Source of the DNA: a virus
Virus record (IMG/VR): IMGVR_UViG_3300012931_000015
Coordinates: 1 to 64,000 of that record
Direction: 5' to 3' (one strand)
DNA length: 64,000 nucleotides
The stretch's first letter is position 1. Every line of letters begins with the position of its first letter. The notes below the pieces were generated by a model. The model searched no databases. It saw nothing but the letters and a program-made list of their open reading frames with translations, and was not told where the DNA came from. A program made the translations under genes and the position numbers. This document shows, piece by piece, positions 1 through 64,000 of this stretch.

Positions 1-783
1 AAGTATAATAGCTTTCTGCATAGGTATTTTATCAGTATGAATTAATATATTCTGTCTTTCTTTTTCAATTTCCCAAAGTACATCCATTTCGTTTTGATGA
101 AATCTAATTGCATAAATCTGATGATCTGTTAGTTGCACACCATATCTTAATAACATTATAACAGATTTTTCTCCATGACCAATTTTAAAATCATCTTGAA
201 ATATATACTCACGCTTTATTAAAGAAAATTCATCGGCTCTTTTTATAAAAGTATTTTCATCCACTTTATCATTATTCAGATCATAAAGTAACTGTTTAGC
301 TTTTTCAATAAAATTACTAAGACTACTTTTTCCTAAGTTCATCACATCAAATAAATCTGATGGTAGATTAAGCTCTTTGCACAATCCTAAAGCATACTCA
401 ATTTGTTTTTCAGTTGCATCTTCTTCATTTTTATAAACATTAATTTTGCAAAAATCATGGAAAAGTCCAGCAAACACAGCATCTTTAAGGTATTGTTCAA
501 AATCTTTATCGTTCAATTCATTAAGATATTTTGAAACTTCCATTTTCTTCATTTCAATTAAATTTCTATAAGTAAATATAGCAACATTCGTACTATGTAA
601 TATTAATCCCGACTTAAAACTTCCATGATATTTTGTACTCGCGGGACTTAGAAAATATTCTCTCGGTAACTTCATTAAAAAGTCTTCACTATATTCTGAA
701 TACATATACAAAATATCAAAATTTTGTTTCATCTCATCATAAGTTGCTTTTGAAGTTAAAGGTTTAATATCATTTATTGTCAT
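1..783 (-). CDS. HD-domain phosphohydrolase (YhaM-like), runs off the window edge
   Basis: Manual translation from ATG at 783: MTINDIKP...SPASTKYHGSFKSGLILHSTNV...AGLFHDFCK; absent from the ORF track because it is open at the edge. Confidence 0.75.
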   Translation of the reverse strand, partial: MTINDIKPLTSKATYDEMKQNFDILYMYSEYSEDFLMKLPREYFLSPASTKYHGSFKSGLILHSTNVAIFTYRNLIEMKKMEVSKYLNELNDKDFEQYLKDAVFAGLFHDFCKINVYKNEEDATEKQIEYALGLCKELNLPSDLFDVMNLGKSSLSNFIEKAKQLLYDLNNDKVDENTFIKRADEFSLIKREYIFQDDFKIGHGEKSVIMLLRYGVQLTDHQIYAIRFHQNEMDVLWEIEKERQNILIHTDKIPMQKAIIL

Positions 784-955
784 CTTTTTTATCCCTTGCT
801 TTTATACTAAATTCTCTACATATTGTTATTTTACTACTTATATTATAATTCACAAAGCATTTGTTGTAAACTACATTTGTATAATTTTTACAAAGTAAAC
901 ACATATCTTCATTGTCAGAACTACACCATATAGAGTCTTTATTAAGATAAATCAT
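770..955 (-). CDS. small Cys-rich hypothetical protein
   Basis: 61-aa ORF in operon, overlapping the next start. Confidence 0.5.
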   Translation of the reverse strand: MIYLNKDSIWCSSDNEDMCLLCKNYTNVVYNKCFVNYNISSKITICREFSIKARDKKDDNK

Positions 956-979
956 AGATTTTCACAATCCTTATTTATT

Positions 980-1759
980 TTAATCGGTTATTTCAATCTT
1001 ATAATTATACAATGCTTCATGAACTTTATCAAATCTTTTATCATTTATTTTAACTTTATATTCATCAGCTATTTGTTTTATAAACTTTTCTTTATGCTCT
1101 TTATAAACATAAAAGGCTTCTTCTGAAGTTTTATATCTTCCTAAAAAACAATTTCTATTATACTTAGACATAATAGCAATATATTTATCTCTAGTTTTAT
1201 CATAACATACACCTATTGGTTGCTTACCTCTAATTTTTTTGGCATTTACACAAAGCATATTTAATCTATGAGGCATAAGTAAACATGAATTAAAAGAATA
1301 AATTTTATTATGCTTAATAAGTATATCTTTATCAATATCTATATTATCATTTTCTATTTCATAAACATTATTATAATACCATTCACTGAAATTTTGAAAA
1401 TTATGCCATTCAACATCCACAGTACACCCTATATATTGAGGATACCTTTTTTCCTGTGTTTGCTTATTTACATAACATCGTTGTAACATTGACCTCCATG
1501 TATTATAACTTGAAATAGCTTTCCAATTAATAGATGGTTTATACTTTCCTTCTCCTAGATAACCTATTCCGTAAACCTCTCTATCAAATGTGTTTAAAAC
1601 TTTTCCTTTTAAAAAACTACCATAACTAGTATTAACTACATTTCCCGTATCAAATTTAACTTTTATTTTATTATAATTCTTATATTCAACAATAGTCATC
1701 TTAGCATTATTTTTATTATAAGACATTTCTCCAATTCTGTTATTCAACATTTTCTTCAT
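980..1759 (-). CDS. HNH/AP2-type homing endonuclease-like protein
   Basis: WRSMLQRCY...WHNFQNF...DIDKDIL...YSFNSC motifs plus AP2-like C-terminus (GV...FLGRYKTSEEAF). Confidence 0.75.
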   Translation of the reverse strand: MKKMLNNRIGEMSYNKNNAKMTIVEYKNYNKIKVKFDTGNVVNTSYGSFLKGKVLNTFDREVYGIGYLGEGKYKPSINWKAISSYNTWRSMLQRCYVNKQTQEKRYPQYIGCTVDVEWHNFQNFSEWYYNNVYEIENDNIDIDKDILIKHNKIYSFNSCLLMPHRLNMLCVNAKKIRGKQPIGVCYDKTRDKYIAIMSKYNRNCFLGRYKTSEEAFYVYKEHKEKFIKQIADEYKVKINDKRFDKVHEALYNYKIEITD

Positions 1760-2801
1760 TTAACACTTCTTCTAACACTTCATCTTTTTCAATTATTTCA
1801 TTAGAATTTAATTTCTCTTCATTAAACTTTTTTATTATTTCTTCATATAATTTTTTATATAAATCTTTATCATTTTCTAATAAATTAAGTATATTTGCTT
1901 CACCTTGCCCAAGTCTTTTATCCCCCATACTGAACCAACTCCCGGCTTTGTCAATTAAACTATATTTTATAGCCATATCAAGCAATGATTTTTCTTTACT
2001 AAAACCACGCCCGAATATATTTAGTAATTCAACTTCTCTAAAAGGAATACCACATTTATTCTTAACAAATTTTGCTTTTATAATATTACCATAAGGTTCT
2101 TTTCCTGTTTCTCCTAGAGTTTTTATCATTGAAAGCTCAATTCTTATAGAAGAATAAAAAGATAAAGCAAGCCCCCCTGAAACAGCAGTTTTAGCTCCGT
2201 ATCCTGTATTCATAGTCTGTCTTATTTGATTAATAAAAGCAAGACAACATTTTGATTTAGCAACCTTTCCTACAAGTTTTCTACACATCTGTGATAAAAG
2301 TCTAGCCTGTAATCCCATGTGGCTATCTGAAAAATCACCCTCTTGCTCGGCTCTTGGAGTAAGACGAGAAACTGAGTCTACTACTATAAAATCAAAACTA
2401 TTTGAATCTATTAACGATTCTATTATATTAAAAGCGTCTTCAGCAGTATCTGGTTTAGTAATATATAGTTCATCAATATTAACTCCAAGTTTTTTTGCCC
2501 AAATTTTATCCATTGCGTGTTCGGCATCCACCCAAGCACACACGCCCCCCTTCTTTTGGCATTCAGCGACAGCCATTAAAAACAGTGTTGTTTTTCCACA
2601 AGAAGGCTTAGAAAATTGTTCTACAATACGAGATTTTGGATACCCCCCAATAGTAGTACCTAACATATCAAAATCAATTAAACCTGTTGGTAAAACTTCA
2701 TATTCAGATTTATCTCCTTGTATAACATTCCCCTTTCCACCTAATTTCTTATCAATCTTAGCCAGAGCTTCTGTTATTCTTTTTCTTTTAGCATCATCCA
2801 T
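1740..2801 (-). CDS. recA: RecA recombinase
   Basis: SCGKTT, VDAEHA, VVDSV, MGLQARLLSQ, FINQIR, GGLALSFYSSIR, KNK motifs. Confidence 0.97.
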   Translation of the reverse strand: MDDAKRKRITEALAKIDKKLGGKGNVIQGDKSEYEVLPTGLIDFDMLGTTIGGYPKSRIVEQFSKPSCGKTTLFLMAVAECQKKGGVCAWVDAEHAMDKIWAKKLGVNIDELYITKPDTAEDAFNIIESLIDSNSFDFIVVDSVSRLTPRAEQEGDFSDSHMGLQARLLSQMCRKLVGKVAKSKCCLAFINQIRQTMNTGYGAKTAVSGGLALSFYSSIRIELSMIKTLGETGKEPYGNIIKAKFVKNKCGIPFREVELLNIFGRGFSKEKSLLDMAIKYSLIDKAGSWFSMGDKRLGQGEANILNLLENDKDLYKKLYEEIIKKFNEEKLNSNEIIEKDEVLEEVLNEENVE

Positions 2802-2802
2802 T

Positions 2803-3006
2803 TTATTTTTCTCCTTCTGTTTTTATAACCATATTATCTATGTTTATTACTTTAAATTTACCTAAACCTTCATATAAATACATTTTTTCTGTGAACTTCT
2901 TATCACATCTTAAACATCTAATATCAGGTTTATTTTTTGTACCTTTGTTTATTCTGTTTTTATGTGTACATTTATTTTTTAAAAAGTTTGAAATATTATT
3001 ACTCAT
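2803..3006 (-). CDS. hypothetical protein (possible zinc finger)
   Basis: CTH...CLRC; in operon. Confidence 0.5.
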   Translation of the reverse strand: MSNNISNFLKNKCTHKNRINKGTKNKPDIRCLRCDKKFTEKMYLYEGLGKFKVINIDNMVIKTEGEK

Positions 3007-3011
3007 AATTT

Positions 3012-3560
3012 TTACTCTTCCTCTTCTGTTTTTATATTTATATGACTATTATAATTTATAAACATTTCTGGATTTTTTTCTGCTAATTCTTTTACATTAT
3101 TTTTTAATAAATTTGCTGATTCATAAATTTTATCATTCATATAATATAAATTATTATAACCTAAACTTCTCAAACAATCATATATAAGTCTTTGCATTGT
3201 AGTTTTTCCAGACCTACACTTACCTTTTATAATTATACTTAAACTATTTTTTTCAGTTTTAAATTCTAGTTTATTTTCTACCATATCTTCTACACACTTT
3301 AAAAAATCCATATATTTATTATATAATAAAATAGTTTCATCATCATTTTCTGGAACAACTTTAAGATGCTCAATAACTTCCCTTTTCATTTCTTTTAAAC
3401 TTTTATTTTCTACTTTCTGCATACTTTTCTCTTCTTCAATAATATCCTTATAACACATATAAGGTGAATATGCTAATACATAATTACAATTTTCACATTT
3501 ACCTGTAGAAAAATTAATAAATTCTTTTCTACAATTAGGACATTCTAAGTAATGACTCAT
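3012..3560 (-). CDS. hypothetical protein with N-terminal zinc ribbon and P-loop-like motif
   Basis: CPNC/CENC and IIIKGKCRSGKTT. Confidence 0.55.
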   Translation of the reverse strand: MSHYLECPNCRKEFINFSTGKCENCNYVLAYSPYMCYKDIIEEEKSMQKVENKSLKEMKREVIEHLKVVPENDDETILLYNKYMDFLKCVEDMVENKLEFKTEKNSLSIIIKGKCRSGKTTMQRLIYDCLRSLGYNNLYYMNDKIYESANLLKNNVKELAEKNPEMFINYNSHINIKTEEEE

Positions 3561-4108
3561 AACAAACCTCCACTTCTAAAATTATCTAATCTTTCTTTTC
3601 TTTCTTTCCCTAATATCAATTCCCACCATTGATGCCATTCTTCTTTTGTTATTGTTTTTCCATCAATAGGACTTTTACCTATATCTAAACGTGAGTGGGA
3701 AATTCTATTAATTACTACAACATTATCTGGTTCATATTTTAAGTCTAAAAAACTTCCACGACTTTTATAGTGTGCCGGATCAATTACTTTAACTAAATTA
3801 GGTATAGCTTTACTATAAAAAATACTTAACTGTTCTTTATTTAATTTTTTTAAAAGTTGACATTCATTATTGTCTCTTTCAAAAACTATTTTTTTTACTT
3901 TTTCCCATTCTTCATCAACTTGATTCTCGAACTGTTTTTCAACTTTCCTTTGATATTTCAAATAGCATTGTTGTTGCTTGTATAACTGTTTACAATTTTT
4001 AGAAAGAAGGGTACGCCGTAAGCACGTACCCCTTTCACATAACTTTTTAAATGCTTCAAAATCAATAAACTTTTTAACATTAAAATTACTTTTTACATTT
4101 TCACACAT
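3557..4108 (-). CDS. HNH/NinG-like nuclease
   Basis: VFERDNNECQ...DPAHYKSRG...KYEPDNVV...H pattern. Confidence 0.55.
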   Translation of the reverse strand: MCENVKSNFNVKKFIDFEAFKKLCERGTCLRRTLLSKNCKQLYKQQQCYLKYQRKVEKQFENQVDEEWEKVKKIVFERDNNECQLLKKLNKEQLSIFYSKAIPNLVKVIDPAHYKSRGSFLDLKYEPDNVVVINRISHSRLDIGKSPIDGKTITKEEWHQWWELILGKERKERLDNFRSGGLL

Positions 4109-4128
4109 AACTTTTTTATTTTTACTTT

Positions 4129-5514
4129 TTAGTATTTCTTACCACAAATTGGGCACTGTTTAATTTCCATAGGACTCATACTTCTTGTACCAAGTTTTGG
4201 ATACATACAAGTTGGATCACACACTGCCGTTTTTGTTTTCCAGATAACTTTTTTATTTTCCATATCAACTTTATCAAAGTTCTTATCAACACAATCTTTG
4301 TCAGCCGGACTCAATTTATCATAGAAAGGAAATAAATCAGCTTTTGTGATAGTATTTGTTTCAGATTTTCTTTCAACAAACTCTTCTCTAGCAGGTATTC
4401 TTTCGACAGGTTTTTCTTCTTCTTTACTTATAACTTCATTATAATAATCCTTGCTGTTGTTTGTTGCTGTTGAAGTATTTTCACTCTCTTCTTCTTTTAA
4501 TTCATTTTTATTGCTGTTTTCTGCAATCCATTTATTTTTTTCTTCTTCAGCTAATTTTTCTAATCTTTCAGTATAATTCTTGCCTGTCTCAACATCCCAA
4601 GACTTGAAAAGATTTAAAAAATTTCTTTTAATTTTATTATAAGAAGCAACAGGAAACAGTTTATCAATATCATACATTTCATATTTTTCTTCTGCTTCTG
4701 TTAAAGGCTCTTTACTCGCAATCTTTTTCATTTCATCAGAAATCTCTACTGAACAAGCCGTACTTACATCATACTTTGCCTGATCGTCAGTTTTTTCCAT
4801 AACCAAGTCAACTTTCTCCCAAACAAATATTGGAGATTTAGAAAGTTTTCTATAAATCATAGACAACAACGAAAGTGAATATCCGGGCTCTTTAGCATCT
4901 TCAACCATATTTCCACTTTTTTTATCTTCCCAAATATCAAGTCTTTTTGCAAAAAGCTTTGTATGGTTATAGGTTGTACACCAATCATTATTTCTATCAA
5001 TACAATTCTGAATAACTAAATCCTGTGGATAATATTTTGGAGGGTATAAGTCACCTTTTCTTGTATTATTAAAAATACGCTGAAAAGTAGGGGAGTCTTC
5101 ATTGTGAAATTTAAAATAACCTTTTTTATCAGCTATTTTTGGATTAGCTTTCTTATCTTCATCGGTATAATTAACCCAAGTTCTACTCATTACGTCATTG
5201 TAAAACTCTGTTAATAACCAGCTATCATCTAAGTTTCCATCCGGTAAAACTTTCCAGATAATATCAATGTAACTCTTAGCCTTATCATTTAACCATCTCG
5301 AAAACTTTACTGTTTTTGCATCAGTAGATTTTTCTCTAAACTCTGGTGGTTTACCTACAAACCTAAAAGCTCTCTGACTACCCGCAACAGGAGCACAATA
5401 CTTTACATCTTCATAAGTTCTTGTGAAATTTCCTGTTTTCTTATCCTTCTTCTCTTCTTCTGCTTTCTGTCTTTTCTGAAAAGCATTTTTAAATAATTCT
5501 TCATTGCTTGGCAT
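4129..5514 (-). CDS. putative ssDNA-binding/recombination-associated protein
   Basis: Start MPSNEE has a GGAGG RBS; acidic low-complexity linker and C-terminal Zn ribbon; function inferred only from position in the recA operon. Confidence 0.35.
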   Translation of the reverse strand: MPSNEELFKNAFQKRQKAEEEKKDKKTGNFTRTYEDVKYCAPVAGSQRAFRFVGKPPEFREKSTDAKTVKFSRWLNDKAKSYIDIIWKVLPDGNLDDSWLLTEFYNDVMSRTWVNYTDEDKKANPKIADKKGYFKFHNEDSPTFQRIFNNTRKGDLYPPKYYPQDLVIQNCIDRNNDWCTTYNHTKLFAKRLDIWEDKKSGNMVEDAKEPGYSLSLLSMIYRKLSKSPIFVWEKVDLVMEKTDDQAKYDVSTACSVEISDEMKKIASKEPLTEAEEKYEMYDIDKLFPVASYNKIKRNFLNLFKSWDVETGKNYTERLEKLAEEEKNKWIAENSNKNELKEEESENTSTATNNSKDYYNEVISKEEEKPVERIPAREEFVERKSETNTITKADLFPFYDKLSPADKDCVDKNFDKVDMENKKVIWKTKTAVCDPTCMYPKLGTRSMSPMEIKQCPICGKKY

Positions 5515-5605
5515 TTTATGCCTCCTTTTTATTTTTTGACTATTAGCAATAATGACTCTCATTAGTCTACTTTGCTATTTTGTCATAATTTTTGTTTTAT
5601 TTTTT

Positions 5606-5929
5606 TTAATGAACTATAGTTCCTTCATTCTCAAATTCACCATCTTCAAGTTCTATAAATCCGCAAATATCTTCTTCTTTTCCTATCCAAAAAGTTTTAT
5701 CAAGAAGCGGTAATTGTTTTAATTTTCCGAGATGTGTAACTATAATCATACCTACTTCAAAATTACCTCGCTTAATAACTTCTTCACCTAAAGAAATTAC
5801 TTTACCAACGAAAGTTCCAATGTTTTTAGGAATCTCACCTTTTCCCATTATTATTCCACCATTAGATTTTGTATTAAGTTCAAACTGAACCATTACAATA
5901 TCATTCTTAAACGGTTTTACTTTTGCCAT
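5606..5929 (-). CDS. groES: GroES-like co-chaperonin
   Basis: VKPFKNDIVMV...TKSNGGIIM...GKVISLG...EEDICG; AAGGAG RBS before MAKVKP. Confidence 0.75.
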   Translation of the reverse strand: MAKVKPFKNDIVMVQFELNTKSNGGIIMGKGEIPKNIGTFVGKVISLGEEVIKRGNFEVGMIIVTHLGKLKQLPLLDKTFWIGKEEDICGFIELEDGEFENEGTIVH

Positions 5930-6037
5930 CTTATTTTTTATCTCCTTCATTTTTTATTTTAGTTTTTAATAATCCAATTATAACCTGCATTGCTTCAATG
6001 TCAAGAAAAATATATAATTTATGCTGTATAATATTTC

Positions 6038-7579
6038 TTAACAATTCATCTTACCAGCACAAAAATTGTGCCATACCATGCTTATAGGCATTAAAAATAA
6101 ATGTTTTGCATAATGATAATCAGGTAAGTTTACATAATACCGATCGTTTTTTATTCTTTTAATTTTACCTATTACATATTTTATAATCAATTTAATTATT
6201 TGCTCTATATTTTTTATTTTTAATGCTTTACCAAGTTTTCTTAAATAATATCTACCAACAGACACACAATCTTTTAAAAACTCATAACCTCTTATCATTT
6301 GTTTATCATTAAGATCATTATATAATTGTTTACAATAGAGCTCTTTCACTACAACATAAAATTCTTCTTTCTTTTTCTTTTTAGTTTTTTTGTATTTAAA
6401 CTCTTTTTCAACAATAAAATCAATCAATTCAGATAACCTTTTTTCTTCATCTTGATTAAAAATTTTATCGTATAAGTCATTTTTATTTTTATTCAGATGT
6501 ATTTCATTTTTAAAAGTTTTATCATTACTACTACCACTTTTATTTGATTTATAATTATCATAGGATACAAATTCTTTCTGACAGAACTTCCAAACATACT
6601 CACAAGTTTTATGAAAATATCTGCTTAAATCACGAGAACCAGTATTATATCTAGCTGAATAATCTTCAAACTCACTATAACTCATTCTATTATGCAAACA
6701 TAAAAATCCAAGAGTTATATGATTTCTATGCCTTTTATGTTCTCCCATTCTTAAATCATACTTGTTAAAATCTATATAATTATTACTAGAATACTCGTTA
6801 CTTTCTGTAAACTTAGAATAATAATAACTTTTTTCAGGAACAGAACTATTTAATTTTTTTTCTTTTTGATGTAATAATTTATGATTAGGTAAATTTTGAT
6901 TATTATACTTTTCTAAGTAAAAATCTAATGCTTTTTCATTGTTTTCATACATTTTATAATAATTTTTACCACAATCATTACGATTATATCTTATAAATTC
7001 ATAATCAATACTTAATGGTATTCTACAATGATGTAATATTTCAATGTTTAATTTATATCTTTCAAAGTATTTACTGTATTTTTTCTTAAAATAATCCACA
7101 AAAGCAATTTTATTTTGTTTTGATATTTTATTTTTGAATTTAAAGGCTAAATGTACACTTCCAGTTTGTTTATTTCGTTCTATAAAAAATGGATTGCAAT
7201 TCTTTTTATTGTTTAATTCTTGTTTGAGAAGTAATAATACCTGCATTATTTTTGATTCAGAAGTATTATTGTGATTATCAATATCTAAAAATAAAATATT
7301 ATTTGACTCTTCTTGTAATTCCAAAGAAAAACTTAAATCATTATTATAATTTATGTGATCTAAAACAATTTGAACTTCATCATTGTTTGTTAATTTGATA
7401 TAATCCTGAATAGTTTTACAGGTAAGTTTATTTTCATTATTTTGATGAGTTCCAAACCAGATATTATCATTTGTTTCAAAATTAAATGAAAGGTTTTTTA
7501 ATAATTGAAAATATTTCCGCAAGAAACTACGATCTAATTGAGTATAAATATTAGTTTTATTTATTTTAGCAATTTCCAT
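6038..7579 (-). CDS. AEP/primase-polymerase-like replication protein
   Basis: LFLDIDNH (DxD), TGSVHLAF (xxH), CRIPLS motifs; adjacent to AT-rich divergence point. Confidence 0.5.
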   Translation of the reverse strand: MEIAKINKTNIYTQLDRSFLRKYFQLLKNLSFNFETNDNIWFGTHQNNENKLTCKTIQDYIKLTNNDEVQIVLDHINYNNDLSFSLELQEESNNILFLDIDNHNNTSESKIMQVLLLLKQELNNKKNCNPFFIERNKQTGSVHLAFKFKNKISKQNKIAFVDYFKKKYSKYFERYKLNIEILHHCRIPLSIDYEFIRYNRNDCGKNYYKMYENNEKALDFYLEKYNNQNLPNHKLLHQKEKKLNSSVPEKSYYYSKFTESNEYSSNNYIDFNKYDLRMGEHKRHRNHITLGFLCLHNRMSYSEFEDYSARYNTGSRDLSRYFHKTCEYVWKFCQKEFVSYDNYKSNKSGSSNDKTFKNEIHLNKNKNDLYDKIFNQDEEKRLSELIDFIVEKEFKYKKTKKKKKEEFYVVVKELYCKQLYNDLNDKQMIRGYEFLKDCVSVGRYYLRKLGKALKIKNIEQIIKLIIKYVIGKIKRIKNDRYYVNLPDYHYAKHLFLMPISMVWHNFCAGKMNC

Positions 7580-7619
7580 TTATCTTTAAGTTTAATTTTA
7601 AACTGTAATTCTTCAATGT

Positions 7620-7990
7620 CAAGCTTATTTTTCAATAATTTCAGATTCCGGCATATTTTGGAATATGGTTTTACAGATTTTTCACAACTACCAAAAAGCG
7701 ATTTTAGCCATAACTAGCAAAAACAACAATAACTATATTATTAATTATTAGTATTAATATATTAATTATATAGTATATATTATTAATAGTATATAACTAT
7801 ATATTTTTTATTTTTTATATTAATATGTGCTAACTTTTGAGTAATTTGAAAATACGATGTTTTATAATTTATTGATATGTAAATAATTATAGATATATTT
7901 TAATATAAGTTTTATTAAAAAATTAGCCAAAAAATACCGTATTTTTATTTTGAAGTAAAATAAGTAAAGAAATATTTGTAAATATTTATT
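7620..7990. other. candidate replication origin / divergent control region
   Basis: Non-coding, extremely AT-rich with TATTAAT/TATATA repeats at about 7730-7830; gene polarity switches here. Confidence 0.4.
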
Positions 7991-8059
7991 AAAAATAACT
8001 TGACATTCTATTTAAAATGTGGTAGATGTGTTTTTATATTGAAAAAGGAGCTATTAATA

Positions 8060-8395
8060 ATGATAAAAAATAAAAACATTTATAGGATTAAGTGTAGTGA
8101 TGATTGTAAAAATGAGCTTGAAATAACAGACTTGGGGTTTAATCAGGGTTTACTGTTGCAAATACTATCAAGTTATAGATTAGGAATTTTTACTAAATTA
8201 AAAGTTTGTTTGGATTTTATGTTAAATAAATATTTTATTCCTAAGTCTGATAACATTATAATTTCAAGATATGATTTGTTGCAAGTTATTAGGTTGATTG
8301 AAAAAGATAACTCATTGGAATCAATTAGGTTTAAAGTAGCTTCTTTAAAAAATAAAAAACAAAATATTTTAAAATTACTAAAAGAAATAAAATGA
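8060..8395 (+). CDS. hypothetical protein
   Basis: AAGGAG RBS before ATG 8060; sigma70-like TTGACA at 8000. Confidence 0.6.
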   Translation: MIKNKNIYRIKCSDDCKNELEITDLGFNQGLLLQILSSYRLGIFTKLKVCLDFMLNKYFIPKSDNIIISRYDLLQVIRLIEKDNSLESIRFKVASLKNKKQNILKLLKEIK

Positions 8396-8459
8396 AACAA
8401 AAAATCAAATCGTTATATCTCTGTGAAGATAAATAAAAAAATTAAAAAAGGAGCTAAAA

Positions 8460-9398
8460 TTGATAATTATTGGAGATTTGCACCAGCGAAATGAAAAAAC
8501 ACAAAAGCATATTGAATATTTATTTAAATGGATAGATAATACTTTTGATATGAAAAATGAAACTTTAGTTTTGTTGGGGGACATTTTCGACAAGTCGCTT
8601 CTTCCATCAGAAAATCTTTATTTTTTAATGAAAATATTAAAACAATATAAGAAAGTAGTTATTATAACAGGAAATCATGATACAAGTTTTATTCATAAAA
8701 ATTATCTTTTGCCCTTTTTGCATCTTGATAATATAATTCTTGTAGAAGAAGAACCTAAAGAATTAATGATTGATAATATTAAGTGTTTTTTTCTGCCTTA
8801 CAAGAAAAATATGAAAAATTATGAAGAATTGTGCGGTGAATATGATTATATTTTCTGTCATGCTTATTTTAAAGAAAATGATTTTGGAAATGAGGGGGTA
8901 AAATTCAACGAAAACCTAAAAGGAATAAAAGTAGCCGGACACGACCATACTCATAAAGTGGTAAGCGAGGATAAAATAGTGCTGGGTACGCCGTTCCCAT
9001 CCAGATTTGGGGAAAATTTAAACCCCAGTTTCAAAATAATGCAAATAAACAATGTGGATAAATCATATAAGCTTATTGACTGCCCTAAAATATTTACTTA
9101 TCTTGAAATTGATTATGATGAGTCTGGCGAAGTTAAATGTGATTACCCTTTTTTTGAGCTATATGTTAAAAATGCTCCTTCAAGAAGATTAGCAAAAAAA
9201 ATATATAAGAATTATGATTTGTATAAAAAGATTGATATTAAGACAGATATTTATAATTCAAGTTATGATATTGAAATAAATGCAAATAATAATTTTGATA
9301 AAAAAATTGGTTTTTATGATTATCTAATGGAGTTTTTAAAAGTGAATGAAAAATCTGTTGGTGTTGTTGAAATACTTAAAAATTTATTTAAGAAATAA
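8460..9398 (+). CDS. SbcD/Mre11/gp47-like metallophosphoesterase nuclease
   Basis: GDLH, LLGDIFD, GNHD, GHDH motifs. Confidence 0.85.
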   Translation: MIIIGDLHQRNEKTQKHIEYLFKWIDNTFDMKNETLVLLGDIFDKSLLPSENLYFLMKILKQYKKVVIITGNHDTSFIHKNYLLPFLHLDNIILVEEEPKELMIDNIKCFFLPYKKNMKNYEELCGEYDYIFCHAYFKENDFGNEGVKFNENLKGIKVAGHDHTHKVVSEDKIVLGTPFPSRFGENLNPSFKIMQINNVDKSYKLIDCPKIFTYLEIDYDESGEVKCDYPFFELYVKNAPSRRLAKKIYKNYDLYKKIDIKTDIYNSSYDIEINANNNFDKKIGFYDYLMEFLKVNEKSVGVVEILKNLFKK

Positions 9399-9485
9399 AA
9401 TGTAAAAATTAAAAAGTTTTTCTTGACACATTATATATAATAAGCTATACTGTGTTTTATAGTTTTATGATAGGAGTTAAACTAA

Positions 9486-9785
9486 ATGAATGAAAATAAA
9501 AATATTATTTATGCTATTGGTTCTATGAGTACTTATATTTGTTATTTAAATTTATCTAAAAAAGAAGCTATGACAAGATATTTAAAGATGCTTTTGGATG
9601 AGCATGATGGACAAGTTTATTTATCAAGAGAAGGATGTAATTATTCTATGGAAAAGTATGAAACTTTTTTAACTTGGGATGAAGCAAAATTAGAAAATTA
9701 TATTTTAGAAAAATTAGAGTTAGATATAAAAAAAATAAATTTTAATGATACTTTTGAGGTTTATGATATTGAGGAAGTTTTTTAA
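9486..9785 (+). CDS. hypothetical protein
   Basis: ORF with AGGAG RBS and upstream TTGACA/TATACT promoter. Confidence 0.6.
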   Translation: MNENKNIIYAIGSMSTYICYLNLSKKEAMTRYLKMLLDEHDGQVYLSREGCNYSMEKYETFLTWDEAKLENYILEKLELDIKKINFNDTFEVYDIEEVF

Positions 9786-9813
9786 ACTATTTTTAAATAA
9801 AAAGGATTGAAAA

Positions 9814-10101
9814 ATGATAGATAAAAAAAATATGAAAGAAAGAGTTAAACTAAATGATTTTGGTTTAAAGTTAAGAGAATTGAGAAAAAAAGAAAATTTG
9901 AAACAGGGTGAGTTAGCTGAAAAACTTGATTTTACTCGGACTTATGTGAATGAGTTTGAAGCAGGTAAATGGATTCCTAGTTTTAATTTCATGTCAAAAT
10001 TAACTGAAGTATTTGTGGATTTAGAAATTAAAATTGTAATACGAGAAGGTAAAATTGAAATTGACTTTGGGGATGAAAGTAATAATAAAAGTTTGAGTTA
10101 A
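9814..10101 (+). CDS. XRE-family HTH regulator
   Basis: FGLKLRELRKKENLKQGELAEKL...YVNEFEAGKWIPS. Confidence 0.85.
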   Translation: MIDKKNMKERVKLNDFGLKLRELRKKENLKQGELAEKLDFTRTYVNEFEAGKWIPSFNFMSKLTEVFVDLEIKIVIREGKIEIDFGDESNNKSLS

Positions 10102-10285
10102 AAAAGGAAAACAAAAAATGAACATGATAGGAAATGATAAGCTTGTTATTGTAAAATCTCATGGTTCTTTTAAAGTAAAAAGAAATCCTTCCTATAAAGA
10201 AACTGGAGAATATCTATACATAGATGAATTAGATGTAGATGATTTTATTGGTTTGATACAAGAAGCAAAAGAGTTATTATAAATT

Positions 10286-11443
10286 ATGATTGATGTTTTT
10301 ACAGTTTTAAATAGATTAGGTATTAAATATTCTACAACCAATTTAAAACGAAATCAGTTATGGGCTTTATGTCCTTTTCATAACGATACTAAAATTGGAT
10401 CATTTTCAATTAATATTGAAACATGGGAATATAATTGCTACTCATGTCAAACCGGAGGCAAAAGCCCTGAAAACTTTGTATCAAAATATCTTAATATTTC
10501 TTACAAAGAAGCTAAAAAATGGCTAGAAGATCAAAATCTAAGTGTTGTTAATTATGGTGATTATACAGATAATATTTTTGAAAAACAGAAAAAAGAATTA
10601 GAAGAAATTATTAAAGATGATTCTAAAAAAAATAATATTGATTTTTTACCTGATGCTGATAAACTCGAAAAACTTTTTGCGGATAAGTTTTATTATTTGA
10701 AAAGTCATAATATAAATCAAATATTTATTGATACTTTTAAATGGTTTTTTTGTACTTCTGGATATTACAAAGATTTTATAATTATTCCAATTTATTATAA
10801 TAAGCGTCTTGTAACTTTTGAAGCTAGAAAATTATTAGAATATGAAAAATTATGTGAGTATTATGATGAAAGATTTTATGATATAAAAGATCAGTTTGAT
10901 GAATTAAAAGAAAGATTTGAAAATGAAAATTTTAAAATAGTAAATAAAGATAATAAAAAAATGTTATTGAAAAATGATGAAAGTTTTTTTGTAGAAGATA
11001 AAAATAAATTTTTTATAATTAAATATTTGTTGATGCCTAAAGTTTTATACCCGACTGGCTCTACAATAAAAGAATATATTTATAATCGGGATAAACTCGA
11101 TAACTCAAAAACTTTACTTTTAGTTGAAAGTAGTAGTAGTGTTAGTAATATTTGGAATAATGTAAGTGAAAATGTTACTTGCGTATTCGGAGCAAAAATA
11201 TCTGATATTCAAATAAAGCTTTTAGGTAATTTTGAAAATATAATTTTTTATCCTGACATAGATGAAGCCGGACTAATTTTAACTGAAAAGCTTATGCGAT
11301 TTTGTTTAAGCTGTATAAGTGTTGTAGAAGTTGAAAAAGTTGAAACTGCTAAAAAAGAAGATTTATTAAAACAAGCAGAACCTATCGGAAAGTTTGTATT
11401 TAGAAAATTAAGAGAAATATATAAAAGTAAAAAAGATGAATGA
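10286..11443 (+). CDS. DNA primase (CHC2 zinc finger + TOPRIM)
   Basis: CPFHND...CYSC zinc finger; LLLVES and YPDIDEAG TOPRIM motifs. Confidence 0.85.
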   Translation: MIDVFTVLNRLGIKYSTTNLKRNQLWALCPFHNDTKIGSFSINIETWEYNCYSCQTGGKSPENFVSKYLNISYKEAKKWLEDQNLSVVNYGDYTDNIFEKQKKELEEIIKDDSKKNNIDFLPDADKLEKLFADKFYYLKSHNINQIFIDTFKWFFCTSGYYKDFIIIPIYYNKRLVTFEARKLLEYEKLCEYYDERFYDIKDQFDELKERFENENFKIVNKDNKKMLLKNDESFFVEDKNKFFIIKYLLMPKVLYPTGSTIKEYIYNRDKLDNSKTLLLVESSSSVSNIWNNVSENVTCVFGAKISDIQIKLLGNFENIIFYPDIDEAGLILTEKLMRFCLSCISVVEVEKVETAKKEDLLKQAEPIGKFVFRKLREIYKSKKDE

Positions 11444-11456
11444 TTTAATAATTTTA

Positions 11457-12797
11457 GGTAACTATATATAATAAAGCACTAAATAATATATAATAAAGAC
11501 TTTTTATATTATTTGTTACTAATAATATTATGGAAAATATGAAATTAGTTGAGAGACACAAAATATTAAAAGATAACCCCAACTGGAAAAAACTAGATTA
11601 TTTTTCTTTTATTTCAAAAAATTTATATAATCAAGCATTATTTTATATAAAACAAACTTATTTAGAGACCGGAAAATATTTAAGATATAATGCAGTAGAA
11701 AAATACTTAAGAAAAGAGAATAACGAAAATTATAAAATACTTCCAAATAATACAAGTCAACAGATTTTAATGCTTTTAGATAAAAATATTAAATCATTTT
11801 TTCAGTTACTAAAAAAATATAAAAAAAATAAGAAATCTTTAAATGGATGCCCCAAATTTCCAAAATATAAAGATAAGGAAAAAGGTAGGAACATACTAAT
11901 TTTTACTTCTAATCAGTTTAGATTGAAAGATACTTTTATTCATTTTCCTAAAAAAATGAATTTAAAACCAATAAAAACAAAAGTTAAAGAAAATATAAAA
12001 CAAGTTAGAATTATTCCAAATTCATCTTGTTATGTTATAGAAATAGTTTATGAATATAAAAAGGAGGATAAAAATTTAAGTAAAGATAATTATATGAGTA
12101 TTGATTTAGGTGTTAATAATTTGTGTGCTATAATAACTAATCAACCTGAGTTAAAACCAATTTTGATTAATGGAAAACAAATTAAATCTTTTAATGCTTA
12201 TTTTAATAAAAAATTATCAAAAGAAAAATCTCAATTAAAAAAGAACCATAATAAGGATACATCTAAAAAAGTTCAGAGAATGTATTTATATCGAGAGAAC
12301 TGGATTAGTAATTACTTGCATCATGTTTCTAAAATTATTATTCAATATTGTATTGACAATAGCATAAAAAATATAATTATAGGAAAAAATAAAGAGTGGA
12401 AAACTAATTTAAATATTGGAAAAGTTAATAATCAAAAGTTTGTAATGATTCCTTATGATAAATTGATTAAACAAATTCAATATAAATCTGAAAAAATTGG
12501 CATTAATGTAATTATTCAAGAAGAGAGTTATACTTCAAAAATAGATCATTTAGTTTTTGAAGAAATGAAACATCAAAAAAAATATTTAGGAAAGAGAATA
12601 AAACGAGGTTTATTTCAGAGTTCAACTGGAAAAGCAATAAATGCAGATGTAAATGGTTCTGTTGGAATTTTAAGAAAAGTAATCGGAGATTCTTTTGTAA
12701 AAAAGATATTCGATATAGGATTTGGGTATAATCCAGTTAAAATTAATTTTAACGAATATAGAAATTTTGTTTTAGGGCAAAAAAGTATATAGTTACC
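11457..12797 (+). mobile_element. non-autonomous IS1595-ended element carrying TnpB
   Basis: TIRs GGTAACTATATA...GCACTAAA (11457-11483) and reverse complement of 12771-12797; perfect 8-bp TSD TAATTTTA at 11449-11456 and 12798-12805. Confidence 0.85.
11530..12792 (+). CDS. tnpB: TnpB RNA-guided nuclease (rearranged RuvC-II type, no Zn finger)
   Basis: SIDLGVNN, IIIG (G at the usual Glu position), QEESYTSK (alternative Glu), INADVNG. Confidence 0.92.
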   Translation: MENMKLVERHKILKDNPNWKKLDYFSFISKNLYNQALFYIKQTYLETGKYLRYNAVEKYLRKENNENYKILPNNTSQQILMLLDKNIKSFFQLLKKYKKNKKSLNGCPKFPKYKDKEKGRNILIFTSNQFRLKDTFIHFPKKMNLKPIKTKVKENIKQVRIIPNSSCYVIEIVYEYKKEDKNLSKDNYMSIDLGVNNLCAIITNQPELKPILINGKQIKSFNAYFNKKLSKEKSQLKKNHNKDTSKKVQRMYLYRENWISNYLHHVSKIIIQYCIDNSIKNIIIGKNKEWKTNLNIGKVNNQKFVMIPYDKLIKQIQYKSEKIGINVIIQEESYTSKIDHLVFEEMKHQKKYLGKRIKRGLFQSSTGKAINADVNGSVGILRKVIGDSFVKKIFDIGFGYNPVKINFNEYRNFVLGQKSI

Positions 12798-12933
12798 TAA
12801 TTTTATTTGACATTTTTTTAAAATTATGCTATTTTTTAGCTGTGTTTGCTATCATGGGGTATATAGTATTTGGAATACTTATTATTGGATTTATAATAAT
12901 TTTTGTTTACAAACAACATAAAAAGAAAAATAT

Positions 12934-13404
12934 ATGAAACTACAAAAAATAAAATATATAGGTAAATCAGAATTAAAAGGTAATAAAATAATTACTGATA
13001 TAAGTTTTGTTACTCCTGAAAAAAGAAAAGCAATAGAAGATTTTTTTAATAATGATTTTGTTATATCAGAGCATGAGATAGTTAAAGCAGGAAATAAAAA
13101 GTTAAGGTCTTATGAACAATTAAAATTATGGTTTCAAATTATTGATGATATTTTAATTTGGATGAGAGAGCCAAACACGACTGAAAATAAAATGGCTTTA
13201 CATGAATCCCTTAAACGATATTTGCCTACACAATATGTAAAATTAAACGGTGAAGATTTTCCATTACCTAAAAGTATAAGTGATGATGCAGAAATACCTA
13301 TGGAAGATTTTACACAAACTATTTCTAAAATACTTGAAGACTTTAGAATGGAAGGTTGTGAGTTTTTAGTTGATAAAGTTGAAATTTGGGGTAAAATTAT
13401 TTAA
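12934..13404 (+). CDS. NinB/Orf-like recombination protein
   Basis: KLRSYEQLKLW...HESLK...KSIS...EDFTQTISKI resembles the NinB pattern. Confidence 0.45.
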   Translation: MKLQKIKYIGKSELKGNKIITDISFVTPEKRKAIEDFFNNDFVISEHEIVKAGNKKLRSYEQLKLWFQIIDDILIWMREPNTTENKMALHESLKRYLPTQYVKLNGEDFPLPKSISDDAEIPMEDFTQTISKILEDFRMEGCEFLVDKVEIWGKII

Positions 13405-13450
13405 TTACTTTTTAGTAATAGTAATTTTAATAGTTTATCTAAATATTAAC

Positions 13451-13665
13451 AATTAACAAAAAATTGATTAGTGGGCTTTGAAGGAGAAATTTTTTAATGC
13501 AGAAGTTTAGAGAAAAGTTAAAGAATATACCTACAGATACTCCTCTAGTCTGTAGCTTTATAAATTTTCAATTAAACAAAGATCAAGGTCTTAGTGTTGA
13601 AAATAAAGTACTGTCTTTAAACAATCACGAAGAGGATCAACGACAAGCAAACAGTCAGGGCTTAC
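13451..13665 (+). ncRNA. orphan IscB-type omegaRNA (HEARO-like) scaffold
   Basis: TTGATTAG...ATGCAGAAGTT...ACCTACAGATACTCCTCTAGTCTGTAGCT...TTAAACAAAG...CTTAGTGT...AAAGTACTG...AACAATCACGAAGAGG; CTCCTC/GAGG pseudoknot-type pairing; no iscB ORF follows. Confidence 0.7.
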
Positions 13666-13807
13666 GATTCTTTTTTGCAAGAAAGTCCAAGACTTTAGTC
13701 ATGGGATGAATTGTAACAACAAAGAATTGTTTGATTTTATAAAATAAATGTAAAAATTATATTATATATTTGACATATATATAATATTTTGTTATACTAA
13801 TAAAACT

Positions 13808-14209
13808 ATGAAAGAAAAGAGATGGACTACAAGTAATAAATCTATATATAATATAGGGTATCATTTAATTTGGTGTCCAAAATATAGACGAAAAGTTCTA
13901 ACTGGGGAAATAGAAACAAAATTAAGAGAATTATTAAAAGAGAAATCAAAAGAATTAAATGTGGAAATAAAAACTTTGGAAATTATGCCAAACCATATCC
14001 ATCTATTTGTTAAAGCTACTCCTGTTGATAGCCCACATTTTATAGTGCAACAATTAAAAGGATATACTTCTAGGGTATTGAGAAATGAGTTTAAAGAATT
14101 GAAAAGTAAACTCCCTACACTTTGGACTCGAAGCTATTATTGTGAGTCAGTGGGTCATATATCTGAAAATATTGTTAAAAAATATATCGAGGATCAAAAA
14201 AATAAATGA
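13808..14209 (+). CDS. tnpA: IS200/IS605 Y1 HUH transposase
   Basis: YHLIWCPKYRR, HIHL (HUH), LWTRSYY, KKYIEDQ. Confidence 0.97.
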   Translation: MKEKRWTTSNKSIYNIGYHLIWCPKYRRKVLTGEIETKLRELLKEKSKELNVEIKTLEIMPNHIHLFVKATPVDSPHFIVQQLKGYTSRVLRNEFKELKSKLPTLWTRSYYCESVGHISENIVKKYIEDQKNK

Positions 14210-15327
14210 AAACTTATTGTTATAAATTATATAATAATAAAAATCTCAAATATTTAAATAATCAAATAAATATAGCCGGAAATATTTATAATTATTGTAT
14301 AAATATGTATAAAATGTATTATAAGTTATATGGTAAATCATTAAATATTTTTCAACTACAAAAACATTTAACTAAAAAGAAAAAATATTTTAAATACTGG
14401 AATGAATTAAACTCTCAAACTATTCAAGATATAACAGATAGAATAGGCAGAGCTTATCAGTTATTTTTTAGAAATCTAAAACATAAAATAAAAACTGCCC
14501 CACCTTCTTTTAAAAAATCTAAAAAATATAAATCTATTACATTAAAACAAACAGGGTATAAATTATTAGAAAATAATAAAATTAAAATACAAAATAAAAT
14601 ATTTAAATATTCAAAAAGTAGAGACATACAAGGTAATATTAAAATAGTAACAATTAAACGAGACAATTTAGGAGGTTTTTATATATATATTGTAACTGAT
14701 TTTGTTGATTCAAAACCTACCATGACGGGTAAAAGTGCAGGTTGTGATTTTGGATTAAAAACTTTTTTAACATTATCGGACAATATTAAAATAGAATCAC
14801 CTTTGTTTTATAAACAATCACAAAAAAAATTAAAGAAATCTAGTCAGTCGTTATCATCAAAAAAGAAAGGAAGTAATAATAGAAAAAAAGCTATATTAAA
14901 TTTTGCTAGAATTCACCAAAAAATATATAATAAAAGAAAAGATCATCATTTTAAATTAGCAAAAGAATTAACCCAAGATTATGATTATCTATTTTTTGAA
15001 ACTCTTAATTTAAAAGCAATGCAAAGATTATGGGGTAAAAAAATAAGTGATTTAGGGTTTTATAGTTTTTTAAAAATACTTGAATCACAGGGTAATAAAT
15101 ATAATTGTAAAATACATTCTATTGAAAGATTTTTTCCATCTTCAAAACTTTGTTCAAAATGCGGGCAAATTAAAAAAGATTTAAAATTATCAGATAGAAT
15201 TTATAAATGTGATTGTGGATTAGAAATTGATAGAGATTTAAATGCATCTCTAAACATATTAAGAGAAGGGGCATCTTCTCTTGGAGTAGAATTTGTAAGA
15301 CCAGCGATAGTTGGCAAATTTTGTTGA
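14206..15327 (+). CDS. tnpB: TnpB RNA-guided nuclease
   Basis: GCDFGLK, FETLNL, CSKCG/CDCG zinc finger, DRDLNAS. Confidence 0.95.
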   Translation: MKTYCYKLYNNKNLKYLNNQINIAGNIYNYCINMYKMYYKLYGKSLNIFQLQKHLTKKKKYFKYWNELNSQTIQDITDRIGRAYQLFFRNLKHKIKTAPPSFKKSKKYKSITLKQTGYKLLENNKIKIQNKIFKYSKSRDIQGNIKIVTIKRDNLGGFYIYIVTDFVDSKPTMTGKSAGCDFGLKTFLTLSDNIKIESPLFYKQSQKKLKKSSQSLSSKKKGSNNRKKAILNFARIHQKIYNKRKDHHFKLAKELTQDYDYLFFETLNLKAMQRLWGKKISDLGFYSFLKILESQGNKYNCKIHSIERFFPSSKLCSKCGQIKKDLKLSDRIYKCDCGLEIDRDLNASLNILREGASSLGVEFVRPAIVGKFC

Positions 15328-15383
15328 TCCCAGAATCTCACGACTTTAGTCGTGGGAGTATGTCAAGGAAGAGGTGTATAATT

Positions 15384-16118
15384 GTGAATAAAGTTTGTCC
15401 TGATTGTAATAATACAAGATACATATATGAAAAAGATTCTAATGGTTTTATAATTTCTGCAAAACCGTGTGAAGCTTGTAAAAATGATTTAGCTGAAATG
15501 AACTTAGAAAGAAAACTTATAAAGTCAGAAATACCTTTGCAGTATCATAGTTATACTTTTGAATCTTATCAAGGAAAAGATGAATTTAATAACATAAAAA
15601 TATTAAAAGACTTTGCAGAAAATATTGATAATATAAAATATAGATTTATCAATTTATTTTTGACAGGTAACAAATCTTGTCAAAAAACCACGATGCTATG
15701 TGTTATGGGAAAAGAACTTCTTAAAAAAAATAAAGAAGTAAAATTTGTTTTAGCTGGTGATCTTATAAAATTACTTATGAAAGATTCTGGTTATGGTTAT
15801 GATGCAGAAATATTAAAAAAAATAAACCATTATAAAATGGTTGACATTCTGCTAATTGATGATATATTTGATATTATGAAATCCGTTTATTGGTCTAATA
15901 GTAATAATTTAGTTATTACTGAATGGGATTTATTTTTAAGGTATAGATTAAGTCATGGTTTAAGAATTATTACAACATCAAATTTTAATCTGAATCAGAT
16001 AAAAGAAAAATTTGGTGAAAGTATTCAGAGCTTATTTAATCGTAATTTTAAAGAATTAAAGTTTTGTGATAACATAGAAAAAATTGCGATGAGTAACATA
16101 GAAAAGATATTTGATTGA
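15384..16118 (+). CDS. DnaC/IstB-like AAA+ helicase loader
   Basis: GTG start after GAGGTG; CPDC..C zinc site; GNKSCQKT (degenerate Walker A), LLIDD, IITTSN. Confidence 0.75.
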   Translation: MNKVCPDCNNTRYIYEKDSNGFIISAKPCEACKNDLAEMNLERKLIKSEIPLQYHSYTFESYQGKDEFNNIKILKDFAENIDNIKYRFINLFLTGNKSCQKTTMLCVMGKELLKKNKEVKFVLAGDLIKLLMKDSGYGYDAEILKKINHYKMVDILLIDDIFDIMKSVYWSNSNNLVITEWDLFLRYRLSHGLRIITTSNFNLNQIKEKFGESIQSLFNRNFKELKFCDNIEKIAMSNIEKIFD

Positions 16119-16137
16119 AAAAGGAGAAAAATTATTT

Positions 16138-16602
16138 ATGAAAAATGGTGAAGCACTAAAGTTACTGGAAGATTTAAAAAAGGTTTATAATGTAAGAGGT
16201 GATAAGTTTACTTATGCTCTTAAAAGAAATGTTGAAAAACTTCAAGCTCTTGACAAAAGTATTAGAGACAGAGTTCCTAAAGTTCCTGAATATTTTGCAT
16301 ATCAGAAACTTATGGGTATGATTGAAATGAATTATCGAAAAAAAATTGTTAATAGCAAACTTAATGAAGAAGATCAGAAAGCAAAAAATGATGATATTAT
16401 AGAACTTGAAACAAAATATGCAGATGCTATAACAAAGTTTCAGGAATCAGAAGAGTTTTGGTATAAGTTGCTTGATGAAGAAGTTGAAAATTTTAGTTTT
16501 TACATGATAAGTAGAGAAGTTGCAGAAGCAGTTGAGCCAAAATTAACCGGAGAGCAGAGAGTAATTATTGCACCTTTTGAAGTTGATGAAGAGGTAAAAT
16601 AA
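16138..16602 (+). CDS. hypothetical protein
   Basis: AAGGAG RBS, helical ORF. Confidence 0.6.
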   Translation: MKNGEALKLLEDLKKVYNVRGDKFTYALKRNVEKLQALDKSIRDRVPKVPEYFAYQKLMGMIEMNYRKKIVNSKLNEEDQKAKNDDIIELETKYADAITKFQESEEFWYKLLDEEVENFSFYMISREVAEAVEPKLTGEQRVIIAPFEVDEEVK

Positions 16603-16619
16603 AATTTAAAATATAATAC

Positions 16620-16690
16620 AGGCTAATAGTGTAACGGAAGCACAAGAGTTTTTGGTACTCTTTGACAAGGTTCGAGTCCTTGTTAGCCTG
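16620..16690 (+). tRNA. tRNA-Gln(UUG), CCA not encoded
   Basis: Acceptor AGGCTAA/TTAGCCT, D arm GTGT/GCAC, anticodon arm AGAGT-TTTTGGT-ACTCT, T arm CAAGG-TTCGAGT-CCTTG. Confidence 0.9.
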
Positions 16691-16714
16691 AATAAATTAA
16701 TAGGAGAAAATAAA

Positions 16715-17107
16715 ATGATAGAAGATAATACAAAAGAAGTAGTAAAAGGTTTATTTAATGAATTACTTGATTTAGATGAAGAAAAAGTAGGAATAAGTAA
16801 TGATATAAAAATTCTTTTAAAAAAAGATAAAGAATATCAGGACTTATTGAAAGAGAAAAAAGCTCTCGATGCTAAAATAAAAACTAAAAAAGAAGCAATA
16901 CTTGGCGATATTTCAAATCAGAGCAAAAGCGTTTTTCAGAATATTAAAATTATTAAAGAAGATATTTCTGAAAAGCTTGATAGTAAAGTAAAAATAGTTA
17001 ATCAGATTTTTAAGTTTTTCAAATCAAAATTTAAAGAGAACAATGATGAGCTTCAGGAAATAACTGATAATTATGTAGAACTTTTTGAAGTGAAGGATGA
17101 AAAATAA
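16715..17107 (+). CDS. hypothetical coiled-coil protein
   Basis: AGGAG RBS before ATG 16715; the longer annotated start overlaps the tRNA. Confidence 0.6.
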   Translation: MIEDNTKEVVKGLFNELLDLDEEKVGISNDIKILLKKDKEYQDLLKEKKALDAKIKTKKEAILGDISNQSKSVFQNIKIIKEDISEKLDSKVKIVNQIFKFFKSKFKENNDELQEITDNYVELFEVKDEK

Positions 17108-17121
17108 ATAGGTTATAAATT

Positions 17122-19335
17122 TTGACTCAATTAAATCAATTAGAAGCAACAGTAACAAAAATATTATTTTCATCTGAAAAAGAACACGGTCATAAATTTG
17201 TAATTTGTGCTGTTGACACCCCAAAAGGAAAAGATAAAGTAATTGGTACTTTTGCTGATATTCAAGAAAATCTAAAATATATATTTTTCGGTAATTATAC
17301 AGAGCATAATAAATTCGGAAAACAATTTAATGCTGAATATTACGAGATGCAAAGTTTAAGTTCTGAAAATGATATAATAAATTATCTTGGTAGTGGTTTG
17401 TTTTATGGTATTGGTGATTCAATTGCTAGAAGAATAGTAAAAAAGTTTGGTCTTGAAACATTAAGTGTCCTTGATAATAATATAAATAAACTTATAGAAG
17501 TAAAAGGCATATCTCAAAATAAACTCGATAAGATAATTGAAGTTTGGAACGAAAAAAAAGTTTTAAGACCAATTCTTATTGAATTAGTTAAATATGGAAT
17601 AACTACAAATACTGCTATGAAAATTTATGAAAAATATGGCAGTCAAACAATTCAAGTAATTAATTCTAATCCTTATCAACTTATACTTGACATAGATTTT
17701 ATGGGTTTTAAAAAAGTTGATACCATTGCATTAAACATGGGTATTCCTCATGATTCTAATTTCAGAATAGAAGCCGGACTTGTTCATCAACTAAGAGAGG
17801 TTACAAATAATGGTCATACCTGTATTCCTAAGAATGAACTTATAGAAGAGTCTATTGAATTACTAGAAGTTGAAGAAAATAAAATATATGAAAATATTGA
17901 TGAGCTTTTCAGAAAAAATATTATAATTATAGACAGAAATAACTATATATATTTAAGATATGTTTGGAATCAAGAAAAAGAAATAGCAGAAGATTTGCAT
18001 AATATTTTAAATACTCCTAAAACTGAAAATGTAGAAAAAAGTGTGTTGTTAGAAATAATAAAAAATGTTGAAACTAAATTAAACATAGTATTATCTGAAG
18101 AACAAAAAGACACGGTAATTGCTTGTATTTATAATAAGGTTACAATAGTTACGGGGGGCTCTGGTGTGGGCAAGACAACCATAACTCGTTTTATAGTAGA
18201 AATTCTTGATAACTTAAATCTGTCTTATAAACTTGCAAGTCCAACAGGTAGAGCATCTAAAAGAATGGAAGAACTTACCGGAAAATCCGCAAGTACAATT
18301 CATAGATTGCTCGGTTATAATCCTGAATCAAATAGTTTTGTAGCGAATAGATATAATAATATTGAATCAAATTATTTTATAATAGATGAGATGAGTATGG
18401 TTGACACTTATATTATGAATAGTTTAATTCAGGCTATACCATATCATGCTTCAATAATATTTATAGGAGATTTTCAGCAGTTACCTTCAGTTGGTGCAGG
18501 AAAAATATTTAATGATTTAATTGAATCAAATATTATTCCGGTAATGAGATTAACACAAATATATAGACAAAATGGATTAAGCAATATAATTATAACAGCA
18601 ACAAAAATTATAGAGGGTATGCCTGTAAAGTTAGAAGAAAATTGTAGTAATGAAACTTATAAAAACGATTTTCACTTTATAGATGAAGAAGACCCTGAAA
18701 TTATTGAACAAAAGATAGTTGATTTAATAAAAAATGAATTGCCTAAAAAATATGGTTTTGATAGTTTAAATGATATTCAATTATTGATACCAATGTATAA
18801 AGGAAAATTAGGCATAGATCACTTTAATGATGTTTTACAAAATGAATTTAACAAAGATAAAAAAAATAATGAATATTTAGATAATGGATTTGGTAAAAAA
18901 TTTTATAAAGGTGATAAAGTAATTCAATTAAAAAATAATTACAATAAGGGTAATGGTGGAGTTTTTAATGGAGATGTTGGAATAATTGTATCTATAAATA
19001 CTTTTGATAATATTTTAGGAATAAAATTTAACGGTTATGATGAAATAATAAGTTATGAACAAAATGAATTTAATCAAATAAGTTTAGCTCTGGCGGTCTC
19101 GGTGCACAAAGCGCAGGGCTCCGAATATCCTTGTATAATTATGATAGTATCGAAAAGTCATTATTTATTATTAAAAAGAAATATTCTTTATACGGGCATT
19201 ACTCGATCACGTAAACAGTGTGTAGTAATTGGAACAAAACAAGCATTTTTTATGGCAATGAATAATAATGAAGTTCAAACAAGGTATACAGGTTTAAAAG
19301 AAAAACTTCAGAATAGTTTTTTAAGGATACATTAA
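17122..19335 (+). CDS. recD2: RecD2-like SF1B helicase
   Basis: HhH repeats (GIG, VKGIS), GGSGVGKTT, IIDEMSM, GDFQQLPSVG, SVHKAQGSEY, YTGITR. Confidence 0.93.
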   Translation: MTQLNQLEATVTKILFSSEKEHGHKFVICAVDTPKGKDKVIGTFADIQENLKYIFFGNYTEHNKFGKQFNAEYYEMQSLSSENDIINYLGSGLFYGIGDSIARRIVKKFGLETLSVLDNNINKLIEVKGISQNKLDKIIEVWNEKKVLRPILIELVKYGITTNTAMKIYEKYGSQTIQVINSNPYQLILDIDFMGFKKVDTIALNMGIPHDSNFRIEAGLVHQLREVTNNGHTCIPKNELIEESIELLEVEENKIYENIDELFRKNIIIIDRNNYIYLRYVWNQEKEIAEDLHNILNTPKTENVEKSVLLEIIKNVETKLNIVLSEEQKDTVIACIYNKVTIVTGGSGVGKTTITRFIVEILDNLNLSYKLASPTGRASKRMEELTGKSASTIHRLLGYNPESNSFVANRYNNIESNYFIIDEMSMVDTYIMNSLIQAIPYHASIIFIGDFQQLPSVGAGKIFNDLIESNIIPVMRLTQIYRQNGLSNIIITATKIIEGMPVKLEENCSNETYKNDFHFIDEEDPEIIEQKIVDLIKNELPKKYGFDSLNDIQLLIPMYKGKLGIDHFNDVLQNEFNKDKKNNEYLDNGFGKKFYKGDKVIQLKNNYNKGNGGVFNGDVGIIVSINTFDNILGIKFNGYDEIISYEQNEFNQISLALAVSVHKAQGSEYPCIIMIVSKSHYLLLKRNILYTGITRSRKQCVVIGTKQAFFMAMNNNEVQTRYTGLKEKLQNSFLRIH

Positions 19336-19347
19336 AGGAGAAAAGTT

Positions 19348-19476
19348 ATGTTTGCAAAAATATGGTGTCTTATAGTAATGGGTTTTTTTGGTATTTATCT
19401 TAGTTTAAACTCTTTTAATATTAAGTTAAATGAATTTTCTTTAACTGATAATATTTTAGGTAACTATATACATTAA
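19348..19476 (+). pseudogene. small membrane protein truncated by the IS1595 left end
   Basis: MFAKIWCLIVMGFFGIYL...TDNIL reads into the TIR (GNYIH*). Confidence 0.5.
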
Positions 19477-19570
19477 AGCACTAACTCAAAAATATCCTTA
19501 AAATTTAATTGATTTTATAAAGTATTTTGTATTATACTTCTTTTTGTTTCAAGAAAGGAAGTATAAAATT

Positions 19571-20533
19571 ATGGGTAAAATTAAAATTGGGGATGTTGTT
19601 TTTCTTAAAAGTAATCCTGAATTTAAAATGACTGTGGAAAAAGTTGTTGACAAAGAGGCAACATGCTCATGGATTAATAACGGTAAACCGGAGTCTAAAA
19701 ACTACAATATTAACCTACTAGAAAAATATATTAATAATAAAAAAGAAATAAAAAATAACTACAAAATAAAAAAGTCATATAAGAAATTTAGCAGTTCGAC
19801 AATAATACTATGTATTCTTGTTTTTATTTTACTTCTTGCAGTAATCATATTTATACCCTTTTCTTTTAATAAAATTCAATCATGTCAAGACAACTTAAAA
19901 AATGCTTATGATGTTTTTAAAGATTTAACAACAATTTTAATAACTATTTTTACTATTTTTTTTACAATAATGATTGCTATAGGTGGAGTTATTTTAAAAA
20001 AAATATTACTTGATGATGTTAAAACGGAAATTGTAACTATAAACGAAAACTGGTTATATGAGTGTAAATGTGAAATACAAAGAAAGTTTGCTTATATATT
20101 TGATGAATTATACTACCAAGCCGAAGAATTAAAAAAAGATAAAAAAGAAATATATTTAAATTTAGCACTTAAATATAGCAAGTTGTCTATGAGTAATGCC
20201 GAAAAATTACCAGAAAAAGAATATCGTCAAAAAATGGATAGTTTAAATAATTATTTAATGACATTAGCTCTAAAAGGTGATAAAAACGATACAAAAGAAG
20301 CTTATAAAAACACTCTTATACTGGAAAAACTAATTGAAAAAAATTATAATAAATTAGATTTTATTGAGGATATTCAATATTATGAAGAAACTATCCAATT
20401 TGCTCGCGCAAGGTTACCGAGAGAGAACTCTAAAGATAAAGAAAATGCAATTCTTGATTTTAAAATAAAGCTTTCAACTAGTCCTGAATATGAATCTTGG
20501 GAAACGCGGTGGAAATTCTTTGAATTATTTTAA
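19571..20533 (+). CDS. YodC/DUF2158-like domain fused to 2 TM helices and a helical domain
   Basis: IKIGDVVFLKS.P..KMTVE...CSW motif; two hydrophobic segments. Confidence 0.65.
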   Translation: MGKIKIGDVVFLKSNPEFKMTVEKVVDKEATCSWINNGKPESKNYNINLLEKYINNKKEIKNNYKIKKSYKKFSSSTIILCILVFILLLAVIIFIPFSFNKIQSCQDNLKNAYDVFKDLTTILITIFTIFFTIMIAIGGVILKKILLDDVKTEIVTINENWLYECKCEIQRKFAYIFDELYYQAEELKKDKKEIYLNLALKYSKLSMSNAEKLPEKEYRQKMDSLNNYLMTLALKGDKNDTKEAYKNTLILEKLIEKNYNKLDFIEDIQYYEETIQFARARLPRENSKDKENAILDFKIKLSTSPEYESWETRWKFFELF

Positions 20534-20716
20534 TCTATTTTGCCTGCTTCAAAAACTTGCATAAAATAAACCTCTCTTATAAAAATCAATTCTCTTTAAA
20601 TAAGAATACAACAAATATAAATAAAAATCTATCCTATTTTACAGTTTTTTTATTTATATTTATTATTCAATTTTTCGGCACAAAAGTATAAATAAGTAAG
20701 AATTTTAGACTAAATT

Positions 20717-20851
20717 CTACTTTTTTACAGTTTTATCAGGCTTAATACTCAATAAAGCCCTTAAAGTATTGTTAAAATTTGTTTTTATTTTAATCTTTTC
20801 CTCGTATTTTGACTTATTTTTATCTTCTTTATTAGTATCAATATTTTTCAT
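20717..20851 (-). CDS. 44-aa ORF translationally coupled to the IS1595 transposase
   Basis: ATGA overlap with the transposase stop; MKNIDTNKEDKNKSKYEEKIKIKTNFNNTLRALLSIKPDKTVKK. Confidence 0.45.
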   Translation of the reverse strand: MKNIDTNKEDKNKSKYEEKIKIKTNFNNTLRALLSIKPDKTVKK

Positions 20852-21792
20852 TTACCGATTAATCCTTTGTAGCTTAATCTACCATAACATTTTGAAAGCA
20901 ATAATTCAAACTTTTCATTAGAATTTAATTCCATGTTATTGTATCTAAAAGCTAAAGTATTCAAATATCTGTTTATATGTTTTTCACTCATCAAGTGGTA
21001 AATTCCTATAAACATTCTTTTGAATAATGACCAGTATCCTTCAATTGTATTTGTATGAATATTACCATTAACATACTGACCCTTACTATGTTTTATAAAC
21101 TGATGCTTAAAATAAAATCCGAGATTGTTATAGCCTAACCACTCATCTGTAAATACTTCATTGCCTTTTTCGACATTATTTTTTACTTCATTCATTAAAA
21201 CTCTACTTGAAACATTATTTATTTTATAAGCTCTTACTTTTGCCGGAGAAGTTTCAGTTTTTCTCTGCATGAATCCTAAGACAGCAGTTTTTTCATCAAC
21301 ATTTCTACCTTGTGTTCCTACTATTTTTTTATCTTTATGTTTGTTTTTATTTTTACCGCCTATGTAAGTCTCATCGATCTCGACAGGCTGATTAAATTTG
21401 CTTTCAGTCTCAATAAAGTTTTCAGTAGCGTATCTTATTCGATGAGCTAAAAACCAAGCTGTCTTTTGAGTTATTTTTAAATCTTTTGATAACTGAATAC
21501 TTGAAATTCCTTTTGAATGAGTAGTTAATAAAAATATTGCCATAAACCATTTGCGGAGCGACAATCTTGTTTCTTCAAAAATAGTATTTGTTTTAACATT
21601 AAACTTTTTTAAACAGGTAGAGCATTTATAAGTTTTATGATCTTTTAACTTCCAGATTTTATGAGTGTTTCCACAATGTGGACAAACAACTCCGTCTTTC
21701 CATTTAATATTTTCGAGGTATTTATAACAATCTAATTCGGTTTTGAATGTTTCAACTAATTGTAATATGCTATTAAATCTAAAATTAAACAT
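20848..21792 (-). CDS. IS1595-family DDE transposase
   Basis: CPHCG...CSTC Zn ribbon, VEIDETYIGG, FTDEW, HTNTIEGYWS, FRYN; GAGG RBS before MFNFRF. Confidence 0.95.
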   Translation of the reverse strand: MFNFRFNSILQLVETFKTELDCYKYLENIKWKDGVVCPHCGNTHKIWKLKDHKTYKCSTCLKKFNVKTNTIFEETRLSLRKWFMAIFLLTTHSKGISSIQLSKDLKITQKTAWFLAHRIRYATENFIETESKFNQPVEIDETYIGGKNKNKHKDKKIVGTQGRNVDEKTAVLGFMQRKTETSPAKVRAYKINNVSSRVLMNEVKNNVEKGNEVFTDEWLGYNNLGFYFKHQFIKHSKGQYVNGNIHTNTIEGYWSLFKRMFIGIYHLMSEKHINRYLNTLAFRYNNMELNSNEKFELLLSKCYGRLSYKGLIGK

Positions 21793-21836
21793 ATTTAACC
21801 TCTTTATTATAAATATCATTTTACTATTATAATCAC

Positions 21837-21852
21837 AATCTGTCGACAGATT
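21837..21852. promoter_or_regulatory. 16-bp palindromic operator over the transposase promoter
   Basis: AATCTGTCGACAGATT perfect palindrome; minus strand TCGACA-17-TAAAAT. Confidence 0.5.
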
Positions 21853-21941
21853 TGTATATAATTTACAATTTATTTACATTTAAAATAAGACATTACATTC
21901 TATTATTATAAGTACTAATATTTAAATAAGGGGTGTCTTTA

Positions 21942-22127
21942 ATGTTTAAAATAGATGATACAGTAATGTTAAAATCTGGTAGTCCTAAATTGCAGATAAT
22001 AGATTTTGGGAAAAAATCCGGTGATTTAATATGTTTATATGTTGATAAAAAAAAAGAGATACATTACTTAATAGCTTCCCCAGAAGAAATTATTCCTTTT
22101 TCCAATGTTGAAGTTCTTCAGGGGTAA
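21942..22127 (+). CDS. YodC/DUF2158-like small protein
   Basis: MFKIDDTVMLKSGSPKL. Confidence 0.65.
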   Translation: MFKIDDTVMLKSGSPKLQIIDFGKKSGDLICLYVDKKKEIHYLIASPEEIIPFSNVEVLQG

Positions 22128-22314
22128 AAAATTTTTCATGAACACAATCATATTTGTCTGTCCAAATACACAAAATGTCTCCTTTAGAGGCAAAAGATTG
22201 CAATGCTGACAATTTTGTTAAAAATGATGATTTTTCTGAATCATATATTTCTTTTACTGTCATTTTAGGATTTCCGCTCTTTAGTTCAACAACATCACCA
22301 ATTTTAAATTCCAT
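22090..22314 (-). CDS. YodC/DUF2158-like small protein
   Basis: MEFKIGDVVELKSGNPKMTV...CIW...F.PEEL. Confidence 0.75.
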   Translation of the reverse strand: MEFKIGDVVELKSGNPKMTVKEIYDSEKSSFLTKLSALQSFASKGDILCIWTDKYDCVHEKFFTPEELQHWKKE

Positions 22315-22510
22315 AAATACTCCTTATTTCTTTTTATAATTAGTCTTATCAATTTTATCCTGTGTCAACTTTTGAAAAAGATAATCATTAATATCTTTTA
22401 TGCCTAATTCTTCTAATAGTTTTATAACTTCTAATTTTATTCTTACCTGTTTTGATGGATTATGATAAATCATAGAATGATGATAATTAAAAGAAATGAA
22501 AAATTCAAGA

Positions 22511-22747
22511 TTATTTTTTAAATATAATTGATATTATCTTTTCTACTGAAATATTAAAGGCTTTAGATAATTTTATAAATGTTGAAAGTCTAGGGTTATT
22601 TACTTTTTTAAAACTCTCAAGATTCTGAATTTGTTTGTAATCTATAGTAGATATTTCTGATAATTGTTCTTGAGTTAAATTATTTTCTTTTCTCTTACTT
22701 TTTATAAATTTCGCCAATCTGTTACTTATATTATCTAAATTGTCCAT
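22511..22747 (-). CDS. XRE-family HTH regulator
   Basis: IKSKRKENNLTQEQLSE...IQNLE...NPRLSTFIKLSKAF. Confidence 0.85.
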   Translation of the reverse strand: MDNLDNISNRLAKFIKSKRKENNLTQEQLSEISTIDYKQIQNLESFKKVNNPRLSTFIKLSKAFNISVEKIISIIFKK

Positions 22748-22842
22748 TAATAATTATTATAAAAGCATAATTTATTTATTGACACCTATTATATTAGGTG
22801 TTATATTTTTTTCATCATTTTTTATTTAAAAGGAGTTAATTT

Positions 22843-23556
22843 ATGGCTTTAAATTCTAATGAGAAATCAGAAAAAAGTAGGTTAATAACATTTCTATTAG
22901 CTTTCTTTTTTGGCTTTTTTGGCGTTGATCGCTTTTATTCCGGTAAAATAGTATCAGGAATCTTTAAATTATTAACACTTGGAGGAATATGTGTCTGGTG
23001 GATAATTGACTGGATTATGATTCTATCTGGAAATTATAAAGACAAGTGGGGTAAATTTATTACTAATTGGGAAGCGGACAGGAAACAATTAATTATTGTT
23101 TCTTCAATAATAGGTTTCTGTTTACTTTTAACTATTGTTGGTTTAGCCGGAGATAATAAAACTACTTCCACAAGTGCAGATTTAGCCTCTAGTAATACTA
23201 CTGCTTCTACTAAAAAGGATAAAAAAGTAGAGACAATAAAAGTTAATGCTATTCAAATTTACAATGAATACAAAGAAAATGAAGTTTCAGCAGATAAAAA
23301 ATATAAAGGAAAACTAATTGATGTATCGGGAGAAGTTGATAAAATTGGTAAAGACATTATGGATAATCCCTATGTTTCATTAGTTACTTTAAAAAATAGT
23401 ATAATGAATTTAAGTATGGTTCAATGTAGTTTTAATTCTGATAAATCTAATGAATTAGCTTTATTAAAAAAAGGTACAAAGGTAATAATAAGAGGAGAAG
23501 GAAAAGGTTCTATGGCTACAATTGTAGAAATAGGAAATTGTGAATTGTTAAAATAG
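22843..23556 (+). CDS. TM2-domain membrane protein with C-terminal OB-fold (tRNA_anti-like)
   Basis: KSRLITFLLAFFFGFFGVDRFY.GK...WWIID; YKENEVSADKKYKGKLI.VSG.V. Confidence 0.8.
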   Translation: MALNSNEKSEKSRLITFLLAFFFGFFGVDRFYSGKIVSGIFKLLTLGGICVWWIIDWIMILSGNYKDKWGKFITNWEADRKQLIIVSSIIGFCLLLTIVGLAGDNKTTSTSADLASSNTTASTKKDKKVETIKVNAIQIYNEYKENEVSADKKYKGKLIDVSGEVDKIGKDIMDNPYVSLVTLKNSIMNLSMVQCSFNSDKSNELALLKKGTKVIIRGEGKGSMATIVEIGNCELLK

Positions 23557-23573
23557 TCTCAAGAATTTAATAG

Positions 23574-23608
23574 GAGCATTAGCAAATAATTATGTTAATG
23601 CTCTTTTC
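23574..23608 (+). terminator. intrinsic terminator
   Basis: GAGCATTAGCA...TGTTAATGCTC followed by TTTT. Confidence 0.55.
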
Positions 23609-23624
23609 TATTAAGGAATTATAA

Positions 23625-24113
23625 ATGAAAAAAATAATAGTTTTATTAATTATGTTAATGTTCTTATTTTCTATTTATTCTCAATCAAAAGAGAAAATTA
23701 AAGAATATGATGACACAGTAATGAAGTTTTTAAATAAAAAATATCCAGAATTTAAAAATTATTTCGACAAAACTGTATATTTTGAAAACGGAGAAGAATT
23801 ACATAAGTTTTTTGAATTTTTTAGACTTCCTATTTTATCAAAAAATCCAATTAGTGGGCAAAAAATGGAATTTAACATTAAAAAAGATTTAGAAAAAAAT
23901 AATATTATCACCGTTGAAATAAATTTAAATGAATCAAAGTTATATTTTTCATATACAATTTATAAAGACAGAGTGTCAATTATTAAATTGAGTGATGGAT
24001 GGCAAGTTAATCCCGAAAACTGGAAATTAATGTATTTAATCATAAGAAATACTATGATTGTTTATCCAGAAAAAGATTATTTTGATACTGATTTAATTAA
24101 TAGTTTGAAATAA
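23625..24113 (+). CDS. secreted hypothetical protein
   Basis: Signal peptide MKKIIVLLIMLMFLFSIYSQ. Confidence 0.65.
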   Translation: MKKIIVLLIMLMFLFSIYSQSKEKIKEYDDTVMKFLNKKYPEFKNYFDKTVYFENGEELHKFFEFFRLPILSKNPISGQKMEFNIKKDLEKNNIITVEINLNESKLYFSYTIYKDRVSIIKLSDGWQVNPENWKLMYLIIRNTMIVYPEKDYFDTDLINSLK

Positions 24114-24175
24114 GTTCTTGCTTATTACTTGTAAATTCAATATTATAAAAAACAAGGAAGGAGGAAATCTGCTAT

Positions 24176-24442
24176 ATGGAATTAATTATAACTTATGATT
24201 TAGATGAAGATGATAATCATGCTGAATTTAAAAAAGAATTAATTAAATTCTTTGAAGGAAAAGAAAGAGAAGTTGAAAACTGGATGCCCGATTCTACAAT
24301 AATTGTTAAAACGAATAAAAAAGGCATTGCTAAAGAATTAGGAGATAAATTAGTTCAACATTTTGATAATACTCAATTTAATATAAAGAAAATTGTTCTA
24401 GGTATTTTATCAGATTTTGACTATTTAGGTTCAGAAGATTGA
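24176..24442 (+). CDS. small Cas2/VapD-like ferredoxin-fold protein
   Basis: MELIITYDL N-terminus, 88 aa, strong RBS. Confidence 0.45.
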   Translation: MELIITYDLDEDDNHAEFKKELIKFFEGKEREVENWMPDSTIIVKTNKKGIAKELGDKLVQHFDNTQFNIKKIVLGILSDFDYLGSED

Positions 24443-24633
24443 TCTTCTGTTTCTGAATATTCCATCATGCGATGACCAGAAAATTTTCTAGGTTTTTTAA
24501 TAAACCAAGAATCCTGATTCTTAATAAAATGAATTAAAAGTTTAATTTTTGTTTCATTATCAGCATTTATATATTCATCTTTTAATAAGACTTTTTCGGC
24601 TAAGTATTGTTGCAAAGTACCTTCTTTAATCAT
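24421..24633 (-). CDS. hypothetical protein, convergent overlap
   Basis: AAGGAAG RBS; 3' end overlaps 24176-24442. Confidence 0.45.
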   Translation of the reverse strand: MIKEGTLQQYLAEKVLLKDEYINADNETKIKLLIHFIKNQDSWFIKKPRKFSGHRMMEYSETEDQSSEPK

Positions 24634-24745
24634 TTTTGTCTTCCTTTTAATTTAAATTTTTTACTTGACATTGAAGCTTTCTGCATTATCATGCTAATAT
24701 ATAAACAGAAAAAGGGGGAAATCTTTTAAAAATTGGAGTCCTATT

Positions 24746-24826
24746 ATGGATTTTAATATCATTAAACTGTTTATTCTACTTATAGAAATCGCTTTAACTA
24801 TAATTGAATTGTTGTCAAAAAGATAA
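24746..24826 (+). CDS. 26-aa hydrophobic peptide, type I toxin-like (copy 1)
   Basis: MDFNIIKLFILLIEIALTIIELLSKR; GGAG RBS; 5'/3' complementary mRNA ends. Confidence 0.55.
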   Translation: MDFNIIKLFILLIEIALTIIELLSKR

Positions 24827-24981
24827 TAATTAACAGATAATTGTTTATAGATAAAAGATATAAAAGATAAATGATTTATTTATCCCTCCTCCTTTTCTGT
24901 ATTTTAATTAGTATTCTATTTTTTGTTACAATAAAAATATTAAAAACTAGAAGGAGGAAATACATATTTTAGGAAATCAAA

Positions 24982-25062
24982 ATGCTAATAACCATATTAA
25001 AAATTTCTCTCATCTTATTGCATATCTTATTATTCATACTCGAATTATTTTATAAAAAATAA
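24982..25062 (+). CDS. 26-aa hydrophobic peptide, type I toxin-like (copy 2)
   Basis: MLITILKISLILLHILLFILELFYKK; AGGA RBS; 5'/3' complementary mRNA ends. Confidence 0.55.
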   Translation: MLITILKISLILLHILLFILELFYKK

Positions 25063-25294
25063 TTCATAATAGATAACAGATAAATGTTAAAAGATAAATG
25101 ATGTTCCTTATCTTCCTTCTAGTATATTAAAATACAATAACTAAATAATCTAAATTTTTCTTCTCTATATATTTTTCTTCTTTATTTTATTATAATTTTT
25201 AACTACAATATAAAAAATAAAGGAGTTGATATAAAATAAAAAAGCTAATAAAAACAGTGCTTCATGAAATATCTAAAAAACATTTGGAGGAAAA

Positions 25295-25552
25295 ATGGAA
25301 AAATTATGTATCTTCACATATGATATAAAAAACGCAAAAGACGAAGATTTAGGCAAAATAATTAAAATACTTTTTAAATTAAAAGCTACTAAAATTCAAG
25401 ATTGTGTTTATGTATTTAAAGATAATAGAAATGCCAAAGAGCTAATAAAATTATTTGAAAAAATTTGTAAAAAAGAAACTGATAGAATATTTATTGCAAA
25501 ATCTTCAGATTGGTCAAGCCTTAATCCTCTGATTGATCTAAAGAATTTCTGA
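25295..25552 (+). CDS. Cas2-like small protein
   Basis: FTYDI...KIQDCVY...DRIFI resembles Cas2 YDI/RIQxSV/D.I motifs. Confidence 0.55.
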   Translation: MEKLCIFTYDIKNAKDEDLGKIIKILFKLKATKIQDCVYVFKDNRNAKELIKLFEKICKKETDRIFIAKSSDWSSLNPLIDLKNF

Positions 25553-25739
25553 TATACTTATTAAGAAATTCTTCCCATACTTCGGGATTTTCTTTACCCT
25601 CGAAAGTAAACTCCACTATCTTTCCACTTTCAAATATTATTTTCCCATCAGTTGTTATTCCTTTATACCCCAAACCATATTTTATTTCTTTAACAATATC
25701 ACCCGGTTCAGGGATACCAGAGGTGTCATTTAATGCCAT
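25521..25739 (-). CDS. hypothetical protein, convergent overlap
   Basis: AAGGAG RBS; 3' end overlaps 25295-25552. Confidence 0.55.
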   Translation of the reverse strand: MALNDTSGIPEPGDIVKEIKYGLGYKGITTDGKIIFESGKIVEFTFEGKENPEVWEEFLNKYIRNSLDQSED

Positions 25740-25816
25740 TTTTTCTCCTTTCTATTTTTTTTATTTATGATTTTTTATTAAAAATATAATTTAGTGCTTT
25801 AATGTATATAGTTACC

Positions 25817-26039
25817 TATTTTTAATTCAAAAACCAAGCATCTTTGAGCTTTTCTTTTTTCACGAGTTTGTTGTATTCCTAATTTTATTGCGTTTCTTTT
25901 TTCTTCTGTCATATTGTTTATATAAGTTATTCTATATAATATTCTTGTTTTATTAGTACATCAAATTTTTTAAAGTACCACAAATTGTTCACAATTCATC
26001 CAACGACTGAAGTCGATGGTTTTCTTGTGAAAGATTCTC
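25817..26039 (-). pseudogene. IS605 left end plus truncated tnpB 5' fragment
   Basis: Minus strand: TTAT|GAGAATCTTTCACAAGAAAACCATCGACTTCAGTCGTTGGATGAATTG LE; ORF from 25912 MTEEKRNAIKLGIQQTREKRKAQRCLVFELKI cut at the IS1595 TIR. Confidence 0.65.
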
Positions 26040-26199
26040 ATAAATATGTAGTAGACATTTTAAAAAATTCAACTAAAAATAGTAAGTTTGATACTGAAAA
26101 GTAAAAACCAGTAAAATTCTTTATTCTATTTTAATAAACAAATAAACTAAAATTCCCCAAAATTTCAAACATTTGCCTTTTTTAATTACTAATAGAAAA

Positions 26200-26334
26200 T
26201 ATATACCTACGGAACATAGGGATTTTAAGCCTGTGGAGAAATAAACCTCTGAACTTGAAAAAGTTAAATTTTTTAGGTTTAAGTTATGTTTCTGTGAAAC
26301 AGGAAGCTCACAACTCTAGTTGTGGGTAGTTCAC
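26200..26334 (+). ncRNA. orphan TnpB omegaRNA / IS605 right end
   Basis: Encodes only a TnpB-type tail IPTEHRDFKPVEK*; GAAG + hairpin CTCACAACTCTAGTTGTGGG + TAGTTCAC end; no tnpB body upstream. Confidence 0.75.
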
Positions 26335-26363
26335 TAATAAAGTGATTAATATAAGGAAATACT

Positions 26364-26699
26364 ATGAAACTCATCAAAAAAATAATCAAAGAATCTAAAA
26401 AAATAGGAAATGTTGAGCTTGAAAAGGGTGATGTGATTTATGTTCCTATGAAAGAAGCAGATACAGAAGATATAAAAGTTGTTAATCCCGATATAGAAAG
26501 TTTGCCCGAAAATGCTTGGAACGAATGGAGCATAGATAAATTAGCTTCACATTTTGTTTCTCAAGCAAAACAGAAAGGTAGAGAAGCTATATCAAAAAGC
26601 ATAATGAATATTGAACGATGGAATTCTGAAAAAAATCCTGACTTATCAAAAAAAGCAAGATCAGTTTTTGAAAAATATAAAAGCCAACTGGAAAAATAA
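26364..26699 (+). CDS. hypothetical (possibly virion-associated) protein
   Basis: First gene of the baseplate operon, AAGGA RBS. Confidence 0.55.
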   Translation: MKLIKKIIKESKKIGNVELEKGDVIYVPMKEADTEDIKVVNPDIESLPENAWNEWSIDKLASHFVSQAKQKGREAISKSIMNIERWNSEKNPDLSKKARSVFEKYKSQLEK

Positions 26700-26728
26700 A
26701 AAAGTAATTATCTTAAAGGAATAAAATA

Positions 26729-29110
26729 ATGGATTTTAGTTTTGAGGGTTTAAAATTACTTATTAATAATAGATTATCTTTGTTATCGGACTGGGCTTCA
26801 ATTTTGAAGTTTTCGGTAACACAGCGTATTATCGACGCAACTGCTTTTGTGCTTTCTAAATTTTCTACATATTCTGAATTCTTGTTAAATGAAAGTAAAT
26901 GGCAGACCGCTAGAAATAGATCATCTTTTATTTATCAAACCCCCTATTTAAGTTATTTCCCACATCGCAAAAAATCTTCGTCCGGCTTTATTGAGCTTTC
27001 AACAGACCCATCTTTTGCTAATCCGTGGACAGGCAATACACTTTCTTTTCCTGAATGGTCAACTTTTACAATAGACAATAAAAACATTTTTTTAGCTTCA
27101 ACATATACTTATGCTACTTCTGACGGAAATTCAAAAACTTTACCTGTTAGTCAAGGTAACATAGTTGAAACTTTTTATACAGCAACAGGAACTCTTAGTG
27201 AAACAATAGAAATTGATAATGATAGTGTTGATAATGAGCATATAAAAATATATAGTGTAATTGATGAAATAAATGAAGTGTACGAGGAAATTGAAACAAC
27301 AACTAATATTTATACTATTACTGATCCTGATTTATTAGTTTGTGAAATAAGTAATGATTATGACTACACAAAAGTCATATTAAAATTTGGTGATAATATA
27401 AATGGTCGTGCTTTAAATGTAGGAGAAAGACTTAGAATAGTTTATGCTGAAACTTTAGGTGATTTAGGCAACATCTATAATACTGGTACTGCTATTGTAA
27501 ATTTTACTGTTTTAGATAGTTTTAGTAATCCGGTTACCCTATATGCAAGAGTTAATGATTATATAGATGGCGGAAAAGATATTGAAGATATAGACTCAAT
27601 TAAACTTAATGCTCCAGCACTTTTTCAAACAGGTTATCGTTGTGGTAATACTGATGACTGGAATACAATTTTAGCTCAAAAAAGTTCTATCGGAAAAGTT
27701 TTTGTTTATGGAGAATACGAGTTATATAAAGATATACTTGCTTCTAAAACAGAAGAACAAGCAATACTTGATGGTGATTTGACAGCAAGCGGAAGAGTAC
27801 CAAATGTCGATAATATAGCTTTTATAGTTGCTTTGAGTCCTTCAGGAGAAATTTTATCTGATGACGACAAAGATGATATAGTTCAAAATTATTTAAGAGG
27901 AATGGATGGTTCTGAAAAGAAAATAAGTCCTACAACTTTTATTAGTTGGGATGACCCAGAAATAATTGATTTAAGAGTAATATCAAATGTGTTATTAGAA
28001 GTAACTGCTGTATCATCCGAAGTAGTAAACGATGTTACTGCTGATTTGGATGCAGAATATGATGTTATGAATCAGAGTTTTTTTGGTCATTTATATAAGT
28101 CAATATTTGATTCTTTTATACAAAATATTAGTGGAGTATTTAAACATGACACAATGGTTTATGTAAGAGATTTAAAATATGAAAAAGATTCTCAGTCTGG
28201 TTTAATATTTTTAGTTTTACCTACTTGTATTGAAAATAGTCTTCATGTTAATATAAAGCGTAAAATAAATGGGGTTTGGGGTGATTGGGAACTTGCATTA
28301 TATGATGATGGTTTAGGTGGTTTTAAAGAATTAAAACAATATAAAATTGAAAATGGTTATATAGATTATGCAACAGGTAATGTAAAGTTTACTTTTTTAG
28401 GTGATGGTTTAACTCATATTACAAACGGTGAATTTACAGAAGATTTGACTGGTTGGAGTATTGACCCATCGGTAAGTCCTAATAATGTCGCTATAACTCG
28501 TGTTAATAGCACAACAGAGCTAGGGGAAGCTTCTAATGATAGTAGTCTTGAAAATTACGCAAGCGATGATCCTTATTGTCTAAAAATAATAGGTGTATCA
28601 GGAAATAGTGGTAATGTTAATGATAATTGGGTTTCACAGGAACTTGATTTAACTACTGGTGAAACTTATGAATTAAATATGTTAGTTTATGCTCCTTCAA
28701 GTAATATTACAGGTAGTGGAAACGCTATTCGCTATGGTATAGGTACAGCTTTGGGATTAACAGATATTGCTAATCATGTTTTTAACACTCCCACTGACGG
28801 AAATGAAGATGAGTGGACTCATGTAACACTTACTTTTACTGCTGGTGCGACTAATTTTTTAAACTTATTTATGAATTCAACAACTACAAGTGATAAATGG
28901 TATTGTGATGCTGTTGAATCAAAACATACCGAACCTGATATAAGTTGGGGTATTAATGATCCTGATGAAAGCGGAAATGAATTAACTGCTTATGCTATTG
29001 AGATATATTATCAGCCAAGAAGTGATGAAGATATTATATTGCAACATAGAGACCAGATTATTAATATGAGCTCTTCTCAAATTCTCGTTAATACAGAGTA
29101 TCAATCATAA
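26729..29110 (+). CDS. baseplate wedge protein (T4 gp6/J-like) with inserted carbohydrate-binding module
   Basis: NESKWQTARNRSS, LKFGDNINGR, GGKDIEDIDSIKLNAP motifs; CBM-like insert ITNGEF...GW...WYCDAV. Confidence 0.8.
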   Translation: MDFSFEGLKLLINNRLSLLSDWASILKFSVTQRIIDATAFVLSKFSTYSEFLLNESKWQTARNRSSFIYQTPYLSYFPHRKKSSSGFIELSTDPSFANPWTGNTLSFPEWSTFTIDNKNIFLASTYTYATSDGNSKTLPVSQGNIVETFYTATGTLSETIEIDNDSVDNEHIKIYSVIDEINEVYEEIETTTNIYTITDPDLLVCEISNDYDYTKVILKFGDNINGRALNVGERLRIVYAETLGDLGNIYNTGTAIVNFTVLDSFSNPVTLYARVNDYIDGGKDIEDIDSIKLNAPALFQTGYRCGNTDDWNTILAQKSSIGKVFVYGEYELYKDILASKTEEQAILDGDLTASGRVPNVDNIAFIVALSPSGEILSDDDKDDIVQNYLRGMDGSEKKISPTTFISWDDPEIIDLRVISNVLLEVTAVSSEVVNDVTADLDAEYDVMNQSFFGHLYKSIFDSFIQNISGVFKHDTMVYVRDLKYEKDSQSGLIFLVLPTCIENSLHVNIKRKINGVWGDWELALYDDGLGGFKELKQYKIENGYIDYATGNVKFTFLGDGLTHITNGEFTEDLTGWSIDPSVSPNNVAITRVNSTTELGEASNDSSLENYASDDPYCLKIIGVSGNSGNVNDNWVSQELDLTTGETYELNMLVYAPSSNITGSGNAIRYGIGTALGLTDIANHVFNTPTDGNEDEWTHVTLTFTAGATNFLNLFMNSTTTSDKWYCDAVESKHTEPDISWGINDPDESGNELTAYAIEIYYQPRSDEDIILQHRDQIINMSSSQILVNTEYQS

Positions 29111-29121
29111 AAAGGAAAAAA

Positions 29122-30192
29122 ATGTATAATAAATTATGTGGAGTTTACATTATAAGAAATTTTTATGATAATAAAATTTATGTTGGGAAGTCTGTTGATA
29201 TTGAAAAAAGATTAAAAGATCATAAAAATAAACTTAAAAAAAATACTCATATAAATAGTTATCTTCAAAATTCATGGAATAAGTATGGAGAAAATACTTT
29301 TGATTTTGAGATTGTTGACTTATGCAAAAAAGAAGAGCTAAACGAAAGAGAAATATATTATATTAAAGAATTTAAAAGCACTGATGAAAATTTTGGTTAT
29401 AATATGACTGAAGGTGGGGAGGGAGGAGATACTCTTAGTAAACATCCTAAATTTGAAGAAATTCAAAAAAAAATAAGAAGGAATAATCATACTAATTTAG
29501 GAAGAAAAAGTATTTTTAAAGATGGTGTATATAAATATGTGTTTAAAGAAAACTTAGAATATTATTTAAAAGAGGGTTGGGTTATAGAAGGTTCAAATAA
29601 AGGAAAATTAAGAACTCAAGAACAAAAAATAAATCTTAGTAAAGCTTTTAAAGGTAGAGTTTTTTCTGAAGAAAGAAAAGAAAAATTAAGAAAGAGGATG
29701 CTAGGAAAAAATAATCATAATTATGGAAAGTCTATGTCAATAGAAACCAGAAAAAAAATAAGCGAATCTAAAAAAGGTAAAATATCTTTTTCCAAAGGTA
29801 AAAGTTTAGAAGAGTTATATGGTAAAGAAAAAGCAGATAAGATGAAAAAATTTTTAAGTGAGTCTTTTAAAGGGAAAAAAACATATTTAGTTCCTTGGAG
29901 CAAAGGATTAACAAAAGAAACCGATGAAAGATTAAGGAGAATATCAGAAAGTTGTAAAACAAGGCAACTATCAGAAGTAACACATGAGAAACTTAGAAAA
30001 GCAAAAAGTGGTAAAAATAATCCAAGAGCGAAACACTACGTTTTTTATTCTCCTTGTGGAGTTAGACATGATATAGTTGGGAATTTAACTAATTTCTGTA
30101 AAGAACAAAACTTAGGTTATACAACAATATACAAAGTTTTAAATAATAAAATAGAAAATAATTATAAGAACTGGAAAATATATGAGTTATAA
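29122..30192 (+). CDS. GIY-YIG homing endonuclease with NUMOD3 repeats
   Basis: GVYIIRN...YVGKS...R...H; GYNMTEGG; repeated ETRKKISESKKG. Confidence 0.9.
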   Translation: MYNKLCGVYIIRNFYDNKIYVGKSVDIEKRLKDHKNKLKKNTHINSYLQNSWNKYGENTFDFEIVDLCKKEELNEREIYYIKEFKSTDENFGYNMTEGGEGGDTLSKHPKFEEIQKKIRRNNHTNLGRKSIFKDGVYKYVFKENLEYYLKEGWVIEGSNKGKLRTQEQKINLSKAFKGRVFSEERKEKLRKRMLGKNNHNYGKSMSIETRKKISESKKGKISFSKGKSLEELYGKEKADKMKKFLSESFKGKKTYLVPWSKGLTKETDERLRRISESCKTRQLSEVTHEKLRKAKSGKNNPRAKHYVFYSPCGVRHDIVGNLTNFCKEQNLGYTTIYKVLNNKIENNYKNWKIYEL

Positions 30193-31993
30193 TATAAGTA
30201 TTGTTAAGTACATTCCAAAGTTTCTTAAAGAAACTCGCTGGAAACAGTTTGCACAAGTGATTGATTCAGTTTTGCAAGATATTTATGATGAATATTTAGA
30301 TGATTGGTTTAAGTTTTTAAAAAAAGAACTTGCTACATTTGACGATTTTGTAAATATAATAAAAAGTTTAGGCTATCCAATAAATTTAAATTATCTATAC
30401 GATGAAACCTTTATAAAAAAAATGGCTTTGACTATAACAGAGCGTATAAGATTAAAAACTACACCGACTGCTTATGAAAGATTATTTTATGCTCTTGGTG
30501 TAAAAGGTTATATTTATCCTTTGGTAGAAATAAATAATGCTTTAGTAGCTCTTTTAAATTATGATGAAATAACTGATATTATAGAATATTTAAATTCTGT
30601 ATATGTTGAAGAAATATTTGAATTAACAAAACATTTTGATTTAAGAGTAGAACCAAAATATGTTGTGGATTGGACAACAAGTTATTATTTAACAAGACCA
30701 AAGCATCATTATAAATTAACTGAAACTTATGGAAATTTTGTAATGGATGCAGGTACTTATCCTAATAATGGTACTCATAATTTAAACTCTAGTAATTTAA
30801 ATCAACCCTCTATAATATCTGGTATAGGTTGTTATTTATTTGATGGTATTACAAATAGAATAGACACAAATTATTATATTTCAAACGTAAATAAAACTAT
30901 TTCATTTTGGGCTAAAAAAGTAGATTTAACAAATAATCAAATTGTATTTGGAAGTGAAGATAGTATAGGAAATAAATTTTTCTTTGGTTTTCAAAATACA
31001 GGTTTTATGGGTGCTGGTATAAGCAGTCAGGATTGGGATAATCAATTTGATATTTTATCTATAATACCAACTTTTGTTGAAACTGATTGGCATTGGTATT
31101 GTATTACTTTTAATAATGGTATAGGAAGAACAAATTTATATGTGGATAATATTTTAATTGGCTATACATTAACTTCTAATAGAATTTCAGAATTAGATTA
31201 TTATATAGGTTGTAGAAATAATAACGGAACTGATGATTATTTTTTTAACGGTTATATAAGTGATTTTAGAATTTATGAATATGTTGTAGCAGAAGAAACA
31301 AGAGATGATATATATAATAGTGGTAATGGTAGAATAGAAAATGTTTTAAAAACAGATGATATTGGACAATTTTTAGAAGAAAATACACTTAAAGTAATGC
31401 AATATGAATTTGAAAAAATAAAAATGCACGAGGAAGTTCCTCATTTTTCTTCAACATTAAATTTAAACTGTAATGAATCTGGTATTGTTTGTTCACAAAT
31501 TGTTTATGATAGTGAAGGAAATGTATTTGAAAATGGAATAATTCAAACAATTGTAACAAATAATTGGTTAAAAATTGAAGGAATTGCTTTTGATATAATT
31601 AACCCTGATTCTGGTGATTATTATAAATTTGATGATACGATTGCTTGGAAATGGGACACAACAAAAGAAGGTTGGTTAGATAATATTTCTAAAATTGTTT
31701 TAGGACAAGGTTTACAAACTGAAGTTTTAGCTTCTGTTGAAGCACTACAAATACCAGTTTATGAACATGATATTTTAGAAGCAGAAAAATCAGAAACTTA
31801 TATTGGTGGTACTAATAATTCAGGACAATATATAATAGATGTGGATGTTGGAAGACCCTCAGATATTTATTGGGTTACGGAAATAGGATTGTATAATAGT
31901 AATGGATTATTAATATTTTATGCAAAAACTCCTAGATTAAATAGAACAAGTGATTATAGATTTAGATTTAAAATAACGATTGATAAAAATTAA
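30182..31993 (+). CDS. baseplate wedge/fibre-attachment protein with LamG-like insert
   Basis: Follows gp6-like gene; LamG motifs TISFW, WHWYCIT, LYVDN, FNGYISDFRIY; C-terminal TEIGLY...LIFYA. Confidence 0.65.
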   Translation: MSYNISIVKYIPKFLKETRWKQFAQVIDSVLQDIYDEYLDDWFKFLKKELATFDDFVNIIKSLGYPINLNYLYDETFIKKMALTITERIRLKTTPTAYERLFYALGVKGYIYPLVEINNALVALLNYDEITDIIEYLNSVYVEEIFELTKHFDLRVEPKYVVDWTTSYYLTRPKHHYKLTETYGNFVMDAGTYPNNGTHNLNSSNLNQPSIISGIGCYLFDGITNRIDTNYYISNVNKTISFWAKKVDLTNNQIVFGSEDSIGNKFFFGFQNTGFMGAGISSQDWDNQFDILSIIPTFVETDWHWYCITFNNGIGRTNLYVDNILIGYTLTSNRISELDYYIGCRNNNGTDDYFFNGYISDFRIYEYVVAEETRDDIYNSGNGRIENVLKTDDIGQFLEENTLKVMQYEFEKIKMHEEVPHFSSTLNLNCNESGIVCSQIVYDSEGNVFENGIIQTIVTNNWLKIEGIAFDIINPDSGDYYKFDDTIAWKWDTTKEGWLDNISKIVLGQGLQTEVLASVEALQIPVYEHDILEAEKSETYIGGTNNSGQYIIDVDVGRPSDIYWVTEIGLYNSNGLLIFYAKTPRLNRTSDYRFRFKITIDKN

Positions 31994-32012
31994 AATAGTA
32001 AGGTAATAAAAA

Positions 32013-33749
32013 ATGAGTACAAGTATAACAACTGCTGTAAATACAGTTTCGTTCGCGGAGACTGCGTTGACCTATAACATAAATAAATTAAATCGTGAAA
32101 CATTATTACCCGGAATAACAAAAGGTGGGTTATTAACTAGAATTGCAGATAATCAAGTATCTATTGCTCCTTTTACAGCTTTGTTTCAAATGGACTATGG
32201 TACAAGCCCTGTGCATAAATTATTAGTTAAATCTTATAATGCTTCAAGCGTAAGCGTAAATGTTACGGCTAGTCAACCTTATGTTGTAATGAGCATGAGT
32301 TGGGTTAGAGAAGAAGATAATTATCCTATTGCTGATATAAAAAGTTTAGCCGAACTTGCAACATTAGATAGTTCTTACATAATAGTAGGCAAAGTACCTT
32401 TTACAGGTAGTATTATAGACAGTCCGGCTACTTTTGATTATACAAACACAACAAGAGGATTCTTATACAATTCAAATCCGAGTAGTAGATCAAAACTTAT
32501 AAGCCGAGTAGGTATAGAACCCGGTACTTCAATTACAGAAGAGCAAGATGTTATAAATCTTAAATATCTTAATGATAACACAGATTTAGGTATAAAACCT
32601 AGTACACAAATACCTTTTGGACAAGGTACAAATTTTTTTGCGTATTCATCTGATTTTATATGGAATAATTCTACAAAACGATTGACATTAAACGGAAATA
32701 TAAATTTAAGTTCTCCTACATCTACCTCTGATGTGGGTAATGTAGCTTATATGGATGCTAGGTATTTTGCCGGGTCAGAGCAGTCAACACCAAATTTATC
32801 AGATAAAATGCCTTTATATGATGGGGCATATAAATATATTACATTAGATACAGTTCGTAAACCATATACCCATTCAAGCGTAACTGATGTTACCATTCAA
32901 GATACAGATACTTATACTGACTATCTCATACCCCATACGACAGCAAACGGGTTTGTATTAAGAAATCTTCCGACACTTTCCGCTAATATCAACAAGAGAT
33001 ACAAATTCAAAAATACTGGAAACGGTATAACAAAAATCGTATCAGAGGAAGGAAGTAATATAATTTTTCAAAATAATTTTCTTTCCGATGTTTCAATTTT
33101 GATGATGGGTGATTTTGTTGAAATACTTGGGACATCATCAGGTTGGTTTGTTGAACACGCAAATATAAACATGATAACAAATTGGATTAATACAAATGAA
33201 TGGAGAACGAGAAGATTCGGTTCGGCTTTTACCTATGATAATAAGAGTAATTCGGGCGTTTCATGGACGGGTCAGCACATAACCGAGGCAACAAGTAATC
33301 AGAAAACAATAGTATTATACGATGAACAATTAAGCGGGACAACGGGGAAACTTCATGTTTATAATATAACGGACTCTTCAACAGGTCTCGGATTTTGGAC
33401 AAATAACCGAGTAATAACAGCCGGAGCAGATGGTGCTACTATGGATGTAAACGAGACTACTGGAACCTCAAAAATTATAAACAATTACATCCGAGTTGAT
33501 CCGTCAATAGCTGGTTTAATAGAACCTGAAATGACCGTCAATACAACAGCTTCATTTACAAATTCAAATAAAGTAGGATTTTATTCAGCGCAAACCAGCA
33601 ATGATATTTGTTCGGGATTTATAGATTCAAGTAATTTATTTATTGCTTCAGGCAATGGAGGTTTTACGGTAATTGATTATGCTAGTGGTAATAGAGTCTT
33701 TACGACAGGGGACTATTTTTATAATTTGTGCTGGAAAATAAATTTTTAA
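32013..33749 (+). CDS. tail fibre protein
   Basis: Thr/Ser-rich beta protein, DVINLKYL repeat, LPT...RYKFKN...G fibre module; position. Confidence 0.7.
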   Translation: MSTSITTAVNTVSFAETALTYNINKLNRETLLPGITKGGLLTRIADNQVSIAPFTALFQMDYGTSPVHKLLVKSYNASSVSVNVTASQPYVVMSMSWVREEDNYPIADIKSLAELATLDSSYIIVGKVPFTGSIIDSPATFDYTNTTRGFLYNSNPSSRSKLISRVGIEPGTSITEEQDVINLKYLNDNTDLGIKPSTQIPFGQGTNFFAYSSDFIWNNSTKRLTLNGNINLSSPTSTSDVGNVAYMDARYFAGSEQSTPNLSDKMPLYDGAYKYITLDTVRKPYTHSSVTDVTIQDTDTYTDYLIPHTTANGFVLRNLPTLSANINKRYKFKNTGNGITKIVSEEGSNIIFQNNFLSDVSILMMGDFVEILGTSSGWFVEHANINMITNWINTNEWRTRRFGSAFTYDNKSNSGVSWTGQHITEATSNQKTIVLYDEQLSGTTGKLHVYNITDSSTGLGFWTNNRVITAGADGATMDVNETTGTSKIINNYIRVDPSIAGLIEPEMTVNTTASFTNSNKVGFYSAQTSNDICSGFIDSSNLFIASGNGGFTVIDYASGNRVFTTGDYFYNLCWKINF

Positions 33750-33761
33750 GGGAGTAAAAAA

Positions 33762-34247
33762 ATGGAAGAAAAAATACAAGCCAGCGAAGGCTTGATAAAA
33801 ATTCGTGAAACTGGCGAAATTATGACGGCAAATGAACATAACAGACTAACAGACAAATTGACAAATCCGGAAAGTTACGAACTATGGCAATCTTATAATG
33901 TTGACCCATATTCAAAAAATGATATGAAAATTGAAAATGATGAATTAGTTTTGAAAACTTTTGTTGATCGTATTATTGATATTAGAAAATCAGCTCTTGA
34001 CAAGATTGACGAAATGTCAAAAAAAGTTAAAGAAAAAGAAGATCAAAAAACAAGATTACAAGCAATTCAGTGTTGGGATGATGGGCAAGAAGCGGAATTA
34101 AATGATTTGCGAGTTGATTTAAATTTAGCAATAAATGATTTCAAAAACAGTCAAATAAAATTTATGACTTGTATAAATGAAACTGATTTTGAAAATGTAA
34201 AAACTGAATTATTGCCAATTTTTCAGAAATATAATATTAAAGTTTAA
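33762..34247 (+). CDS. putative tail fibre assembly chaperone
   Basis: Acidic helical protein directly after the fibre gene. Confidence 0.45.
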   Translation: MEEKIQASEGLIKIRETGEIMTANEHNRLTDKLTNPESYELWQSYNVDPYSKNDMKIENDELVLKTFVDRIIDIRKSALDKIDEMSKKVKEKEDQKTRLQAIQCWDDGQEAELNDLRVDLNLAINDFKNSQIKFMTCINETDFENVKTELLPIFQKYNIKV

Positions 34248-34266
34248 AATAATAAGGATTATAAAA

Positions 34267-34587
34267 ATGAGTAATGATAATTTACCTGTAAATGGTTATA
34301 CAATAAAAGAATTATTAAATAAGTACATAGAAGATGATTCTTTATTTAAAGTAGAATTAAAAGAAGACTTAAAAGGCATAAAAGAATTTATTCATAAACA
34401 AGATTTAATAAATTATGATTTGTTTAATTTTAAAAAAACTATAGAAAAAGAAAAAGAAGAAAAAAAAAAAGAAGAAAAAGATGATAAAAATAAAATGAAG
34501 TGGTATAAAAGGGATTATATAAAGATAATTTTAACTAGCTTTTTAACAGGTATTGCCATAAAAATTTTAGGAATTTTTGTAAAGTAG
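34267..34587 (+). CDS. coiled-coil protein with C-terminal TM (holin/hemolysin-like)
   Basis: C-terminal hydrophobic helix. Confidence 0.4.
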   Translation: MSNDNLPVNGYTIKELLNKYIEDDSLFKVELKEDLKGIKEFIHKQDLINYDLFNFKKTIEKEKEEKKKEEKDDKNKMKWYKRDYIKIILTSFLTGIAIKILGIFVK

Positions 34588-34612
34588 AATTATAAAGTAT
34601 AAAGGATAAAAT

Positions 34613-35029
34613 ATGAATATAGAAAAAGTTATGCCTTATTTTAGTTTTTTACAAACTGAATTATGGAAAAATATTCAAGGGTTGTTTTTTTTATCTATTA
34701 CTATTGCTTTTATTGTGTGTATAGTAGTTCAAGCAATAAAAAAAGCAGATGACACAATTTTTTTAAAATCTGAATTATCAAAAAATCCTTTATTTGTCAT
34801 AAACGGATTTTTAAATTTTTTAATTACTTTTATAATTATTTTAATTTTTGATGGGTTATCAAAATGGTATCTGACTGGACTTTATATATTACTAATATTT
34901 TTATTTAGCTTTGCTTTATCAATTTTGTGCTATGATTATTTTTTAAAGTATATATTTAAAATTTTAGATATAATAGATTTGTGGTTAGAAAATAAAAAAA
35001 ATAAACTAAAGGAAAATAAAAAAGAGTAA
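34613..35029 (+). CDS. 3-TM membrane protein, putative holin
   Basis: Three hydrophobic segments, basic C-terminus. Confidence 0.45.
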   Translation: MNIEKVMPYFSFLQTELWKNIQGLFFLSITIAFIVCIVVQAIKKADDTIFLKSELSKNPLFVINGFLNFLITFIIILIFDGLSKWYLTGLYILLIFLFSFALSILCYDYFLKYIFKILDIIDLWLENKKNKLKENKKE

Positions 35030-35210
35030 TTTTTATGAAAAATAGAAAATTAACAAAAACAGATAAAACTTTTTTAGAAATGATAGATAGAGAAAATTAT
35101 GATATTTTTGAATGTATAAATGATGATCCTTTATATGCTACTAGAAAAGATATTAAAGATAAAACTTGTCCTTATTGTAAAAAGCAAGGCATATTATATG
35201 AGGATAAAAA

Positions 35211-35399
35211 ATGATAACTGATACCTCACAAAATTTATATAATTATGGTACATCAAATACATTTATAGATGAAGACTTATATTTAATAAAATTTAGAACT
35301 TCAGGAAATGCAAAATATATTACAATTGATTGGAATAAATATTATCAAGAATATTTATTATTAAAATTAAATAAAAAATTTAGAGGAGAAAAAATGTAA
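35211..35399 (+). CDS. hypothetical protein
   Basis: ORF with GAGG RBS. Confidence 0.45.
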
Positions 35400-35596
35400 T
35401 GGATAAATGTTGTCAATGTGGAAATGTATTAAATACCGGAGATGATATTTCAGGAATTTGTAGTTCTTGTAAAGAAAAAAATAAATTTTCATTTGGTTGG
35501 ATATGCCCTATTTGTGGTAGAGGGAATTCACCTTTTACAAGTACCTGCTCATGTAAACCTATGAACTATACTATAACTTGTAATAATAAAGGATAA
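35399..35596 (+). CDS. small zinc-ribbon protein
   Basis: CCQCG...CSSC...[18 protein letters not shown]. Confidence 0.6.
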
Positions 35597-35600
35597 AAAA

Positions 35601-36308
35601 ATGATAAAATTACTAAATACTATTAAGGATTTTTTTACAAACTACAAAACTTTAATTAAAACAATTATTACACTTTTTATAATATTATGTTTAATTACTT
35701 TTGGTTTTATTGTTGTAAAAAAAATAAATGATTTCTTTTCTAATAAATATAGCGAAGAGAAAAAAACACTTATTGCTGACAATAAAAAACTATTAGAAGA
35801 AAAAGAAAAAAACTTAATTGAGCTAAATAAACAATTAAGTGAAAGAGATAAACAAATAAAAAAACTTAAAGATCAAATACCGTCTAGTTATACATCAAAT
35901 GAATTAGATAAAATAAACTGTGATATAAAAAATAAAATTATATTAGATCAACAGGGTAATATAGTTGAGCTAAATAAAATTATAGATAGTGATACAAAAC
36001 TACTAGATCAAGCAAAAAAAGATATAGAAGAATTAAATAAAACATTGAAAGAAACAAATGAAAAATATGCTAAATCTCCTGACCCTAAAAAAAATAGTTT
36101 AAAACTTTTTGTGCTTGGTGGTTTATCAGTTGTAAACAATAGCAATGGAAATTTAGAATTTAAACCGGACTTATATTGTGGACTAGCTTATGCTCGAAAT
36201 TTATTTTTAAGTAAATTAATAGATGTTGACATAGAATTTGGCGGTGCAGTAAAAGTGTATAAAGATTTAGGATTTGGGGTTGAATTAGCTTCCGTTTTCG
36301 GATTTTAA
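35601..36308 (+). CDS. membrane-anchored coiled-coil protein (spanin-like)
   Basis: N-terminal TM, long coiled coil, amphipathic beta C-terminus ending in Phe. Confidence 0.45.
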   Translation: MIKLLNTIKDFFTNYKTLIKTIITLFIILCLITFGFIVVKKINDFFSNKYSEEKKTLIADNKKLLEEKEKNLIELNKQLSERDKQIKKLKDQIPSSYTSNELDKINCDIKNKIILDQQGNIVELNKIIDSDTKLLDQAKKDIEELNKTLKETNEKYAKSPDPKKNSLKLFVLGGLSVVNNSNGNLEFKPDLYCGLAYARNLFLSKLIDVDIEFGGAVKVYKDLGFGVELASVFGF

Positions 36309-36317
36309 AAATAAGTA

Positions 36318-36929
36318 TTATTGATCTTTGTTACTATTTATCAAGTTCTGTATTGTTTCAAAATTTTCGTCTGTATCTAATAACTCTGTGAATACGAAAT
36401 TGTTCCAAGTCCAGTGAGTGCCATTATTTTTCAATCCATAACCCCTATTTTCGTATAGGTATATTTTTACAAAGTTCAACAAAGTATTCCCACTAAAATT
36501 TATATTTTCGGTTACGTTTCCAAATATAGATTTATATTGTATTCTTTTGAGAGGTAAATCATTTATTTTTGTTACATTAAAACTTGGTATGTAATATTTT
36601 ACTTTTAATTTCCAAGCATTTATGAATTTATCAGAATCTATGCCTAGTTCTACTATTTTAAGTTTCGGCGTAAAGTAAGTATCTATTTGTGATCTAAAAT
36701 CAAACAGTATTCTCATTTTTTGATTTTCAGTAAATTGTTTAAAAGTATAATCATCAATAGAACCACCAGCTTCGGGGTCATTTAATATTTCACCTTTTCC
36801 GGTTTTACACCAGCTAGTAAAAGCATTTTTAACAGCATCGGCATTTTCAGGAATAGTGGGTTCTCCTGTTTCAGAGTCTAAATTGTCATTTACATCATAA
36901 TCCCAAAGTGCTATATTAGTTGTACTCAT
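36318..36929 (-). CDS. gp25-like baseplate/sheath initiator
   Basis: DAVKNAF..W..TGKGEIL.DPEAGG...F.PKL motif. Confidence 0.65.
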   Translation of the reverse strand: MSTTNIALWDYDVNDNLDSETGEPTIPENADAVKNAFTSWCKTGKGEILNDPEAGGSIDDYTFKQFTENQKMRILFDFRSQIDTYFTPKLKIVELGIDSDKFINAWKLKVKYYIPSFNVTKINDLPLKRIQYKSIFGNVTENINFSGNTLLNFVKIYLYENRGYGLKNNGTHWTWNNFVFTELLDTDENFETIQNLINSNKDQ

Positions 36930-37010
36930 AGTAGTTTTTTTCCATAGATATTTTGATAGTTGTGTGTTTATTAGTAGTTTAAAATTAACTATATATAATT
37001 GTAAAGAAAG

Positions 37011-37070
37011 TGTAAATTATTAAAATATATTCAAATTTTATTTGACTTATTTGTTTTATTTTGATATATT
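37011..37070 (+). promoter_or_regulatory. conserved early promoter, copy 1
   Basis: 50/53 identical to 59758-59810; TTGACT-17-TATATT. Confidence 0.75.
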
Positions 37071-37099
37071 GTGAATATAAATAAATAAAGGGAATAATT

Positions 37100-37426
37100 A
37101 TGACAATAGAAAAAATTAAAGAAAGATTTGAAAATACAGGTTATAGGTTTGGTTTTAAAACTGAAGATAATAGCAATGAAATAAAATCAATAGCTTATGG
37201 CAATGGCTGGGGTCAACTTTTTCTTAAAATGATTTTAATTGATATAAAAGAAAATACAATTAGTTATGAGTTTTCTTGTGCTACAAATTGTAGGTTAGAT
37301 CAGAGAATACTATTACCTTTAACAGATGATTTTAGTATACCTAAAGTTGATGATTTTAAAAATTTTATATTCGACAATAAAGAATTAGCTTTGAAAAAAG
37401 ATGATCCAAATGAATATAAAGTTTAA
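37100..37426 (+). CDS. hypothetical protein (early island)
   Basis: ORF track; co-oriented cluster. Confidence 0.6.
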   Translation: MTIEKIKERFENTGYRFGFKTEDNSNEIKSIAYGNGWGQLFLKMILIDIKENTISYEFSCATNCRLDQRILLPLTDDFSIPKVDDFKNFIFDNKELALKKDDPNEYKV

Positions 37427-37446
37427 AACAATAGAGGAATAACAAT

Positions 37447-38040
37447 ATGATGAGTAAAGAATTACTATTACAGAAAAAAGAACTTCTTGATATACAGTTG
37501 AAATCTCTTGAAGCTAAAAGAACCAAAATATATAATCAATTAACAAAAATTCAAGAAAACGAAGATCAGAAAATTATAAATAATTGGAAAGGAACTGAAA
37601 AAGATTGGGAATGGGTTCTTGATGCCTCTAGCGAATCGTCTATAAAGTATAAGTTTATGAGAAATAAATTTGAAGAATTGAAACTTTGGAATGGGGGTGT
37701 TTGGAGTCAAACAAAACAACGTTGTATTCAAATTATTAAAGGATATAGTAACCTTGACAGCTTAAAATTTATTATTAATTATTTAAAACCATTCGATGTT
37801 AAAGATTTACTAAACAACGTAAAAGATGTTTCCTTAAAAGGAAATTTTAAAGCAATTACTACATTAACAAATTATTCAGATAATTCAAACTTTGTTTTGT
37901 TAATTAATGAGACTAATGATAAGTTTATTGTGATTGACATTTATGAACGTTATAATAATAATTATAAAGTGTTTAAAACTATTGATGAAGCTTATAATTG
38001 GATATGTAGTAATTTATTTGATGATGAGGAGAAAATATGA
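37447..38040 (+). CDS. hypothetical protein (early island)
   Basis: GAGG RBS. Confidence 0.65.
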   Translation: MMSKELLLQKKELLDIQLKSLEAKRTKIYNQLTKIQENEDQKIINNWKGTEKDWEWVLDASSESSIKYKFMRNKFEELKLWNGGVWSQTKQRCIQIIKGYSNLDSLKFIINYLKPFDVKDLLNNVKDVSLKGNFKAITTLTNYSDNSNFVLLINETNDKFIVIDIYERYNNNYKVFKTIDEAYNWICSNLFDDEEKI

Positions 38041-38294
38041 AGTCTACTGAATTAAAAGAAAAACTTATGTGTTCAGAAGTATCTTTTTATAAAGGAATAT
38101 TTATAGCAAGAAAAGGATTTTTTTATCGTCTTGGGCAGTCTCAAAAAATTTTTAAAGAAGATATAGAAAATAAATTAAAAAATTTAAAGTTGGATTATGA
38201 AATAGTAGATTCCGGCGAAGTCTATAAAGCTTTTAGAGGTGGATCAGAATTAAAAAATTCATCTCATTGGTTTGTAAAATTTATTATTAAATAA
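38037..38294 (+). CDS. hypothetical protein (early island)
   Basis: ATGA overlap. Confidence 0.6.
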   Translation: MKSTELKEKLMCSEVSFYKGIFIARKGFFYRLGQSQKIFKEDIENKLKNLKLDYEIVDSGEVYKAFRGGSELKNSSHWFVKFIIK

Positions 38295-38317
38295 CAATTT
38301 AGAAGGAGATCAAAAAT

Positions 38318-38683
38318 ATGGAATTTATTATATCACGAGCTTCAGATTACCATGGTATTGAAGAAGATGTAAAACCTTGTGATGAAGCATACAAAATAAA
38401 AAAAGAAAACTGGGAAACAAGAACTTGTTCGGAAGAAGAATTTAATAAAAAGTTTTCTGATAGGCAAGGATTATGGAGAAGTAAAGGAAAAAATCATTGT
38501 ATCACATCAAAAGGTTATATTCAACGTCAAATGGAAGATGAAGATTGCTGGGTAGTTAAAATTTCTTCATTGGAAGAATTACATAATTTTATTAAGCATC
38601 ATGGAGAGCTTATAGTTTCTAGTTGTGTAGTTGGAAGAGAAAGAGAAATGTGTATTGAAATTTATGATGATTATGTAGAATAA
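38318..38683 (+). CDS. hypothetical protein (early island)
   Basis: AAGGAG RBS. Confidence 0.65.
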   Translation: MEFIISRASDYHGIEEDVKPCDEAYKIKKENWETRTCSEEEFNKKFSDRQGLWRSKGKNHCITSKGYIQRQMEDEDCWVVKISSLEELHNFIKHHGELIVSSCVVGREREMCIEIYDDYVE

Positions 38684-38702
38684 CACAATAAAGGAATACT
38701 GC

Positions 38703-39323
38703 ATGAATAGAGATTATGATAACGAAAAAACTTTAAAAGAAAATATTAAGATAGTTGAATATAAGAATTGGAACACAAAAAAAGTTATGAATGAAAATTA
38801 TAATATGAGGATATATAGAAAAGTTCCGAAGACATTAAAGTTTAAAAATATAATGATAAATGATATGAATCAAAACTTTTGTGGCGGTTGGGGCTTAAAC
38901 AATTTTCCATTATTATCCGATGATAATTATCTTTTAGAAAGAGTTTTAAAAGGATTTAAGCCAATGGGTGTTTTTATTTTTGATAAAGAAAATAAATACA
39001 AAATTGATACTTTATTGGAAAAAGTAAATACTGAAAAGTTTTTTACAAAGATAATTAAATATAAAGGGCATAACAAAAAATATATAGAAGTAATAGTTGC
39101 TGTAAAAGGAAAGTTAAAAGATTTATTTGATTTAAAATTATTACAAGAAGATTATAGAAATAACAATATTGAAATAAATCTTGAAGATGTTGGCGAAAGA
39201 GAATTAAGCTATTATTTTAATGAATGGGATCATCAAGACGAAAATAGTAAAATAAAATTATGGGAAACCGGACTGATCTTAGGCTACCCTATAGAGAATA
39301 CAATTTCTATTTTTAGACAGTAA
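38703..39323 (+). CDS. hypothetical protein (early island)
   Basis: AAGGA RBS; GLILGYP C-terminal motif. Confidence 0.65.
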   Translation: MNRDYDNEKTLKENIKIVEYKNWNTKKVMNENYNMRIYRKVPKTLKFKNIMINDMNQNFCGGWGLNNFPLLSDDNYLLERVLKGFKPMGVFIFDKENKYKIDTLLEKVNTEKFFTKIIKYKGHNKKYIEVIVAVKGKLKDLFDLKLLQEDYRNNNIEINLEDVGERELSYYFNEWDHQDENSKIKLWETGLILGYPIENTISIFRQ

Positions 39324-40851
39324 TTTTAACATTATCTAAAATACTTCCATCTTCATATACTATGCTTTGTTTACTCTCCGAATCGGCACAAACTGATATT
39401 GTTGAATAATAATCATCTATTGACTTAACCCTATACACATAAGTTTGACCAGAAATTAATGAGGTTGTATCAATATGATACTGAACTGTTGCCCCTGTAT
39501 CTGGATCAACAGAAGTTTCATCTATTGTTGCTATAAGATAATCCTCTGTCCAGTCTGAATTATCTAAAACTAAACTTGCGTTTTTTCTATATACTTTATA
39601 TTTATTTGAGTGATAATTACTTATCCATCTAACATAAATATTATTATTTATATTTTTAAATACTGCTTTTACTGAAGGAGTTGGAATCCAGTTTGAAGAA
39701 TTTATTCCAAAAATTGTAAGCTTGTGTTCCTCTTTTAAAATTTTAGCTTCTAAAGCTGTTGAAGAACTATTTATTGTATTATACTGAATTATTTTACCAT
39801 CTGGAAAACTAACCAAACTAGATATTTGTGCTTCCCTTAAACTATTAACTGTTGTGCTTACTGCTGGGCTTCCAAAAATTGTATTAACCCCTCCGGTACT
39901 ATAAATAGCTGTTTTTCTATTTGAGGCAGTAGTTTTGTAACTATTTAGATCAGCTACCATATTTGTTAATGCGGTGTTTATATTAGACCTGTTAGTAGGG
40001 AGGTCATCGTCCCAAATTTGAAAGTTAGTTTTATAACTATTTATTGCTGTTATTTGAGTTTCAATCGAAGTTTTAAAAGTTGATAGTCCTGAATCTAAAC
40101 CCGTAAAAAAAGATGTATTTACTATATAAGGATTACTATTTATATTCGTATAAAAATCAGTCATAGTTGCTAAATAAGCTAATTCATTATTTAAGTAGTT
40201 TAGTAAAGTTGTAATTTTTGTATATATTGTTGCATCCCAATAATCAGGGGTATCAGCAGAACCATCACCGAAATTATATCTCCACAAAAAAGGACTAGAA
40301 GCATCTTGTTCAGTAGTTGCTGGATCATTATCTATAGTTCTAGTATTTCTAAATCCTGTACCGCTTCGTAAATCTTGAGCAATAATCATAGCATCCGAAG
40401 CTTCATCAGAAGTACCATAAATATAACCACTTGTTTGGTTTCCCACACTTGATGCAGGTGTGCCTAAAAAATCTATTAAATCTTGATAAATAGAAGTTGC
40501 ACCAATAGATAAACTATTATCAGTTATGTAAGTAGATAGTGGTGATTTTAGTATACCATCACTTTCGTAAATATTGTTATCAAAAACCCATGCGTCCATC
40601 GTTGTAGAAGTTAAATTATTGACTATACTACCAGTTGTGTATAACCCAATTAAATGATTCCAATAAATATCAATTATAGCATCAATACCTAAATAATCTC
40701 CTGTTTTAAAAAGAGTGTCTTTTATAAAATTTATTTCTGCGAGTAAATTAGCCAACGCTGTAGCTTTTGCAGTAACTAAAGGGGGCGAGTATGTATCAAT
40801 TGTAGTGCTTCTATTTTTTTTACTATTATCAATATATTCAGTTGTAGTCAT
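39313..40851 (-). CDS. virion structural protein with C-terminal FN3-like domain
   Basis: VRW...YKVYR...IDT...GQTYVYRVKS. Confidence 0.6.
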   Translation of the reverse strand: MTTTEYIDNSKKNRSTTIDTYSPPLVTAKATALANLLAEINFIKDTLFKTGDYLGIDAIIDIYWNHLIGLYTTGSIVNNLTSTTMDAWVFDNNIYESDGILKSPLSTYITDNSLSIGATSIYQDLIDFLGTPASSVGNQTSGYIYGTSDEASDAMIIAQDLRSGTGFRNTRTIDNDPATTEQDASSPFLWRYNFGDGSADTPDYWDATIYTKITTLLNYLNNELAYLATMTDFYTNINSNPYIVNTSFFTGLDSGLSTFKTSIETQITAINSYKTNFQIWDDDLPTNRSNINTALTNMVADLNSYKTTASNRKTAIYSTGGVNTIFGSPAVSTTVNSLREAQISSLVSFPDGKIIQYNTINSSSTALEAKILKEEHKLTIFGINSSNWIPTPSVKAVFKNINNNIYVRWISNYHSNKYKVYRKNASLVLDNSDWTEDYLIATIDETSVDPDTGATVQYHIDTTSLISGQTYVYRVKSIDDYYSTISVCADSESKQSIVYEDGSILDNVKITV

Positions 40852-40860
40852 AATCTTTTA

Positions 40861-41244
40861 TCATACTCCTTTTGTTTTTACTTGTCCGGCAACCTTAAAC
40901 TCTGCTTTACAATTACAAGAAATTGTAGAACCATCTATTGAGCTTACAAATGTGCCATTACATTGCCCGTTGTCATTTTCAAGGAAAATAGGAAAATTTT
41001 CTGCTAAACACTTTTTTGAAGAAGCTGCTATTGTTCCCACTCCGCCTAAATGAACATAATTTGGGTTTTGGTTTTGGCAATTATTTTGTATATCAAGCCA
41101 AACGTTGATAAGAACTTGTTTATTTTTTGTTAAAACTTTTGTACTTTTTTGCTCTATTGCTACATAATTATTTTGATTTGGAATTCCAGATGAGGAAGGT
41201 GTAAACAAAATAGAATATGCTTCATTACAAATAGCATTAGCCAT
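40861..41244 (-). CDS. PAAR-like spike tip protein
   Basis: Small Cys-rich; STKVL...KQVL...GQ.KTKG; downstream of the spike gene. Confidence 0.5.
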   Translation of the reverse strand: MANAICNEAYSILFTPSSSGIPNQNNYVAIEQKSTKVLTKNKQVLINVWLDIQNNCQNQNPNYVHLGGVGTIAASSKKCLAENFPIFLENDNGQCNGTFVSSIDGSTISCNCKAEFKVAGQVKTKGV

Positions 41245-41314
41245 ATAGATATTAGTATTTAAAATTTGACAAAATTAGTATTTATGTTATACTAATAATT
41301 TAAAGGTATTTTTT

Positions 41315-42874
41315 ATGGAAAAGAATTTAATAATAAAAGAATTTATACAAAAAGCAAAAGAAATACATGGTGATAAGTATGACTATTCTAAAGTTGAATA
41401 TGTAAATTCTAAAAGAAAAGTTTGTATAATTTGTTCAGAACACAGTGAGTTTTGGAAAACACCTTCTCATCATATTAATGGAAAACAAGGGTGCTTTGAA
41501 TGTAGCAAAGTAATAAGAGGAAAGAAAAAAAGATTAAAAATAGAAAAAGTACAGGAAATTGGATTAAAAAAAGATTTAATTTTGTTATCCAAAGAATATA
41601 AAAATTCTGATTATAAATTAAAATGGAAATGTAAAAATTGTGATTATGAGTTCATAATGTCTTTAAGAAGTATTAAAAAGAAACAAAAGTGCTGTAAATG
41701 TTCATTAATTAACATAATAAATACATTCATAATGAATATAAATAAAAATAATAATAATAATATTACTGTTTTAATAATAAATAAATATTCTAATAATTTT
41801 GAGAATTTAAATTGTAAATGTAATATTTGTAATTATGAATTTAAAAGAACTTTTAGAGATTTAAAGAAAAATAAGAAATGTCCTGTTTGTTCAAGAGGTG
41901 TTAGTGAAGAAATTTGCAGATACTACTTTGAACAAATATTTAATAAAAAATTTATTAAAGTTAGACCTGATTGGTTGAAAAATTCCAGAAATAAACAAAT
42001 GGAACTTGATGGACTTTGTAATAATGTTGCTTTTGAACATCAAGGGGTTCAGCATTATGAACATATAAAATATTTTCAGAGGAATAAAGAAAATTTTGAA
42101 CAAAGAATAAAAGATGATATGTTAAAAAAAGAACTGTGTGAGAAAAATAATATAAAATTAATAGTTATTCCAGATATTAATTCAAAATTAAAATTAGAAA
42201 ATTTAAAAAATTTCATAATCGAAGAATGTAAAAAACAAAATATCGAGTTACCAGAAAATATTGAAAAAATTGAAATTGATATGAATAATTTTAAACATTC
42301 AAGATGTAAAAAAGAATTAGAAAAAATACAGGAAATAGCAGAATCTAAAAATGGAAAGTGTTTATCAGAAGTTTATTATGGTAGCAATAATAAACTTTTA
42401 TTTGAGTGTAAGAACGACCATCAATGGAAAGCTACTCCTACACACATTAAGAGGGGAGTGTGGTGCCCAGTATGTGCAAACAATAAAAGTGGGGAAAGTC
42501 AAAGACTTACGATAGAAGATATGCAAAAATTAGCAGAAGAAAAAGGCGGAAAATGTTTATCAGAAAAATATATTAATACTACAACAAAATTAAGATGGCA
42601 ATGTTCAAAAGGACATATTTGGAATGCCCAACCCAATAATGTTAAAACAGGTAATTGGTGTCCTTATTGTGCTGGAAAATATAAAACAATTACAGATATG
42701 CAAAAACTTGCAAGCACAAAAGGAGGAAACTGTTTGAGTGAACATTACATTACTGCTAAAACAAAACTTTTGTGGGAATGTGAAAAAGGTCATCAATGGA
42801 TGGCTTTTCCTGATTCAATTACTAGAGGAACATGGTGTTTTAAATGTTCTAATAAATCTAAAAATAATTTGTGA
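41315..42874 (+). CDS. zinc-ribbon repeat endonuclease (homing-endonuclease-like)
   Basis: HGDKYDYSKVEY, MELDG...AFEHQGVQHY nuclease core, three GKCLS..Y....KL.W.C..GH.W...WCP.C repeats; antisense to the operon. Confidence 0.75.
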   Translation: MEKNLIIKEFIQKAKEIHGDKYDYSKVEYVNSKRKVCIICSEHSEFWKTPSHHINGKQGCFECSKVIRGKKKRLKIEKVQEIGLKKDLILLSKEYKNSDYKLKWKCKNCDYEFIMSLRSIKKKQKCCKCSLINIINTFIMNINKNNNNNITVLIINKYSNNFENLNCKCNICNYEFKRTFRDLKKNKKCPVCSRGVSEEICRYYFEQIFNKKFIKVRPDWLKNSRNKQMELDGLCNNVAFEHQGVQHYEHIKYFQRNKENFEQRIKDDMLKKELCEKNNIKLIVIPDINSKLKLENLKNFIIEECKKQNIELPENIEKIEIDMNNFKHSRCKKELEKIQEIAESKNGKCLSEVYYGSNNKLLFECKNDHQWKATPTHIKRGVWCPVCANNKSGESQRLTIEDMQKLAEEKGGKCLSEKYINTTTKLRWQCSKGHIWNAQPNNVKTGNWCPYCAGKYKTITDMQKLASTKGGNCLSEHYITAKTKLLWECEKGHQWMAFPDSITRGTWCFKCSNKSKNNL

Positions 42875-42892
42875 ATTAGTTTAAATAATAAT

Positions 42893-43741
42893 TTACAATA
42901 AAATTTGTAAATTTCCCCCATTTATATCTACCATTCCAGCTTTCATTTCTACCTCATTACTATTAAGACAAGTATGTTTAATTCCAGAAGATGTGTATTC
43001 TGATTTATTTCCATTCTTATCTTCTAACACCATACCTTGATCGTCAGTTGTTATTTTATTAGCATTTTTATCTTCAAAAGCTGTTCCGGTGTCTGTCCAA
43101 TCTGTTTTATTCCCGTTGCCATCCTCAAGGTGTATATTTTTATCTTCTGTATAAAAATTTAAACCATCTTTTTTAGTAATATAGATGTTCTTTTCCGCAT
43201 GAGCTTCTAAATTATCAACTGAATATGCTCCAATTCCACCATTTTTATCTATTATACAGTAACTTCCCGTAGGAGAATATATTGAATATATAGGTTTATC
43301 ACTGTTTGTACTATATGAAACACAGATACCACTTTCATAAAAAAAACTTACACATTCTGGATAAGATAAGTCTGGCTTTTCTATATTTTCTAATTCTCCC
43401 AGTTTGTCCTGCACATCAGAAAAGTATTTATTCGCTAAATTTGCTGTATTTTGTTCAGCGTTGAAAACATAATAATATCTGTTCATTATCCAAGTTATCC
43501 ATACAAAACTATCTACTAGAGGTACACTATTATTTCCGCTATTTTCTGCTGAGCCGAAGAATTGATTTAAAGGGTATGCAAAAGGCAAATGATCGGAAGT
43601 CCAACTGTCCATCAGGGGTGATATTTTAAATTGAATAGCGTTTGCTTTCTCGCTTTCATCTTTGTCTGTTTTAATTACTTTGGCATAGTAAAATTTTATT
43701 GTTTGACCAAAATCTGGATTTATAAAATTATTTTCTAACAA
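42893..43741 (-). CDS. baseplate central spike (gp5/gpV-like)
   Basis: OB-fold (AKVI...LPFAYP...VPLVDSFVW) plus EDKNGNK beta-helix repeats. Confidence 0.75.
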   Translation of the reverse strand: MLENNFINPDFGQTIKFYYAKVIKTDKDESEKANAIQFKISPLMDSWTSDHLPFAYPLNQFFGSAENSGNNSVPLVDSFVWITWIMNRYYYVFNAEQNTANLANKYFSDVQDKLGELENIEKPDLSYPECVSFFYESGICVSYSTNSDKPIYSIYSPTGSYCIIDKNGGIGAYSVDNLEAHAEKNIYITKKDGLNFYTEDKNIHLEDGNGNKTDWTDTGTAFEDKNANKITTDDQGMVLEDKNGNKSEYTSSGIKHTCLNSNEVEMKAGMVDINGGNLQILL

Positions 43742-43742
43742 T

Positions 43743-44594
43743 TTAATTCTCCAATTTTATATGTTTCCATGTTTTTCCCCAACTAATACAATTAATTGTT
43801 GCTTTGGAAACATTAAATTTATTTGCTATTTTTTGTCTTGATGTGGGTATAGATAATAATTTTTTTATTTCTATAACTTCTTGTGTTGTTAATTTTGAAA
43901 AATTATTTTTTTCACCAATATTCATTTTATTAAATTCACTTAATTTATTGTTTTTAAAATTCTTAGCTTTTAAATTATTACTTATTTTTAATTTTTGTTG
44001 TTCTGTTTTTGGTTTATTTTTTAAATAAAAAGTTGCTGTTCTAATTTTAATATTATTATGATTTAAAATATATTTTATTGTTTTTCTTGACACATTTAAT
44101 ATTTTTTTTATTTTATCTAAGGACATTTTATTTTCATACAACTCTATTACTTTTGGTGTTTGAAAAAAAATTTTTTTGCTATATTTTTCTTGTAAAGTTT
44201 TTTTTATTTTTTCTCGTATGATAGGATTTTTTAAAGTTCCCTTTATTTTAGCTTTTTTACTTATTATTTTTTTTTGTTCTTCCGTTAATTCAGGTCTACG
44301 TGCATCAAAAGACACATTATATAATTTTTTTCTATTATTTTTATATTTATCCAAATAAAATTGTTCAATTATTAGTAAATTTTCTTCTTTACAAGTTTTT
44401 ATAATTTCAAATTTAAAATTTTCTTTTCCATATTTTTTCCAAGCATTTTGTAAATAACTATTTTTATGAACTTTATTATTTAATTCAGTTTTGTGATTAT
44501 TCCATCTTTGACTTATATTTTTAGAACTTCCAATATATTTTATATGCGTTATAATATTTTGTATTTGGTATATTCCACATAATTTTTTTTTCAC
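43743..44594 (-). CDS. GIY-YIG homing endonuclease
   Basis: GIYQI...YIGSS...R...H; C-terminal HTH GEKNNFSKLT...IANKFNVSK..I...WKHI. Confidence 0.9.
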   Translation of the reverse strand: MKKKLCGIYQIQNIITHIKYIGSSKNISQRWNNHKTELNNKVHKNSYLQNAWKKYGKENFKFEIIKTCKEENLLIIEQFYLDKYKNNRKKLYNVSFDARRPELTEEQKKIISKKAKIKGTLKNPIIREKIKKTLQEKYSKKIFFQTPKVIELYENKMSLDKIKKILNVSRKTIKYILNHNNIKIRTATFYLKNKPKTEQQKLKISNNLKAKNFKNNKLSEFNKMNIGEKNNFSKLTTQEVIEIKKLLSIPTSRQKIANKFNVSKATINCISWGKTWKHIKLEN

Positions 44595-44616
44595 TATCCA
44601 TCACCTTTTTATATTT

Positions 44617-44952
44617 TTAAGCTTGAGTTTTTTTATTTAAAGTTATGAAGTTTTTTAAAGTATCAACATTTGGTATTTTTATTTTTGTTAGGGTTTCAGT
44701 ATTTAGAATATCACCTATGTTATTTATTAAAAACAAAATGTCTTGATAAATTACTGTACCATATATTTTATAACTTAGTAAATCAGGTCTTTTTATATCT
44801 TCATCACTTAATGAATATTCTAGTTCATGTCCTGTAAAATTAAACTTAGACCAATCGATAGAAAGTGGGTCATATAAATCAAACATGTTTAAATCGGTTG
44901 GTATATTTTCTTTTATAACTTTATTCATTAAAGAATATCGTATATCGCTCAT
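44617..44952 (-). CDS. gp53/LysM-like baseplate wedge protein
   Basis: RPDLLSYKIYG...ILFLINNI.D...IKIP. Confidence 0.75.
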   Translation of the reverse strand: MSDIRYSLMNKVIKENIPTDLNMFDLYDPLSIDWSKFNFTGHELEYSLSDEDIKRPDLLSYKIYGTVIYQDILFLINNIGDILNTETLTKIKIPNVDTLKNFITLNKKTQA

Positions 44953-44967
44953 AACTTTAATCCTTTT

Positions 44968-45762
44968 TTATTGTATTGTGTTTGTTGCTTGAGAATTAGC
45001 TATTGCTTGACTTTGAGCATCATCAGCGAGCCCTGTTAAATGGTCAACTGTGCAAGTGCGAAGTGCCTTGAACTCACAGGTAAGTTCTGACCACAAAGGA
45101 TAACCAGATTCAGTTAAGTCTTTACTAAATGTAGGTTCTGCTTTAACTAAAACAACTTGAGTTAAATATAACCAACCACCTATTAGTATTGATACAAGTC
45201 TGTCCTCAGAACTTGAACTTACAGTCGTTCCGGCTAAATTTACTTTATCTGTATTCATACTATTAGATTTTGAAAGTAATGCCAAAATATTTGGGCCGGG
45301 AGTTTTTAATATTTTATTTCTATTTTCTTCAGGAACTGTATATGCGAATAAAGCAATAGTTGGTAAAAATACATCATTTCTAGGATTCATATCTGTATCA
45401 AAATGTAATGTTAAGCCAAACGACAAAGGATCAGTGCTTTTCCATGTTTCCATTTGCATATATTTTGCAACACCACCTAAAGCCTGACCAAAAACAGCAC
45501 TTGTAGCACCACTAAGGGTCTCTAGTGCGCTTCCGATAGGAGACATTTCTATTAAAGATTGAAATGTTGTGTTAGCCAGTAAATTAACATTTTCTCTTAA
45601 ATGAGTTTGAATTAAATTACTTCCAGTTGTATTACTTACAGTTCTTCCCCCAGCTAATTCTGTTGAACTTGCTTTATTCCACCAGTAATCAGAAGCTAGA
45701 AACTTTATCATAACTCTATTTCTCCAAGCATAAGGAGAAGGTGTAAATTGTCTTATTGCCAC
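44968..45762 (-). CDS. baseplate hub/tail-tube initiator-like protein
   Basis: W..TDPLSF.L.L.F...GYP..SEL pattern; between tape measure and gp53. Confidence 0.5.
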   Translation of the reverse strand: MAIRQFTPSPYAWRNRVMIKFLASDYWWNKASSTELAGGRTVSNTTGSNLIQTHLRENVNLLANTTFQSLIEMSPIGSALETLSGATSAVFGQALGGVAKYMQMETWKSTDPLSFGLTLHFDTDMNPRNDVFLPTIALFAYTVPEENRNKILKTPGPNILALLSKSNSMNTDKVNLAGTTVSSSSEDRLVSILIGGWLYLTQVVLVKAEPTFSKDLTESGYPLWSELTCEFKALRTCTVDHLTGLADDAQSQAIANSQATNTIQ

Positions 45763-45776
45763 TTTTTTATTTTCCT

Positions 45777-47747
45777 TTAAAAATCAAAAGCTGTTTTACC
45801 ACTGTAAATATCTTCTTGAACTTTTCCTAATTTATCTTGTTGTATTCTTTGCTGTATTCCTAATTGTTTTACAATATCTAAAACTTCTTCAGGAGTTACT
45901 TTATTATCTTTATTTGCAATTTTTATTTTTTCATCAAATTGTTTTTGATCTTCTTTTGATATTTGATTTTTTACAGAACTTATTTCTTTTGAAGTTAATG
46001 CTTTATCCGATTCCATTTTTGCTATATTTGATAAATCTATTTTTTCACCATAAGATATTTGGGCTGTTTGTGCTGATATTTGTTGTCCTACTTTTCCGGT
46101 TGCAACATCAGTTAAGACTCCAGAAAATCCTCTATTCTTTACATAACTAAAAAATCCACCGATAGTGTACATTAAATTAAAAAATCCATATTTTAACATA
46201 TCAAAGAAATCAAAAATTATTTTAACAACCCCACCCGATTTAAACCAAGTTATAAGTTTTTTAAATGTAGTAGAGATAGCATTAAACAATTCTTTTATAT
46301 ATTTATCAGGGTGTTCCCCTATATCTAATAATTTATTTCCAATACCTGTTACAGCATTTGATATACTGTCTTTTGCTTTTGTTAGAGCATTAGTTAATCC
46401 TTTAGGCAAAGTTACATTAAACATTTTTAATATACCCTTAATTATTGCGGTATAAATAGGTATAGTTATTTTGCTCAAAAAAAGTTTTGGCAAATCAAGA
46501 AAAATAGTTTTTATTGCTGTAAAAAGATATTTTATATACGAAGAAAGCATACCCTTTAAACTATCTACAATTAATTTTTTATCAAATGTTAAAATACCTT
46601 TTAATAAGCCAAGAGCATTTTTAATATAATCTAAAACAGGTGTTAGAATTTTAAATAAAATATTTATCAATGGCAAAATAACATTTTTTAATAAATATAC
46701 AACCATAGGTAAAAGAATTTTTAGTATTTCACTTACAATTGGTATAATTGCACCTATAATGTTTAATAATGGAGGTATTGCTGTTCTTAATAAATCAACA
46801 ATTACAGGGATTAAATCAACTAAGGTATTTGCTAATAATGTAAAAATATCACCTACAACTTTCATTAAAGGTTCAAATATTTTTATTTCTTTTCCAAATA
46901 TTGTTGAAAGAATAGAGTCCATAGATTTACCAATAGTCAAGAGAATATTTGGTATTTCTTTAATAAGAATATCAACAATAGTTTTTATAGCACTCATTAA
47001 AACAGGTAATAATTCTTTTACAACTCTTGTAAATAATTGTGTAGCAGTTAGTAATATTTGCGGTAATTGTTTTATGAAATTTGTTAACATACCAACAATA
47101 ACAGGTAATAAAGATTTAATACCTTCTATTATTGTGGTTATAAGTGTTCCATTAGGATCAAAAAAAGCTAATAATCCGAAAATTATTAATGTCCATAATG
47201 ACATCATACCAAAAAATTTTAATCCTTCTGCAATATATTTTCCAAAGTTTTTTGATAAATCTTTAAAGAATTTTACACCAAGAGTTTTCATACCAACATT
47301 CCAAACTTCTTTAGCTTTTTTACCCGTGTCATCTGGTATAAGTCCTCTAATACCTGCTCGTAATACATTCCATAATGTTAGTTCTTTCTTTTTTTCACCA
47401 TCATTTTCTTTATTTCTTTCCGCTTCTTCTAACCATAATTCTTTTACTTCTTTCCATTCACTATTTGAAATAGCAGATTCTTTGATTTTATCAACCCATT
47501 CCGAAGCTGTATCTAAAGATATTTTTTGATTATCAACTAAAACTTTAATTTGTTTTGTTACTTCTTTATTATTTTTACCAAGCATTGCATATAATTTTTC
47601 TAGTTGTGCTTCAGTTTTATCATCTTTTGAATTAACTAAAAATCGTTTGTCTTTTTCTTCTTTTTGTCTGCTTTTTATTTCTTTTTCAAGATCGGAAAGA
47701 GTATCCATAAAATTATCTGAATTACCGAGACCTTTAAATGATGCCAT
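45777..47747 (-). CDS. tape measure-like protein
   Basis: Long amphipathic helical repeats with periodic Pro; position in tail module. Confidence 0.7.
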   Translation of the reverse strand: MASFKGLGNSDNFMDTLSDLEKEIKSRQKEEKDKRFLVNSKDDKTEAQLEKLYAMLGKNNKEVTKQIKVLVDNQKISLDTASEWVDKIKESAISNSEWKEVKELWLEEAERNKENDGEKKKELTLWNVLRAGIRGLIPDDTGKKAKEVWNVGMKTLGVKFFKDLSKNFGKYIAEGLKFFGMMSLWTLIIFGLLAFFDPNGTLITTIIEGIKSLLPVIVGMLTNFIKQLPQILLTATQLFTRVVKELLPVLMSAIKTIVDILIKEIPNILLTIGKSMDSILSTIFGKEIKIFEPLMKVVGDIFTLLANTLVDLIPVIVDLLRTAIPPLLNIIGAIIPIVSEILKILLPMVVYLLKNVILPLINILFKILTPVLDYIKNALGLLKGILTFDKKLIVDSLKGMLSSYIKYLFTAIKTIFLDLPKLFLSKITIPIYTAIIKGILKMFNVTLPKGLTNALTKAKDSISNAVTGIGNKLLDIGEHPDKYIKELFNAISTTFKKLITWFKSGGVVKIIFDFFDMLKYGFFNLMYTIGGFFSYVKNRGFSGVLTDVATGKVGQQISAQTAQISYGEKIDLSNIAKMESDKALTSKEISSVKNQISKEDQKQFDEKIKIANKDNKVTPEEVLDIVKQLGIQQRIQQDKLGKVQEDIYSGKTAFDF

Positions 47748-47927
47748 AGTTTATGTTAATTATCCCTTTTTAAAAATATTATACTCTTTATTAGTATTTA
47801 AAAACATCAAAAGATATTTATTGAATATTAAAATAAATGTAAATAAAAAGTAAATTTATTGATTTATAAAGAAAATTTTAGTATACTAATAAAAAGAGTC
47901 TAAATTAATTTTTTTAAGGAGGAAAAA

Positions 47928-48569
47928 ATGAAAAAATTATTTTTTATAATTGTTATCATGTTTATATTTGGATGTTCTATTCCAACAGAAACAAAAACTG
48001 AAACAATTATAAAAGAAGGAACTACTTGGTTAAAAGTAAGTGATGAAAAAGTTCAGATATTCCCTGCGAAAACAAGCGTTGCAAAAAATATAACTTTTGG
48101 TAGTAAATTATTTGCTACAAGTCCGGTAACAGTATCAACTGAAAAGCAGCTTTCGGATAGAGCATTAGGCATTGTGTATCTTGAAAATTGTTATTCAAGT
48201 TCAAAGTCTTGTCTTTGCGGTACTATATGTTATATGGATGTTGGAACAATTGTAGGGACAAAACAGAAAATGCTTGTTAATGTACTATTTGAAGTAACAC
48301 AGTATTCAGATAATGCTAATCCCATAACTGTTTATGTTAGAGCAAAAGGAGCTAAAGTTGCTTGGACAGTTTTAAGTCCTACCTTATCAACACCTGATGA
48401 TGCACTAGTATTAACCGATATTGATGGAATACTTGAATACTACATTGATGGAGGGGCTTATTATGATAACATAGACCCTGAATACGCAGAACCCGGAGTT
48501 CATAGATATGGGTATCAGACTATTGCAGGATATGCAGATGGATATAGTGTATTTTTAAGCATTAAGTAA
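47928..48569 (+). CDS. lipoprotein
   Basis: MKKLFFIIVIMFIFG-C lipobox; own promoter and terminator. Confidence 0.7.
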   Translation: MKKLFFIIVIMFIFGCSIPTETKTETIIKEGTTWLKVSDEKVQIFPAKTSVAKNITFGSKLFATSPVTVSTEKQLSDRALGIVYLENCYSSSKSCLCGTICYMDVGTIVGTKQKMLVNVLFEVTQYSDNANPITVYVRAKGAKVAWTVLSPTLSTPDDALVLTDIDGILEYYIDGGAYYDNIDPEYAEPGVHRYGYQTIAGYADGYSVFLSIK

Positions 48570-48593
48570 ATTAAAAATATGTACTAAAAATTT

Positions 48594-48625
48594 AAAGCAC
48601 ACTATATTTGGTGTGCTTTTTTTGT
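48594..48625. terminator. intrinsic terminator, probably bidirectional
   Basis: AAAGCACAC-TATATTTG-GTGTGCTTTTTT between convergent genes. Confidence 0.7.
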
Positions 48626-48626
48626 T

Positions 48627-49166
48627 TTATAAATTGTAAGTTCTTTTATATTCTGCTGTAAAATTTGCTATTTGGTTTCTTATATCTTCATTTAAAATAT
48701 CTCTAATGTTAGAAAGTATAAATATTTTTGCAATTAATTCTCTGTTATTGAACATACCCGTGCTTCTTGCTACTTCAAATACTTGAGGAATGACATTATT
48801 TTTTTCATCAACTAAACAATGTACTAAAATATTATTTTCTTCAACTGTAAACGTTTCTTCTATTGGTACATATAATTCTATAGGTAAAATATCTTCAAGA
48901 AATATTGCGTTGTCTTCAATAAGATTTCCACTTTCATCTCTGTTTCTAAACAAAGTTACTCGGTTACCCGGATATATTATTCTTGCATTTATTGTTTTGG
49001 ATTCTTTTATTTCTGTGTCCTGATCTCCAAGCTTATTTCTTTCTGTTACTTTTAAAACTAGAGCATTTATTTCTACACCTTGTATTTTAATTTGATGGTC
49101 ATTTAATCGTCTAAGAGTAGGAGCAATGGCTTTTGTATAATTATCAATAAAAGAGTTTGAACTCAT
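48627..49166 (-). CDS. putative neck/head-completion protein
   Basis: Position and beta-rich composition only. Confidence 0.35.
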   Translation of the reverse strand: MSSNSFIDNYTKAIAPTLRRLNDHQIKIQGVEINALVLKVTERNKLGDQDTEIKESKTINARIIYPGNRVTLFRNRDESGNLIEDNAIFLEDILPIELYVPIEETFTVEENNILVHCLVDEKNNVIPQVFEVARSTGMFNNRELIAKIFILSNIRDILNEDIRNQIANFTAEYKRTYNL

Positions 49167-49174
49167 AATTTCCT

Positions 49175-49936
49175 TTATTCTTCTTCTGCTTGAATTGCAG
49201 TTACATTAACATCATCGATTACAGGTAAATCAGTTGCATAGTCTTCTTCACTTTCCCAATTATCATAAGCACTTACAACTTCTAATTCAAAACTATCAAC
49301 CATATTTACATTTGGATCAAGAACTAAGTCCATATATCTAACTGTAAAGGCATGACTAACAGCATTTATTTTATTTGATTCTAGCCAACTAATATCTGAA
49401 TATTTGCTTATATCAGGTTTTTCAAATTCAACAAATATATTTAAGGGAGCTTTTTGTCTATTTATTTTTAAGTAATTATTTAATGATAATTTTATTTTTC
49501 TTTTGCTACGTTCTTTCTGGAATAATTTGCGAATGGTAAAAGTGTCCGAAATCCCCGAAACCCAACTTGTTGATTGAAATACAAGCATAGAAGGAATTAT
49601 CTTAATTTTCATTTGATAAAGCTCATCTATTAGACCTTGATTAAACCCAAAGCTGGAATATTTATCATTGCTATCTTCATCAATATCATACCATCTGAAA
49701 TTTGTAAAAGGTAGAATAGGATAAGATTTTCTGGTTGTTTGTACTCTTTTTCTAAAGGCTATATCATCAGAAGCATTAGGTAAAATTCTATAAAGCCCCG
49801 TTCCTTCTGATTGAGAGTTTATTTCTTTTTGATCTGCATATACAATACTATATAAATAGTTTGTTAGACACTCTACTATTGCATCAACAATCAGAGGATT
49901 ATACTTATAGGTTGTCTTATTAAAATAATCTGGCAT
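49175..49936 (-). CDS. putative tail terminator/neck protein
   Basis: YPILPF motif, acidic tail; TACTAATA just upstream. Confidence 0.35.
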   Translation of the reverse strand: MPDYFNKTTYKYNPLIVDAIVECLTNYLYSIVYADQKEINSQSEGTGLYRILPNASDDIAFRKRVQTTRKSYPILPFTNFRWYDIDEDSNDKYSSFGFNQGLIDELYQMKIKIIPSMLVFQSTSWVSGISDTFTIRKLFQKERSKRKIKLSLNNYLKINRQKAPLNIFVEFEKPDISKYSDISWLESNKINAVSHAFTVRYMDLVLDPNVNMVDSFELEVVSAYDNWESEEDYATDLPVIDDVNVTAIQAEEE

Positions 49937-49971
49937 ACCTTATTAGTATTAAAAATTACCTTTTATACTCT

Positions 49972-50997
49972 TTATAATTTATCAACCCATTCATTTCCGT
50001 AAGTAGAGTTCATAAAAGGATTTATATTTGTCCATTTTTCGTTTATAAGTTCCCAGCATTCAAAATGTAAATGCCTTCCCAAAGCCCATTCACCCGTATT
50101 ACTTATTGAAGCTATGACTTGACCTTTTTTTACTTTATCCCCAACACTAACTTGAATATTATCAACATGTCTATATCTTACAAAAAAATATTTTGTTTCC
50201 CCATTTATTTTCATATTAAATTTTAATTCAACAGTATTTCCACCTTTAACATCAAAATAAGCTTTATGAATCTCTCCCTCATAAACAGCGTATACTTGAG
50301 CTTTTTCTGTATTATTAATATCACATGCAGTGTGTAATCCTTCAAATGGGTGGATACAACCAAATTCAAAATTTTTTGATGTTACATAACCTTTTAAAGC
50401 ATCAATTGGATAAATAGTATTTGGTATCCTTAAAATGTAGTTTTTAAGCCCGTGAGGTTTTATTTTATTCTCATAAAAAAATAAAGACAATAAATCTTCG
50501 GGTAATGAATTAATTTCACTTGGATTATCAAAGGCGTTATCTATTGCTTTTTTATAATTATAATCAATAGAAGGAAAACTATTTTTAATATATTTATATA
50601 ATATGTCTACTTTTTCCTTAACTAATGCAATTTCTACTTTTCTATTTTTAGTTTCATAGACTAATTTTTCTTTTGTATATTTTAATTCATAAAAATTTAC
50701 TATATAGCTTGTAAACATTATAAAATAATGAAAAACAAAAAATATTGTAAAAAAAGCCCAGAATACTATAAAATATCTTGTTGGTTTTTCTATACTTTTT
50801 AAATACTCTATTATATTTGTATTTATCTTTTCATAAGTATCATTGATTATTTCTACTATTTTTTTATACTTTTCTAAAATAAAAGGTTTAGTATTATAAA
50901 AAATAAATTTAGATTTTGTTTTTATCTCTAAAATTATTTTTTTTGTATATTTTTTTACTAAATATTTTGTAATTTCCCATATTATTCTTAATAACAT
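49972..50997 (-). CDS. membrane-anchored M23 peptidase (endolysin candidate)
   Basis: HTACD, YRHV, GRHLHFE zinc motifs; N-terminal TM. Confidence 0.85.
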   Translation of the reverse strand: MLLRIIWEITKYLVKKYTKKIILEIKTKSKFIFYNTKPFILEKYKKIVEIINDTYEKINTNIIEYLKSIEKPTRYFIVFWAFFTIFFVFHYFIMFTSYIVNFYELKYTKEKLVYETKNRKVEIALVKEKVDILYKYIKNSFPSIDYNYKKAIDNAFDNPSEINSLPEDLLSLFFYENKIKPHGLKNYILRIPNTIYPIDALKGYVTSKNFEFGCIHPFEGLHTACDINNTEKAQVYAVYEGEIHKAYFDVKGGNTVELKFNMKINGETKYFFVRYRHVDNIQVSVGDKVKKGQVIASISNTGEWALGRHLHFECWELINEKWTNINPFMNSTYGNEWVDKL

Positions 50998-51006
50998 TAT
51001 TCATCC

Positions 51007-51378
51007 TTAATATATTTTACATAAAATTGTCTGTAGCAATTCATAATTGCTGTTTATCTCACGAATACATTTATTACAATTTTCTTTTGTTGGTTCGAGA
51101 TGATTTTCTCTTACAGTATATACTAAAATTTTTATTGTGTTAAGATAGATTCTTTCTTTTTCAGCATTATTTTCTGTCCAATCATATCCGTCTCTTCCAC
51201 AACAATAGCGATGTATTAATATTTCTTCAGCCTGTATTTTGTTATCTTCTTTAAATAAATCTATATTATTATCTAGGCAATTATTATATCTAAGAAATAT
51301 ATTATATGTTTTATCATCTTCATTCAGAATACAAAACTTATTTTTCATAATAACGTTTCTACTTTTTATTATGTTCAA
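51007..51378 (-). CDS. hypothetical protein
   Basis: ORF in operon. Confidence 0.55.
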   Translation of the reverse strand: MNIIKSRNVIMKNKFCILNEDDKTYNIFLRYNNCLDNNIDLFKEDNKIQAEEILIHRYCCGRDGYDWTENNAEKERIYLNTIKILVYTVRENHLEPTKENCNKCIREINSNYELLQTILCKIY

Positions 51379-51386
51379 AATATCAG

Positions 51387-51800
51387 TTATACTTTATCCT
51401 TCATATTTTTTGGTAGTTTGAGTTTTATAATTTCAAGATTTATTTTTTTATAAGAAGAAACCCAAACAGGATATACTAACAAAGCTTGATTTTCTATATC
51501 AATATATACTTTTGCATATATGCTATAATTTCCTTTTTCAATTTTATCTTTAAGTTTTAAGTCATTTACTTCTAAATATATAATTTCTTGAATAGGAAAA
51601 ATATTTTTATATAAAAAAACTGTATTCCATACATAAAGAGATTTTTCTTCAACATAAAAAATATCTATGATGGTAAGTTTTGTTTCAAAAGTTTCTATAC
51701 TTTTTCTTGTATCATTTAGAATCTTATTACCGGAGATACAATTTGTTGAAACAAGTATCATAGAGTATAGCAAGATCAAAGCAATCAAAGATTTTTTCAT
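51387..51800 (-). CDS. secreted/lipoprotein-like hypothetical protein
   Basis: MKKSLIALILLYSMILVSTNC. Confidence 0.55.
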   Translation of the reverse strand: MKKSLIALILLYSMILVSTNCISGNKILNDTRKSIETFETKLTIIDIFYVEEKSLYVWNTVFLYKNIFPIQEIIYLEVNDLKLKDKIEKGNYSIYAKVYIDIENQALLVYPVWVSSYKKINLEIIKLKLPKNMKDKV

Positions 51801-51856
51801 ATTTTATCCTTATTTTTATAAATTTTTCAAGCTCTCTTAATATTAGTAAAACTAAT

Positions 51857-53923
51857 TTATATATTACAACAATTTAAAATTGAAAACTCTATAAGTTTCT
51901 CATTCCAGTAGTTATATTTGTTAATTTCAAACAAAATATCAAGTATTTTTTTAATTTTTTCAATTTTTGTGTTGATTGCTATGTTTTTTATGAAGGTATT
52001 TTGAGCTTTATTATAATAATTACTGTTTTGTTCCTGATTATTTCTTAAATTATCGATATTTATTTTAAATTTATAAACATCTAAAAACATTGATCTTACT
52101 TCTAGCAATAAACTTTCATTCCATTTCTCATTTAATAAGGTTGTTATATCATTACTTATAATCGCTGTTACAAGCTTTCCTATTGTTTCATTAGAATATA
52201 TTTCAAGTATTTTTGATACTTCCTGTTCTGACCATGCTTCAGCATACACACATTGTTCGAGATAACTTACGGCTTTACGAATACTATGAGTACAGTTTTG
52301 AGCTATTGTAAAAAGTCCTCCGGTTGCGTTTTCAAGATCACAGAATTCAGCGGGGTATCTTACATGTTCTTTTTCAAGAATACTATAAAGGTGTTTAAAG
52401 AGGTCTTCCCATTCAACATCTTTTAGATAGTAAGTCTGTCCTCTGTCTTTTATTGCATCAGGAACTTTTGTTTTATCCATTGAAGTAATAATAAAATAAG
52501 CATTTGGGTTATTATTTTCAAATTGTTCAAGAGCATTTTTAGAAGCTTTATGAGCCATTTCCTGATATTCAGTAATTATATATACTTTGGGTTTTTTAGA
52601 CCAAGTATAAATATTAGCATCATTTTCAAGGTCTCGCATATCATCAACTGTTAGATTGCTTGCATTTTTATTTTTTACTGTATGGCTAAATCTTTCTTCT
52701 AAAACATCTTTACATGAACTACAAGATAAGCAAGGATAACCTGTTATGGTATCTGGTTTATCACAGGTAACAGCCATTGCAATTATACGAGCAATACTAT
52801 CTTTCCCCGAATTTCCAGTTATAAATATTTTATTTTCTCGCCTTAATACAAGCATACCACTATTTACAGTAAAACAATATTCATATCCGTCTGTCGTTTT
52901 ATATTCATTAAATTTAATTTTATTTCTGTTATTACATAATGAGACTAAAATATTTTTACTAATTGATAAATTATAATAGTTTGATTTTCTTATATATATT
53001 TTATTATTAACTTTGTGTTCTTGTCCCTTTCTTTTATCCATAGATATAGTAACACGAAATCCACAAGCAGAAAAAGCAAACTGTATAAAATCTGTGGTTT
53101 CTTTGTCTGTTGTGCAAAAACTACGACTAATTACATTTTTTCTTTGTTGTTCATGCCCGTCCCATTGTAAAATGTTATCACAAATTATTTGTAATTGGTG
53201 CTGATTACAGTCGTACCAGTATTTATCAAATTTTTTTGTTATAATTGAAGCTCTTAAATAAAATCTTGTATATCCGGGCATACTTTTAAATGTTTTTTCT
53301 CTATATTCATAATTCATTTCATTTAGTAGTTTTCTCAAAGCTTCTTTTTTTCTGTCTTTTTTTAAATTAAAATAGCATATATTTGAGTTTTTCGTAAAAG
53401 CAGAATCACAAATAACAGCACACATCAGTTTTATTTCATTATCAGTTAAATTTATACCTTTACCATTATATTTAAAAGTAGTAATAAACCTGCCATGAAA
53501 ACCGCTTGCATTCTTTTCATGTTCTTCTTTTATATCTTTAAGAGTTTTTGAAAGTAATTTATCAGTTGAATTAATATAAAATACATTGTGGCTTTCACTT
53601 AAACACTGATCTAATCTAACATTTTTAAAATGCCATAAATAATCACATTTATTTTTTATATAATTTATTGGTTTAATTAATGTTGTAGACCCATCTTTAT
53701 TATATTGTAATACTAAATCATTTTCATTGTATTCTGAAATTTTTTTCCAACCATAGCCATTAAAGAATTCAGTATCTGCGTCAACACAGCCCGACCCCCC
53801 TAACAATCCTATCGTTTGAGGTATATTTTTTTCTGCAAATCTTTTTTTAAATGTTTTAACAACATGTTGTTGACCAACTATTTCATCGAGAGTTGGGGGG
53901 CGATATTTTTTATACCATTCCAT
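51857..53923 (-). CDS. dnaX: DNA polymerase III gamma/tau (clamp loader) containing an intein
   Basis: KYRP.TLDEIVGQQHV; spliced Walker A GGSG|SGKD; PCLSCSSC; KVYII.E. Confidence 0.88.
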   Translation of the reverse strand: MEWYKKYRPPTLDEIVGQQHVVKTFKKRFAEKNIPQTIGLLGGSGCVDADTEFFNGYGWKKISEYNENDLVLQYNKDGSTTLIKPINYIKNKCDYLWHFKNVRLDQCLSESHNVFYINSTDKLLSKTLKDIKEEHEKNASGFHGRFITTFKYNGKGINLTDNEIKLMCAVICDSAFTKNSNICYFNLKKDRKKEALRKLLNEMNYEYREKTFKSMPGYTRFYLRASIITKKFDKYWYDCNQHQLQIICDNILQWDGHEQQRKNVISRSFCTTDKETTDFIQFAFSACGFRVTISMDKRKGQEHKVNNKIYIRKSNYYNLSISKNILVSLCNNRNKIKFNEYKTTDGYEYCFTVNSGMLVLRRENKIFITGNSGKDSIARIIAMAVTCDKPDTITGYPCLSCSSCKDVLEERFSHTVKNKNASNLTVDDMRDLENDANIYTWSKKPKVYIITEYQEMAHKASKNALEQFENNNPNAYFIITSMDKTKVPDAIKDRGQTYYLKDVEWEDLFKHLYSILEKEHVRYPAEFCDLENATGGLFTIAQNCTHSIRKAVSYLEQCVYAEAWSEQEVSKILEIYSNETIGKLVTAIISNDITTLLNEKWNESLLLEVRSMFLDVYKFKINIDNLRNNQEQNSNYYNKAQNTFIKNIAINTKIEKIKKILDILFEINKYNYWNEKLIEFSILNCCNI
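52811..53788 (-). mobile_element. intein (326 aa) with LAGLIDADG-type endonuclease
   Basis: Begins CVDADTE, ends YCFTV.SG...ITGN followed by Ser; ICDS and LQWDG blocks. Confidence 0.88.
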
Positions 53924-54074
53924 AATGTTTAATTATCCTTGATATTGTTAATATAGGTAAAAATATCATGCTATTACTTCGATGTCAAGAAGAATTTTTT
54001 ATTTTCTTATTTTTGAATCAATAAATATTATAAAGTAAAAGATGTGAATAATGATATAAATATAGTATCAAATT

Positions 54075-55358
54075 TCATAGACAATTATTCTTGCCTATCT
54101 TATTTGTAAACGCTTCATAGAATATGCCCTTTGGATCATAAATGATTTTCTTTGGTCTTATTTCTTCTCCACGTTTGTACTCGGAATACTCTTCCGATAA
54201 ATTATTTTCAAAAAGAAAATTATTTTTTAGATTAAAACTTGCATTTAAATCTCTATCAATTTCTAATCCGCAATCACACTTATAAATTCTATCAGATAGT
54301 TTTAAGTCTTTTTTAATTTGTCCACATTTTGAGCAAAGTTTTGAAGACGGAAAAAATCTATTAACTTTGTGAATAGTTGTTCCATATTCTTTTGCTTTTT
54401 GTTCAAGCTTCATTAAAAAAGAATACCAATTAGAATTTTGAATTGATTTTGCAAGTTTTTTATTTTTTATCATTCCACTAATATTTAAATTTTCTAAACT
54501 TATAACTTGATTTTCGTTACAAAGTTTATTTGCTAAATGCCAATGGAAATGATTAATAAAATTTGTTCTATATTCAAATAATTTTGCTAATTTTAATCTA
54601 CATTTTTCCTGTCTTTTTGAATTTTCAATTTTATTTTTTTTATTTGTTGAAAATTTTCTTGATAAGTGTTTTTGTTGTTTTTTAATTTTATTTTCTATAA
54701 CTTTTAATTCATTTTTTATTCCTGTAATTTGTTCTTCATTACTACAAGTAACAAATTCTTTTAATCCAAAATCAATTCCTAAAATATTATTTGATTTTCT
54801 TATTTTTATAGAATTTTTTTCCAATTCTACTAAAATTGAAGCAAAAAACTTTCCTGTTTTTGTGTATTCAATAGTTACTGATTTCATTTTTCCTTTAAAA
54901 TTTTTATCTAATCCTTTAAATTTTATCCATCCTAGTTTTAAGAGTTTTAATTTGTTTTTTTCTAAATCTATTTCTATTGATTTTTCTCCTACTTGTGGTT
55001 CTCTGTAACTATTTTTACTTTTCTTTTTAGATTTAAATTTAGGAAAACCAACATTCTTATTTTTCTTTTTCAAATTCTTAAAAAAATTCTGATAAGCAGT
55101 ATCTAAATTTCCTCTTGCTTGTTGTAAAGCTCTTGAAGAGCCTAACTTTAAAAATTCAAATTCTTCTTTATATTCTTTTTCAGTTTTATATTTATATTTT
55201 TTTAATTCTTCTTTATTTTCTTTTAATTTTTTATAAACTTGTATTTTTTCATTTAATATTTGATTATATAAAAATCTACAGTTTCCAATTGTTTGTAAAA
55301 TTGTTTTTTGTTGAGTTTTATTTGGATATAATCTTACTTTAAATGTTTTATTATACAT
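54075..55358 (-). CDS. tnpB: solo TnpB
   Basis: KVRLYPNKTQ...GNCRFLYN HTH, GIDFGLK, LENLNISGM, CSKCG/CDCG, DRDLNAS; no tnpA. Confidence 0.93.
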   Translation of the reverse strand: MYNKTFKVRLYPNKTQQKTILQTIGNCRFLYNQILNEKIQVYKKLKENKEELKKYKYKTEKEYKEEFEFLKLGSSRALQQARGNLDTAYQNFFKNLKKKNKNVGFPKFKSKKKSKNSYREPQVGEKSIEIDLEKNKLKLLKLGWIKFKGLDKNFKGKMKSVTIEYTKTGKFFASILVELEKNSIKIRKSNNILGIDFGLKEFVTCSNEEQITGIKNELKVIENKIKKQQKHLSRKFSTNKKNKIENSKRQEKCRLKLAKLFEYRTNFINHFHWHLANKLCNENQVISLENLNISGMIKNKKLAKSIQNSNWYSFLMKLEQKAKEYGTTIHKVNRFFPSSKLCSKCGQIKKDLKLSDRIYKCDCGLEIDRDLNASFNLKNNFLFENNLSEEYSEYKRGEEIRPKKIIYDPKGIFYEAFTNKIGKNNCL

Positions 55359-55455
55359 TTATTTCCTTAAATTAAGTATATAATATACTTATTATTAGTA
55401 TATTATATTTTAATATAATCTATAAATTTAATGTGTTAATATTTTTGTGTGTTTT

Positions 55456-56010
55456 TTATATATAAAGTTCGGGTGTTTTTGTGCAAACTCCATAAAAGTT
55501 TTTAATTTTATCTTTAGGATAAGTTGTATTTTTAAAGCTGTGAAGTTCAGGGGATGCTACTATTATTTTATATTGATCTGATAAATAAACATAGTTTAAA
55601 TGATTAAATTGCTTCCAGTTGAAATAGTCCAACCAAATGTATTTTGCTTTATCAAATAGTTTGTTCTCATATTCTGATAATCTAAATGCTGTAAATTCAG
55701 GGCAAATTTCAAGATAATCGGTTATAAGATCAGGTACAGCCATATCAAAAAAGTAAAACTCTTTTATAGTTTTCATGTAATATCTTTTTAATAATTTGAT
55801 GAGAGGTTTACATAACCCTGATTGCTTAATATTTATTGCAAGTCTATGACCATTACAAGCTTTGAGATAATCTTCAAAATAACAAGTATGAGCATTATGA
55901 TTATGCCCTAAGATGAGTTCGCCCTTGCCCGAAGCTTTTATGTCAATTTCGACTTCTTTATATTTTTTTAAATCTTCTATATCATTACAACGATGTTTAA
56001 AGGTTATCAT
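55456..56010 (-). CDS. PLC/GDPD-like phosphodiesterase-fold protein
   Basis: HRCN...VEIDI...LGH...INIK...FFDM...WLD...SPELH. Confidence 0.55.
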   Translation of the reverse strand: MITFKHRCNDIEDLKKYKEVEIDIKASGKGELILGHNHNAHTCYFEDYLKACNGHRLAINIKQSGLCKPLIKLLKRYYMKTIKEFYFFDMAVPDLITDYLEICPEFTAFRLSEYENKLFDKAKYIWLDYFNWKQFNHLNYVYLSDQYKIIVASPELHSFKNTTYPKDKIKNFYGVCTKTPELYI

Positions 56011-56012
56011 TT

Positions 56013-56339
56013 TTATTCCTCAATATACTTATCATTTATACAACTTGGTATTTTTAAAACTACCGTTATAACATTATTAGATAAAGCTTTAAAGTTAGTA
56101 GCTTCATTTCTACCAATAATTATTATATCACCTTTTGTATAAATATTATCATTCATTTGTACTTTACCTTGAGCTATGATTGTATATTCAATAGATTTTT
56201 TGTGGTGGTGCTTTTTATCATAATCATTCTTTTTATAATATTTTATTGCTAATTCAAAATTTTCTGTTTTAATTAATGAAGGGAAAAAGCTCCCACAAAT
56301 CCATCCGAGCTTAAAATTTTTTAATTTATATACTTGCAT
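56013..56339 (-). CDS. cupin protein
   Basis: GWICGSF.P...HHHK..IEYT...GDII. Confidence 0.7.
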   Translation of the reverse strand: MQVYKLKNFKLGWICGSFFPSLIKTENFELAIKYYKKNDYDKKHHHKKSIEYTIIAQGKVQMNDNIYTKGDIIIIGRNEATNFKALSNNVITVVLKIPSCINDKYIEE

Positions 56340-56340
56340 T

Positions 56341-57156
56341 TTATATTAAATCTTCTTTTTTAGCATTACATCCAACATCACATAACCAGTAAGCATAACT
56401 ATCTTTACTTACAGCATTTGGGATAGAATCATAAATAACTTTGTACCATTTTTCACCATATTTTTCTATTAAACCTTTTAGCATATTTTCTCGACTCACA
56501 TCAAATTGATTTGCTAAGGTTTTAAAACTACTATCTTTCCCTGTTTTTGTTGTAGTTCCAGCATCATGTTTTACTCCAACCTCATTACTTACATAAATTT
56601 TTAAATTGTTATCATAAAGTGTTTTTGTAAGACTGTAGTCAATCCCCCATCCATAGTAAAACCTTGAATCCAGTAAATCTAAATCTATTGCCTTTCTTGA
56701 AAGTAAAGGACATACTATTTCACAAAAACTTTCAGCACGAGCTTTTTTTCCATCAAGTTTTTTATGCAAATAAGGGCTAGGTGAATTTTCTATGAAGGGG
56801 TGAATCTCTCCACAATCAGAATTGTTATTCATAAACTTAACCATAGGACTTAGTGTGTCAATATCGTAATGCAGTGTATCATTGACGCAAATCCAAAAAT
56901 TGTTATAATGTATATTAAATATTTTCTCTCGTTGCTTCATGTAAAAAATACCCAAATTAAAACCATTAGTCATACGAATTCCATCAGGAGCTATAAGAGC
57001 AGGATAATCAGTTACTATTTCGTTTGGTTTACTTCCGGTCTCTACAACAAGTAAGTCATACTCTGTTTTAGTATATTTTTGTATTTGATTACAGAGTTTA
57101 GTTGTAATAGCTTTGTTGTTATGGCTAACAATTATTATTGCGGTTTTGTTTATCAT
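56341..57156 (-). CDS. GT2-family glycosyltransferase
   Basis: AIIIVSHN, VVETGS, GFNLG, NDT, LDSRFYYGWGIDY. Confidence 0.8.
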   Translation of the reverse strand: MINKTAIIIVSHNNKAITTKLCNQIQKYTKTEYDLLVVETGSKPNEIVTDYPALIAPDGIRMTNGFNLGIFYMKQREKIFNIHYNNFWICVNDTLHYDIDTLSPMVKFMNNNSDCGEIHPFIENSPSPYLHKKLDGKKARAESFCEIVCPLLSRKAIDLDLLDSRFYYGWGIDYSLTKTLYDNNLKIYVSNEVGVKHDAGTTTKTGKDSSFKTLANQFDVSRENMLKGLIEKYGEKWYKVIYDSIPNAVSKDSYAYWLCDVGCNAKKEDLI

Positions 57157-57353
57157 TTTGTTATATAGTTTTTAATTTTTTGTTGTATTTTATAAGTCCA
57201 TTGACTAAATGCTATTTTATTAAATCTAATTTTAATTTTATTAATTTGTTTTTCAATAATTATTTGTAAACCACAAATCATAACCCATTTTTTATTTAGA
57301 CTGTTAATGTAGCAGAAAGGAGATAACATGCTTCCATATACTTGTTTTTTCAT
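57153..57353 (-). CDS. hypothetical protein
   Basis: Fills the operon gap with coupled start/stop. Confidence 0.45.
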   Translation of the reverse strand: MKKQVYGSMLSPFCYINSLNKKWVMICGLQIIIEKQINKIKIRFNKIAFSQWTYKIQQKIKNYITK

Positions 57354-58142
57354 TTATTTTTTATCCTTTATTATTCTATTTTTTCTTTTTTCCATTTTTT
57401 CTATAAATATTTTCAGGTCTTCGGGAGTTCCTAACCCGTTAGCACACTGTGTTGGGATAGGGTAGTTTAATACCTTCATACATAATTGATTTATTCCTAT
57501 ATTAAAAACAGGAGCAACATAATATTCTCCATTACTCATAAGACCTTTATTAATAATTTCATCTGCACAAAAAATAAAATCAGAACTTTTTTTAAAATAA
57601 TAAGCACCAATAGTAGCAAATTCACTAATTACTTGTTTTTCTTTTACTTGGTTTATCCATCCTTCTCCATTAACTAATACGTAACTCCATTTTGGGTTTT
57701 GAGAAGCAAAAGTTATAATACAAGCATCAGCATTATTATCTTCTATGGTTTGAATAAAATGTGTTGAATTCCATTCAATATATTGATCGCTATTAATAAT
57801 AAAAATTTCTTTGTCATTAAATTCTTCTATGATCTTTCTTCCCTTCAAGCAAGTACATAATGCACCTGCTGTTAGAGTATCAATTTCAATTATATTACAA
57901 GCAACATTAAATTTATTACAAGTATTAGTTAAATATTGATTTAAACCATATTGTTCATTATGTTCTTTCTGTACTATAAAAACAAAAGTTAGTTTTCTAT
58001 CAGGAATTATCATATTTTCAATAACCCAACCAATCATTGGTTTATCTATTACATCAATTAAAGGTTTAGGCTTTTCATAATTACATTTTTTAAATCTTGA
58101 ACCTGCTCCGGCGCACGGGATTATGACCAACATTTCTTTCAT
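57354..58142 (-). CDS. sugar-phosphate nucleotidyltransferase
   Basis: IIPCAGAGSRF...PKPLI, NSDQ, VKEK..IS..AT.G.YYF, GEYYVAPV, LGTPEDL. Confidence 0.85.
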   Translation of the reverse strand: MKEMLVIIPCAGAGSRFKKCNYEKPKPLIDVIDKPMIGWVIENMIIPDRKLTFVFIVQKEHNEQYGLNQYLTNTCNKFNVACNIIEIDTLTAGALCTCLKGRKIIEEFNDKEIFIINSDQYIEWNSTHFIQTIEDNNADACIITFASQNPKWSYVLVNGEGWINQVKEKQVISEFATIGAYYFKKSSDFIFCADEIINKGLMSNGEYYVAPVFNIGINQLCMKVLNYPIPTQCANGLGTPEDLKIFIEKMEKRKNRIIKDKK

Positions 58143-58146
58143 ATTT

Positions 58147-58458
58147 TTATTTTACCTTTTTATTTGCAATTTTTTTAGTTTTCTTTTTTACTGTTTTTTT
58201 CTTAGGGGGAAAGTCATCATAAGGAAATATGTCATAACCTAAAACAACAACCCAAAAACTTTTAAACTTTTTTAAACTAAAAATAGTATAATCTGTTTCT
58301 TCAAGTTTATTGTATAAATGAATATATTCTTTATTGCTCTTGAACTTGACATAACACATTTGAATAAAAGAATCATCGTCAATGAATTGCTCAAAGGCTT
58401 GAACTTCATCAACAATATCTGATACATAATTTAATAAGTTTCCCTGCGACACTATCAT
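58147..58458 (-). CDS. hypothetical protein
   Basis: ORF with RBS and TTGACA promoter. Confidence 0.55.
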   Translation of the reverse strand: MIVSQGNLLNYVSDIVDEVQAFEQFIDDDSFIQMCYVKFKSNKEYIHLYNKLEETDYTIFSLKKFKSFWVVVLGYDIFPYDDFPPKKKTVKKKTKKIANKKVK

Positions 58459-58529
58459 AACTAATAAATTTTCCTTTTCAATTATAAAGTATTGATGTTA
58501 TTTTATAATCAAATCGTTTCTATGTCAAG

Positions 58530-59636
58530 CTAATTTTTATAACTTTTGTATTTTTTTAACACTTCAATTATTTTATTTTTATCATAAGTTTCAGCTACAT
58601 CTCTAAATTCATCTATCATATTTTTTAATTCTACATAATTTAAACATTTAAAATTGTGATCGCTTTCTTTTAAATACAAAAGTCTATCAAATTTAGTTTT
58701 TCCAAGATTACTTTTTTTAAGGGTCAATTCTTCTTCAAGTTTTTCACCTTCTGTTATTCCTATAGTATTTACGGGATAAGTATAACTATCATAGCCATAA
58801 AGTTTTAAAAGTTTTTTTATTATGTCAAGTATTTTAATTTGTTTACCCATATCCAGTATAAATATTTCACCTTTATCTAAAGTCAAAGATTTTATGACAA
58901 GTTTACTTGCTTCACTTATAGACATAAAAAATCTTTTCATATCAGGATGAGTAATTGTGATAGGCTCATTATTTTCTATTTGGTGCTTAAACAGAGGTAT
59001 AGCCGATCCCCTGCTTCCGATAACATTTCCAAATCTAACAATAGAAAACTTTGTTATATCTTGATTATTGTTTAATGAAAGCATTATTTTTTCAACAATA
59101 TTTTTTGTAGCCCCCATTATAGATGTTGGATTTACACTTTTATCTGTGCTTATACTTAAAAAATGTTTTACTTTATTTTCGATAGCCACTAATGCACAAT
59201 TGTAAGAACCAATAATATTCGTCTTTAAAGTTTCATCAGGAAATTTCTCGGCGAAGAAAACGTGCTTTAGGGCAGACGCATGAATGCAAATATCCGGTTT
59301 ATATTTATTCACAACATATCTTAATTTTTCTATATCTCGAATATCACCGATTATATAATCAATAATGTGTTTATGATCTACTTTCTGAATAGTATTATAA
59401 CAGCTAAACTCTCCATGAGTGAAAGATACTATTTTTTTAACAGGTAATTGTAAAAGTTGAATGAGAATTTCTGAACCTATCGAACCGGATGCCCCGGTAA
59501 TAAAAATAGTTTTGTCCTTGTAAAAATCAGATATGAGTTCAGGCTCTAGCTTTATTTCAGGTCTACCAAGAAGATCACTTTGATTACATAAAAAAGTTTC
59601 TTGATTTTTGTATTCTTTTGTGGTAATATCAGACAC
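58530..59636 (-). CDS. CapD/PglF-like NDP-sugar 4,6-dehydratase (soluble domain only)
   Basis: DLLGRP, ITGASGSIGSE, HASALKHV, STDKSVNPTSIMGATK, VRFGNVIGSRGS, GEKLEEEL. Confidence 0.9.
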   Translation of the reverse strand: MSDITTKEYKNQETFLCNQSDLLGRPEIKLEPELISDFYKDKTIFITGASGSIGSEILIQLLQLPVKKIVSFTHGEFSCYNTIQKVDHKHIIDYIIGDIRDIEKLRYVVNKYKPDICIHASALKHVFFAEKFPDETLKTNIIGSYNCALVAIENKVKHFLSISTDKSVNPTSIMGATKNIVEKIMLSLNNNQDITKFSIVRFGNVIGSRGSAIPLFKHQIENNEPITITHPDMKRFFMSISEASKLVIKSLTLDKGEIFILDMGKQIKILDIIKKLLKLYGYDSYTYPVNTIGITEGEKLEEELTLKKSNLGKTKFDRLLYLKESDHNFKCLNYVELKNMIDEFRDVAETYDKNKIIEVLKKYKSYKN

Positions 59637-59757
59637 AATCTTTTTCCTTTTAGCAATTTTTATTTTTTTGTAAGAAATTTTATCGTAAGTTACTTTTATT
59701 AGTAATTAAAAAAGGAAATTATTAAAATGTTGACTTATTTTGTAATTGTAAATAAAT

Positions 59758-59817
59758 TGTAAATTATTAAAATATATTCAAATTATACTTGACTTATTTA
59801 TTTTATTTTGGTATTAT
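59758..59817 (+). promoter_or_regulatory. conserved early promoter, copy 2
   Basis: 50/53 identical to 37011-37063; TTGACT-17-TATTAT. Confidence 0.75.
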
Positions 59818-59825
59818 ACTATAGT

Positions 59826-59929
59826 AGATTAAAAAAGCTAAAGGTAGAGAAACGAACGGCGTGAAATGAGAGCCCGGCAATGTGGGTAGCGCAGAAATTC
59901 TCATTAAGTCCTACTTTTAGTTTTGATTT
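59826..59929 (+). ncRNA. putative structured RNA of unknown class
   Basis: GC-rich island; stems AAAGCTAAAGGTAG/CTACTTTTAGTTTT, AATGAGAG/TTCTCATT, GCCCG/TGGGT; starts at the predicted TSS. Confidence 0.5.
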
Positions 59930-59961
59930 ATTATGAATACAACTAATTAAGGATAAAAACT

Positions 59962-60267
59962 GTGAAAAAAATAGTTATATGTAACAACTGCAAAAAAATA
60001 TGGATAATGCCTATTAAGAAATGTGATTGTGGATCAATTGCTTTGACTGAAACTCATTCTAGTAATGAACAATTTGCAGAAAACAAAAAAATAAATTACA
60101 AACTTGAATGTTTAAAAATACACCCTAAACTAAAAGCATCAAAAGTTAATGGAACAGCATTTTATCATATTATTACTGGTAATCAGATGTGTCATACTAC
60201 TTATTCTGGTTTTTGTGATACTATAACTGAAGCTTGGAAAAATTGCTATTTAAAATTAAAAGGATAA
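59962..60267 (+). CDS. hypothetical zinc-ribbon protein
   Basis: CNNC...CDCG; AAGGA RBS. Confidence 0.6.
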   Translation: MKKIVICNNCKKIWIMPIKKCDCGSIALTETHSSNEQFAENKKINYKLECLKIHPKLKASKVNGTAFYHIITGNQMCHTTYSGFCDTITEAWKNCYLKLKG

Positions 60268-60271
60268 AATT

Positions 60272-60640
60272 ATGAACTTTGAAGATTTTAAAAATGATCC
60301 GCAAAAACTACTAAATAATTTTGTGCTGTTTGAACAAGGTATGTCTTATGATTCTAATACTTACAAAGCTATAAAAAAAATTGAAAAAATAACTAAAACA
60401 GGATTTAGAATAAGTAATTATTCTGGTTTATTTGATATACATGATGGATATTTAAAAGGAAGAAGTATAGGAGTTATAACTAATTGTAAACTTTTAACTG
60501 AAGAAGAAGTAATAAAATTAAAAGTTGAATGGACACTGAAAAAAGATATAAAAACTAAAAAGACAGAGATCGAAAATCAAATTAAAAATTTAAATGATAT
60601 TGAGAAAATAAATAAGATATTAGACATATTAAAAGGATAA
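60272..60640 (+). CDS. hypothetical protein
   Basis: Early island operon. Confidence 0.6.
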   Translation: MNFEDFKNDPQKLLNNFVLFEQGMSYDSNTYKAIKKIEKITKTGFRISNYSGLFDIHDGYLKGRSIGVITNCKLLTEEEVIKLKVEWTLKKDIKTKKTEIENQIKNLNDIEKINKILDILKG

Positions 60641-60643
60641 ATT

Positions 60644-61363
60644 ATGAGTGAAGATAAATTTAAAATATCTGTTCCGGTTTCTTTAGGTAGTCATACAAAA
60701 GATACATATATTACTGTTACAATGGGAGCAGTATATAATGATAGGCAAATTGATTTTAAGACAGTATTAAAAGATGAAGTCTATAATACACTTATTGATA
60801 ATGGTTATATACCCGGATATGAAAGTAAAGACGTTGGTGCTTATGGTTCTGGTTTTTCAAAAACTATCAAAGCACCCACTTTGGAATCATTAGTAACTCG
60901 CATAAAAATTATTTACAGTCATTATGAAATAGTTAAAAAAATTAGTGAAACTCCTAAGAATAAAATATTATGTATTTCTTTTAGTTCTAAAAGCGGAGAA
61001 GCTTCTTCTAGCTGGAACGGGGTAAAAAAAGGTTTTATAACAAATATCGAGTTTAAATATTTTGTTGGATATAAAAGTGTTGTTAATTATAAAGATTATC
61101 ATGGAGAAGATAAATCTCAAATAACTTATTATAATGATAACTGTGAAATATTTAATTTAAATTATGATAAGATTGATCGTGAATACAAAATAATAGAATG
61201 GACTCAGGAAAGAGAAAACTTTATTGTCAAATTAGCTGAATCTTTTGAGACATTGGAAAATAATCTTTCAGAGTTTTTAAAAGATATTTCACAGGAAAAA
61301 TTTGATAACATAATAAATCAAATGTCTTCAATTAAATTTTTGGAGGATAATAATGGAAAATAA
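60644..61363 (+). CDS. hypothetical protein
   Basis: Early island operon. Confidence 0.65.
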   Translation: MSEDKFKISVPVSLGSHTKDTYITVTMGAVYNDRQIDFKTVLKDEVYNTLIDNGYIPGYESKDVGAYGSGFSKTIKAPTLESLVTRIKIIYSHYEIVKKISETPKNKILCISFSSKSGEASSSWNGVKKGFITNIEFKYFVGYKSVVNYKDYHGEDKSQITYYNDNCEIFNLNYDKIDREYKIIEWTQERENFIVKLAESFETLENNLSEFLKDISQEKFDNIINQMSSIKFLEDNNGK

Positions 61364-61847
61364 ATTTGATTCAGAAAACACTTATTGGAACGGAAAAGGA
61401 AAATATGAAATTCTGTTAAAAAAATTAAGTCCTTTATTACCTAGAGAAGGTTTTACTGAAAACGCCTATTTAAATTTGCTAATCCTTACAAAAAATATTT
61501 ATTATGATATTTATAATAATGGAGGATGCAACTTAGATAGCAAATATTATAAAGAAAAAATAAATGAATATGTAATGCCCTTTGCAAAAGAAACAGGTTT
61601 TAAAAAATATTTAATAAAAAAGACAAAAGATTATAATTATGAAATGTTAGAAGAATTTGTAGATAAAGTAATTTTATTTGCTTATTCACATAATGTTGAT
61701 TTTTATGGTTTTCCTTTAGGTAAAAACTTAGAGGATTTTTATGCTGTTGTAGAAGGTTTAAAATTTGAAGGACAGGAATCCAGAGCACAGGCTGTCATAT
61801 ATTTAATTGAACGTTGTAAATTAGCTGAAGAAAAAATATTAAAATAA
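61353..61847 (+). CDS. hypothetical protein
   Basis: TYWNGKGKYE...YYDIYNNGGCN. Confidence 0.65.
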   Translation: MENKFDSENTYWNGKGKYEILLKKLSPLLPREGFTENAYLNLLILTKNIYYDIYNNGGCNLDSKYYKEKINEYVMPFAKETGFKKYLIKKTKDYNYEMLEEFVDKVILFAYSHNVDFYGFPLGKNLEDFYAVVEGLKFEGQESRAQAVIYLIERCKLAEEKILK

Positions 61848-61859
61848 AGGGATAACAAA

Positions 61860-62063
61860 ATGGATAGTGATACAATTAAAAAAGGAACTCTCTTACGCTA
61901 TAGTAATCATAGTGGGTATCATGTTATAGAATATGACCATGAAGAAATTGATGGAAATAGTAGCACGATGTATGGATATTGGGATGGAGGAAATGTTCTT
62001 ATAAAAAAAGAAATGTTCAGGTTTGAAGGTGTTTTACAATCAGGCTGGGAAATAATAAAATAG
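61860..62063 (+). CDS. hypothetical protein
   Basis: Early island operon. Confidence 0.55.
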   Translation: MDSDTIKKGTLLRYSNHSGYHVIEYDHEEIDGNSSTMYGYWDGGNVLIKKEMFRFEGVLQSGWEIIK

Positions 62064-62177
62064 AGAGGTAAGCATGAATCTTTTTTTAAAAATATGGAGC
62101 ATTATAAGCATAATCATTTCCATACCAGTATGTTTATTTTTTGGTTATATACTCTTAGTTGTAATGGAGGTTATATA

Positions 62178-62354
62178 ATGTTAGATCAGCTTTTAAAAGA
62201 AATAAATGATTTAAAAGAAGCTAAAAATTTGCTGGATAGAATACTAACTTATTATGATATTTATGGACAGCAGATAGACAACGAAAGATTATTTAAAGAT
62301 GATTTATTAAATAAAGATTTAAGGTTATATGAAAAGTTTGATGATAGCGAATGA
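62178..62354 (+). CDS. hypothetical protein
   Basis: GGAGG RBS before MLDQLL. Confidence 0.5.
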   Translation: MLDQLLKEINDLKEAKNLLDRILTYYDIYGQQIDNERLFKDDLLNKDLRLYEKFDDSE

Positions 62355-62377
62355 AACAATAAAAAAGAGGTTATAAT

Positions 62378-62668
62378 ATGTCAGAACAATTTTTAAAAGA
62401 CAGAAAAACAATTTGGGAGCAAATCGTTGAGAAGAAAGAAAAATTTATTGGGAAAATTTTAGTTGATACAGATTTTAACGTTATTTGTGAAACCAAAATT
62501 AAAGATATAACTTTAACACCTAATGGGGATAGCTACTTTTTTGCAGTAAAAGGCGAAAACTTTAATTGTGGCTTTGATATAAAAGTAGGGGGAGTTAGCT
62601 CTAGTAAAAAAGAAAACGAGATATTGCGATTCTCTACTCTTTATTCAGGTGATTTTTATATTAAATAA
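62378..62668 (+). CDS. hypothetical protein
   Basis: GAGG RBS. Confidence 0.6.
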   Translation: MSEQFLKDRKTIWEQIVEKKEKFIGKILVDTDFNVICETKIKDITLTPNGDSYFFAVKGENFNCGFDIKVGGVSSSKKENEILRFSTLYSGDFYIK

Positions 62669-62677
62669 AAAATAAAT

Positions 62678-62941
62678 TTAGCTGTTGTTGAAATCTTCTA
62701 ATTCGCCGAGATCGCAAATACCATACTCAGTATATCCAATTTCTTCTTCCAGTCTAAAAGCTTCTTTTAGTGCGGATTTTTTTGTTTTGAAAATTTTAGA
62801 ATCTTTGAAATAACTTTTTATTACTTTTTTCCGTGCTTTAGTATTTGGTTTATGATAAAAAATATTGTCAATAGCTTGATCGTGAATTACTCTATAACCA
62901 TCTGAAAACTTTGCTAAATATATGCCGTTGTCGGAACTCAT
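62678..62941 (-). CDS. hypothetical protein
   Basis: MSSDNGIY...TEYGI. Confidence 0.6.
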   Translation of the reverse strand: MSSDNGIYLAKFSDGYRVIHDQAIDNIFYHKPNTKARKKVIKSYFKDSKIFKTKKSALKEAFRLEEEIGYTEYGICDLGELEDFNNS

Positions 62942-62947
62942 TGGGGG

Positions 62948-63811
62948 TTATGCCTTTTTATATTTGTAAGGATTCCCTAAATCTTTTTTCATTTCTTCTA
63001 TGTGGCACAATAATTCATTAAAGGGCATAGTACAAGTTGCATTCATTATTTCTGAGTTCTTCTTATAAAGAGGGTCTATTCTTATAGCCTCTAAATTTAC
63101 ACGTTCATGAAATAAATGATATATGTTGTGATTTAATCTTGGATTCCAATCCCTCTTCTGAGATTCTAACACCCTGCTAATTCTATAGTAATACTCGTCA
63201 TCTTCACACCCCCAGCCTCTCATTTTTTCATCCATACCACCAATTGATAAATGAAAATTTCTTTTAACAAAGTAACAGCCTCCGACTTTATTAATTTGGC
63301 TTGAAGGTCTACCATACCTGCATACTTGATTAGGAAAATCTAACTGTCCGGTCTTTTTCCAGATTTTAGTTTGTTCTGGGTTAAGATCAATAAAATTTTC
63401 GTAGCACCATAAAACTTCATAAGGAAAATTAAATTTATCTTTTCCTGATATAAGAGTTTGTAAAGATTTTAAAATGGTTTCTTTCTTTAAAATTATATCA
63501 TTATCAGAACACAAGCATATATCCGCATGACTTAAATTAACACCAACATTCATACCCCACGATCTGTTGAATTCTTTATCACTATAACAAAATTGAGTTA
63601 TGAAAGGTATTGAAAGTTTTACTTGCTGTTGAAGTTTATCAATACGAGTGTGAGTATCCTGCTCGATTATCCAAATATCAAACTTTAGATTAGGCTGAAC
63701 TCTCATTATTTCATTAAAAGTTCTGTCATAATATTTTAGTTGATAAAATAGATTTTCTTTTCTTTCTTCTGAATTTTGTCTATGACATATTACAAGACTT
63801 ATGTTTATCAT
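62948..63811 (-). CDS. GT2/GT7 (galactosyltransferase-like) glycosyltransferase
   Basis: IIEQD, FNRSWGMNVG, SDND, GGMDEKMRGWGCEDDE, HLFH. Confidence 0.85.
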   Translation of the reverse strand: MINISLVICHRQNSEERKENLFYQLKYYDRTFNEIMRVQPNLKFDIWIIEQDTHTRIDKLQQQVKLSIPFITQFCYSDKEFNRSWGMNVGVNLSHADICLCSDNDIILKKETILKSLQTLISGKDKFNFPYEVLWCYENFIDLNPEQTKIWKKTGQLDFPNQVCRYGRPSSQINKVGGCYFVKRNFHLSIGGMDEKMRGWGCEDDEYYYRISRVLESQKRDWNPRLNHNIYHLFHERVNLEAIRIDPLYKKNSEIMNATCTMPFNELLCHIEEMKKDLGNPYKYKKA

Positions 63812-64000
63812 AATTTTTTATTTCCCTTATAATTTTTGTTTTTATATTGTATAATATATAATATATTATATATTTTTTTGGTAGTAAGTGGTGTATATTA
63901 TATTTTTTTATTAATTCATAGTTTATTTTATTCTTTTTTTCATTATTTTTTACTGCACATAAAGGTCTTAAATTTTTTAAATTCCAACATTTTTTAAAAT

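Follow-up and report, generated by a model that had tools for sequence, protein, structure and literature searches.

The 64-kb window analysed here, which is the first part of a 163.6-kb linear viral record estimated to be about 74% complete, carries a 1341-bp cassette in which the gene for a TnpB nuclease is enclosed by inverted ends and an 8-bp target-site duplication typical of the IS1595 family. Judged from these sequence features, the cassette is a non-autonomous IS1595-family element, relatives of which are found inserted at many differing sites in phage genomes, and comparison with other elements argues strongly that an IS1595 DDE transposase acting in trans moves it. We infer RNA-guided cleavage, TAM use and mobilisation from sequence comparison, and regard as probable a scheme in which the TnpB guide would be made up of the target duplication followed by the right flank, the TAA upstream of the duplication would serve as the TAM, and alleles lacking the cassette would be cut.

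Anatomy of the cassette

The viral record is phage-like, with bacterial-type genes, and is very AT-rich (G+C 26%). The cassette occupies positions 11457-12797 of the window and both of its tips read GGTAACTATATA; the left end begins GGTAACTATATATAATAAAGCACTAAA, and the right end, in reverse complement, begins GGTAACTATATACTTTTTTGCCCTAAA. The left terminal inverted repeat, which is of IS1595 type, lies at 11457-11483 on the plus strand and the right one at 12771-12797 on the minus strand. They are bordered by two copies (unstranded) of the duplication TAATTTTA, at 11449-11456 and 12798-12805, which match perfectly (8/8, with a chance probability of about 8e-5 at the base composition of the window). 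Between the ends is an intact tnpB on the plus strand (11530-12792, 420 aa), the product of which is recognised by the Pfam models OrfB_IS605 (5e-18) and Cas12f1-like_TNB (1e-8). Its TAG stop codon (12790-12792) falls inside the right end, 5 bp from the right tip. A sequence-only reading of the window had proposed just such a unit, with inverted ends, a perfect 8-bp duplication and a single intact tnpB that stops within the right repeat, and this description holds in every part.

The cassette has no long ORF other than tnpB and encodes no ISXO2-like DDE transposase; it is thus a non-autonomous derivative and not an insertion sequence. Nor does it have the make-up of an IS200/IS605 element, as inverted repeats and a duplication are present and no Y1 gene lies inside, or of an IS607 element, the signature of which (an upstream serine recombinase, with neither repeats nor duplication) is lacking in the cassette and in its viral clade. 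A promoter and terminator scan of this AT-rich DNA returned 16 sites where 15.7 were expected.

Ends shared with transposase-bearing IS1595 elements

Downstream of the cassette, at a distance of 6.7 kb, is an IS1595-type transposon of 6.36 kb with perfect 26-bp inverted ends (19459-25816, unstranded). On its minus strand it encodes a full-length IS1595 (ISXO2-like) DDE transposase of 323 aa with an N-terminal zinc ribbon (20848-21819; Pfam DDE_Tnp_IS1595, PF12762, 5.5e-41, and Zn_ribbon_IS1595, PF12760, 1.2e-13). When this protein is aligned with five relatives, the invariant acidic residues include D148, D224 and E259. The 12-nt tip GGTAACTATATA has only four occurrences in the 64-kb window, and these are the two ends of the cassette and the two ends of the transposon. 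Over 27 nt, the left end of the cassette is identical to the two transposon ends at 24 and 25 positions, respectively, and the right end at 21-22. The sequences flanking the 6.36-kb unit, ATATTTTA and TATTTTTA, do not form a perfect duplication. Several passenger genes are also held within this unit.

Elements of the same kind are found elsewhere. L176 and L177, viral contigs that carry relatives of the transposase, have related tips and 8-bp duplications, and scanning with the end motif revealed two further transposase-bearing elements, one with the transposase and three small ORFs (L233:5708-8778) and one with the transposase and an N6/N4 DNA methylase (L196:2924-5179). The left end of the L233 element is matched perfectly over 30 nt by the right end of a cassette from another phage lineage (L047). 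Among metagenome elements that carry the transposase, GGnnnyTATATAC tips together with 8-bp duplications are present in all 32 with definable ends; these controls were taken from other environments, with transposases that are 38-48% identical. Both the earlier assignment of the cassette ends to IS1595 and the premise that IS1595 elements generate 8-bp duplications are borne out by these comparisons.

The TnpB of the cassette is absent from all 80 of the transposase loci, and no element with both genes occurs among those loci or among the TnpB loci. Four carrier phage genomes that were searched whole, two of them complete, contain no IS1595 transposase, which implies that the transposase acts in trans. 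The support for IS1595 mobilisation is comparative, and consists of the identity of the ends, an empty allele and the many distinct insertion sites. In the window phage the transposase probably comes from gene 20848-21819, whose element has the same end tips; other phages would draw on the host or on a different element. To have a matching pair in one phage, as here, is unusual.

Related cassettes in other phages

Relatives of the TnpB in viral contigs were recovered by an alignment-based search, a search with peptide patterns from the single protein having come back empty. Related cassettes of 1317-1349 bp with the same end type are present in other phage contigs, with about 34 distinct flank pairs. 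Perfect duplications, differing in sequence, are seen in 15 of the 34 (8 bp in 13, 9 bp in one and 7 bp in one), and a perfect 8-bp duplication thus accompanies 12 cassette sites other than that of the window. The closest homologue (L005, 75% identity) is located in a different context and has a duplication of its own, TAATATAA. For another insertion (L033), the empty allele is preserved in the complete 108-kb genome of a sister phage (G005), where the flanks are contiguous and AGGAAATG is present as a single copy. Relatives of the cassette thus provide the further duplications, and in one case the empty allele, that the sequence-only reading had asked for. For the window's own site, the exact 30-mer of the reconstructed empty allele was not found in the viral contigs, and relatives of the primase-like gene upstream of the cassette were not found.

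About half of the related cassettes are missing an intact duplication, and several have a common left flank with differing right flanks, or small indels exactly at the junction. A simple transposition model leaves this odd variation of the right junction without an explanation. Two gene-less mini-elements, of 334-336 bp, carry the RNA module described below, and adjoin TAA or TTA.

These loci bear on whether the cassette might be an ordinary IS200/IS605- or IS607-type tnpB unit, moved by a Y1 transposase or a serine recombinase and with its ends and duplication coincidental. A complete classical IS605 unit (Y1 TnpA plus TnpB, 13808-15327) is indeed close by, with its Y1 transposase gene (13808-14209) 1 kb downstream of the cassette, and distant cellular relatives of the TnpB directly follow IS607 serine recombinases. 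However, those families yield neither inverted ends nor duplications (PMC13565253, PMC6188088), whereas here both recur at many independent sites, for one of which the empty allele is known, and the ends of the cassette are those of IS1595 elements. An origin of this kind is already contradicted, and we find it barely credible.

The TnpB nuclease

In an alignment of 31 sequences, the RuvC-I and RuvC-III aspartates, D192 and D373 (the latter within NADxN), are both invariant. The canonical RuvC-II glutamate is replaced by glycine (G285), again in an invariant column, and an alternative glutamate is available in the motif EESYTS, where E332 is invariant and E331 nearly so. The same alignment shows that the CxxC..CxxC zinc finger is absent from this TnpB. 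HMM profile alignment to Cas12f sets G285 on the canonical RuvC-II Glu and the EE pair just ahead of the TS(Q/K) motif. The putative catalytic triad of the cassette TnpB is that of the published rearranged RuvC-II arrangement (PMC10691335, PMC13565253), and the placing of the EESYTS glutamates as in rearranged TnpBs and Fanzors, already suggested from the window alone, stands. The AlphaFold model (pLDDT 87) has its best fold matches in Cas12f, the TnpBs of ISFba1 and ISDra2, and a mimivirus Fanzor2.

Distant cellular relatives, which share 38-46% identity, occur in cyanobacteria, Ktedonobacter and archaea, and in 22 loci an IS607 serine recombinase is encoded directly upstream of such a relative. 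A quick tree gathers most cassettes with IS1595-type ends in one viral clade (SH-aLRT 96) that is without the recombinase-linked genes; given that the labelling of ends on this tree is incomplete, we make no claim of a single capture.

A one-sided motif in the left flank

The candidate TAM, TTTAA, is at 11444-11448 on the plus strand, and its conserved core TAA (11446-11448) directly abuts the left duplication on the 5' side. Counted from the left end, positions -11, -10 and -9 are T in 24, A in 23 and A in 27, respectively, of 28 independent left flanks. TAA begins at -11 in 19 of these flanks, and no other position outside the duplication has it beginning in more than two. A bias is also seen in the duplication itself, where bases one to three tend to be W-A-A and TAA starts at the first of them (-8) in seven of the 28. 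No mirror of the motif is found on the right side, by which TAA as a symmetric target motif of the transposase is ruled out; TAA as the stop codon of an upstream ORF is also ruled out (0 of 28, considering ORFs of at least 60 codons). The sequence-only reading had put a candidate TAM at exactly these positions, and the conservation of TAA across independent insertions is what such a role would predict.

The motif differs with the TnpB lineage. Of the 15 cassettes in the window's TnpB clade, 14 have TAA next to the left duplication on its 5' side; TAA or TTA is at the same position in 10 of 11 cassettes of the 1344-1349-bp clade, and in a zinc-finger-type TnpB lineage carried in the same IS1595 shell the position has AAA, then T. 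By comparison, only 3 of 31 transposase-bearing IS1595 elements have TAA there (Fisher p 3.8e-6), although a clade-specific target preference is possible since these controls come from other environments and have transposases 38-48% identical. A one-sided motif that varies with the lineage and occupies the place required of a TAM provides good, if indirect, evidence of TAM use.

Preference of the transposition machinery could itself account for a one-sided motif if the transpososome is assembled on the two unequal ends of the cassette; IS1595 mobilisation would be kept, there would be no TAM, and TnpB would be irrelevant to where copies are located. It agrees with this idea that the ends differ internally (21-25 of 27 positions identical to the autonomous ends, the right end being remodelled), that the bias extends into the first three bases of the duplication, and that the control elements are distant and from other habitats. 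Against this, the second TnpB lineage within such shells carries another motif at this position, only 3 of 31 transposase-bearing elements have TAA although their tips are nearly identical, and with a scaffold that terminates at the right tip the motif falls exactly where a TAM would be required. We therefore consider a preference of unequal ends to be an unlikely explanation. Less likely still, and by a good way, is that TAA-bound TnpB recruits the IS1595 transpososome, which would then make its staggered cut beside the motif, such that targeting would be directed by the protein and not by the guide. Nearly all cassettes with still-perfect duplications already adjoin TAA or TTA, and the distance of the motif is fixed at 8 bp, as one might expect of recruitment. 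But nothing indicates an interaction between TnpB and the transpososome, the catalytic residues are conserved and nuclease-like, and the location of the gene-less mini-elements at TAA or TTA is equally explained by selection after insertion. To our knowledge, recruitment of this kind has no precedent outside CRISPR-associated transposons. Recognition of TAA as a TAM is accordingly the reading that we prefer.

A structured RNA module at the right end

An omegaRNA scaffold of five helices is predicted at 12677-12797 on the plus strand; it takes in the last part of tnpB as well as the right repeat, and stops at the tip. When the last 130 nt of divergent cassettes are folded as single sequences, the same series of hairpins is formed from different sequences, and the window cassette behaves likewise. 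A covariance model built from one other cassette group, with 39 pairs in five helices, picks up the tnpB 3' ends of other groups; in the window its match, at 12677-12797, is modest (27.4 bits, E 1.3e-3 from a rough calibration). In cassettes with IS1595-type ends, that of the window included, the matches stop exactly at the right tip. Both of the 334-336-bp gene-less mini-elements score about 85 bits with the same model.

Covariation within the module is strong. Paired cells make up 89.8% of the alignment, a proportion that falls to 68.7% in shuffled controls and to 35-47% with slid partners, and compensatory changes are present in 35 of the 39 pairs, these pair counts being inflated towards structure because the alignment was fitted to the model. 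No Rfam family matches across 11300-13000. RNAalifold on a plain MAFFT alignment recovered one 5-bp helix only, because the sequences of the helices differ between cassette groups and a covariance model is needed. The mini-elements, which are non-coding, still keep the helices by way of compensatory changes.

We regard it as moderately well founded that the module would be the scaffold of the TnpB omegaRNA. The predicted guide, TAATTTTATTTGACATTTTT, is at 12798-12817 on the plus strand, and is placed by the end position of the scaffold and by the sharp drop in similarity among related cassettes at the right tip; its length is taken over from known TnpB systems. Since the scaffold ends exactly at the right tip (12797), the guide would be the duplication plus flank, and the right copy of TAATTTTA would provide guide nucleotides 1-8. 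That the omegaRNA would run through the right repeat had been predicted earlier, and a covarying scaffold that stops at the right tip is in line with this. Divergence in the middle of the right repeat had been tentatively attributed to dual use as RNA scaffold, which would fit with the last helix drawing its 3' strand from the inner part of the repeat.

Proposed mechanism

We suggest that the IS1595 transposase inserts the cassette and in so doing would duplicate 8 bp of target. Transcription of the omegaRNA through the right end would then yield a guide composed of the duplicated 8 bp and the right flank, and this guide would fit the uninterrupted empty allele, where the TAA just upstream would be the TAM; both of these steps are proposed with moderate confidence. 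The filled allele would be protected, because its left junction matches the guide over 8 nt only and its right junction is preceded by ACC and not TAA. More speculatively, where phage genomes co-replicate or co-infect, those with an empty allele might be cut and then repaired by recombination with a copy bearing the cassette, by which the cassette would spread or be retained (homing). Homing through cleavage of empty alleles would account for the finding that surviving insertions adjoin TAA.

A tentative generalisation, to which we give rather less than an even chance, is that phage TnpB cassettes in IS1595 shells are RNA-guided homing drives between co-replicating genomes. The guide would open with the 8 nt duplicated by the transposase, and spread would be restricted to insertions made right after the TAM of the lineage (TAA, or AAA then T in the second lineage). 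Several TnpB lineages would have colonised the shell independently, each with its own site signature and its own gene-less, guide-only mini-elements.

Relation to known systems

The principle of TnpB residing in DDE transposons with inverted repeats, with solo copies that share their ends, was published in 2023. Altae-Tran et al. (PNAS; PMC10691335) describe six DDE-associated TnpB branches (DDE-1 to DDE-6) with inverted terminal repeats, solo TnpBs that share ends with transposase-bearing elements and for which mobilisation in trans was proposed, and a Glu-to-Gly rearrangement of RuvC-II in RIIr branches. The novelty implied by the sequence-only reading was to this extent too high. The DDE-associated TnpBs and our cassette have in common a tnpB inside an inverted-repeat transposon, with its 3' end near the transposon end; like the solo copies, the cassette has repeats that match those of an element bearing a DDE transposase; and, as in the RIIr branches, its rearranged RuvC-II has Gly in place of the canonical Glu. 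They differ in that transposase and TnpB are here never found in one element, and in the absence of the zinc finger. The DDE partner families named in the corresponding part of a 2026 review are ISL2, IS630 and IS1031, and not IS1595 (PMC13565253). No description of TnpB carried by IS1595 or ISXO2 was found in the article texts searched.

Fanzor1 and Fanzor2, which are carried in eukaryotic cut-and-paste transposons, share with the cassette TnpB the alternative RuvC-II Glu (PMC10711439, PMC3627910, PMC13565253), and a Fanzor2 is among its fold matches. Common to both would also be an ancestry in IS607 elements and capture by transposons that have inverted ends and duplicate their target. Yoon et al. 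2023 found that Fanzor guide RNAs incorporate inverted repeats and duplications (PMC10711439); in the cassette too, an inverted repeat is predicted to be folded into the guide-RNA scaffold, with the duplication at the start of the target. On the other hand, the cassette is found in phages of prokaryotes, its TnpB is small (420 aa) and without the eukaryotic extensions, and its shell is IS1595. Furthermore, as its duplication consists of 8 bp of variable sequence, the TAM would lie outside the duplication, unlike in Fanzors. On this analysis the cassette is not a Fanzor, though it would work like a Fanzor-bearing transposon. Cassettes in the IS1595 shell may be seen as the prokaryotic counterpart of the way in which eukaryotic inverted-repeat transposons captured IS607-type TnpB, the route of origin of Fanzors.

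With the TnpB-omegaRNA systems of ISDra2 and other IS200/IS605 elements (PDB 8H1J, 8EXA), the modelled TnpB would share its fold (TM 0.69, normalised to 8h1j). The predicted scaffold of the cassette similarly includes the last part of tnpB and stops at the right boundary, and as in those systems the guide is predicted to come from the flank, with the TAM beside the left end. Unlike ISDra2, the cassette lacks a Y1 transposase, asymmetric hairpin ends and scarless single-strand excision, and it has an insertion duplication, a rearranged RuvC-II and no zinc finger. Tips and an 8-bp duplication are what it has in common with IS1595 insertion sequences, in which passenger genes are common (e.g. those of 19459-25816 and the DNA methylase of L196); it differs from them in having no transposase, and its cargo is an RNA-guided nuclease with a guide scaffold.

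Pairings of DDE transposons with OMEGA systems are rare in prokaryotes according to the 2026 review, in which the benefit of a nuclease to a cut-and-paste element is also questioned (PMC13565253): as a cut-and-paste transposase already breaks the donor site, what TnpB would add is less obvious than in IS605. The present family is a compact natural system in which to ask what a guide-RNA nuclease adds to such an element, being abundant in phage contigs and having transposase-bearing partners, empty alleles, gene-less derivatives and a lineage-specific flank motif. To the published principle, the present case adds a phage that has both the cassette and its likely transposase source, a related insertion site known also in its empty form, transposase-bearing elements as controls with which the flank motif can be compared, and another TnpB lineage within the IS1595 shell. 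Of smaller, practical value are the compact TnpB without a zinc finger and the short predicted TAM.

Variants of the IS1595-type cassette

IS1595-type ends are found around contents other than the window's own tnpB. Two mini-elements in other contigs (L254:174-507 and L284:2234-2569), 334-336 bp long, have inverted ends as in the cassettes and are bounded by perfect 8-bp duplications. Both are without tnpB, yet they retain a full-length omegaRNA-like module (~85 bits against the covariance model of the scaffold), and, read in the RNA orientation, their left duplication is adjoined by TAA or TTA. At window positions 26186-26360, the covariance model of the IS1595-shell scaffold gives no hit.

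A different TnpB lineage, which has a CxxC zinc finger, is held by an IS1595-type shell in the 1331-bp cassettes at L236:1076-2406, L266:2635-3965 and loci L383-L426. In the left flank of these zinc-finger TnpB cassettes the motif reads AAA and then T instead of TAA, and an intact duplication is absent from most of their copies.

The 2132-bp composite at L049:5112-7243 carries an additional left repeat ~810 bp upstream, paired with the right end of the cassette; this outer repeat pair is bounded by a 7-bp duplication (AAAAGTA). The composite is either a nested or a two-part structure.

Passengers of IS1595 transposase-bearing elements

In the IS1595 transposon at window positions 19459-25816, passenger genes flank the transposase on either side. 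They encode a Cro/C1-type HTH protein (22511-22747, minus strand), a protein with TM2 and a tRNA_anti-like OB domain (22843-23556), and a Cas2-like protein (25295-25552; PF09827, 1.6e-7). Flanked by ATATTTTA and TATTTTTA, this transposon has no perfect duplication. In another contig, the IS1595 element at L196:2924-5179, whose tips are the same, has an N6/N4 DNA methylase (PF01555, 2e-27) as a passenger.

Junctions of the cassettes

Several groups of related cassettes (L036/L045/L052, L041/L042/L044, L217/L050, L294/L296 and L384/L391) share a common left flank within the group, but their right flanks differ or small indels are located precisely at a junction. In one of these, L041, the terminal pentamer is repeated after the right tip (TTACCTTACC). 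The junctions in these groups seem to be hypervariable.

At the left junctions of the L005, L217 and L037 cassettes, upstream ORFs of 79-145 codons read into the cassette. Their stops are TAA or TGA within the left tip (GGTAA.. or GGTGA..), and the repeat therefore provides a stop codon to these 3'-clipped genes.

A neighbouring IS200/IS605 unit

A classical IS200/IS605 unit lies at window positions 13808-15327, 1 kb downstream of the IS1595-type tnpB cassette. It encodes a Y1 transposase (13808-14209; Y1_Tnp, 4e-40) and, at 14206-15327, overlapping the Y1 transposase gene, a second TnpB, which is of the zinc-finger type. Since this unit adjoins the IS1595-shell cassette, two transposon architectures of TnpB are neighbours in one phage.
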